This document shows, piece after piece, positions 1-64,000 of a stretch of 64,000 bases of DNA. Under the pieces are notes generated by a model, which did no database searches, was not told the origin of the DNA, and saw only the letters and a list, made by a program, of their open reading frames with translations. The translations under genes and the position numbers were made by a program. How positions within the stretch are numbered: the stretch's first letter is position 1; each line of letters starts with the position of its first letter. Source of the DNA: Lepidodermella squamata (Eukaryota; Animalia; Gastrotricha); the NCBI GenBank assembly GCA_047495785.1, contig JBLDXI010000054.1:3844001-3908000 (forward strand), in the 5' to 3' direction.

Positions 1-2213
1 AATATCATACGACGGACCGGTGCATTCAAAATATATCACACCTTTCACGATGTTGTTGTTAACATTGCGCGGACAAATCTGATCACATTAGGAGTCTCTG
101 TCGCAGCTACTGCCTTCCTCTTAGTTTGCAAATTGGCCATCGATCCGAAACTGAAACGATTAATGCCGATGCCCATTCCGGCAGAGTTGATTCTGATGAT
201 CGTGGCATGTGCTGTGTCTTATTTAGTCGATCTTGGCCCGTCACATGCCGTTCAAGTCGTGGGCAAAATACCGTCGAATTTCCCCATGCCTAGGGTGCCT
301 ACTTATTTTGACCCTCAGTTGATAATAGACGCGATTCCTCTGGTGTTGGTGTCTTACTCTCTATGCATTTCTATGGGAAAACTACTAGCTAAAAAGCACG
401 GCTATAAAATTCGGCCGAATCAAGAATTCTTGGCGATAGGCATTTCGAATACTGTCAGTTCGTTTTTTGACTGTTACACCGCTTCGGCATCGATGAGTCG
501 GTCCCTTGTTCAATCGAATGTCGGCGGGCAAACTCAACTGGCCGGTGTTGTTTCATGTGCGATCATTTTATCCGTAATTCTCCTCCTGGGTACACTGCTC
601 CAGCCGCTACCGACCTGTATTCTTGCCGTAGTTGTCATGGTCAACCTTAGAGGAATGTTTCTCCAGGCTTCAGACCTCAAAAAATATTGGAGACATTGTA
701 AAATCGACGTCGTAACATGGCTGGTCGCTTTTCTGTCTACCGTTCTTATCGATGTCGATATCGGTCTTTACATGGGTGTCGGCTTTGTTTTGCTCACCGT
801 TGTATATCAAAGTGCCCGGGTTCACGTTTCGATTCTGCGGCAAGCTGGAAATACCGAATTATTCGCGCAGAATCGCCGCTACGGTGGCGTAAGTATTACT
901 AATTTGTTGAAGAAATGTTTCCTATATTGTTTTTATTCCAGCTTTCTTCCACACATCCGGCGTTGGTGCTCAAGTGGAATGCGCCTATTTATTTCGCTAC
1001 TGCCGACAAATTTATTTCTTATGTTGCAAAATCAGCTAGCGTGTCGTTTGAACAAAACTCGGCTGATATTGGAATGAAATCAGATTTTTCAAATGAATCC
1101 CGTGTCGCCGAGCTGGAACCCGTTAAACCGATATTTGGTGCCGAGGAGGTCGAAGAAGCACTTGTAATTACTTCATCCCAATCGGTTAAGGACACCGCCT
1201 CCGACCTTGCTTCACCTATTTCTGCTCAGACAAATTCAGCTCTTCCACGGCGTGGTCATAGCTCACTTAACCACAACGACGATTATACTAACCCTAACAA
1301 CTCTTCTTTCGATCCGACTAAAAATATTACAGCGATTGTGATCGACATGTCCGGTGTGATATTTATGGATACAGTTGGCCTCGATGCGATTCATCAGGTA
1401 ATTTTGCGATTGATATTTCATTGAAATATGTTAATCGTGTTTCACCAGCTCGCCCTCGATTTGTCTTCAAATAACGTTGACCTTCTGCTGGCATCTTGCC
1501 CTGAGCATGTGCTTAATATTTTGCAAACCGAGGAATCTCTGAAAGATTTCTGCCTTATGAACGTCTTTGTTTCGCCGATCGATGCGCTAGTTGCAGTTCG
1601 TCGCGGCGATTTCCTTGCGAAATTTACGTCTAAAAACGAACGCGAAAAGCATCGAACGCCGCCGACAAGGTCGCCGCAACACCACCGGCCCAGTTTGGTT
1701 GACAGTCAGCTGTCATTGATAAATTCGCAATTGGTAAGGATCACTCGAGATTTTCATTGTTATCTTCGGTTTTTGTCATTTTTAAAAAATCACCTGACCA
1801 TTGCACTATATGATATGAAAAGGCGTCAGGTCTTGGGTGCAAAGCTCCCGGTGGCAATGCTCAACCTAGTGCTAACGCACCATCTGAGGCAATGGCACCG
1901 AAAGTAAGCTCAGGCTTCGATTATCGGACGCCTGAATTCGCCGTTAATTTCACTTGCGTTGTTGTTGTGCCTTTACTAATTATTGTTTGGCCATTCACGG
2001 ATAGGTCTTTCTAGTGCAATATCTAAAAAGTTGAATTTGTGTGCTAATCATAAACTCTACTACCAAGTGCGCTACTAGTTTTACTGGGAAGTTATCTTGA
2101 TCACCAAGCTTTTATCATCGATAATTGCCGCTAATAATTCATTTTAACGAAATTTTAAGATTATTTTTTTTTAATTTCAGGAAGATGAAGATGAGCAATC
2201 ACAGCAACGCTAA
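1..2213 (+). CDS. SLC26/SulP-family anion transporter (prestin/SLC26A5-6-like), 5'-truncated by the window edge, multi-exon
   Basis: The ORF has SLC26 motifs (GYKIRPNQEFLAIG, SASMSRSLVQ..GGQTQLAG, DVDIGL) and a STAS domain (APIYFA, IVIDMSGVIFMDTVG). Short GT-AG introns join the frames. Terminal exons 1823-1903 and 2181-2213 are phase-compatible and end EDEDEQSQQR*. Confidence 0.9.
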
Positions 2214-2662
2214 CCCAACGAAATCCAGCACACTATTTCGAATTTCAATTCAGCACAATCTCAATCTACTTCCTTGGCTTTTACGCAGCTTGTCTCCTCC
2301 TTTCGTAGTCGCTATAGCTCGAGGGATGGTTCCTTCATATTTATGAAACTCTTTTATATGACGATTAGAGAATCATGTTTGTTCAGCCGCAGTGTTGTGA
2401 ATTAGCCCAAGTGGACGAAATTTCTTATCACAGACCTTGGATCTGTTTCTTCTGGATATAATTTACTTGTCATAATTAGTCTGAAATGGTTAACTTATCA
2501 ATGCGAGATGATCAAATATTCAAGAACATAATTCTTTCCGGTATATATTTGAAAAAAGCAAACGATATATGACAATGGGTTTTATTTTAGTATAAAACTT
2601 TGACGGTTCATGCTACATTTTCATTACTTTTTAGATTTTAAAATCAAAATTGGAGTACACTT

Positions 2663-4907
2663 ATGATGAGACTGAAGTCGGCCCTGCTCATGTCATGGGC
2701 CTACCTAAAGTACCTATGGGCCGTGTGGTTTCTCCTAGTGGTAGTCCTTATCTACTATCTCTGGGGCCCTTTCAAAATTCGCGATAACGTTGTGCAAGGT
2801 ACGTTCAGCTTTTTTTATCATTATGCACTGATTCAGTACAAAACCACACCGCCTTTTTCAGCCACTGCCTTTGTCAATACTTTGTCACCGCGATTTTACG
2901 TCGCGCTAACCGGAACCTCGTCATTAATTAGTGGTCTCATACTTGTAAGTTTCAGTAAACATAAAATCATGCGCTGTCCTTACATAGTTTTTCTCAGATT
3001 TTTGAATGGTGGTATTTCAAAAGATATGGAACCTCTTTTATCGAACAATTTTCCTTAAATTATTTGTCTCCGATTTTGGGCGGAGCGAACGGCAACCCCG
3101 GTCCTGCTTCAGCGAATGGAAATGGCGTCGCGGGGACTCATCCCGATGGGTCGATGAGGTGCTCGAAAACCAACGGAGCGAATGGCCATCATTTAGGCTC
3201 AGCGAGTTTTTCAAACGGTCGACGCGGTTCGATAACAGCGTTTGACGACGACGATTGGGGCGTGTCGGGTGATGGCGATGGCGACGTCTCCCCACCGACC
3301 TCTTCAGTCATCCAACGGAACCCGATGGCGCTGTTTCGGCGGGCCGAGTACGAGCGCTTCCGATACGCGACAGGCCGCGAACCTCTGACATTCTATGATC
3401 TCAATCTCTCCGCCCAGGAACACCAAGCCGCGTTTCTACTGCCCGGTGAAACCGACTCGGACACTCGGCCCGACCTCCAGCTCATGGAACTGGCGTGGCG
3501 AGAGCGCGACCCGCCCGAACGCGTCAACAAGGCGCATCTGGCGAGGGAAACCAATGCCGACTGTGTACAAGCCTACCTGCTGCTGGCCGAGGAAGAAGCG
3601 GTAACCATGGCAGACGCTGAGAAGCACCTGCGAACCGCGCTAAAACTCGCTGAAACCAACTTCCGACGACCTCCCCCTGTAGTTTTATCCAACGGCATGT
3701 CCGAAAGCGCCGAGATGGCGTATCGGCGAGACGTGACGCTTATATTTTATATTAAACGCCGCCTAGCGATGTGCATGCGGCGACTTGGCCGCGTTCGCGA
3801 GGCCGTTAAAGTTTTCAAAGAGCTGCTGAAAGACTCGGTTTTCAGTGAACTAGCCGAGGTGTTCAGCGTTCACGAAAACCTCGTCGAGGCGTTGCTGGAA
3901 ATGCAGGCCTACGCCGACGTACAAGCGCTTTTGTCGCGGTACGACTCGGCGGTGAGCGAAGCGCGGTCGGCGTGTATGTGCTACACAACAGCTCTCATGC
4001 GGGCTCGTTCGGTGGCAGATAAATTCTCGGCGGACGTAGCGACCCGGCGAGGTTTAACCACGGCCGAGGTCAATGTGATTGAGGCAATACACCGGGCGGT
4101 GGAGTACAACCCGCACGTAGCGCAGTATTTGCTCGAGACGAAGAAGCTGATCTTGCCCCCCGAGCACATCATCCGCCGCGGTGATAGCGAAGCCATTGCC
4201 TACGCCTTTCATCATTTGCCGCACTGGAAACGCGTCGACGGCGCGCTCAACCTACTGCAATGTACGTGGGAAGGCGCGTTCCGGCTACTACCGTCTCCGC
4301 TAGAGTCTGGCTATTTGTTTTATTCATATCCCAGTAATATTGAGCAGACGGATCGCGAATTATTGCCAGGTAATTATTCACCCATAATTTATCTTGAAAT
4401 GTAGAAGCTTTAAAACGCATGAAAGAAGATCATAAAATTGGGCATTATTGCTAAGCCGCTTAGTGTAAGGAAGAAAAAGTTTTATGACGCATGTTACACG
4501 AAATGTCGAAGGTGTGTGAAATATTAATCCGTCATTTCTAAGTAATTGGGTTTGATGCTTCATCCACAATTTCTATTTGCCAATTTATTCTATTCATTTA
4601 TTTTATTTTACAGTGTTCCATGAAGTTTCTGTATACCCGAAGAAAGAGTTGCCGTTTTTTATACTTTTCACGGCTGCGCTATGCTCAGTAATGGCGTTGA
4701 TGACCTTACTAGCTCATAGCTATCCACAATATACCATTACTTTATCCAGAACGGTAAGTATTTCTTTCTTCCGATTTTTCGATTTTTTTAAAAAAAGGCG
4801 ATTTCTAGATTGCGCATTGGCTTAGCAGTCCGATAGCGTTCTTCTTCGGCAAGTTGGAGGCGATTTTACCTTCAGCTTCGTCACTGGCGTTCTCAAAACT
4901 AGGCTGA
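2663..4907 (+). CDS. ST7: Suppression of tumorigenicity 7 (ST7/ST7L) homolog, 5 exons
   Basis: Motifs [32 protein letters not shown]|[45 protein letters not shown] and [19 protein letters not shown]. Last exon ends FSKLG* at 4907. Confidence 0.93.
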
Positions 4908-6710
4908 GCTATTCAAAGGCAGCAGCTGTCATACCTGCAATTTACTTCCTACTTCCAGTCAATTGCATATCGAAGCTATATACTATATTATTTGAATACT
5001 ATTAACCCCTGTATGAGACATCGTTTTCAAGATGCGGTAGTGAAAAATTGCGGCTTTGAAAGAATGACCATGGTTCATATCTTTCGATCTTTGGTTCAGT
5101 GTTTGTTCCTTTTGTTCGTTGGTTCCGCCCATCCTCCTCTTTCTTTTCTCTTTTATCTCTTTTGATCGTCGAAAATCGGAATTTCGATAAAAGATGAACT
5201 TCTCGTCTCATGACGTCAAACTCTCCGTTATAATCGTGTGCGCGTGTGTAACTTGCATCGACTAAAGATGGAAAATTTTTGTTGTTGGTTCACTTCTCGG
5301 TTGCTACAGTTTATAACGGCTTCATAAAGCATATTGCTATACGGTAACTGACCCTGACTGATTGTGAAAAATGCTTCCTTTTATAGTCAAAATCACTTTC
5401 CTAGTTGCGCCGGGAAATGCCACTCGTATCCATGAAATTTTTGTGTGTTCGTGTTGTGAAGGAGCGACAACAAAATAACAGCCGCTAAACTTACCTTATT
5501 ATGTAGCCTCCGCGGGAAACTACCTTGACTTGGTTAAAGCGGGCGTGGTGATGACGATTCTGGTTCGAAAACCGATTTTCTGTTCATTTTGCCTGCGTAA
5601 TTGATAAAGACGAAAATGGATCTGCACTTTTCTCTCATGCACATGTTGAAACCAACGATATAATATTATTATTCTTATTATTTCGGACATGAATTATTGT
5701 TTTTGTTGTTAAATTGAAGTAATAAGCGACGTCGATGGGAGCAACTCGTTATAGAATATTAAATGTGACAGAGTAAAAAAATGCGACAATTACTTGACAA
5801 AATTGACACCATTTTTTTGTTTTTTTTTTAGATCTTAATATCATTGTTATCCATCCACTCACGTGGTAATCACGTGTTTGACATGATTAATCGCGTGATC
5901 GTGGAACCAGTGAGCTTTTGTTGATTACAGCGTTAGCGTCATTATCTCCTATTCTCGTTGTTAACTGTTAACTTAAATTTTCCGAGAGCTATTGGAAAAA
6001 TTCGTTAACAATTCGATTATTTTCCATAAAATCCATTCCATGAATAACATCATTTGACCTTTATCTTCGGCTAGAGCACTCTGATTGGGCCGATTAATTA
6101 TTCCAAACCGATAAATTTTTCAGAAGTATAAATCATTGGGGTTCAAACTATTCGATTCAGTCATTTTCAGCAATGATGATATCGGCTATTGCTATGAATC
6201 CAAAATTTGGTGTAATTGCTAGCGTTAAAGCGGGCAATGTAGTCTAAACAATGCGAATATTTAATTCGCGCTAGTTTTGCAGCTCTGATACTGCAAGTCA
6301 ACAGCAAAATGGAATATGATGACAAAAACGAACTCAACCACCGAAGCTCGCTACTAGCATAGTGGTTTAGCTCCAACCGTGCTAAATCAGTATTCTGGGT
6401 TCAGTGCTCGGTGGTGGCTTAGTTTTTTTTTATTTTGGCTAATTCGCACACAAAAAAAATCGCTATTTGAATCATGAATTATTATGACAAATAATTTGTG
6501 AGCGGGTTTCGTTCATCGTTCATGATTCAAATGGCATCTCGACCGTTTTTGCAAGAGATGAATTTTGCGCGTAAAAAATGAACAATGAATCATGAATGTG
6601 TATTTTAAACACGAGTTTGTGAACCGCACTTTAATTTTATTTTCTTATGATTTTATTCGAAAATGAATAGCAATACTTTGATTTTTAGTGAGCCCGGGCA
6701 CTTGAGCCAT

Positions 6711-9700
6711 ATGAAATATGAAAATGAGTTGAGTATGGAATTTTGGAGTAACCCGATAATTACTCCTATATTACTCGGTGTCGTCATCGGTGCTACCTCA
6801 ATCGTGGTATTATGGCTGCTATGGCGGTCTTGGAATCACCGCTCCTCCTCAACTCCAACCACGGTACACTGGTTAAATGATGATTTTTCGAAAAATTGAG
6901 ATTTCCTCTTTTCCAGCCACCTCCGGCTTACTCGAGAAGCACATCGCAGGTGCTCAATCGTGAGAATAGCAACAGTGGCACCGATGAGAAGCGCCACAAC
7001 AATTCAGCTCAGGCTAAATTGAGGCGGAAAAGGTTGGATCTGATGCACACGGTGAGCCATGAAATTGCTGGGCTGAGCCGTCGAGCTAGCGTTTTCGGCC
7101 GGAAACGGTTGGAAATTATGAAAAACGCACTGGCATCGCCTCAGCGACAGATCATGTCTCGGCTGGCGAAAGTTTTATCCACGCATGATATGCCAACGAA
7201 ACGAACAATTTCCCACCCGCCATCACGCATGTTCGACGACGATCCGAACGACCCGACTGTAGACCCGACCCAGGCGATCGGAATGCTCAGGGCTATCCGA
7301 GCTTTCTGTTGGGGAGTCGAGAAACCCGTCTTTCAAGACCTTTGCAAGTCGATCGAAACGCTGACCTTCGAGAAGGGCGAGATGCTGTTCCACCACGGTT
7401 CAGAAGACGACTCAATCTACGTTGTGCAGAGTGGCCAGGTGGATTTGCTCATCCTCGAAGAGAACAAAGACTACGTGATAAAATCAGTGCGGACCGGCGA
7501 GAATATTTTCAGCATGACTGCGATAATCGAGCGGTTAGCCGGTTTCAGGTCCTCGCATCAAAACGTAGCGGCTCGTTGCGCTATGCCGTCTCAAATCGCC
7601 CGGTTGCCAATCGCAGCTTTCTGCGCAGAGTGCCAAAATCGTCCTGATCTTTCTTTCTTCACTGTTCAAACAATAATGATCAAGTTATCGAGAGTTGTGT
7701 TCAACGCTCTCCACGCTTGTCTCGGTTTATCCGGCGAGTTGGTTCGAGATTTTCGCTCAGCGACCACCAGTGTGCAATCACTATCTCGGTCGTTGAGCCT
7801 CAGCGAGTCTACCGATGGTGCGTCCCGTAAACGAGCGTCAGCTGCTCGACGCCGTGAGCAAATGAAGCGGTTTTCTACGCTTGATACTAATGATATTAAG
7901 CAACCTGCGCCGGTTATGACGTCGCGCCCATCCTCAGATGTGATAAATGCGCTGGGCGAGGCGAAAATTCTCGAGGCCGTTTCCGCTGATTTGACGCTGC
8001 TTTTAGGCATGCCTGACAAGTCCTTCCTTGATGGTGCGTTGAAGGTTGAAAGTTTTCCGGCCGGTTCGCAGATCCACGGCCAGGATGACCGGTCGGTTAA
8101 CCTTCACATTGTCGTTCACGGTGTCTTGAACGCTTTCTCGAGAATTCCGGGTGAAAACGACCAGGACGAGTTGTTTTTCACTGCACACCCTGGCAGTTTA
8201 TTGGGGCAGTTGAGCATATTATCAAACGAGCCATCGATTTACTCGTTGAGGGCGAAAACTGACGCTGTGATAGTTTCAATATCGCGAGATGCTATTCACG
8301 ATTTGTTTCGCGACCATCCAAGAACTGCAGTGCCTTTAGCGAATTTTGTTGTCTCTGAACTCTCCCCGTTCGTTCGCCACCTCGATCACTCGTTAGGCTG
8401 GAAACAGGTCGAATCAGGCCGGGCATTGTACCGCCAAAACGACGTGGCTGATTGCGCCTACGTCATCCTACACGGCCGAATTCGAACAATTTTGAAAAAA
8501 TCTGAGGAAATTCGAGAAGTTATATCTGAGCACGGGCGTGACGAAGTTGTTGGACTGGTTGAAGTTCTAACCCAATCGCGTCGCATGTTCACCTCACTAG
8601 CAGTCCGCGATACAGAGGTCGGCTCCATTCCAGCCGGTTTGATTCACTGGCTGAAACGGTCACATCCGAAAATCGTGACGAGGCTTATTCACGTGATTGG
8701 AACTCGTTTGGTCGACGTTCGCATGAGGAGCGCAAACAGCGTTGAACAGCCGCTGCCAATGTTGAAAAATCGACCGCCTCTTCGAAATTTGTCCACCATC
8801 GCGGTTGTGCCAGCCTCTAAAGATGTGCCATTATCTTCGTTTACCCTCGAGTTGCAACACTCGTTGAATGCGGTTGGACCTTCATTGCGTCTGACCGGCA
8901 TGTTGGTGATGAGTCAACTTGGCACGTCGGCGTTCGATTCGATCAACGAGTATCATTTGCAAACGTGGCTGTCGCAGCAGGAGGAGACTTATCGAATGAT
9001 TCTTTACCAGTGCGATTCAACTTGCACGCCTTGGTCTCGGTGGTGTCTACGTCAGGCTGATGCGGTCCTGGAGGTTGCACTAGCATCTGCTGATCCGTCA
9101 GTTTCTTCGCAGAGTGAATTCGATCTCGAAAGAGTTGCTGTTCGAGCTCAAAAAGAACTGGTCTTATTATACAAGTGAGTATTCAATTCATCAACAATCG
9201 TAAAAAAAAAACCTCCTTAATTATTTTGGTTCTTCACTATACATCTATCAATTGTTATTTTTATTTCAGACATGACTATCAGGGTCTGCCTCGAAAAACC
9301 TCAGAATGGCTGGCTGCCCGTGGGTGGTGCCACGGTCATCATCACATCCGTTGCCCGAAACGTTTGCTGGCAACCAGCTCACCTCACCGGTTGATTTCGA
9401 CATACAGAAAACTGTTTGACTCTGAGCCGAACCCGTTCAGTGACTTCTCCCGCCTAGCCCGGTACCTCACAGGCACTAGCATCGGACTAGCGCTGGGTGG
9501 CGGTGGCGCTCGGGGCATCGCCCATATTGGGGTTTTGAAGGCTATGGCTGAAGCTGGAATTCCGGTGGACATGGTTGCCGGCACCAGTATCGGTTCTTTT
9601 ATGTCTGCGCTATGGGCGAAAGAGATGAATTTCGGCAAAATGACCGAAGTGGCGGGCAAAATGGCGAACCGGATGTTGGCAAAGGGCTCGTTGTTTTTGG

Positions 9701-11051
9701 ATTTGACGTACCCTTATGCTGGTATGTTTACCGGGCGCAATTTCAACTCGATAATCCGCGACTCGCTTTCCGGCGACGCCGAGGACGGCTCGAGCACCGA
9801 CACTCAGATCGAAGATCTCTGGCTTCCCTATGCATGTGTTACTACCGACGTGACTGCCTCAAAAATGCGAATACACACAAGGTATGAATCGACGGTTTTT
9901 TTGACGATTTATTAGAATTTTTGAATATAGTGGATCGTTATGGCGGTACGTTCGTGCGTCTATGTCTCTGGCTGGCTATATGCCTCCGCTTTGTGATCCG
10001 GCCGATGGTCATCTGTTGGTTGACGGCGGCTATACGAACAATTTACCTGCGGATGTTCTGAGGTTTGTCTCTACCGCATTTAACCATATGAGTTCGTTCA
10101 AATAGAACATAAGCCGCATTTTCATTTTGATGAAAATCATTTACGTTTCTCAATTTAAAATATGGCTCATTTTTCAGGGCGATGGGATGCAGTGTTGTGT
10201 TCACAGTCGATGTTGGTGCTGTCGACGAAACAGATCTCTCAAACTACGGCGACGAGCTCAATGGCTGGTCAGTTATGTGGAAGCGTTACTGGCCATGGGC
10301 GAAGCCGGTGAAAGTGCCAAACATAGCCGATATCCAGTCACGCCTTGCCTACGTAGCCTGCTGCCGGCAACTTGAAGTCGTGAAACAACAGCCTTATTGT
10401 ATTTACGTTCGTCCGCCTATCGACAAGTACAAGACGTTGGCGTTTAATTTATTCGAGGAAATCAACAAGGTCGGCTACAACTATGGCCGCAAGTTTTTCT
10501 CGATCATCAACGTTCGACGATTTTTCTACGATCTCTACAATCAGCGAGCTTTGACCATCAAATCAGCGACATCAGTGAGCAGTGCCGTGAAAAGTCCTGC
10601 CGCGTCTGCTACCCCACTGCAGCCGAATTCCTTCTCAGAGCTAGCTGAGATGGTTTGCCGAGTCGAGCCCGACCTCAATTCTACAATTGACGAAACGGAA
10701 GAAGACACGGATTCAGTTTCAGGCGAAGTTGTTGATGGTCCGTTATTGAACGCAAATTTGCCTCAAGTTGCGTTCCAACTTGGTGATGAGCCGACTAATC
10801 TTACCGTGCCTGGTAGCGACACTAACGGCCACAGTCCGGCGAGCAGTTTGGGCGGAACGTTGGCTCCCAACTCGCGGTCGAATTCTCGGCGTGGGTCATT
10901 CCGTGCCCAGCCTATCCATCAGTTGCTGCATTTGGACGATGATTACGACGATGATGACGATGACGACGAAGATACGGTGTTCGATGATGTAGGAGGTCGC
11001 ACGCTCATGGAACAAGACCGGTCACTTTCCGACACTGAATTGCCCAAGTAA
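6711..11051 (+). CDS. PNPLA6: Neuropathy target esterase / swiss cheese (PNPLA6/7), 5 exons
   Basis: N-terminal TM segment, cNMP-binding-like repeats, and a patatin domain with GGGGARG, GTSIG nucleophile and LVDGG (exon about 9931-10062). The start could alternatively be the ATG at 6735. Confidence 0.93.
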
Positions 11052-11366
11052 GTCATTGAACCCCGCTTTTTTCTTTCGATATTTCAATTAAACCTACAAA
11101 GACCCCGTCAAACCCGAAGCATCCATTAGGCTCAGGTTAATTTGTTTACATGCGTTTGGTGGGAGATCTTAACTGTTTTTGGCAGTGGGGATTTTCATAA
11201 CGACAAGCTTGATTATTATAATCAATAAAAATTGCGGTTTGAGAAGAGTTCGAATTTTGATTTTCGAACCGTTTTATGGGCCTTGATAAGTATTTTTGTA
11301 TTCTAGCAGGATACTTTTGCAGTTTCGAGTCATTTATTTCATAAAGATGTTACATATATTTATTCG

Positions 11367-11403
11367 TGCGACGTTTCGGCCACAAAGTGGCCATCGTCAG
11401 GCA
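11367..11403 (-). ncRNA. Minimal type I hammerhead ribozyme motif (inverted copy)
   Basis: Exact reverse complement of 11521-11557. Confidence 0.8.
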
Positions 11404-11488
11404 GTATCTTAGAATTCGAAAATCGATACGCAGATATAATATCGTCAGGCAGTATCTTAGAATTCGAAAATCGATACGCAGATATAAT
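11393..11488. repeat. 48-bp perfect tandem duplication at the centre of the palindrome
   Basis: 11393-11440 = 11441-11488 (atcgtcaggcagtatc...cagatataat). Confidence 0.95.
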
Positions 11489-11520
11489 ATCTGCGTATCG
11501 ATTTTCGAATTCTAAGATAC

Positions 11521-11557
11521 TGCCTGACGATGGCCACTTTGTGGCCGAAACGTCGCA
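11521..11557 (+). ncRNA. Minimal type I hammerhead ribozyme motif
   Basis: TGC-CTGACGA-T-GGCCAC ttt GTGGCC-GAAA-CG-TC^-GCA: CUGANGA and GAAA cores, 6-bp stem II, palindromic ACGU stem III, UC cleavage site after 11554, 3-bp stem I (TGC/GCA). Confidence 0.8.
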
Positions 11558-13584
11558 CGAATAAATATATGTAACATCTTTATGAAATAAATGACTCGAA
11601 ACTGCAAAAGTATCCTGCTAGAATATTGTGTTTAAATACACCGGGTCTATAATGCAATACGATTCGATACCAACATCTATCGGTTTGGTATTCAGTTCAA
11701 GTATTTTTGTACCTGATTTTCAGTTCGAATGGAATTCTACCTCGATCGATTGGTGCAAGTCGGCAGCTCATGTTCCCGCTTGAAGCGGAGTCTCTTCCTG
11801 TATCAAAAAACATTGGTCGGAGTCACCTATCGCTGTCTGATTGATTATCAATGAACGCAAATATAAAAAACGAACGCTTACCTACTATATAAAATATATA
11901 ATGTTATGATTTTATGTCTTGTGTCAAAATATTTCTCGAAAATGTTATTCAAGGATATTTCAGCTTCAAAAGAGAAACAAATGCGATGACATAGCGCTAA
12001 CTTCGACTTTCATTTGCTGTTACCGGCATGATACGAATACAAACATATTCATTTCTACAAAATTTCTTTCCTACTCATCTGTATCGTCTGTTGTTTGTGC
12101 CCTACAATTGTGACTGTCCATCTTGAACGGCGATGGTGAACATTTTATTTCCAGCAGAGAATTTTGACACGTTAATACCCGGTGTGTCTCGGAAAATTTT
12201 ACGTCAGTGCACGACGAGCACCTCTCAATACGGTGTTTGTTGTCGAATTCTAGTGTTCTATCGTCACAATAATTTATTTTGAGCCATATATAAAACCTTT
12301 TCTATCATCGCATTATACGTGACTGAAGGCAATCTGATTTCGCGATGTAGCTGTAACGTCTATCTTTTTTATATGCAACATTTTTCTGTAATATTGAAAA
12401 ATTTAACAATAGCTGTTTTTATCTTCTCTCTCCGATATATGCTGAGTTAACGACAATAACTGTGTTGTCTCCCTATGTTATTGAGCGCCCTGTATGGTTG
12501 TTTGTCCTTCGTATGGTGATTATGTTGAAGACTGATGCTGAGCCGAAATCACCTCACTTTATCACTTCTAGTTGTTGCCCGCTCTTGCTATTTTTGTGTG
12601 CCCTTAAATTTCGAATAATAGTGTTCTTCCCGTTTTTTTCACTACAAAATAAAAACGACTAAATAATAATAATAATAATATACGTGAGTTATAATAAATA
12701 TTTTGTGCCTTATTTTCAATCTGTCGAGATCTGTAACATTCAAAAGCGCCTACTAGTTTTACATTTTTTGGTCCTAATCAAAAGAGACAGAGAACCTTAT
12801 TAACGGCATCACGTATTTTTGAAAAGCTTGCTTTTAATTAATGTATTCGTGTGAATGTCCACCAGGTAGAGGCTCTTCTTTTCAGCTGCTTTTTAATTCT
12901 GTGAAAAATTTATACAGAAACAGAGAGAGAGGAGACATTGCTTCTGTAATATCCCAGTTTTGTGAAAAAAATTTCTGCAGCCGCTTCTTTGTTCCACTTT
13001 ATATTGTAATCGATACATTAACTAATACTGTATAACTTTTGTTCACTCGGCCTGGTTTAATAATTGTAAAACAGGAAGTCGAACAAATTAAACTGACAAT
13101 AATTTCACTCTATTATGTGGCTGTGATTGTGTGTGGGTGATGAATTTATCGAGTTTAAAAGCCCCGGGAGCGCCATCCCCTGCCGCTCGAGTTCGCGCGC
13201 GCGTCGACCCCCGTTGCGCGCGCTTTTCAAATTGGTTCACTCCGCCCGGTTCGCGTTTGTGTTCAATTAAGCTCGTACATCCGCGAACTTTATTCAGTGC
13301 GCGAAAACGCGATTGCGCAACGCGCAAAATTCAGTCAGGATGTGCGGGCGTGAGATGTCGTGCTGCAATTTTAATGTTGGCTAATCCCAATCGCAAATAC
13401 CTCAATACCTTTGTTATGCGCGCTGCTGGGCCATTCCACCTGACAGAGTCGTGACCCTACGCCGAACTTGGCTTTGCTAGAAAAACCGCCTTAAGCGCTC
13501 GTGTCATTTTCAAGTATTTCGTTTAATCGATAAGCTTTATACCATCAATTTTAGGCGAGTTTTATAAGAAAACTTTAGAAAAAA

Positions 13585-16344
13585 ATGCCTTCGAAAATGC
13601 AAACCGAGTATTCGCGGAATTTCAAGTGGACCGACCGTCCGATCCGCTTCAAGCCGCCTACAGCTTCGTTGGACCCGAAACGCGGTGTTTGCGAGCCTCG
13701 ACGCGCCGGTCTTGCCAGCACTCAAATCGGTAGGTTTTTCTGATTTTTTTCCGATTTTTCCTTAATTTTTTATGTAATTTTTAGGTATTCACCGCGAGCC
13801 GCAAATTCAAGTGAAAGTGCACAGTGCATCGCCTAACCCAGTCCCGTCGGCCGAGCCAAGGCACCACCGGTCGAGTTCAGCCCATCATCGCCACAGCTCG
13901 GGCGCGCGGGCTGGAATTTCGCACAGCGCATCTGGCAGCGCCCTGCCATTTTCCGATCCTATCTACAGACCGGCGCCCGCTGTTGTTAGCTCTGCGCGCT
14001 CTGAGGACGCACCACCCGCTGGCAAGCCAACGTGGAAGCGCCCTGACCCGGCCGCTGTCGTCGCTGAGGACTTCATCCTGCTAGGCTCACAGCAAAAATT
14101 CGCTAGTAATGTGCCCTACCGCCTACGCAAACCGCTCGACCCGTCGCGACTCGCCCAATTACCACCCCAGCCACCAACCGCGACGCAATTAGTCGAAGAT
14201 GCAACGCAGACCGCACAGCCGCGAATTGTCGTCGCGTCCCCGCCTGTCGCTCGATTTTACACTGCCGATGAGAATGTTCAAGTCACCGAGGCTGAGTTGC
14301 AGAATGAAGCGCTCACCCCGCCGCCGTCCCCTCCGGACGCTCCCCGCCCTGGCCATGCCGTCCAAACCGAGGCAGTTCAAACCGATGTAGATGACCATTA
14401 CGCGGTCCGGCAACGCCTGGGTCTGGTCTCCCGTGTCAATGCTGGCCGTTTTCAGACGGAATACGGGCGAAATTACAACCCGAGCCATGCGGTTTCTGCC
14501 CCGTCTTTCCGCAGGATGAGATACGCCGACTCGCCGGTTATGAATGCCGAGACAATGTTCCGTCGCAGCCGATCTCCCATCGCCCCGCTTGGGCAAAGCA
14601 TGCCGTCGACGTTGCTTCAAACTGAGTACAACCGCAGTTTCAAGCCTTACCAATGGCAGTTGCACCAGCAGCCTCGACGCCGGTCGTTGAGTGCCGAGGG
14701 TCACGAGATAATGTACGAAGCTCAAGTTCCGAATCGATCGCCTATTCCTCCTGAGGTCCAGCAGATTCAGTACAAGGACAAGAAACATGACATTAAGGCT
14801 GACATTCTCGGTAAAATTAAGGGGGCTAAAGGGCCGAAGCGGTTCACTTCTGAGTACAAGGCGAATTTCCGCCAACCGTCGGCGTTCCATTACGAAGACG
14901 GAACGTGGCGTGGCGTTGCTCAACCTCACGTTGTCCTGGCTCAAACAGCACCGGCTAACGCGGTAGTTGCCGGTGACCCGAGTTGGATTGATGAAGTTCG
15001 CGAGTTGAAAACGCGGGCTAAGGAGTACCAAATGCGCAACAAGGGCACGCACTTCAGCTCAACGCACGTCGGCCAGTTGTTCAGTGATAAAGCTCAGCTG
15101 TGGGACCAGGCAGATCGGCAAAACGACGGCGGATCCCGTTTAGCCATGTTGGACGTTGCACCTCCAGCTCGCTCCGCCTCGGCTCATTTTGCGGAGCAGG
15201 AAGTTCCTGAGGTAGTGTCAGATTACGTTCAGGTCGATAATTTACCAACGCCTGAAGACCTGATCCGCCCGGCTGGTTTGCCAACCGTTCGTCGAGGAAA
15301 CGTGCGTGAAAGCCTCGAATGGTCTGTCCAATCGCCTGATTCGACCCCAGTCAATACGGAAAGTGAATGCTCATCAGCTGGGGAGGAAGTGGTCGAAGTT
15401 CAAGCGACTGCTACCGAGCAAGCCGTTCAAATTCCTGAACAGCCTGGTGTTAGCTATTTGTTAATTCCGAAGACCACTCGGTCGGAAGAGTCGGCGACAA
15501 GTAGCAGTGACAGTGTGATACCCTCGGCCGCTGGAGGTCGAGTTCGCACGAGCCGGTTGGCGGAAATTCAAGCGCGTGGCGACGGATCACCTCGGCGCCA
15601 TCATTTGGACGTGACCACCCCAGCCGTGGGCGGTGCGATCCTGGTATCACCACCGATGCCGGTTGAGACCTCACAACGTAAAAGCCGTTCGAGCAGCCGG
15701 TATCGCGACGATTCTGGCCGTTTAGTGCCAACAACTGGACATTCTAGCGGGTACTCGAGCGCAGCTCCAAGCCGACCCCGGTCACCTCAGTCGTACGGCA
15801 GACCAACCGGCGATACGCATTTGCTGGTCGACCGCGACCAGCCGCTAAAATTTAACTATGTCAGTGGGCCGAAATCCAAGTCAAGGCCGACCCCGGTCGA
15901 AACTCGTCCTGCAGCTGGAACGATTGAGCAGCTGATTCTGGAGAGGAGCCGTGAAAATGCTGGGGTTTTCAATTCGGGCGCTGCGGCTAAAAAGACGACC
16001 TCCACACGGAAAACGCTGTCTGCAACTCAACCCGTGAGTTCAATCATTGATTTATTTGATAAATTTCAAATTTTTTGTTCATTTTCAAGGTGGCTAGACC
16101 TGATACTAAAGCCTCACAGCGTTCAGCTGCTTTGACCGTGTCGATTCCGGACACATCGGCGACTTACAAAGTCAGCCGTCCGAACAAGTCAGCTGCTGCC
16201 CCGAAGGCGGCCTCTCAAAAGGACAAGGAGCAAAACTCACCGCCTTCTCGCTCATCATCAGCTACGTACAGTGCGGCTTCGGATGTGTTGGAGAAGGCTC
16301 GTTCCCGAGCCAACTTTTGGAGCAAGAGCACTACTGTTAAATGA
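13585..16344 (+). CDS. MDM1: Nuclear/centriolar microtubule-binding protein MDM1 homolog, 3 exons
   Basis: Repeats QTEYSRNF, QTEYGRNY, QTEYNRSF and TSEYKANF; AGLASTQI|GIHREP; WIDEVRELK..AKEYQMRNKGTHFS; HHLDVTTPAVGGAILVSPP; C-terminal ASDVLEKARSRANFW. Introns 13730-13784 and about 16034-16090. Confidence 0.85.
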
Positions 16345-17029
16345 GTAAAATCATGTAAAATCAAGCCATGACACCTTATCAGACACGATCTAGTCTGTTC
16401 ACCATACGTTTTTCCTCAGCTCTTTTTACGCGAAATCGCCTTCTTAAAAAATCTCTCGCTGTGATGGCTTGGTTTTTCTTCTTTTTTTGATATTTTTCGT
16501 GATCTGAAAATTGCTCGGTTTTTTCTGCGCCGCACTGGTTTACATTCCTCATACCTATGTTATTCAATCAAAGTAATTTTTTACACGATGCTCTGTATAC
16601 TTCTACATTGAACCAAATTTCGATCTGTGGTTGCCTTATAATTTTTCTTGTTGATCGTCGCCGACGTTCCGGTTCTTTTTCTCTCTTATTGTTTGACACT
16701 TTGTCGTGTGTTTTGCTTGGCTTGAGCACGTTTTTTTGATCACGATTACGCAGCGGACAGGCCTGCTTACGATTTCTCTTTGTTGAAGTTTGTATTTCCT
16801 TTTGTTATACAATTAAAATTATACTAATAATGCTCTTGAATACAGATAATACCTCCATTTCTCGTGTTCCAAGAGTTACTCAGTGCTATCCTTGATGTTG
16901 TTTGAACTCTATCAACTGCTGGAAATCATGATGATGCGATATATTCTGAGAGTGAACGAGAAACTTCAGCTTGCAGAGAATAATTGTAGATTTTCATTAA
17001 TAAATGCATTTTTGTCTTAAATGTTTTGA

Positions 17030-18594
17030 TCAGTAATCGACCATGAACAAAACCACAGGGCTAACAACGCTTACGAGGATGCAGAAAATGAAGAGAACGT
17101 AGTCGCTGATTAAAACTATCGTCGGCCAATCGTAGGTCTTCTTGACTACGTTATGGTAGACAGCTGAGTCTGATCGTTTGGAGTTGCGTTGCGAATTGCT
17201 GGCTTCCATAGACCGTTGATGGGGCTCTTCGTTAGCGTAAAAGGTTTCCAATACGCGATAGGCGAATAGTGACTGCAAGGTGATTACAATCGCAATCGTT
17301 GACTGAACCGTCAAAATTGTGAGGACAGCGCAAGGCCTCGACGTTTTAGGAATTATTGTGCTCGTCACTGTTATAGTTAAGCATAAAATATCTCGAACAA
17401 TTTAGATTAAATTTTTCCAGCAAACCTTGCTGTAGTACCCAAAATGTAAGAAGTAAGACTAGGTAATAGTTGGGCCTTTCAGGGCCATGTGGATGGAACA
17501 AACCGCCCAATTGAAGAACAGTTAACATTGCCTGTTAATCCAAAAACTTGTTTTAGCTAAAGGCAAATAATTATAAACCGGTAGCTTACGGAAGGAAAAA
17601 TTATTGCGTAGACGTAAAACAAGGGTTTCCTTTTTGCATGAAATTTGTATACAACTGTCGAATACTTGCTGCTGGAGTCATTGCCGACCGAGAACTGGTA
17701 AGTAACCGAAACCAGTCGCCAAACATTGCTCGACATCACACCGTTCGGGTCGTCTTGAGAGTCGCTGGAAAACGCCACGGTATCTCCATCGTCGTGAGAC
17801 AGCCGTACATACTCGATATCATCGTTCCAGGACACGAATTTGTACGAACAAAACTGTAAATCATACTTAATTTTTGTAAATGCTTGCTTTCTATGGCAGA
17901 CCTGTTCATCAAATGGGAAGTGTGCCAAATTCAGTTGACATTTACTTGGAAATCTGCCAGTTGGGTACCATGTCAGGTAGCCTAATTTAGGGTCGACCCA
18001 AGCCGGAACACTAGAGCCGTATTGGGATAGGCGGAATAGGTTTTCAGGGTCATTTAGCTGAGCCAAGGATGGGCTCCAAATCGTACTGATCGGAACGTTG
18101 AAATAGTCGAAATCTGTCAGATTGTCTAATAACAAAAAATCGTCAAACCAACGCAGGTAGACGATGCCAGTGAAAGCGATCTGCTCCGTGACGTCATCGA
18201 TGCCTTCGAAGTGCATGACTTCAATGCTCATGTTGACTCGAACAGGCTTATTCGGCGAGTCGCTTGATTTATAAGGCAGCACCATGAGACCGTTCGCTGA
18301 CGGGTATTTGTCCAACAGATTCTTGACAGCTTCTAAAGACCTAAGCCTGTCTGTCAATTCCTCATTTTCCATGACATTCAAGGTTGGTTCTGTCGCCGCG
18401 ATAAAATTTTGCCCACTCAATGTGACGGTGGTGGTTTGAATCTTACTGGTGGTTGAATTCAGGTTATCTATGACTGTAATTTTCGAATAATTGCTGTTCG
18501 AATTTGGAAATGTCACAGTTCCATTCGAAGCTTCGATACTGCTAGGTACACGAATTGAAAGTAACAAGATGAAATAAGCGCAGGAAATTCGCAT
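17030..18594 (-). CDS. Divergent Cys-loop ligand-gated ion channel subunit (nAChR-like, non-alpha), 4 exons
   Basis: Signal peptide, W.D..L, IWSP, Cys-loop C-QLNLAHFPFDEQF-C, RKPLFY before M1, four TM helices. Introns 17854-17901, 17532-17589 and 17368-17425. Confidence 0.88.
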
Positions 18595-21500
18595 TGTCTC
18601 CGATCGCTTGGAATAAAATCAGCAGCGGTGGACATTTTTTGGGGCAACTTAATTTTTTTGATCAAATAATCGGTTGGTAAATATTTGTAAGTACTTAGAT
18701 ACATCTTTCACGGTAATTTTTTGTTTCAAAGGTAAACAGCGACTGTTAGCCAAAACGAAAAAAACCTTGATTCAATCGATCTTTCTCCAATTCAATGTCT
18801 TTTCGCTTCATGAATGGCCACGTGAATTGTAATGTAACAACGTGCTCCGCCTTTCTTAGGGAATAATGGCAACTTCGAAATTTTATTGCGGCCTGTAAAC
18901 AAGCAGCTGGCGTCCTGCATCCGGCGCCGTGCATGAAGCACCAAGAGAGAGGTGTAATCGACGCGAGTGGAATATAAATCGAGAATAGAATTTCAATTTG
19001 CTCATGTGGACCGCGGCAATAATACGATCACTTGTGCAGGGCCAAGAAATAGCAATGCACAGTATATCGTTTTACAAAAACATGACATGTTTTACAATTT
19101 CTTAACTCGATTTCTCGAGTGTTGATCATCGAAAATTGCGAAAATAGTTTCGCAGCGGCGGAAATTTGGCAAAATTATGCTATTTTAGATTCAAGTCACG
19201 CGACCGATGATGAGTTGTTTGTTTGTTTTCGCTGTTTCTTGTTGCGAGAGGATGAGTCGCCCAATTTGTCGTGACAAATTCCTCGCGCGACTTTTGCCTC
19301 CAATTTCGCTCTCAGTGGTGCGTGTCACTCATATGAACAATAATTGCGGCGCCCTGATGCGATGGCGATGTTAATGATGAATCTCAGAAGACCACAAATT
19401 ATTTAGCTATTGGCTGCCCTGTAGTAATAATTATGATAGCGTGTCTTTTTATGGCGCGTATAACGCGTGAAGCGCTGTTTTGGCACGCTACAAAGTGTCA
19501 ATTGGCGCTCGCGACAAAGTCAGGCCCAGCGCGACGCTGCTTGCTGATTTTGCGTGTTATCAACTATATAATTTAAGTATATATCACAAGACGGTAATAT
19601 TGGGCTGCTAGCACACACCCTACGAAATGCTAGTGCATGGTGAGGCCCAGCTTTATTTCTTTATAATTAAATTGGCGCGCACTCAACGTCGGCGTGTCGT
19701 GACCGTCCAGCGACAACTCGGCGCATCCTCCTTGAAAATCCATGCGCGTATGCGCGCAACAGAACCGCTAATTATGACCACCACCGCGACGATTCTCGCC
19801 AGCTGTCTTCCGTCGCCCAATTTGGCAACTGCTATATCTATCATCACACAACTTTAATCGTCATCGCTTCTTAACTGGCCTATCCTCCTTAACTTGCTGC
19901 TGGCGTGCCGTCGGGTGTCCTCAGCCGGCCGGCGCACGCACGAAGAATTCCTTACGCCGCACGGATTACAACGTGGAATCTGACTGCAGGACATAGATAA
20001 ATTTAACATCAACAACGATAGATCGATATATTTCTACTTTTCTATCTCAATTTCCTTCACATTCCGGACCCAGTCTCCTGCGATTTACTTGCAAATAATT
20101 GTACCTGCTAATCATATATTTCAAAGCAGATTCAGACCAACGACTTTCCTATGGAGACGCTTCCCCTACGATGATTCAACGAATTTTCTCAGTTTAAAAC
20201 TAAGTTTCTCCATCTTCACCTGAAACAAATGGACTATATGCTTTGAAAACTTGTAAACATACCCGACCTCGCTATGGATCATTAACGGTGAAAAAAATTT
20301 GCGTCGGCGTATCGCATAGTGTCATTTCCAATTTGGGATCTCATACATATCGAGCTTTAGCTGAGAAAAAGTTCCAATATTTCTTATTATTTTTTGCTCT
20401 TTTATTAACTCCGCACGAGAACATCGCCCAGTTTTTAATATCATGCCTGTTCTTCATTACTGCTGGCCGACATCTCGTAGCGTCACATCATCACCCCTCG
20501 CCGGCTGTTTTCCACGCCGCTAACACCAGCGACCGCACCTTTTGCTATTATTACCGGCCTTTATTGCGTTAAAACACGCTCCCCGTTCGTCTCGTTGTTT
20601 TTCCGATGGCAAAAACTTGCTACACTATCATCATCATCTGAGATGCGAGGCTAACAATAGATACTTACCTGCTAAAACGCGGCGCTTGAACAATTATTTG
20701 AGCCAGATACATTTATTCTCGAGATGAAGATAATGATGCGCGTTCATCGTCATCATCATCATCATGATATTGCTAGGCGCGGGAAAGACTTATCGTCAAC
20801 AGCATTATACCACCTACCCTCTCCTTACAGCGTATAATGTGATTAGGACCGAATGTAGATATATGTTTATATTTGCCTACCTGCGCGCTCTGTTCTCAAG
20901 TCGGCGGGCAATGGGGAAAATAATAGTGGGTGACTAGAAAAATAACAACAAAATAATAAAAGGCGCGGCCGGCGTAAGGTGCTAATATTATTGTAGTTTA
21001 GTGTGCCTTCGAAGAGCAGGCGGCTTTGCGCGCCCGGCTGGTAGCGTATAACTCATCATCATCATCAAAATGTTGATTGTTTGCTCTTACTGTCCTACGG
21101 CGGGGCTCATCATCACTGCCGATGAACGCAAGCGCACGCTGCGCATTTTTCCATCGCTTAACACTTTTTAGGAGCCAAAGAACCAATAATAAAATAATTT
21201 AAAATATATTGCATTGTTATTGTTATTATACGCTTATCCCACCTGCTTGCGGTGTCTGATCTGTCGGAGCACAGGGTCAAACAAAAACACATCTCGCTGA
21301 AATATTAGCAGAGGCAGCATTAGTCATGCTGCAGTTTATTGCGCTTATTTTTTCAACCACTTTCTCTAGTTTACAGGTCGGTATATAAAATATTTTATTG
21401 CGCGCGCGCGCCACATCACCGAGCGCCGATGCAAACAACAAACAAATAAAGCGACGAGTAGTTGGCACTTTGAAAATTATTTCGCGAAGCGAGTCGCCCC

Positions 21501-22345
21501 TCTCAGCCCAGCCCATTGTTCCCATTAAATTTTTCTGCCGAAAACAGGCGCGAAAAACTTGCTTTTTGCATGTTGAAATTATTAATTACCCGGCTTTATT
21601 TTAGCCTTAATTGTCAATAACATTCGACTCGTGGGGTCAAAAGCAGCATAATAAATATACCTATCCCGGCTATTATTTTGCCAACCCAACCAGTAACAGC
21701 AGAACAACAACAAACCGAATGCGCGGCGGGATATGTGGAACGTGCAACTCTGTCGGGCTTGTGAAAGTAGGAAAACAGTACCTGTTCGAACTCGGCGATT
21801 TCGCCAAAACGAACGCCGTTTAATTATGCATATCATTGGCACTATAGCATTCGAGCGCTAAAGCGCGTCGCCGATTTTATCCGCTTGTCTCACACACACA
21901 CACACTGACGAGTTTACTGCTCTGTGGCGACAGCGGCCGCGCCTACTTGCATGTTTTCTGAAAACATTTCTTACGTTGTTTTTGATCGGCACGTGAAATC
22001 TTGCACCTTACCACCTGTCAGCAATGGTAATATTTGTTCATTCCTACACAGTTTAGGTCGTGCGGCTAGATCAAGGCCCGCTATTATTTGAGAAGATTAC
22101 CTTTTACACGGCTCAAGAACACCTTCGCCGCAGTATATAAAACTTATCTATAATAAAAGTGTTGGCGTTGGTTTGTTTTCAAAACGGCGTCCGAAACAGC
22201 AACACCGAACATAGGCAGCCCTCATCATGGTACAACAACACCGTCTGTTAATGTCAAGGCCTTGTCAGCTATCGTTTTAAAGCGTCCGCCGCCTCGCCTA
22301 CTGCCTACAATTGCAGTAGTCGCGGACACTACTCATAACAAAAAC

Positions 22346-33724
<11,379 letters not shown>

Positions 33725-35665
33725 ACTAAATTATCGTCTCATCGCTTGTACAAATTTCGCGTGTAAAAATTTTAACGAGAGGAGAGCTTTTATAACCGAT
33801 TCAAATCCGTATATATTCAAAACGGTTTATCTATTGTTTTTTTTGCGTTAACCGAGTCGTTCGGTTGGCGGATTTTGGCCACGTACTAGTCACTTTTTCA
33901 CGCTACTACAATAACAAAAGCAACGATGATTATGATGATAGATAGTAGGTATGCACTACTTGCGAAGATGAGACTGTGCCTGCATCTTCTTTTCATGGCT
34001 TTATTTTTCGAGAAATCAGCTATCGGCGATAAATATATTGTTATACGATGAAATATCTAGTTTATACTTGCAGCTATTGTTGTTGCGTTTCATGATGCGC
34101 GCCGAGCTTGGCAATCTACCTCTTGTGTTCGGCTCGGTTTCCTCACATCTCCAGCTGAAAAAATCTGTCTCCTTGCACACTCGTTTTTTTGTCTTCATTT
34201 CTCTTTGTTTTGTTTCTCTTTTTTGTTGCTGCTGCACGTCACAATTCATGTCACACTGACCAGATCGTTTGACTGTAGAGATAAGTTCTGTAGAAGAATC
34301 GCTAGTTCTAATACTTTACATACCGATACATAATGTTGAATAATTTATACGGATAATTTTGAAAAGTGCCATAATATTCCCTAAGGAAAATAACTGCGAG
34401 CGAATTGTTACGATGACTGTTGTTTCAACTTTGGATAATTTGACACTTTCCTCTACTTTTTCTCAAAAATAATGTTGGTATTATAATTAACAGCCCAAAT
34501 ATGTCTACGACTGAATGATGCATTTTCATCTGACTTGAGACTTTTATCTGTTGGTTCCTGTTTTGTACTGAATATCTGCAAGCCATTCGCAAGCCTAATT
34601 TTGAGCGGTTTCGGTTCGAATGGAGAGATTCGATGCAGCAAGTTGGTTAGTTGGAATGACGATGGACACAGTTTTAAATGGCTAAAATCAATGACATGAC
34701 GATGTTGACGGCAATAAACAGATTTAGTTTACGCAAACCGATGTTGTTTTTTTTGTTGATCTCTGGTTCGGTTTTTAATTTGGCTTAACAGAAGTAGTGC
34801 ACTTGCCAATAGCCCCGTTGCAGCTCGATGAGCTCAGCATAGTCAGTTCAGCATATCTGCTTTTAAACTCAGAGTATAACAGTTGAAACCATTTCTGCTT
34901 ATGAGAAGAGACTTCATGAGCTGTTTAATAGTATGGGAAAACATTTAGACTGTTCCCGAAGGTAAATCTTGAATCTTGAATGCTTCCATCGCATTAATTC
35001 GAATTTTGGTGCAGCAAGACTTCATGTAACCTCAAATAGAATATCTCCAACAAAATGTCAAAATAAAGTCTCGAACCCCGCCCAAACTTTGCCATTGATT
35101 TGCTACTGATTCCCTGAAAATGCCAGAACAGCAGTGCAAGGTAGGGTCAAGGGTAAGGTGCTATTGACGAAGCAGGCATTGCGAACAACACAAGGATATG
35201 ACACTTGACTATAAGATCGGCGTTAGGCCAAGTCCGACTATCATCCTGGTAAACTGTTAAGCCCTTTTTGATAGCCTATAACTAACTCTAAGATGTTGCG
35301 ATTTAGATTTTGGTTCCTTTGAGTATTTCCACCATTAGAGGAGTATGACTACCCACGTCTGCAACCTTAAGCGGCGAATTTGGATGTATCCCTGTCAATT
35401 GCTCGAAATCGAAGTTCGTATCCCATCATCTTATGATCATGAGCTACTGAAGAGTTTTTATACCAGTCAATCGCGTTTAGGATGGGTAGAATACGATGAT
35501 TGGCCGTCAATCGTACAGGAAAAATGATTTACTCAATACTTCACATGCTTTTTCAGAGAGAATCCACGACCGTTTCGCAATCCACGTCGGATTCGTCACT
35601 GCGGAATAATATTCCGTTCTACTTTAAATCGGAATGTAGCCATATTTTTATACAGTATTACCACA

Positions 35666-35749
35666 AAGATTCACCGTGAAGCCATGTGACGTCACATGGC
35701 TTGAAGTATACTTGATCTGAATGCAGCTGAATGCACCACGGTGAATCTT
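35666..35749. repeat. Nested inverted repeats and palindromes
   Basis: A 13-bp IR (35666-35678 / 35737-35749) encloses a 24-bp perfect palindrome (35679-35702) and a 10-bp palindrome (35704-35713). Confidence 0.85.
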
Positions 35750-36572
35750 GCTTCAAGCGACATGGGAATGGAGAACCAGGACCGGTCCAGCCTTTTTCGC
35801 TGGTTTATTATACTGCGACGGACAAACGTGTTAATTTGCATAAATAATATTTAAAAATATCATAAATTTAAGTATTACTTGTGAAACACAATTGTATTAC
35901 ACAACCTTCACCGAATAAGTTTTCAAAATTTTAAATTTTGAATTGCTGAACGCGGCAAACTTTCTTAATGCTGATTACTCATACCTGCTCACACCTTCAG
36001 GTGCTGCATCAAGTCACAGCTTTTACTCTTGGTTCTTGGTTCCTATTTGGTTAGCCGCGTCTCGTGTCTCGTGTCTCGCGTTATTTTTCTTATATATCAG
36101 AGATATATATATCATGTGTCATATATATCATGTCGGAGCTACGAGCTCAAGTCAAAATCTCTGTGGACTGAAGACTGAAGCTGTGTGTCCTCTGATCGTA
36201 GAGCTTAGTGTATATTTTTCCCTTAATTCGGCTATTTTGTTCTGGAGTTTTATTCTGATGTAATGATTTAGTTTGTGGTTAGGTGTTAGGTTGATCGTTT
36301 CATGATTCATTGAATTGTTATCAGTAAATTATAAATAAGAAGTTTAGCATTTAGCTGAATGCTTAACGTAGTGTTATGTCATTTTTAATGTAGAAAACTA
36401 GATAAAAGACTGTTTCATTTTGAATTTGCATCAGGCGTCAGCTAATAGACTTCATAGATTATTTAGGCTTTCATACCTATGGTCTGTTTCGGAAATCGGA
36501 AACCGTAATTTACTTATGCTATGACTTATTTGACTTCTTGTAATTATAGTTTTGTTATTGACACTTCCAATA

Positions 36573-37297
36573 ATGCGTGAGTACAAACTGGTGGTTCTGG
36601 GAAGTGGAGGCGTCGGAAAATCCGCTCTGGTTAGTTTTGTTGCTTGATTGATTTGATCCAAGTACATGTTTCATCCCTCATTAGACTGTGCAATTCGTTC
36701 AAAATATCTTTGTGGAAAGATACGATCCGACCATCGAGGATAGCTATCGTAAGCAAGCTGAAATAGATGGCCAGCAATGTGTCTTGGAGATTCTAGATAC
36801 CGCAGGTATGATTCATTAATCTAACACGACTAGCATTTCTGATATCGCTTTTCCTATCAGGCACTGAACAATTCACAGCCATGCGTGACCTTTACATGAA
36901 AAATGGGCAAGGATTTCTCCTTGTTTATTCAATCACCGCCCAGTCGACGTTCACCGATTTATACGAAATTCGTGACCAAATTCTTCGCGTGAAAAATACT
37001 GATCAAGTTCCGATGGTCCTTGTAGGAAACAAGTGCGATTTGGAGGATGAACGCGTTATTCCTCGCGAGCAGGGCATGAACCTGGCGCGGCAATGGAATT
37101 GTCAGTTCATGGAGACATCTGCAAAGGTGAAAGTGAATGTGAATGAGGTGTTCTACGATATCGTGCGGCAAATAAACAGATTCCAGTCTCATCGAGGAGC
37201 ACCTGTGGTCCAGGGTAGACACCCAGTTAATGGCCGTTCTGCGCCGACCAAATCTTCGAAGGAGAAGCAAGGCTGCTGCACTTGTTCTGTTATCTGA
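36573..37297 (+). CDS. RAP1: Ras-related GTPase Rap1, 3 exons
   Basis: [19 protein letters not shown]|[23 protein letters not shown]|[28 protein letters not shown] and CAAX CSVI. Introns 36630-36684 and 36806-36860. Confidence 0.95.
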
Positions 37298-39152
37298 TTA
37301 CGTGGTTTTGTCTTCTCTCACCCCGTTTTGTATTGACTACCAATTTGAACAATTATCGCTATTCAAATCCTATTTCATGAATTTTAGAGCTTCCGTCGGC
37401 TTATCGCTTTCTTTAGATGCAACCTCTGTTCCCATTTATCGTATACTTCGCGCTAGCTGGTCGCCTCATGCTCGGTTGCAAAATCCGGATAAAATTATTG
37501 CAATTATATGAAAGTGTTGTCTGTGCATTTCTTTATTGCAACTTTTTCAATGAAATCTGCTCGTTAATCCAATTATTAATATTATTATTATTCTTTGAAT
37601 TTACTTAACCTAATTAATAATTTTACGCCTGCTTCCAAATAGCGGAGATAATGAACATTTGTTGTTTTCTATTTTGCTTGTCACGGATCGTTTGCTTACG
37701 ACAAAGCGGTTGTTCTCAATTCCAACGCTGCTAATTTTGCTGCGTATTTCTCTGGCGTTGTGCTCCAAATAAATGTTAATCTACTTGCTAATTATTGAGA
37801 TATCGTTCCAAACGATCAGCTGCTGCAGCAAAAAAGCAGACTCACTGTGGTATTATTTATACTTGATTGTCGATGTGGAAAATTTGATACTTACTGCGCC
37901 TTGGCGCAAAATAATTGGCGCTTTTGCCGTTGCCGGCTCGTAGAAATCTCTTCAACAGTCAAATATCATAGCACACGCTAATAGCCTTGGTGAATTCAAT
38001 GTTATGCGATAAACAACACCTACTTTTACTGCATTGTCTAAGCCGTAAGGTGAACATATACCTCTACTACTGTTATAAACTGACGCGCGCGCCATCTCAG
38101 CCTCACAGTCGTTCTGTATATTGTTCTCTTGTCGGATGTGCGGTAGTAGCAGTAGCTTTGCGGCTAGGACAAGAGTAATGGCATTTACCCTTTCCGCCGT
38201 GTGGGCTCTACCAGTCGAGTGACCCACCATTTGTGCTTTGTCTTAATCGTGCGTTTGTGTGGTCAGCTCCTATGCCATGCTACGCATGCAACAGCAGCAG
38301 GAGGACCGACGGCCGGATGGCGCTCGATATTAGTATTATCACTGCTAATAAGTTGCTATATTGTCCACATCGACATCACGTCGTTCGAGCGTGGACAACC
38401 TCCACTTGACTTGTTGTTGCCGTGGTGGAACGCTGCTGCTTCTGCTGCTGTTATAAAACTGATACGATTGTTACTGCTACTGATAATGGCGACTTCTTCT
38501 ACTCCTGACTCGAATGCTTTTGTATAAAACAACATCGTAGGACTTGAATTTCTTCTCGCATGTGAATCACAAATAAATGTAATGCAACGCTTCAAATTCG
38601 GGAATAAAACTCATAATGACTCTACTTCTCTCGTGTTTATTACCCAGGGTAGATTGTCAAATTGGGGCTGGCTTTCCAAATATTCTGATCTAATAACCAG
38701 CAATTTTATTAATTTTCATTACGCCTTCCCTGAAATTCGTAAAAAGACAAAAATTGCGCAAAATATGTTTTATTTTCACTCGCATATATCAATCCAATTT
38801 TTATTGGCATTTCATGGAATGACAGCCGCAGACCTTGGTTTGAGCTTCGACATGGCGCAGAATAAAGCACTGGCTGTAGCTGAGGATTAAAATTGGAAAT
38901 AATAGCACATAATATTCTCTCATCACACTTGCTCGTATCATCACTCACTTCAACTCAACAAGAAAAAAAACCACCGCAAAATATTTTGATTCTGTCAGCA
39001 GTAAGATCAGCCGTAACTTTATCGCAAAAAACTTCATCTTGAAAATACAATATTACTATGGTAAGAGGTGAACCAAGTTTCAACTCGACAGGGATAACAA
39101 TGTGCGATTACAGGAATAGCATAATACTAAGCTCGTATTCTCAGAAGGCTGG

Positions 39153-40877
39153 TTACAACTTGATGGGCGTGTCGCGGAGTTTCGCAACTTTGATGCCACC
39201 ATTGAGCCGGGTGGTTAACACGCACTCTTTGAATAGCGCCACACCAGATCCGTCGATACGCAGACCAGCCGCCAGCTTCGTCCATTTCTCTTTTTCAGCA
39301 GGTTTACCACCGGCATTCAAATCGCCTGAAACATTCGGGTTTGCTTTCGTCACAGAGTCGAATGTGTCGGCTAAAACGAAAAGAGATAAATTAAAAAAAA
39401 AAGCCCACCTTAATTGTTCGAACTTACTTTCAGGGTCCGTTAGGGCGACAATGCGGTCACCTACAGCGACGCCGTCAGGCAGAATGAGCAGTTCAGTCTC
39501 GCCGCCCTGTTCTGGGGGCTGGTTCGAGACAACAGACAGAATGAGAGCTTCCGACGGATGGCCCCTGAATTTACTAGGCTTGATATTGTGTACATACGGC
39601 ACAAGTTTGCCCACTGACAGCACTTTCGCTAATCCATTAGGTACAACGGCATTTCGGGGCTGAGCACCGCCGGCGGTTTCCAGCAGAACTACGCTCAAGT
39701 GATCGGCACTCGGGTGCGCCTTAATTTCAACAACCTTGCCAATTTTTATGTCCATGGACGAGTTGAAAAAGTCGGCATCTTCCGTGCCGAGGCATGGCGC
39801 GTTCGCCGGAGCCGCGCTCTTAGCCGCATTGTCCGTCTTCTTCGGATAGGCCAAATTCATCGATTTCTGAAGCTCGGCGTCGCTTTCGAATTTCGCGCGA
39901 ACTGGGCTCAAAAATCGATCAATGTAACGGGTGACGCTCTCTTTGAGATCGGCCGGGTGCAGTTGCTGGTCGGCGAACACCTTTTCGATCGGCTCGAATT
40001 CTTTGAAACGCAGCGTGCCGCCGTTCTCTTCCGCTCTTTCAATCACAAACTCCTCGCCGTGGTCAAACAGCAGAGGGCAGATGACGTAACGAACGAAAGA
40101 TAACACGCCGTTGTTCGTAACATTTCCAGGTTCGCAAAACGCGCGTTTCAGCTTTTTACGCACAAGTTCTGGCGGGTCGAGTAGATCAATCTTGGAGTCC
40201 TCCTCAGATGAGCTCATTTTATCGCCGGTTAGACCGGGAACCATCGGGTTCATCAAATGAATCCGCTTCTTGTAACCCATGTGCGGCAGGTACTTTTCGG
40301 CGTACGTGAAGATTTTGCGTTGATCAACACCGCCGAACTGAGCGTCGCATCCGAGGTACTGCTCGTCGAGGGCCTGGAGTAACGGGTACAACAGGGAACT
40401 GACAGCCGGGTGGTCGGACTGCTTTACGACCTCGGCGCCAGCTTTTTTCGCGTCATGTTGAGATGTCAGCGATGTCAACCGGTAAACGTCAAGGGTGTAC
40501 TCTTTCGACAACTGGTACTCGCTGCCTCGAACGAATCGCAACTTTTCGAGCGGTACGCCGATCGAAGACAGGAGGCCGCGAACAGCTGCTTCGTAATAGC
40601 GAACACGGTGGTCGAGCAGTTCCCAGGGTGTTTTCATCGCGTCCAAGCAGGCGTGAAGATCGGCGAGAAGGACGGTGACTTCACAGCCAGCTTTCAGAAA
40701 ATCCGCCAACTTCATCATCGGCAGCAAATAGGCGACGTGGGGCCGGCCTGTAGTCGCAGTTCCCCAGTAGATCTTCGGGTTATGACCTTCATTTAGCATG
40801 GTCTTCAGGGTTTCGGCACCGAGAACTTCCTGCAAGTTCCGCGTGATGAAGTAAAATCTCTCCTCAGCAGTTGACAT
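39153..40877 (-). CDS. YARS1: Cytoplasmic tyrosyl-tRNA synthetase with C-terminal EMAP II-like domain
   Basis: [30 protein letters not shown], and an EMAP II/tRNA-binding OB domain. Probable 57-bp intron 39371-39427. Confidence 0.96.
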
Positions 40878-41167
40878 GACTTCAAACTCAAATCTAAATT
40901 TACTAAATGTCTATAAAAACAAGGAAATGACTGGTTTTCAAATCAGGAATGCAGATGAATATGCTCCAAAACGCGTAATCTTACGCAATTAGACGAAATA
41001 CGGTGGTCATTCTTGGCATACTTTTGCGCCAAATGATAACGCATGCAGATAACGATGAAAAACGCAAAAAAACCGAGTTTTTACGTGGGAACCGTCACAA
41101 ATGGGTTAAAACCGAAATTTAATTTCAAGGTGCCAAATCGAACAAAAATATACTGAAAATACCGAAT

Positions 41168-42692
41168 TTATTTAGTCCTTCGAATCCTGCAACAATAGCT
41201 TGGCCCGAAATTGGCGGTTAAAATGGGCGCTGCGAGGTAGCCGAACCGTGACCAGGATGCGTCAATATTGAGCAGTTGCCTATCTGTAATGAATTTGCGG
41301 AAAGGCGCCGGGTCTTCGACCACGGTTTCGATATTGAACTGTTCAGCGGCCATTTTCAACGCCGCAAATACCACGCCGTCATTTTGACCAGGAGCCAAGG
41401 TGCAGGTTGAGTAAACAACAACGCCACCGACAGCACAACACCTCAGAGCAGCTACTAGAATGTCTCTTTGCTCTTCAGGTAAAGCCAGTCTTTCCTTATG
41501 ACGACTCGGTTTAAACCAGTTATTTTCGTCGTCCGAAACTGAGATGCGGTCATTCAGGCAAGGAGCATCGACTAGTACTTTATCGAAGCCCGGTAAGGCT
41601 GAGCTCAGGCTTCGATAACTACCGCAGTGGTGATCAGCGAACGAAACTGCGTCACAACCGGGGAAAAACTCAAGAGCACTAGACAGGTAATCTTGAGGTA
41701 GATACGCTGACATTGTGTTTTGCAAACGCTTCGAACGAGACGGGGATTTATCGACGCAGACCAATTTGCGAGGCGAGCAAGTCTGTAAAATTGTCAACGA
41801 TTTCCCACCCGGCGCCGCACACAAGTCTAAAACTCGCTCGTTATCTTTTGGATCCAAAGCCAAAACAGTGAAAATTGAAGCCAGGTCAAGCAAATAATAA
41901 GCTGGTTGCGAAGAAACGAAAACAAATTAAAGACTAATTTTCTAAATTCTTGAAAAAATACTGTAAAGCCCATCTTTTCCAGGTCTAGGCTCTGGGAAGC
42001 GAGAAACTTGGGCCGGCGGGAAGGTGAAAACCTTCAAACTCGGGGGAAACACTTTGTCGCATGAAGATGACCATTCCACAGTTTTAACGGCAAAACCCTC
42101 ATCTGCAGAATCCGATTCATTGCCAACAAACAGCCGTTCTTCGCCCATTTGCTTCTCATCAGCTGGAGTGACTATTGGCGGAGGCGGCATGAAGGAGTCG
42201 AGGCCTTGATTTTTTGGAGGAAGTTGGTCGGGAGATTCATCAACATCTAACCGTTCTTGAAAATCGGAATGTTCCCATGCTGATTTTTCATCGATAACCT
42301 CAGGCTCCAAGTAGAATGACCCGGATTTTGACGGTTCAGGTGGTACAATATTGCAGCCGAGATCGATTAGATCAATCAAGGTGGCTGACGAGTTGTTACT
42401 AAAGCGGTTCAACAAAGCGCAATGACTCTTCCGGCAAAGCAAGGCCAAACGCATCGAAGCCCATTTATCAGACCCGAAAACTGAGGGGTAGTAAGAGTCG
42501 AAATACTTCAAAGCACGGTCGCTGTTTTCCTCAGGCCGGCGGTAGGCAGACTAGGCATATCACAGTTAGGAAGCAGGCCTTGCTAGTAAAGTATATCATG
42601 TTGCTTACCCACTTCTCTTTGACCTTCCACCGCTTAACTGTGACGCAAACGCTACCACTCGGCCGCCGCGTAAACACATTTCGTAAAAGCAT
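41168..42692 (-). CDS. NSUN4: Mitochondrial rRNA m5C methyltransferase NSUN4 homolog, 3 exons
   Basis: Basic N-terminus MLLRNVFTRR..KEKW|..RALKYFDSYY..FG..WASMRLALL, YYLLDLAS, VLDLCAAPGGKS, DKVLVDAPC, VVYSTCTL, ANFGPSY. Confidence 0.88.
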
Positions 42693-42976
42693 GACCTAAA
42701 TTACATAGAGACACGGTCGTTTTCACCAATGCGTAGATTTTTATATCGAAAACAACAACCATTCAAAACACAAAAAATTTGGCAGCTTTATATATAAAAA
42801 AAGAAGGAAATTCAACATCTAGATTTTTTTTATCAAATCATCATCATCATCAAAAAAGGGAAAATTACGACAAGATGTATTTTAAAGTATCATCATCATA
42901 AAAAGCAGTCGCCATTATTTACACAACGAGGATTGCTACCGGCCAGCTCTATTGTACAATTTTACAATATAAAAAT

Positions 42977-44384
42977 TCAGAAATTATCGTCATCATTCCC
43001 ACTGCTGCTGCTACTACTGCTGCTGCGATTCTCGTTGTGATTATCGTGGTTCATCACCGGAGATGGCGATGACTGGTCCTCGGCCGCCACAAGTAAGTCT
43101 TTGTAGTATTCTTTAAGGCGGACGTGCCACGCTACGCTGGTAACAGCAGAAGTCGACCGGAACTGGTGGACCACTCGTCGTGGGATAAAATAAAGATCAT
43201 TGTTGTGCAGCGAAATCGACGCGAATTTCACGCCGTCTCGCCGAAGCAGGTTCAAATCGGCCAGGTCGAGCCACTTGATGCACTGTGAGTAAGGCGGTTC
43301 GTGCAGATCCAATTGAAGGCGCTTAACCAGAAGCTCGAAGGCGGAGGTGTCAAAACACACCACGTCTTTGACTAGATGTCCGCAATCACTGTCTTCGTGC
43401 AACACGCAGCACTGCAAAAACCCGACAGCGGCTGTAGTTCGTTGGTACAGCCCACCGTCGACGTGATCAGCGTGAGGCCGCGTGCGGTCTTCAACTTTAA
43501 TTTCACGCGGTTCGATGGTTTTAGTCAACGCTAGCAATTCCCGCTTGCAGCGTTGCCGTTTCGCTGGTGAGGCAGATTTGTCATTCAATTTCGAGGTCGC
43601 TTTGTGCTTTTTCAGCTGTGAGGGCAACACTACCTGCTCGCCAGATCGTGTCCAGGCAATAGGGCCGTCGTTGGACTGCTGACGATTTATTTGCCCGTAC
43701 AGAATCGACGCCGAGCCCCAAGGCAACATGGGTCCGATGAACGGATGAGATTCTAATGCGTCAAGATAATTCGGAAAGTATCCACCGGATTCCTCAGATG
43801 TACATCCTATCAAATAATAAGATAAAGCTCAATTGCATTGCAATATTAATAGCCAAATACTCACCAGTCAGGTTTATTTGATGCATCGGCCCAACGTTAG
43901 CAATACCGTTTACATAGGCTTCCTTCAATTCGTTGAAGTAATCAGCAAATGCCAGTGTTCTTATAGTGTGTTGCTCAGTCAGGCAAGTGGGCGATTTGAT
44001 AGTTAAATTTGGACTGTCTTCAGATAAATGCGTTAACAAATGAGGAACATCAGCAGCTCCTTGATGAACTATTGCCATCACAAAATTGGAATTGCCATCG
44101 GAGTTCTCCGAAAAAGCCAACCGGATAAAATCTGACGCGATTTCGTTAGAATCTACATTGCAATAAGCCGCTTCCTCGGCGATTTCCGAGGGGAATAAGT
44201 GAAGGACACACGCTCCTCCGTTGGAGTCTCGCTGCACATGGTACAGATGCTGGAATTTAGAGTCGATATCCAGGTATCCATGACCCATGCATCGGTAATT
44301 GAATAAAGGGCATTGATTCTTTTTCTTGTCCGCCAGCAAAGGTGGCCCCAACTCCTCTTTCACCTCAACTTTCACTTCGCTCAT
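42977..44384 (-). CDS. RSBN1: RSBN1/KDM9-like protein, 2 exons
   Basis: [17 protein letters not shown]|..[63 protein letters not shown]. Confidence 0.88.
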
Positions 44385-44609
44385 GTAATTTTAACAGCCT
44401 AAAAACAGGTAAAATCAAGTTATTTCTTTTAATATGCACAGGTGCAATCCCGCGAAAGTTAGTCTCAAACAAGAGAACGTCATAAATATTAAGGTTATGC
44501 CGATTTTTAACCAACCGCAATAGAACTTCATCAAAAGTTTACATATAATAGCAGTTTGCATTTAGATACCGTAAACATTTACTGAAATCACATGCACAGA
44601 TCATACTGA

Positions 44610-45452
44610 TTATGCGCCAGAATAAAGCGCAATCAGATATCCGTAGAACAGGAAAATTGGATATGCAAATAGTGGCCGCCGAGATGTAAGACCGCCAGCA
44701 GAAATCATGGCAGCAAATGCGGCCATTGCCGACACTGTCGACCAAAACATAGCAACTCCTTTGAGAAAAAATGCAACTGGACTAAACGGCTCTTCAATGT
44801 TGCTCTGGCCCTCTGTAGAGACTAGCGCAGCCGGGGTAAATGCAGGCAGAGCAACTGCGATTAAAGCCAGCGGTAGCGTGGAATATCCAAGAATACCCAA
44901 GCACAATGAATAGGTCAACTCGGCGCCAAGACCTCTAGCGACAATAAAAATTATGAAAGAGCCTGCGAGCCATACCACCAAGACTGAGGGTAGGACGCGA
45001 AACTGTCCGAGAGCTGAAATGATGGCATACGCAAAGACGCACGCTAACGGGCCCCAGAAATCAGGCGAGTTTGTATCGAATTGTTCGTTGCGACTGGGTA
45101 AGGGTAGCAGTACAGAGCGAATGCGATTGGCGATTTGAGTAGGCTGAATATCCAGCTCTTCAAGTAACGAGACATTGGAATCATCTTCATCTTGCTCAAC
45201 TTCCATCATCCAACCGAATCCCTTCTGCTTCAAGAAGCCATTTACGCGGGTAGAGTTCACGCTTCCACCAAGAGAAAACGGCGCTGTGTTATTCCCGAAG
45301 TACGAAGATGCGTAGCTTTGAGTTTGTGGTTGAGAAGGCACAGCTCCTAGGTCGGTTGGCACAAAGCTTAAAGATTCGGGCGACAAAGGCTTGCTAGAGT
45401 TCGCTGGTGCAGCGCTCATATCAATTTGCACAAACTTATTCTCATCGCCCAT
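44610..45452 (-). CDS. YIPF4: Yip1-family protein YIPF4
   Basis: GFGWMMEV..SLLEELDI, PDFWGPL, LGILGYSTLPL, YPIFLFYGYLIALYSGA*. Intronless CDS. Confidence 0.9.
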   Translation of the reverse strand: MGDENKFVQIDMSAAPANSSKPLSPESLSFVPTDLGAVPSQPQTQSYASSYFGNNTAPFSLGGSVNSTRVNGFLKQKGFGWMMEVEQDEDDSNVSLLEELDIQPTQIANRIRSVLLPLPSRNEQFDTNSPDFWGPLACVFAYAIISALGQFRVLPSVLVVWLAGSFIIFIVARGLGAELTYSLCLGILGYSTLPLALIAVALPAFTPAALVSTEGQSNIEEPFSPVAFFLKGVAMFWSTVSAMAAFAAMISAGGLTSRRPLFAYPIFLFYGYLIALYSGA

Positions 45453-46064
45453 CTTTCCAAAACTTGAAAAGATCTATAAAAATACGTATGGATTATCTGA
45501 AAATAGGATCTTTCAAAGCGGTGTGTCAGTTTCAAGGATACAAAAGAAGCGGGGCACAAAATATATAGAAAACGTCCGTCGTGTTTTCAAGTTGTAAGTT
45601 GTAAGTTTATTAGTGGATATTGGTTTGTTGGTTTGGTTTCCAATGAACTAATAGTCACTCCAAATGTAAGACACAATAGGATATTCCATATATTCCAACA
45701 AGTAACGCATACAAGGTATGCGCATCCATCAGATACTTCAAGTCCTTCAAAAAAAATTGAAGCGAAAACTCGAAAAAGATGAATCAACCCGCGCAATCCA
45801 CGCTAAAAATTGACCTTCACCAAGCTTGTCAAATTTCTATTGGAATTGTAAACATTTTTTTTTATTGATATCACTGGCATAATTTTAGTATTTGTAGCCC
45901 GCGAAGGTTTTTCAAGAGCCCGCTGCGGCGGCCGCCGGGCGCCGCGCAGGGTGTGGTTTGGCTCTTCTTTTTCGGAAGCCGGCTAGCCTCGGAAGTTGGA
46001 AGCCTGGGGAGCCTTGGAAGCCGCGAATGTCTAGCGTAGTATTGCCTGCTTTGTACGCTGCATA

Positions 46065-46685
46065 CCGTCAAATGGGGTGACTTTAGCCAGTGGGGCGACA
46101 TTGCCATAGGTTTTTGCGATCGAGTTTAGATCGCACACGCTGTCCATATCTCATGCATGATGTATGTGAAATAGGATGTCAACGGAAAGCCCTGAGTATG
46201 CTGAATTTAATTATATACCTTGTGTTGCTGTTTGAACAGTATCCAATTCACAAACTGACGTTTGATACTGGCAAAGTCACCCCGCAGACGGTTTAGATGC
46301 AGATGGGGCGACTTTGCCCTAACTCCAACCGCAGGTGGAAAGGCGGATACCTCTCAAGTGGGGTACCGCTGGATAGCTTGTGTCGGAGATTGCTCGATAA
46401 TGACAAAAAAATTTCTTTTTGATCACACCTGGTCGACTTGAAGAGTCATCTAAATTCTGCCGAAAACTCTATTTTTTAGCTCAACTTTACCTGTGTTTAA
46501 TCACCAGGTATTGTGAAGGGCTGAAGTATGTTCAAGGCATTCCAGCTGGTCTTTTCTTGGGCTTTCCAACGGTACCCCACTCAAGGGGCCTTTATCTTGA
46601 TACCTCTGAGATATGGCTATGCGAAAGTCGCCCCGTTTTTCCGTGGCAAAGTGACCCCGACTGGCAAAGTCGCCCCGTTTGACGG
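46065..46685. mobile_element. Tc1/mariner-pogo-type MITE (621 bp) with TA target-site duplication
   Basis: TA|CCGTCAAATGGGGTGACTTTAGCCAG at the left end and CTGGCAAAGTCGCCCCGTTTGACGG|TA at the right end. A GGGG(C/T)GACTTTGCC motif is repeated sub-terminally and internally. No transposase ORF. Confidence 0.85.
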
Positions 46686-47375
46686 TACCTTTCTTGTAGT
46701 AAACTTCGGCTGTTTGGGCTTGAACTCGATACTACTATCTGAATTTATTTGAGGTCAGAAACGTGAAACGTTGTCGAATTGTATTGAAGCTTCGAGGTTA
46801 TCCAGTGTCCAGTGTTCCGGCATGCGCAATGAACAGGGGGCTTGTATGTCTAAACCATAAGCCATTTTACATCGAAATTGTTAGCCTTTTGCACAAATAT
46901 CCAGCTGATGATGCAAGCCCTAAACTCGAATCCCTAAGTGCTAAATGTTACTGGTCTAACTGTTAAACATCGGACGTCATCCGGGGGTGACGAAGTTTTC
47001 ATATATTCTTTCATCATTGATCTTATTATCGTCGCCCGGCATACTTGATCATGCCCACTTCCATGGGAGACTGGTGCCTCATCACTCTTACCGTGGCAAG
47101 GAGAACTTCACCGTTTGACAGTAATGGGAAATATCAGATAAATCCGGTCTTCTCTGTCCTCTGTCCTCTGTTAGTTGGATTGTTGCTTTTTTGTATGTAT
47201 CTAATCGAAAAAGTTTATTGCTTTTTTCATTCTGACATGACCACTGGAAGTGTAGATTGACTCGAGGACTGTGGTCACAGTGTCTCCTATTCATTTCGTC
47301 TATTCATTTCACAATTCGCAATTTTTCTTCATATTTAGAAGTTGATTTAGCCAAGTTTGCGGCCTCTCCGGCAGA

Positions 47376-48357
47376 ATGAAGGAACTCGGAAAGAAAAAGG
47401 GTTTGAGTGCTAAGGAGGATGCGATCATTTTCTTTAAAGACTTCATGTCTGGAGGCATCGCTGCTGCCATTTCCAAAACTTGCGTCGCTCCACTGGAGAG
47501 AGTCAAACTGCTGCTGCAGGTCCAAGATGCCAATACTGCCATCACATCGGCTCAGAGATATAATGGTATCTTCGACGCGTTCCGCCGCATCCCCAAAGAG
47601 CAAGGCTTTTTCGCCCTCTGGCGTGGCAACGGGACTAGCGTGCTCCGTTACTTCCCCACTCAAGCTCTGAATTTCGCCTTCAAGGATCAGTACAAACTGC
47701 TGATGCAAGTGGACCAAATCAACCAAAAGACAAATCCATGGAAATTCTTCGGCGCCAATTTGGCCGCCGGTGGTGCAGCGGGAGCTACATCTTTGTGCTT
47801 CGTTTACCCTCTGGACTTCTCTCAGGTAAATTGAGCCCGGAAAATTTGATGCGCCTCATTGATTTTTGTGTCACCATTAGACTCGTCTGGCTGCTGATAT
47901 TGGCAAGGGTGGAAAACGAGAGTTTTCGGGTTTGGGCAACGTCCTAGCAACAATTTATCGGGCTGAGGGTATTCGCGGTTTGTACCGTGGTTTCGTCGTC
48001 TCCGTTCAAGGCATCATTGTCTTCCGAGCTTTCTATTTCGGCTTGTTTGACACTGCTAAAGCGATGCTTCTGACCGATCCAAAGAACACAAACTTCTTCA
48101 TAATGTGGGGTATTGCTCAAGTCGTAACTACCTCATCGGAGCTGGGAACCTATCCTTTCGACACCGTCCGCCGTCGCATGATGATGCAATCCGGCCGTGC
48201 CGATCGTGCCTACAAAAATGCGTTCGAATGCTGGTACAAGATTGCCAAGCTGGAAGGTTTCCGCGCCTACTACAAGGGCGCTCTCTCGAACATTTTCCGT
48301 GGAGCGGGTGGTGCCCTCGTATTGGCACTTTACGAAGAAATCAACAAATATATCTAA
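47376..48357 (+). CDS. ADP/ATP translocase (SLC25A4/5/6/31 family), divergent, 2 exons
   Basis: [32 protein letters not shown]..|TRLAAD and signature RRRMMM. Intron 47826-47880 (phase 0). Confidence 0.95.
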
Positions 48358-48806
48358 CTGCTGCCATATTTTGTGTACGTGTACGGTGTTGTGGTGTTGG
48401 GGGTATTTAAAAGTGATATCGTGAATCATTCCTTTGTTATTTTGGTGAGTGAAATACTGTAATAATTATCAATAGATTTCCTTTCTATGACAAATTGCCA
48501 GTGGTGTTATGGTCAGTGATTCGTATATAATGTTGGTTGTATTCCTAGATCGAAATAAATTCATTATATTTGAGGAATGTCCTTTACGTTATACATACCT
48601 GAAAGCATATAAATAATTGCACAAGCTGTCTTTAAATTTGCTTCAAGAATAACAAGATGAAACTTGCTGTAAGCTGTTTTTGAACACCAGTTATGTTGTT
48701 GTGCTTGGAACGAATTACCCATGGATATTATACACTTCGAAATGCCGGAAGAAATAAACGCCAGAAGCTGAAGTTTTACTCCTGCTTTTTCGTTAGGATA
48801 ATTAAG

Positions 48807-50441
48807 ATGAAGCGTGTTTTTCAGTCTTACGAGGACCAGTCCGGCAGCTACGGCGACCAACAGCAGTATCCGAAAACTTCGCGATTCGCCAAGTCGCTCT
48901 GCGTCAGCAATATTAGCGCTCAATATACTGACGATGTTTTGATCAACGAATTGCAGAATACGTTTCAACCGTTTGGCGATGTTCAGGTAAAAATTGCTGG
49001 CTACATGGGGCGCCGTGTGGCTTATTTGAATTTCTACGACGAAAAAGCGGCCAACGATGCTTACGATAAATTTCTATCGAAAACATTGGCGATTTTCGAC
49101 AGAACTGTTCACATTGAACCTGTGCGGCAAAACAGACCGCGCCAACTTCGTGATGGTAATAATGACAAGCCAAATGATCGGTACAACCAACCAAAGCCAG
49201 TCGGATCGAATTTGAGACGGGAAACTTCTGAGAATAAACCGCATCGATACGCTCACCACCTCGACCGAACGTTGCCTGAGGATGATCCGAACGCTACTCG
49301 GACGCTGTTTGTCGGAAATCTGGACCCAGCCATTACTAAGGAGGATATTTTCAAAGCTTTCTCTCAATTTGGCATTGTTCTCGATGTTGATATCAAGTAT
49401 TCAGGGCAAAATGCCGCTAACAGACCGTCGCAGAATCCGGTTTGTTTCGCTTTTCTCCGCTTTAAAACCGTGGACGAAGCGTATGCAGCCAAAATCGGCA
49501 TGTCGGGTCAAATGCTGCTGAGCCACACGTGTAAGATAGGGTACGGAAAAATCGTCCCATCAGCGTGTTTGTGGGTGGGAAATATCGCCGCAACAACGCC
49601 TGCCGCGGACATCGAGCGGGAGTTTCGGAAATACGGCCAAGTTTTGCGGGCAAAAGTCGAGACTAATGCGATGACGGGTGATCGCTTCGCTATATTTGTT
49701 TACGATTCCAACGACAGTGCAGTAGCAGCTTCCTCAAAACTGCGCGCTTATCGATTCCCGCGGACTAACAAACGAATTCGCGTCGATTTCATCGGACCTG
49801 ATGAATTTGATCAGTACGGAACGGGCGAACCCAGTTCTGAAATGGATGCGGAACCTGCAGAAACTGCGCTGCTATCATCGATTAAACAAGCGAGTTCAGT
49901 GTCAGATTTGCTGGCAGCTCTTCCACGCTTGGTTTCTTGCCAATTTCTCGTTAAATCATCGCTTTTTGTAGCCGATCTTCACGTTATGGCCGGCGATGGT
50001 GAAATTGTGGCGTCGCATTTGTACAACAACCCTGGCCAGGTGATAAAAATCAGCCAGCGGGTTCCCATCACGGAAAATCACGTTGAAGAATTGCGGAAGC
50101 GGTGTCAATTGGCTCGCAGTGCTTACTGCGTGTTAATGGTCGGCCCTAGCACGGATCAGAATTTGATAGCGCGGGCTCGGAAATCGAACTCTCAGCTTTT
50201 CGTCCGGCCACTTCGAGCTTTATCGCAATACCTTCAAGCCAAAAGCACGATGGGAATTTTCATGTTGCAATCTATGCCGTTTTCAACCAGTGTTGTGCTT
50301 TGTTATTTGGTACCGAACTGCCCATTCGTGGAAAACCTGCTCGGCAAAGCTTGCCCGAATCTCTCGATTGACAGTGAAAACGCTAGTAAAGACGATTTTC
50401 TAACTCTGATTTGTTTCCGCTCAGCGCCACTGCACGCATGA
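48807..50441 (+). CDS. RBM15: RBM15/spenito-like protein (3 RRMs + SPOC)
   Basis: HHL..LPEDDPNATRTLFVGNLD, CKIGYGK, LWVGNI, RIRVDF, and a C-terminal SPOC-like domain (KISQR, LRALSQYLQAK..GI). The first in-frame ATG is at 48807. Confidence 0.85.
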   Translation: MKRVFQSYEDQSGSYGDQQQYPKTSRFAKSLCVSNISAQYTDDVLINELQNTFQPFGDVQVKIAGYMGRRVAYLNFYDEKAANDAYDKFLSKTLAIFDRTVHIEPVRQNRPRQLRDGNNDKPNDRYNQPKPVGSNLRRETSENKPHRYAHHLDRTLPEDDPNATRTLFVGNLDPAITKEDIFKAFSQFGIVLDVDIKYSGQNAANRPSQNPVCFAFLRFKTVDEAYAAKIGMSGQMLLSHTCKIGYGKIVPSACLWVGNIAATTPAADIEREFRKYGQVLRAKVETNAMTGDRFAIFVYDSNDSAVAASSKLRAYRFPRTNKRIRVDFIGPDEFDQYGTGEPSSEMDAEPAETALLSSIKQASSVSDLLAALPRLVSCQFLVKSSLFVADLHVMAGDGEIVASHLYNNPGQVIKISQRVPITENHVEELRKRCQLARSAYCVLMVGPSTDQNLIARARKSNSQLFVRPLRALSQYLQAKSTMGIFMLQSMPFSTSVVLCYLVPNCPFVENLLGKACPNLSIDSENASKDDFLTLICFRSAPLHA

Positions 50442-50959
50442 ATTTGTTTTGTTGCAGTTTATTCTTTTGAAGCTACTACCATGCGCAATTTTTGACTGTG
50501 TAATTGTGACCGAAACAATTTTGCATTTCTTTTCCTCTGATCGAAATAAAACGGAATACGACGAACAAGAAATGACTTATGCCCGTTTTATTTGGTTTAA
50601 TATCGATCTTTCACAGAATAACAAGACGCCGCGCCAGAAAAACGCTTCTCTTTCGTTGGTGTATAAAGTGGAGCAACATCGACAGACCCGCTGCACCGCA
50701 TCTAGCGCACAGAGGTACATGAAGGGCGTGGAGTGGAGACGCAAAGAAAGTTTTGTACAAAAAGTCTTCGTATTAGTAATGTCGCTGTCGCGCGGCGGTA
50801 TATTCACATTATTTTTTCAACAATCGTAAATAATGCGTAATTAGTAATTTTTTTCTGTCAGTCAACAAATAAAAGAGATTTGAAGAATAAGAGCTTCGAA
50901 TAATTTGCGTGGTATAAACGGTTGAGAGACGAGAGAAGAAAAAACGCAACAAATTCAGA

Positions 50960-53900
50960 TCATAGTTCGGATGACGCTTCGATAATAGCATCCTCGCCCT
51001 TGGTAGATTCTGGCGTCGGCGCCGCTGCTCGGACTTCACCGGCGGTACAAGCAGCGTCTTGTTTCAGCTGGAGTGTCAAACTTGCGAACACGGCGAGGCT
51101 TCGCGCCAGCCATGCCGCGTTGAGTAGCAACTGCTTCAACTTTTCGTTGAGGGCCACCGCTTCGGAACTCGACAAAGACTGCTCGTCGACGACGGACAGG
51201 CCCGTTTGGAGGCAGCAGCTGAAGGCGTCGAGTGCGTGGGTCAAACTCGTCGACAGTTGGCTGATGCGCTGAAGGCTTGTAACGCCGTTGTTGCTGTAAT
51301 GCGAGTCGAGAAGAAAGCCGGCGGTTTCGGCAAACGCAAGCACTGCATCACCCGCAGAGCTCGCGAACACCGTCTTGCTGCCGTGCCCAACCGATGTCAG
51401 CATAGCGCGGCAATGATTGACCAGCTTATCAGACTAGGAAAATAAATTCGAAAACAATTAAGGTGGCTGGAAATAATTAGTTTACTCACCAAATCATCGA
51501 GGGACGATAGGTTGATTTCAGGTTTCAATTCGCCATTCGTGAAGCTGTTTGGCGACGCGAAGTCCTGGGTTCCGAACACTGACAACGAGAACCGCAGCCC
51601 CGAGCTGTCAGCGACAATCGAGGCTAGTTGCGCATCGACGTCCATCGCCTGAGAGCGGTTCAGCAAAACCCGCGTGATGGTCGCTCGCAACTGGTCCGAT
51701 GGCAAATTGTTTATCGCTAGGAGCACGGGTGCCGGTAGCGGCGACATTTGACGCTCGGCTGATAGCGGAATGTCATCAGTTCCTGACTCGGACGACACGC
51801 CGATGTTCGAAAAGTTTTGGTCGTCGAACGCCGGCAACGGGAATGGATAAGGCGGAGGCGGCGGTGGCGCGCATTCCGACGGCGGGTAGCCCATCGAGTC
51901 CAACGTTGTAGTTGTCTCATTCAACTCGGGCGGCGGAGGCGGCAAATCGTCCGTTAGCGAAACAGTGACGATATTGTCACAGGTCATTATGGCAGCAGGG
52001 TCAGTGATACCACATGATGCCCATAGATGTTTTTTCTCCTCCTCCTCGCACCCTAGGGTACCTTTGAGTGCCATGTTGAACGAAAGCACGATGTCGTCAA
52101 TTGAGTGGTTCCGGCTCGGCAGTGAAGAGCGGCGAGGCGGCGGTGGGGGTGGTGGAGGTTTTTCGAAGCAGAGCGGGTTGTCGACAACCAGCTTCGACTC
52201 GTCGTCCTCGGAGTCGCCGAACCCAGGCGGCGGCTCGAATCGCATTTCGAGAAGGAGATCGACTGGCGTAGACGGCGCGTCGTCCGAAGGCGGCGACAAC
52301 ATCGGAGGCTGGTGCGAGCGTGGCGAGTCCATTTCGCTGCCGATCCCGCTTTCAGCCTCGGTGTGATGGTGGTGTTCTGTAGTCGAAGATGCGTTGACAG
52401 CCGAGCTTGAACGAGCAGCCGGGGTCAATTCGGAAATGTTGGGACAACTCGTGCTTTCAGTGAGTAAAAACTGATGTTGGAGCATCGACGTTTCGCCAAC
52501 TTGTTCCGTGTTCGGCGTCGTCGATTGCCCAATAGTGAGATGCAGCAGTGCTTGGCGCGGATGCTTAGCGTTCTGCCTCACAGTTGAGCTACGCTGGTGA
52601 GCGTTTGCGATTCCTAATAGAGAAATATTCATAACAGATTAGTATCACTAAAATCCCGGATTTAGCCGAAAAATCGAAACAAATGGAACGACTATGATTT
52701 TGTTGTCCCTTCTCGTATTCAGAAAATTCCTTAGTATTCCTTAGGGGCTAATAGAATTAGCTTGGTAATAAAGGGAGCAACAAACTTTGATCACTCTGGT
52801 TTGTGCTGGCTGCTTGCGGTTGTGTGACGGTCGTTGTTGATTGTTTTGACGATGGCAAAGACGAAGCAGCAGTATTATCGACTGCGTCCGCAACGACACC
52901 GCTGCTGCTGTTATTTGTCGCTGGCTGTTCGCCTGTACATCGGTGGGACAATAATCGCACAATAAATAACAACTCGATAAACTTCTTGTAGCGTGCAAAT
53001 GCCGCTTATATTTTCTAATGAAATATTCAACATCGTCTTCATGCTACATTACCGCGCGCGCGGAATTAAACCTCTATGAAATTTTATCGCAAAGCTGGCG
53101 GAGCGGCTGTACATGCCAGGCCCCAATAATGAATCGATTTCTATTTATTCCTCATCGTCTCAGGCATTTAAAATGCAAGAAATTGCGCCGCTGTTTTTTT
53201 TCCTTTCAATGTTTATACGACATTATTGTACTACATCGGGCCTTGATAATTTCACAGTCCGCTTTCTGCCCGGAAGACAACGCCAATAAAAAACTAGGCT
53301 TTACATCCCAGGGCGCTAAAAAACCAGCGCCAAAAAAGCAGATTATTTTTAGATCCTCCGCAAATTGGACTTACCGTTCGTTTCAATAATGGCGACGTCG
53401 CTATTAGTAGAGACGAGCAGTCTTCGGTATCTTCTGATGACGAAGAGGAAACTGTCTTTCAGCCAACGAGGCAGTAGAAATTGAATTGGCTATTTGAGGG
53501 GGTGAAAATCGGTTTACAGGCTTTTCGATATAATGTAATTTAATTCTCACCGTGATGTCTTTGATGACATGGTGAACGCTGCACGTGATGTTTGTAGGCG
53601 TTTGGCCGTTCCAATGCAGTCCTATGAGGCGAATATGTTCGAATCGAATAAGAAAAACTGGTTTCGTCTGCGTGAGCGAGGCTGGCAAATAGCTGATGCC
53701 GCAATTAGGGCCGAGTAACAGCGAGCACTTTTCTTCGGTAAAGCCGAGCAAAACGGCAGGAAACGAGTGGGCACCGTAGTCGGCCATGAGGCTTAGCAGC
53801 TTAACATACCTTATCGATGAGGTGCGGGAAGAATAATAAAACAACGGTGATTAATGAATATATTCGCAAAAACAGCCGATGATGAACTCACTGCATTTTG

Positions 53901-55671
53901 TAGTTCTGCTGGCCGGCGCCGCGTTGGCGCTCTGTGAGGTGGCGCAGTGATTCCGAAACTGCGTGCTCCACGCTGCGCCCTCGCCCTCGCTCGCGCACCC
54001 AGCTCGGAATGAACCTTTCCAAGCCGAACTCTTTACTGCAAATAGATGAATAAATGTTTACTCTTTCCTCCTTAAATAAATTGCTGCTTTCATAAACATT
54101 TCGTCAGCCACAGAATAAACCAGTACATAAGTAAGCGAAAATTTAGCGATTTTTTTTTAATTTCTTACTCTATGCGTCGAGTGGTCAGTTTGCCGGATAA
54201 ATTCGAAGCGATAGCGAATTGTAGGATGTGAAGCGCGCTCAGGTAAATGGCCTTATCGATGCCGAGTTCAGCTTCGTATTTCCCGGCCAACACGTCGTTT
54301 GTGCACTGAGTGTACAGGTAATCGAACGCGATCGGGTCGACGAGTAGAAAATCTTCCGGTTGCTTGGGCGGAAAAACAACACGCAGTGCCGCTTCATATT
54401 CGTTCGCCGCACACCAGTCGACAAACTGTAAGAGTAAAAATCGATAAGCATACTTCCTGGCTATTAAAAAAATCGTCCAACCTCGGAAATTTTCATTGTT
54501 TCGGGTAGGACGAACACGACCTCATTGGCACGTCTCAGCACAAAACCGAAATGTTGAATGACTGATATTCCTAATTTTTCTTGAAGTTGGCCCAGAATGT
54601 CGTTTACAGTTGTCTCATTGTCGTAGCGAAACGACCGGGTTTCGCCTAAATAAACAGTGGAAAGGTAAATAAATAAATAAAGGGAAATGTCCCACGATGT
54701 TTAACCTGATTCTAGCAACACACGAAAAGCTGACGGGAAAGGTTGAATGCTCGACGTTTTACGCCTTGTCGTATCGCTGGTGGATGGCAGGCGTCTTGAG
54801 CCATTCGTTCTTTCAAAACGATCTGTAACTTCCATTTCCATTAGTTGCTCACTCGTTGGTGGCGGTGGAAATGCTGAATTATCGGGAAAATTCGTGCTGT
54901 CAAATGACGAGTTTAGATTGCTTCGCCGATGAAGAGTCGACGAATCGATATTAGCAGTGTTTTCTGAAGACGAATTGCGAGAAGGCGGCGACGGTGGGAA
55001 TAGCGAGAATCCGTTCGGTGGCTCTTCTATAATGCAGTTGGAGTTCGCGTTGGCAACTTGAATTGGAGCAGCGAAATCTTCGTTGTAGGCTAAAATGCAC
55101 GATGCTACAGCACTGTCAGAACTGTCGCTTGAGCGGCCGCCGTCACGGTGACTTGTACCAGTGAGTGAAGCTACTTCGTAGTTCGGGCTGAAAAAAATAG
55201 TTCAGTTAGAGCCAAGCAATTAAAATAATGTTCTTAAATAGGTTTGAAATTTAAATAATTAATATTAAATAAATAATAATAGTAATAATTGAACCTAGCA
55301 TCGCCCGAGGAAAGGTTCATTGATAATTTGAACGACTGATCAGCATTATACCGCGGTTCTTCATGAACGGTTACGTAAATTGGGTCATCGACAGCAGGCG
55401 AGTAATGACGATAGCCGACGAGAATCACCGAACTGCCATCCCACCCACGGGGTGGCAAAGGTGGAGGCGCTTGGTGAAGGATACTGGATGCGTGTTCGGA
55501 CAAAGATCTCCGCCCGTCGATTGTGGCATTTTTGTACTCACCTAGCGACTTGCTAGGAGTCGCCCAGGTGCTCTTATTGTTATTATTATCGGTGTTTTTA
55601 ACGAGGGAAAACTGACTCGAGCCAGAGGGCCTCAGGTGTTGTTTTAGATTTTGTATCAAATTTTTAACCAT
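50960..55671 (-). CDS. FRMPD1/3/4-like FERM-domain scaffold protein, multi-exon
   Basis: FERM exons: FRVLLES|GETRSFRYDNETTVNDILGQLQEKLGI..HFGFVL, DPIAFDYLYTQCTNDVL, FGLERFIP, LLLGPNCGISYL. Pro-rich middle with PPPGF, C-terminal helical domain ending SEL*. The 5' end is uncertain. Confidence 0.75.
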
Positions 55672-58600
55672 TTAAAAACCTGTTTCCGGGTAAAACAAAA
55701 TCAGCGTTTTTAAAATAATGAAAACCGGAACTACTATAAGTAGTGGGTCTTGTAAATGAGCCGCGGATAATGAATTAACAAGAAAAATAATGAGTAAAAA
55801 AATAGCAGCTACCAGCCATCTGTAAAGATTAGACAATAATAAGTAGGTAAGTATGTTTAATTTTGTTTATGCGGTGGCGCGTTTAGCAATAAATAGATGT
55901 TTCGCCACATGTGCGGCGGCTGGTAAGCAAAAAGTGCGAAAGCGCGAAAGTCTACATCACAATCCTAATCTACGTGAGCATACACGGCAGAACAGATGAA
56001 ATGGTTGATGACTGAATAACTACCTAATTTGCATTTATGAAGACATGAACACTTTTCGCCGCGATAATAAGAGAAATTAGTGTGTGGACTAAGCTCTCTT
56101 CGATGTGTTTGCAATGCAATATTATTATTATTATATTAGTTTTTGACTTGCCAACTTTGCCAAAAACACGCATATAAGGCTAAGCGAAAACACACGACGG
56201 CGACAATGCCAACAAACAGCGACAAATAATAATAAACCTAGGAAGGTGTTTTGCGCCGTCGCGCTTTCGGTAGGCAGGCAGGTAGGCATATACAAGCCAG
56301 ATTACGCTCACTTTTTGAGCTCTCAGGGTGTCCACGTGCTTGACAGCTTAAAATAACGACGATGGCCACTTGTGTTGCCGCCACATTGCGCGTGCTTTGC
56401 AGCTAATAAACGTGTTGCTCACACAAACCACGGCGGCAGGTTTGTTGACTTTGCTTCCTCATCTACACTATCAACAGCGTAAAATTTCAAGTTTCCAAGT
56501 TAATGGAATTTAAACAAAATCCGTGCGCCGCACACCGCAAAAGGTAATGGGGGTCTAAAGCCTAATTGACGTGTTCAACGCGAATTTGCAGTGAGAATTT
56601 AACCGCCAAAAGCCGGGACAGCCTGCGGAATTAAGAGAGCACTGAGCGGAACTTGTACGCGCGGTGAGACACGGATACGTCAAAGGCCGTGCGAGCGCGG
56701 TTCGGCATCGCGTTACAAGCACGCGCTCACTTCATCGGGCCGTCGGGTTCACGGCAGCGGCAGCACGCTCGGTTACCTGGCGTTACAATAGCATGCAATA
56801 TATTTTCGCATTATTTTCTTCATTATTTTACGTGGCACGTGGCGTTTCAAGCGGCGCCGACCAACAGGATAAACAGGTTGTGATACTAATATATTAGAAA
56901 TTTTGCAATAACGAGCGAATTTATAATGGAGGAGCAGAGAGGGTAACAACGCGGCAACTAGCGCACGCGATTTTGAGGTGATACTACTACTGCGTCGTCG
57001 CAGCATCGCCGTGGCGAATCTTTCTGGCAAACACGGCGGCGGACCGGGGTCAGATAGGATGCAGATTAGTGAGATATTTATTATTGTTATTATTATCAGC
57101 AGCCGGGCAATAAATAATAGCAAGAAATAACAGAGAACATTGAGTAGGAAAGCGGTGGCTATTAGCAGGTAACTCGGCGCCGTTTCCGCGTTGACTAACT
57201 TGTTACGTATCTCTCGAACAACAACGGCGGCTTTGTTTGCCGCGCAGGCGACGATCGTCAAGAAGCAACTAGATTCATGGGCAGCCGGTTTAATGGCCGC
57301 GATCAAAATTTACGATGACGCCTGTTTGCCTAGGTTCGCTATATTTAGCTGGTATTTAGGTATAGGTATATGAAACCTAATGCATCTCTACCTAGCTTTC
57401 ACGTACCTCGTGACGTTGTGCTGCCGGTGTGATTATTAGGCCGACGGCTTCTGCGCTGCTGCTGCTGCTGTGGATGCTCACACGGCACGGACAAAAGACG
57501 CCGTATAGTTGTATTTTTAGCCCGATACCTATTGCAGGTATTTTGCGCAGCTGCCCAGCGACACGCACACTGTTGCCGTCGTTGTAGTTGCGGTCGAAAA
57601 AGAATACAAAATTACGCAGACGCTAAATTGCTAAAAACGGGAATGAGTTAGAAAAATATTGCCACTTGTCGATGAAACAGACTTGCCTCGGTTTTTCGGC
57701 GTCCGGCGCGAGGGTTCGTCCGCGGAAATATTTATGCTCGCGTAATAAACAGAGAGACAAATATCAAATGGTCACTCCTATGCACGTAAAACAATGTAGA
57801 GCGGGTATATTATACCGTGAGCAGGTTTTGTCACAACAACACTCTGCATATAACGGTTAGCAGAAATGATAATGCAAACATTATTTTTAACAACAAGACA
57901 TGTTGTTGTAACAAATAACAAAACAGCGTTGTGCCCGATACCTACGTGCGGCGAAGGAATTCGTGTCGCTGACATGCGCGCAGATCTCGCGCTTTAATTG
58001 CTCGCAATACCTTCATGATCTCAAGCTAATCAGTCTTTACACGCATTGTGCTATACCCTTGTTATTGATATACTTATTGGTTTTTATTAAAATCTTCCTT
58101 AAAATCACAATTGGTAAAATATGAATTCTGAAGCTTTCCACTATTTTCCCAATAAATTTCCAATAAATTAAACCAAATAACAGATGAAGAAACGCAATCG
58201 ATGAAATCTAGGGAAGCTAAAGCCTGCCCAAGTTTTTCGAAAATTCAAATTATTATATCTAATGATTGGAGTGAGGCATTGAAAATATGGGCGTTATTTC
58301 CAATTGTGCCGAAAACACGTGAGCGAAGAAATCACGCAAGACATCAATTACTTATTAGCTCTAGATCCAGCATTTTTTCTACGTATTGGCGAAATAGGAA
58401 AAACATGTCATGATTCAGGGGATCAGACCACGTGGTCTGTTTCTAAATATATAGTAAAAATGAAGCGTTATTGATATTCAGAAAAATTCTGTAGGGTACT
58501 AAGAAAGTGAATGCAAAAAATGAATGTTCGCATTTAATTCATAGTGACAGAAGCATTTTCGCTTTGTCAAAGAATAATCCAATTATTAATAACACATTAC

Positions 58601-61277
58601 ACAAAGGAGCCTTCCGTGTATAAAACCGAAAATAATGCGTAGTTTGCGGTGATATAATATCAGACGCATTTTGGGCCATTTATTTTCTTGGCAGTTATTA
58701 TTTTAAGCGATGCCATTCGAGCGTTGGTTGACGGCCGTTGGAGCCCGGCTGGTGGTAGCAGGTAGCATAATGTATTAAAATATTGTCATACAGAGGTTGT
58801 AATAACATGAGCAATGGGCTGCCGTCAAGCGCGCCAAGTTAGCCCAAACGCCGGCTCATCGTGGTGGACGACGACGCGTCTCGAGGTGTCGCCGAGGCGG
58901 AACGGAAGTCTCCTCCGGATGTTTAGCTGGCCGGCGCAGATTGACCAATGCATCTTGTACGGGGCTTTTTACGACGTCGCGGTAGAGAAACGGTTTTATT
59001 GTATTGCTATCATTCTCGCGTCGTTATATGACGACGTCTCGGCAGCGCAGTGGCTCCGCGCAGTCGAACGCATGGCCGCCGACGGCGAAACGTGATGACG
59101 GCGTGTTCGTCACCAGTTCTTGAAGAGATCAAGGTCAACAATCATCGACGACGAGATACGGGCCGCTACTTCAGAGCCGCACATCGGTCATCTTGTGGTC
59201 GACCATCGTCGCGCGCCTGCTGTAAGGCAAGGGCGTGTCTTATTGGTGTTTCCGCATCCTGGCACCGATAGAGAGCGAGATGTCATAGCGCAGCAAGTCG
59301 CAACTCTCTCAAATGTAGTAATGACAATAAAATAAGGCTACTGCCTCCTCTACTACTGCTGCTACGTCGACTGATGTCTTTACGTGGGTGGGCTATCTCG
59401 CTACTATGCAAGTTGGTTGACAATGTTGGGGATCAGTTATTGTATGATGTGGCACTTGTGAAGCGCTCCCGGGCGAGCAGAGGACTTTGCTCTCCACTTG
59501 AATGGATCCACCTTGTATACGATGTATTATATTATTACACTATTGTATTATCTATATAAGGGACACGACGAGAAGCAGGACTGTCCGGCCACGTAGTAGT
59601 TTTTCAATCTGTGCGCATTTTCGTGTTTACCCAGCTCATATACAAGGTCGATGGTACGGCACAGGGTGCGACCGGGCGAAACCAGGTAAACTTTATGATG
59701 AGATATCACTGCCGATGATGATGAAGACGGCGACGAAGAATAAGCTGGAGGGTGTGTGTGCCTTATTATCGCTGCTCGGCGCCACACTTTTCTAGTTAAT
59801 AAAAGCGCGCCCATTAAAAAGCTGACAGCAGCAGCAGCAGCAGCAGCCGCAGCCGAGCGGGTGGGCTGCACGACGGCTCTCACGGCAAACATTGCGCAGA
59901 ATCAGGGCGCAATTTACTCGCTCATTGTCGTGCTACTTGATCAAACGCTGGCCCACGCTAAAATACCGGCCGTAGTCTATGATAATTATTGGACGGCTTA
60001 ATGCTTACGCCAATTACCATCACTTATTTTTTGGCATTCTTTGAATGGCGCCTACTTGTTTTTCGGAGATTCAGTGTTTTTCGTAAACACTCTCCATGCG
60101 GAGTCAGTCCTGGATCGGCGTGCAAGTTGCTCTGCACTTCGCTTGTTTTGCATTGTTCCGCACGGTCACTCCCGAAGACGCGGCTCGATTCACTGAAAGA
60201 CTTCAGCATTATGTCTCATAAAAGGTTTATCACATGCAGTGCACTGTTACTATACCAATTTCATAATCATGGAGTTGTAGCAGCAAGCGGGCCTAATTTT
60301 TCCAATTCCAGTTCGGAAAAATTGTGCTTGCGACTGCTCTACTCTATAGGGAATCCTAGCAAGGGTCTTGGCTCAAAGGTCGGTGGAATCAGCTTAGCGA
60401 ATCCACATTTTCTGATTAGTCGGAAGGTTCAAAACCTGGTTAGCCCAAAGAAATCGCGTCATTTCAATTTTTTTTCCAGGATCGAACTTTTCAACAGGTG
60501 CCTAAATATTCCTTTCACGCGTCTTCTGACAATATCAACCAATAACAAATTGTAGATTCACTGGTTCCACTAAGCTTTTTTCTTCAACGTAGAAACACCG
60601 CGGAACCTTTAAAACAGTTACTGAACGGGTTGCTGTTTATTGCGTCCACCTTAAAAGTGTAATTCGTGTTCAACTGTTTTCCCGGTGAGTTTGCCGATTT
60701 TTCCGTGACGCTTTTCTTAATTTCACTGGAGACATACTCGACTGGGGTGAATGGGGTGTGGCATGTGTTTCGCTAAGTCCTGTTAAAATTTAAGGATTTT
60801 CATTCGTCGTGATTGCGCTGAAATTAGCCTGATCGGAGTTGATCAGACTTGGCATTTATCATTAAATTGAAAAAAACACGAAATAGAGAAAGAATTTGTA
60901 TTTTTATTGACCACAATGAGCTTCTTTCCTCAAACTCAACATCAGCTTTCTTTTCGGTCAAACGGAGCCAATAAGTGTTCGTTACAACACCTACAAGATC
61001 ATAGCAGTGAAACAACCTGGTTTCAGCATCAAAATTACGGAGCAAAAATAAATGTGTCCGAAAACAACGAGCAGAGAGAGATGATGAAATAATAATGATA
61101 ACAATGATGAATAAGAGTGGCAATAATATAACGCAGAACATCAAAAAGTATCAAATCATTTTCAAATACGAACACAAACATGACCAGCATACGCAGCCAG
61201 CACAATTTGATTGGCAACGCGAGAGAGAGAGAGAAATTCGACATGAAAAACAGACAAAACAAACTTGGTAAAATCAG

Positions 61278-63608
61278 TTACGACTGTACGAAAGACGCGT
61301 TGAGGCCGATGTGCGGCGACAGCCCGGCAAACGCTGTAGTAATACCGCCCCGAGAACTGCTAGTTTGCGACTGCAGAAGTCGATGCTGCTGTTGCTGTTC
61401 CGATTCGGTCGTATCTCGGCAATACCGCAGGAAACTCGACCTCATCAAAGCGAATGGAATATGGTCGTCGGTAACGCGGCGGAATAGCTCGCAAAGCCTC
61501 GGACCCGGCGTGTGGTATTTAGTCAACGTAGTGTTCAAACTCTCCGGTTGATTCACCTCAGATTCATGAATTACAGCTGGTTCCAACTCAGCGCCAAACA
61601 GCGTCTCGCAAATGGACGAGTTCATACCAGGTAATATGTATGACATGAAAAACTCGTGCTGCATGATCTCGTTGACCAGCGCGCCGTCCTCCGGCAGATC
61701 AATGTAGCCGGAACAGACGTCCAAGCTCAACACGTCGTTCACATCGGCATTGATCGCGTCATTGCGAAACGATCGCATCCATTTGACGATTTCGTCGAAA
61801 TCGCCGGGTTCCAGAATGGTCAACGCTGTGTTACGTTTGACATACACATTTCCGACAATTGCTACAAGGCGTTGGCCACCGACGTGTTGCATGAGCAATT
61901 TCGCGACTAGAAGTGACCGTTTGCCAAATGTTGTCAATTGCTCGTGGTACCTCGCGCTCAAAATCGGAAATTTCGACGCTATTACAAGATTTCCGATTGT
62001 TACAGGGCACGATTTGAAACCGTGAAATCGCTTCGCCGAGTGGAGAATGTGAGGGTAAGCTGTTTGCAGCCGTTTCGTCATTATTTGGTCAGCTCTTGCG
62101 TCGGAAACTTCTTGTAAGCAAACGATATCAGCCGCGGGGCAATCACTCGGCATGGTGATGTTGGTGGAAAACCCGACGCCGGTCACCGAAGCTACACCTC
62201 CGCCTATAGACTGCATATCACCCCCGGCTTGGACGGCGGCTGAAGCGTCGATTGAGGCGGAATTAGTCGCCGAAACTGGGTTAGCTTGCGGTTGTTGCAC
62301 TGATAGCAATTGATTACTAGGCGCAGGTTCGGGCTCCGGTTCGGCAGGTAACACGGGTACCGGCAATTCGACCGGGGCTGATTGAGCGTGCCTCGAATTC
62401 CTTTGACCAGCCTGCTGTTGTTGTTGTTGTTGTTGTTGTTGCTGTTCATTACCTGACCCACTGCCTATTGACAGCACAGCCGAGCCATTGTGATAACCAT
62501 TATGTAAGCTATGCAAGTTATTGGGGGCGGCCAAGGCAGGTATGCCGTGGACCCGAGACGAAACCGACATTGTCGACGGATTTGGCTCGCTTATCCGACT
62601 TCTGCTTTCCGAATTCAGACTTTCCAACGTGTGGCTGCTTCCAGGTAATGTTTCAACGGTCAACTGTTTGATCGGCACGTCAGATTTCAAGGTGATACAA
62701 GATTCGGTCTTTTCATGACCTGCCGCTCGCCTCTGCCACATCCCTTCGACACTACGAAGAGAAGCAATCGTCATTTGGTCAGTTGCGACTTGTTGCCCGC
62801 CACTGCTTGTACCGGCGCCAACCGAGTAACTGTCTCCGTTCGGTAGGGCGGCACCTCCATTCACGTGATGCCCATTCACGCCGCTGATAACAACATCTAC
62901 AGCCGTCCCTGAGACTAAACTGCGATTTTCTGATGTGTTATCGCCGTAATACGCGGCGGATTTGTCGAGGAATCCGTAACTGACTTGTGATATACTGTCG
63001 CCATGAGGTCCGCCGACAGCAAAAGAACCTTTCACAGATGGTTCGCCATGATTTGTCTTACTATGGCCAGCTCCTACTGAAGCGTGGACGATTACACTTG
63101 CTATTTGACGAGCACGCCGGCAGACGTGTCCCAAATTGAAAGTTCTCGAGCGGGATTCAGGTAAGAGTTTCGCATTGAGAGATAGTAATGTAACATTACG
63201 ATTCGCCAGTAGTAAAGGTCCGGCATTTTCCTTCGAGGCAGGGCAACTTGTCGTATACAAAAACGGATTCCGATATCTCAAGGCGATTAGCCACAAAAAG
63301 TAACCAATAATAGTGAAAGGCAGCCAAACGATGACCAAAATAATAGCAAAAACTATAGTAAAAAAAACAATTGTAAAAAATTGACCTCATTCAGAAAGAC
63401 ATGAGTAATTACTGAAAAGTAGGCCGAGAATGCAACCCCTCTCGTAACAGGGTCCTTCGTGGATTCGCCATTCGCGTTCAGCAGTAGTCTCTCGAAGGTA
63501 GCTCAGGATTTTATTTACAATCCAGAATTGCGGGTATTTCAGCGCACTGCCGACCGCAAAAACTGCGTGGGCAAAGCCGCTGTTGAAGGGCTTTTCATAA
63601 AGCCGCAT
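61278..63608 (-). CDS. Neutral sphingomyelinase 2 (SMPD3)-like protein with degenerate active site, 2 exons
   Basis: N-terminus MRLYEKPF..YPQFWIVNKI..TTAE, LPFTIIGYFLW..RNPFLY, SLNAKLLPESRSRTFNL, DIVCLQEV, ASKFPI. Intron 63353-63412. Confidence 0.82.
62412..62444 (-). repeat. CAA/CAG microsatellite encoding poly-Q (Q11) in the SMPD3-like insertion region
   Basis: (ttg)n tract on the + strand; the ORF reads NEQQQQQQQQQQQAG. Confidence 0.9.
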
Positions 63609-63721
63609 GGAAATGAGAAATCGGCCGTTTTTTCGTAAAATATTTAAAAAACTATGAAAAAAGCAATAATTTTAATTTTCAACTCGAAAGACAGCACGTT
63701 GAATGATTGATGTCAATGAGT

Positions 63722-64000
63722 CTAGCGATGTTGGCAGAACTGGCTTCGAAATTCGTATATCCCAACCGAAGCGTTCAAGTCTTCGTCGTAATCACACCAT
63801 TCTTTTGTTGAGAGATCGACGTCTTTGAATACTTGATCACTATCCGAAGTCACCAACCATCCTTGCTGTATATTTTCAACGAATTTGCTTGATCTGGGTT
63901 ATGAAAAAACAGGCCTTACCGACGATTCAAAGTCAAATGGTTCAGCGCCACGGCATTCCAGCTCAGCAACAGTCTGAAAAGCTTCGTCGGTGTTTGTGTA
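63722..64000 (-). CDS. CZIB: CXXC motif zinc-binding protein (C1orf123/DUF866), 3' part, truncated by the window edge
   Basis: Manual minus-strand translation gives YTNTDEAFQTVAELECRGAEPFDFESS|QGWLVTSDSDQVFKDVDLSTKEWCDYDEDLNASVGIYEFRSQFCQHR*, with intron 63866-63919. This matches the ECRG.EP / W.DYDE...SVGIY signature. Not in the ORF track. Confidence 0.88.

Follow-up and report, generated by a model that had tools for sequence, protein, structure and literature searches.

Penelope-like elements (PLEs) of metazoans carry minimal type I hammerhead ribozymes (min-HHRs; Cervera and de la Pena 2014, PMC4209133), with which the motifs analyzed here share the type I topology, the CUGANGA / GAAA / GUC core, the G10.1-C11.1 pair, a 6-bp helix II, a helix I of 3 bp, the palindrome ACGU where helix III would be, and a position beside a PLE ORF. 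In the Penelope element of D. virilis, the 5′ end of helix I coincides with the 3′ boundary of a spliceosomal intron (PMC4209133). Insertions of canonical EN+ PLEs (Craig et al. 2021, PMC8557442; Frangieh et al. 2024, PMC11167929) resemble the present family in their target duplication, AT-rich targets, head-to-head inverted partial copies and extension at one end. In vitro, a PLE protein was found to cut and extend both strands, with the tail defined by two internal start sites (PMC11167929). Two further systems come close. Non-LTR retrozymes (Cervera and de la Pena 2020, cited in PMC8557442; 10.64898/2026.07.22.740005) are likewise short, ORF-less, hammerhead-bearing PLE derivatives, with tandem hammerhead repeats that yield circular RNAs. 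In the relict spliced leaders of retroposed dinoflagellate genes (e.g. PMC5585692, PMC12014239), a DNA-encoded leader marks a trans-spliced template, as it appears to do here.

Within the window, a 64,000-nt stretch of the Lepidodermella squamata assembly, we analyzed a 398-bp insert that is probably (at roughly 0.7, as judged from sequence) a dead-on-arrival two-armed PLE retrocopy of a short trans-spliced RNA consisting of a spliced leader (SL-A), a hammerhead and a tail. The new feature, as far as sequence can tell, is a host leader joined to a PLE at a splice acceptor beside the hammerhead; literature searches on leader-tagged PLEs listed no title or abstract that describes one. In contrast to the known PLE min-HHRs (PMC4209133), the splice site by helix I would here take a spliced leader in trans rather than serve cis-splicing, the spliced form is fixed in DNA, and the motif, whose cleavage is predicted, lacks an Rfam match. 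Unlike canonical EN+ PLEs, the family has a tail of about 60-70 nt instead of 30-40 and shows no direct pLTR or tandem, and, instead of being truncated at random, both arms in the window stop at the leader, apparently a defined 5′ end of the RNA. The case differs from the dinoflagellate leaders in that what is tagged here is the 3′ portion of the retroelement itself, the host is an animal, and the copy has two arms and ends of the PLE type. The features of the insert are as follows.

11288-11300, no strand: left target-site duplication (13 nt), same as 11699-11711
11301-11437, minus strand: left arm, 100% reverse complement of 11487-11625, without the tail
11367-11403, minus strand: left-arm hammerhead motif, mirror image of 11521-11557
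11438-11440, no strand: 3-nt filler AAT at the boundary of left arm and extra fragment (direct sequence reading)
11441-11485, minus strand: extra 45-nt fragment, leader (11485-11456) plus the first 15 nt past the junction (from the 48-nt tandem duplication)
11486-11516, plus strand: SL-A exon positions 2-32, inner end of the right arm, same 31 nt as L069 772-802
11517-11698, plus strand: PLE 3′ region of the right arm, from the putative trans-splice junction to the element end, 98.9% identical to L002
11521-11557, plus strand: minimal type I hammerhead of the right arm, with all features of the PLE min-HHR descriptor (PMC4209133); the next seven lines are from sequence reading
11521-11523 / 11555-11557, plus strand: helix I, UGC/GCA, 3 bp
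11524-11530, plus strand: CUGACGA core
11531, plus strand: bulged U
11532-11537 / 11541-11546, plus strand: helix II, GGCCAC/GUGGCC
11547-11550, plus strand: GAAA
11550-11553, plus strand: palindromic ACGU replacing helix III
11552-11554, plus strand: GUC, with the predicted cut after C 11554
11626-11698, plus strand: tail, a 3′ extension that the left arm lacks
11699-11711, no strand: right target-site duplication (13 nt), same as 11288-11300

An earlier note, made from the sequence of the window, had described the insert between identical 13-mers (AAGTATTTTTGTA) and a mismatch-free 139-bp inverted repeat (11299-11437 / 11487-11625), and both were confirmed, the repeat at 100% identity. The arms extend further, to 11299-11443 / 11481-11625 (145 nt, 99%). 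The left arm shares two nucleotides with the target-site duplication, so that its end is the equivalent of 11623-11625, and in minus-strand order it reads leader (11437-11408), AUAC, hammerhead and PLE 3′ region to that point. Overlooked in the earlier note was a 48-nt tandem duplication at 100% identity (11393-11440 / 11441-11488), which places a third, 45-nt fragment at the insert centre; this fragment stops at the 5′ foot of helix II and may be the product of a template switch or of a later duplication. A second perfect palindrome surrounds base 11486 (11441-11485 / 11487-11531). The whole insert is predicted to fold as a single hairpin of -273 kcal/mol, and the tail ends in a predicted stem-loop at about 11660-11696. 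Finding one 13-mer repeated inside 500 nt is no rare chance event in 64 kb; the duplication gains significance because 12-14-nt duplications, mostly AT-rich, likewise frame seven other insertions of the family. An assembly search for a second copy of the left flank, as an empty-site allele or second haplotype, returned the window locus alone. A Foldback or MITE DNA transposon was rejected, since the terminal inverted repeats fall short of the right end (73 unpaired nt, 11626-11698), the arm lengths vary between loci, and the centres contain ORF sequence.

Each arm contains a hammerhead of the minimal PLE type I, as the earlier note had claimed, at 11521-11557 on the plus strand and 11403-11367 on the minus strand. 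The motif reads UGC-CUGACGA-U-GGCCAC-UUU-GUGGCC-GAAAC-GUC-GCA, with the AATAAA that had been reported directly after it present at 11561-11566. Both arms retain the conserved min-HHR core (C3-U-G-A-N-G-A9, G12-A-A14, A15.1/U16.1 and H17 at the cut site), with a short helix I and helix III reduced to the palindromic 15.2-16.2 pair. The Rfam check proposed earlier gave no hammerhead model, either at the gathering score or, over 11250-11750, at E<=10, probably because the motif has almost no helix III hairpin. Matches to Rfam miRNA precursors (MIR7996, MIR6217 and others) were below the cut-off and reflected the long hairpin. Across 16 copies, the hammerhead block was 96% conserved, compared to 76% in the following 75 nt, and 165 motifs of the min-HHR type were found genome-wide versus 20 in the controls. 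Helix II co-varies between motif types in the genome, and most of the listed CUGANGA...GAAACGUC motifs have an identical layout with helix II sequences that differ but remain complementary. In the predicted fold of the monomer, the core GACG pairs with CGUC, which is an inactive form. The sequences read as undamaged hammerheads of the PLE kind that depends on dimerization or on protein, with cleavage a prediction. Because the two hammerheads are opposed on opposite strands, a transcript through both arms would form one long hairpin, and for this reason they are most likely inert passengers at the window locus. The same arrangement sets the insert apart from non-LTR retrozymes: without a head-to-tail array and with the ribozymes on opposite strands, no dimer is possible in cis and no circle would be expected. 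Assignment to the retrozymes was rejected for the lack of an array with a ribozyme in each unit; the two full motifs are inverted, and the sole tandem repeat, a partial unit of 48 nt, contains neither helix II nor the cut site.

The PLE origin proposed in the earlier note was supported by longer family copies in which an RT + GIY-YIG ORF adjoins the 3′ region found here (L048, 518 aa; L032, 264 aa), and the dispersed copies that it had anticipated were found in at least 45 matches. The 518-aa frame belongs to a 1760-bp single-armed copy with a 12-nt duplication and matched RVT_1 at E=2.8e-6, short of Pfam's cut-off, while the Pfam GIY-YIG model gave no match at E<=1 to the 264-aa C-terminal frame. 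The GIY-YIG assignment was made instead through homologues of about 800 aa, which contain both RVT_1 and GIY-YIG, and through an alignment (A1) in which Y420, Y431, G433, R437, R442, H446 and E501 were invariant. The family therefore has the RT + GIY-YIG ORF that the window insert lacks. Another copy, L002, is 98.9% identical to the 3′ region in the window and runs upstream into the GIY-YIG ORF. Direct pLTR repeats were absent from L048, and only the 48-nt unit was detected around the window copy. The proposal that the family is active gained no support, the longest copy being a 5′-truncated 518-aa frame; no full-length or autonomous copy was found among the best candidates scored in the genome search. 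The perfect identity of the arms, taken earlier as a sign of very recent insertion by an active family, is of limited meaning because both arms come from one event: it shows the lack of mutation since insertion and does not extend to activity.

The design of an inverted partial copy with a target-site duplication, as suggested before, recurs across the family. Eight insertions including the window have target duplications of 12-14 bp, seven of them two-armed (window, L031, L032, L033, L034, L035, L013) and one single-armed (L048). In 7/7 two-armed insertions, the tail (~60-70 nt) is confined to one arm and the untailed arm ends 56-75 nt short, at the equivalent of 11623-11638; the tailed arms of the other copies finish at the equivalent of 11694-11698. 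A LINE was rejected as a partner of the family, as the 918-aa ORF that L031 has between two copies of the tail belongs to a nested foreign element, 5′-truncated, with AP-endonuclease/RVT_1, which sits within the plus arm and has a ~7-nt duplication of its own. The recurrent pattern bears on the origin of the palindrome. Assembly fold-back, snap-back of the cDNA or a later inverted duplication at the DNA level could each generate it apart from integration; perfect palindromes are typical of long-read assembly artefacts, PLE tandem and inverted structures trouble assemblies (PMC8557442), and snap-back would likewise yield identical arms meeting at the RNA 5′ end. We regard such origins as quite unlikely, given that six other two-armed insertions at unrelated loci show the same asymmetry with one tailed arm, and that in five of these six the centres differ (L032 has 740 nt of ORF there; L031, L033, L034 and L035 have filler or other sequence) without a common meeting point. 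The second arm of the remaining insertion, L013, scarcely exceeds the tail, and snap-back leaves unexplained why the second arm always stops within the same narrow zone.

The inner 30-31 nt of each arm are, by their sequence, a host spliced-leader-like exon rather than part of the PLE. The stretch 11486-11516 is identical to L069 772-802, where GTATGA comes next, and is found in every rDNA unit. The 29-mer core of SL-A, a leader of 32 nt, occurs 533 times in the genome, mostly at an 8.46-kb spacing in rDNA units, with the gene about 225 nt upstream of 5S. On the 3′ side of the exon, the gene carries a GTATGA donor and an AAUUUGA Sm-like site, together with a 3′ stem-loop and a run of U. Neither SL RNA candidate folded better than shuffled sequence (z-score not significant), and we relied on the gene anatomy, leaving the fold out of the evidence. 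Fusions of SL-A to unrelated sequences occur at dispersed sites as well, and these genomic fusions together with the gene anatomy are the grounds on which the leader is taken as probably trans-spliced. The literature search gave no match to the leader sequence. Four unrelated dispersed SL-A fusions share the 10-mer ATAGGAGACG directly after the leader; simple trans-splicing does not predict this 10-mer, which counts against our preferred explanation. So do the nucleotides just outside the leader at the insert centre (ATT on the minus strand), which differ from the leader gene; the 3-nt filler gave no match to the 5′ end of that gene in L069.

The leader-PLE junction lies 4 nt upstream of hammerhead helix I, at the polypyrimidine-AG of ORF-linked copies. 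The acceptor, TTGTTTTTAG followed by ATAC, was found in L002, L003, L004, L008 and L022, with the AG directly preceding the equivalent of 11517. SL-A is joined at that AG in both window arms and in L013, L020, L023 and L024, and a second leader, SL-B, is joined at the identical AG in L014 and L026. The leader side is always the last exon base before GT, and the PLE side is always the base after the polypyrimidine-AG. Random heavy truncation, or a plain pLTR relic, as the earlier note had envisaged, is thus at odds with arms that end inward in a leader at a splice acceptor. Chimaeric retrocopies of LINEs that arise by template switching are known, and the reverse transcriptase could similarly have jumped from the 5′ end of a broken PLE RNA to the abundant leader RNA; the extra fragment and the filler at the insert centre do suggest a switch. 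As the source of the junction we consider this very improbable, as random switches would scatter and the junction falls on exactly the same nucleotide in at least nine copies with two leaders.

It is also conceivable, though unlikely, that trans-splicing occurred once or rarely and that a DNA-encoded leader-hammerhead-tail unit has since been re-transcribed and mobilized in trans by PLEs as a self-perpetuating, SINE- or retrozyme-like family. Several leader-bearing copies are 79-100% identical, four of them cluster on a single contig (C32:664-774 kb), and animal retrozymes have been argued, in a preprint, to derive from PLEs as non-autonomous elements (10.64898/2026.07.22.740005). Such a family would have to accommodate two different leaders sharing one AG, both of which also precede hammerhead motifs of apparent other families, and the nesting of leader-bearing copies among ORF-linked ones in the copy tree, where each leader has at least two origins on well-supported branches. 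The window copy is moreover closer to the ORF-linked L002 (98.9%) than to the nearest other SL-A copy (88%), and the head-to-tail array with one ribozyme per unit is absent.

We therefore return to trans-splicing as the preferred reading. With the leader joined at the splice acceptor, the template has the appearance of a short, defined RNA made by trans-splicing, and not of the full element transcript: the 32-nt SL-A would have been trans-spliced 4 nt upstream of helix I to the last 182 nt of the element. The PLE endonuclease would cut an AT-rich target with a 13-nt stagger, and both target 3′ ends would then prime reverse transcription, as the structure implies. Synthesis of the right arm would start at the element 3′ end and include the tail, and that of the left arm would start at an internal site about 70 nt upstream and omit it. 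Both cDNAs would extend to within 1-2 nt of the leader 5′ end and be joined head to head, with the third, leader-containing fragment of 45 nt trapped centrally. By analogy, the two-armed structure fits the two-strand activity of the PLE protein in vitro, and the two reverse transcription start sites observed there match the two arm start zones of this family (PMC11167929).

How PLEs make and process the RNA that they copy, and what their hammerhead does, are the questions that these insertions address. Ribozyme cleavage was dispensable for insertion in the sole in vitro study (PMC11167929), and natural insertions record the template 5′ end to the nucleotide. They suggest that copying can proceed from an uncleaved RNA whose 5′ end is a host leader placed 4 nt ahead of helix I, that about 180 nt of 3′ sequence suffices for mobilization, that both target strands and two start zones are used in vivo, and that the adjacency of acceptor and ribozyme is recurrent among families. 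Splicing and the PLE ribozyme are thereby linked in a concrete and testable way, and the leader offers a simple genomic tag for finding PLE-made retrocopies.

A broader proposal, which we put forward tentatively and think doubtful, is that in this animal PLEs of several families are routinely trans-spliced to the host leader at an acceptor abutting hammerhead helix I, reflecting an ancient functional coupling of splicing and ribozyme. If so, the PLE RNA would acquire a cap at its 5′ end through trans-splicing, leader-hammerhead RNAs would truly serve as retrotransposition templates, and the adjacency shared with the Drosophila virilis Penelope intron end at helix I would be no coincidence. Apart from this proposal, the preferred reading itself gains support from further loci: in L039 and L053, which appear to belong to other PLE families, a polypyrimidine-AG lies 3-9 nt before CUGANGA, and SL-A and SL-B are each fused to L039-type sequence at its polypyrimidine-AG. 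SL-A also occurs 2-3 nt before three further CUGAUGA motifs. Leaders 2-9 nt before hammerheads of apparent other families, known from the matched strings alone, gave 14 matches versus 0 in the controls.

The insert at 11288-11711 is bounded by the 13-mer AAGTATTTTTGTA at both 11288-11300 and 11699-11711, and the 398-bp spacing between these duplications and the mismatch-free inner 139 nt of the inverted arms were confirmed, as was the whole observation of the earlier note, which had described a palindromic insertion with two hammerhead ribozymes. The arms span 145 nt at 99% identity (11299-11443 / 11481-11625). Overlooked in that note was a 48-nt perfect tandem duplication (11393-11440 / 11441-11488), which placed a third fragment, of 45 nt, at the insert centre, with a 3-nt filler beside it, and gave rise to another perfect palindrome about base 11486. 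This extra fragment comprises the spliced-leader-like segment described below and a further 15 nt, and stops at the 5′ foot of hammerhead helix II (11531). The insert is asymmetric because the right arm extends for 73 unpaired nt (11626-11698) to reach the right duplication. An assembly artefact at the palindrome centre may be entertained for this locus alone; the same design at six other loci indicated that the two-armed class is real.

Both arms hold the motif UGC-CUGACGA-U-GGCCAC-UUU-GUGGCC-GAAAC-GUC-GCA, located in the right arm as follows.

11521-11557, plus strand: hammerhead motif, predicted cut after 11554

Every feature listed for the minimal hammerheads of Penelope-like elements (PLEs), namely the conserved core, a 6-bp helix II with G10.1-C11.1 closure, a short helix I, and a palindromic 15.2-16.2 pair replacing helix III (PMC4209133, Cervera and de la Pena), was present in this motif. 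The Rfam hammerhead models gave no match, at the gathering score or at E<=10; sub-threshold matches to miRNA precursors in the Rfam search came from the long hairpin and were discarded. Counted over the entire genome, CUGANGA-N(8-30)-GAAACGUC gave 165 matches, and its reversed control 20. Among the matches listed, the majority had this layout (a bulged U and G...C closure) with helix II strands that differed in sequence yet remained complementary to each other, which points to covariation across motif types. Among 16 family copies the hammerhead block was 96% conserved, compared to 76% for the next 75 nt. In the lowest-energy monomer fold, the core GACG was paired with CGUC, which is an inactive form. 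Published mutagenesis has established that changes at hammerhead C3 abolish cleavage; the longest ORF-bearing copy, L048 on contig C17, carries C3 → U at 6530 (CUGCUUGACGA).

A search for dispersed copies returned at least 45 matches to the right arm in the 121-Mb genome; in two of the copies, L048 and L032, an ORF lies on the upstream side. The first of these, L048, has one arm, measures 1760 bp and is framed by a 12-nt duplication, and its 518-aa frame matched RVT_1 (E=2.8e-6, slightly below the Pfam cut-off), and L032, on contig C21, holds the final 264 aa of the ORF. The closest database proteins, 26-27% identical and ~800 aa long, carry RVT_1 and GIY-YIG, and the GIY-YIG residues Y420, Y431, G433, R437, R442, H446 and E501 were invariant in the alignment; the family is thus, as judged from these homologies, a canonical PLE with a C-terminal endonuclease. 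The ORF-linked copies therefore support the Penelope-like reading of the insert proposed earlier. No full-length or autonomous family copy was found among the best-scoring candidates of the genome search. The ORF at L031, a two-armed copy, was ruled out as a family partner: it belongs to a 5′-truncated LINE with its own ~7-nt duplication, nested in the plus arm of the PLE copy (4973-7686) and comprising the end of an AP-endonuclease domain and RVT_1 in a 918-aa open frame, with 3′ ATT repeats. An inverted 3′ fragment of this LINE, 90-92% identical, lies immediately outside the PLE copy (L031 4496-4775).

The window arms also contain a 30-31-nt segment, SL-A, that is foreign to the PLE sequence. 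A genome-wide count gave 533 copies of its 29-mer core, most of them 8.46 kb apart; one of these units, L069, is an rDNA repeat in which 5S lies on the strand opposite to LSU, 5.8S and SSU. There SL-A lies ~225 nt upstream of 5S, and its exon directly precedes GTATGA; after this come AAUUUGA (single-stranded in the predicted fold), a stem-loop at the 3′ end and a run of U, a layout that looks like that of a gene for a spliced-leader RNA. A paralogue, SL-B, is found ~470 nt away in the same unit, with GTTAGT next to its exon.

L069 (C47:6000-15400) 300-333 / 771-802, 5S strand: SL-B / SL-A exons, 32-33 nt, GT donor directly after each
L069 1027-1145, opposite to LSU/5.8S/SSU: 5S gene, in each 8.46-kb rDNA unit

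A near-identical 25-nt box, CGCCAATGACCA-Y-GTGCATGTGGT, occurs in L069 between SL-B and SL-A (449-473) and ~35 nt upstream of 5S (969-993), and may be a shared promoter element. At dispersed sites SL-A is joined to unrelated sequences, and SL-B is found at dozens of sites beyond the regularly spaced rDNA arrays. At L057, L059, L058/L066, L060 and L062 (~position 1500), SL-A is joined to four unrelated downstream sequences that all start with the 10-mer ATAGGAGACG. A common 10-mer is not what simple trans-splicing to different genes would lead one to expect; it may be a second mini-exon or a 5′ end common to another repeat class.

In most family copies, the 3′ end of the ORF lies immediately upstream of the hammerhead (...TTGTTTTTAG|ATACUGCC), while both window arms instead read ...CGAATTCTAAG|ATACUGCC. 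Without exception, the break fell at the last base before GT on the leader side and at the first base past a polypyrimidine-AG on the PLE side, suggesting that the leader-PLE junction is a splice junction. SL-A occupies the PLE acceptor in L013, L020, L023 and L024 as well as in the two arms of the insert, and in L014 and L026 it is SL-B that joins at this very base. A tree of the shared region placed leader-bearing copies among ORF-linked ones, with well-supported branches requiring at least two origins per leader; L002, which is ORF-linked, shares 98.9% identity with the window copy. Two further hammerhead-bearing loci, L039 and L053, apparently of other PLE families, also carry a polypyrimidine-AG, 3-9 nt ahead of CUGANGA. 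Across the genome, a leader (SL-A or SL-B) had its 3′ end 2-14 nt before CUGANGA at 14 sites versus 0 in controls; these matches included SL-A and SL-B each joined to L039-type sequence exactly at the predicted AG, and SL-A 2-3 nt before three more CUGAUGA motifs. A single encoded master copy does not explain two leaders at one AG, the nested tree and the other families, and random template switching likewise leaves the junction data unexplained. All of them would be accounted for if PLE RNA were repeatedly trans-spliced immediately ahead of the ribozyme and the spliced RNA then reverse-transcribed. What is new in this reading is a spliced leader joined at an acceptor adjoining the hammerhead, recurrently across what appear to be several families.

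The two-armed copy L035 (3899-4173, 4290-4300) has an unrelated 96-nt inverted repeat at its centre, and its acceptor is joined to ...GTGCTAAG|ATAC, which is neither SL-A, SL-B nor the ORF end. On contig C32 (664000-775000), L020, L021, L023, L024 and further pattern matches make up a group of at least six leader-hammerhead copies, all degenerate and some again head to head at the leader 5′ end, which could be a segmental duplication or an insertion hot spot.

Eight family insertions had 12-14-nt, mostly AT-rich duplications, and seven of these were two-armed. In all seven, one arm reached the end of the element (equivalent of 11694-11698) and the other stopped at the equivalent of 11623-11638. 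The inner ends varied: one arm of L032 reaches ~840 nt into the ORF, and the tailed arm of L013 barely exceeds the tail. Three arms (L010/L031, L006/L033 and L005/L035) were 5′-truncated at the helix II 3′ foot (equivalent of 11542-11548), and the extra fragment of the insert stops at the 5′ foot; a helix II of this stability may halt the reverse transcriptase or divert it. An adjacent inverted 5′-truncated copy with a one-sided tail is the published PLE signature (PMC8557442), also seen here. The arm ends agree with in vitro work in which PLE protein cut and extended both target strands and reverse transcription started at two internal sites delimiting the tail (PMC11167929). Copying of a short trans-spliced RNA in this way would start at both target strands, producing one tailed and one untailed arm; in the window both cDNAs would have extended to leader nucleotide 2 or 3, which would give the nearly perfect centre where the arms join. 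Neither window arm ends at the predicted cut site, which argues that the template RNA was not cleaved by the ribozyme, in agreement with the dispensability of cleavage in vitro (PMC11167929).

On its upstream side, ~250 nt away, the insert is preceded by the last long ORF of a neuropathy-target-esterase-like gene; downstream, an MDM1-like gene follows after ~2.1 kb.

6896-11051, plus strand: neuropathy-target-esterase / patatin-like phospholipase gene (cNMP-binding, NTE P-loop and patatin domains)
13811-16135, plus strand: MDM1-like gene, flanking host gene

An AATAAA is located at 11225-11230, ~60 nt before the insertion site. A whole-insert transcript is predicted to fold into a single hairpin of about -273 kcal/mol. 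On this model, a read-through transcript would keep the sense ribozyme locked to its antisense copy, with no dimer in cis, and the ribozymes at this locus are most likely inert. The hairpin might feed small-RNA silencing.
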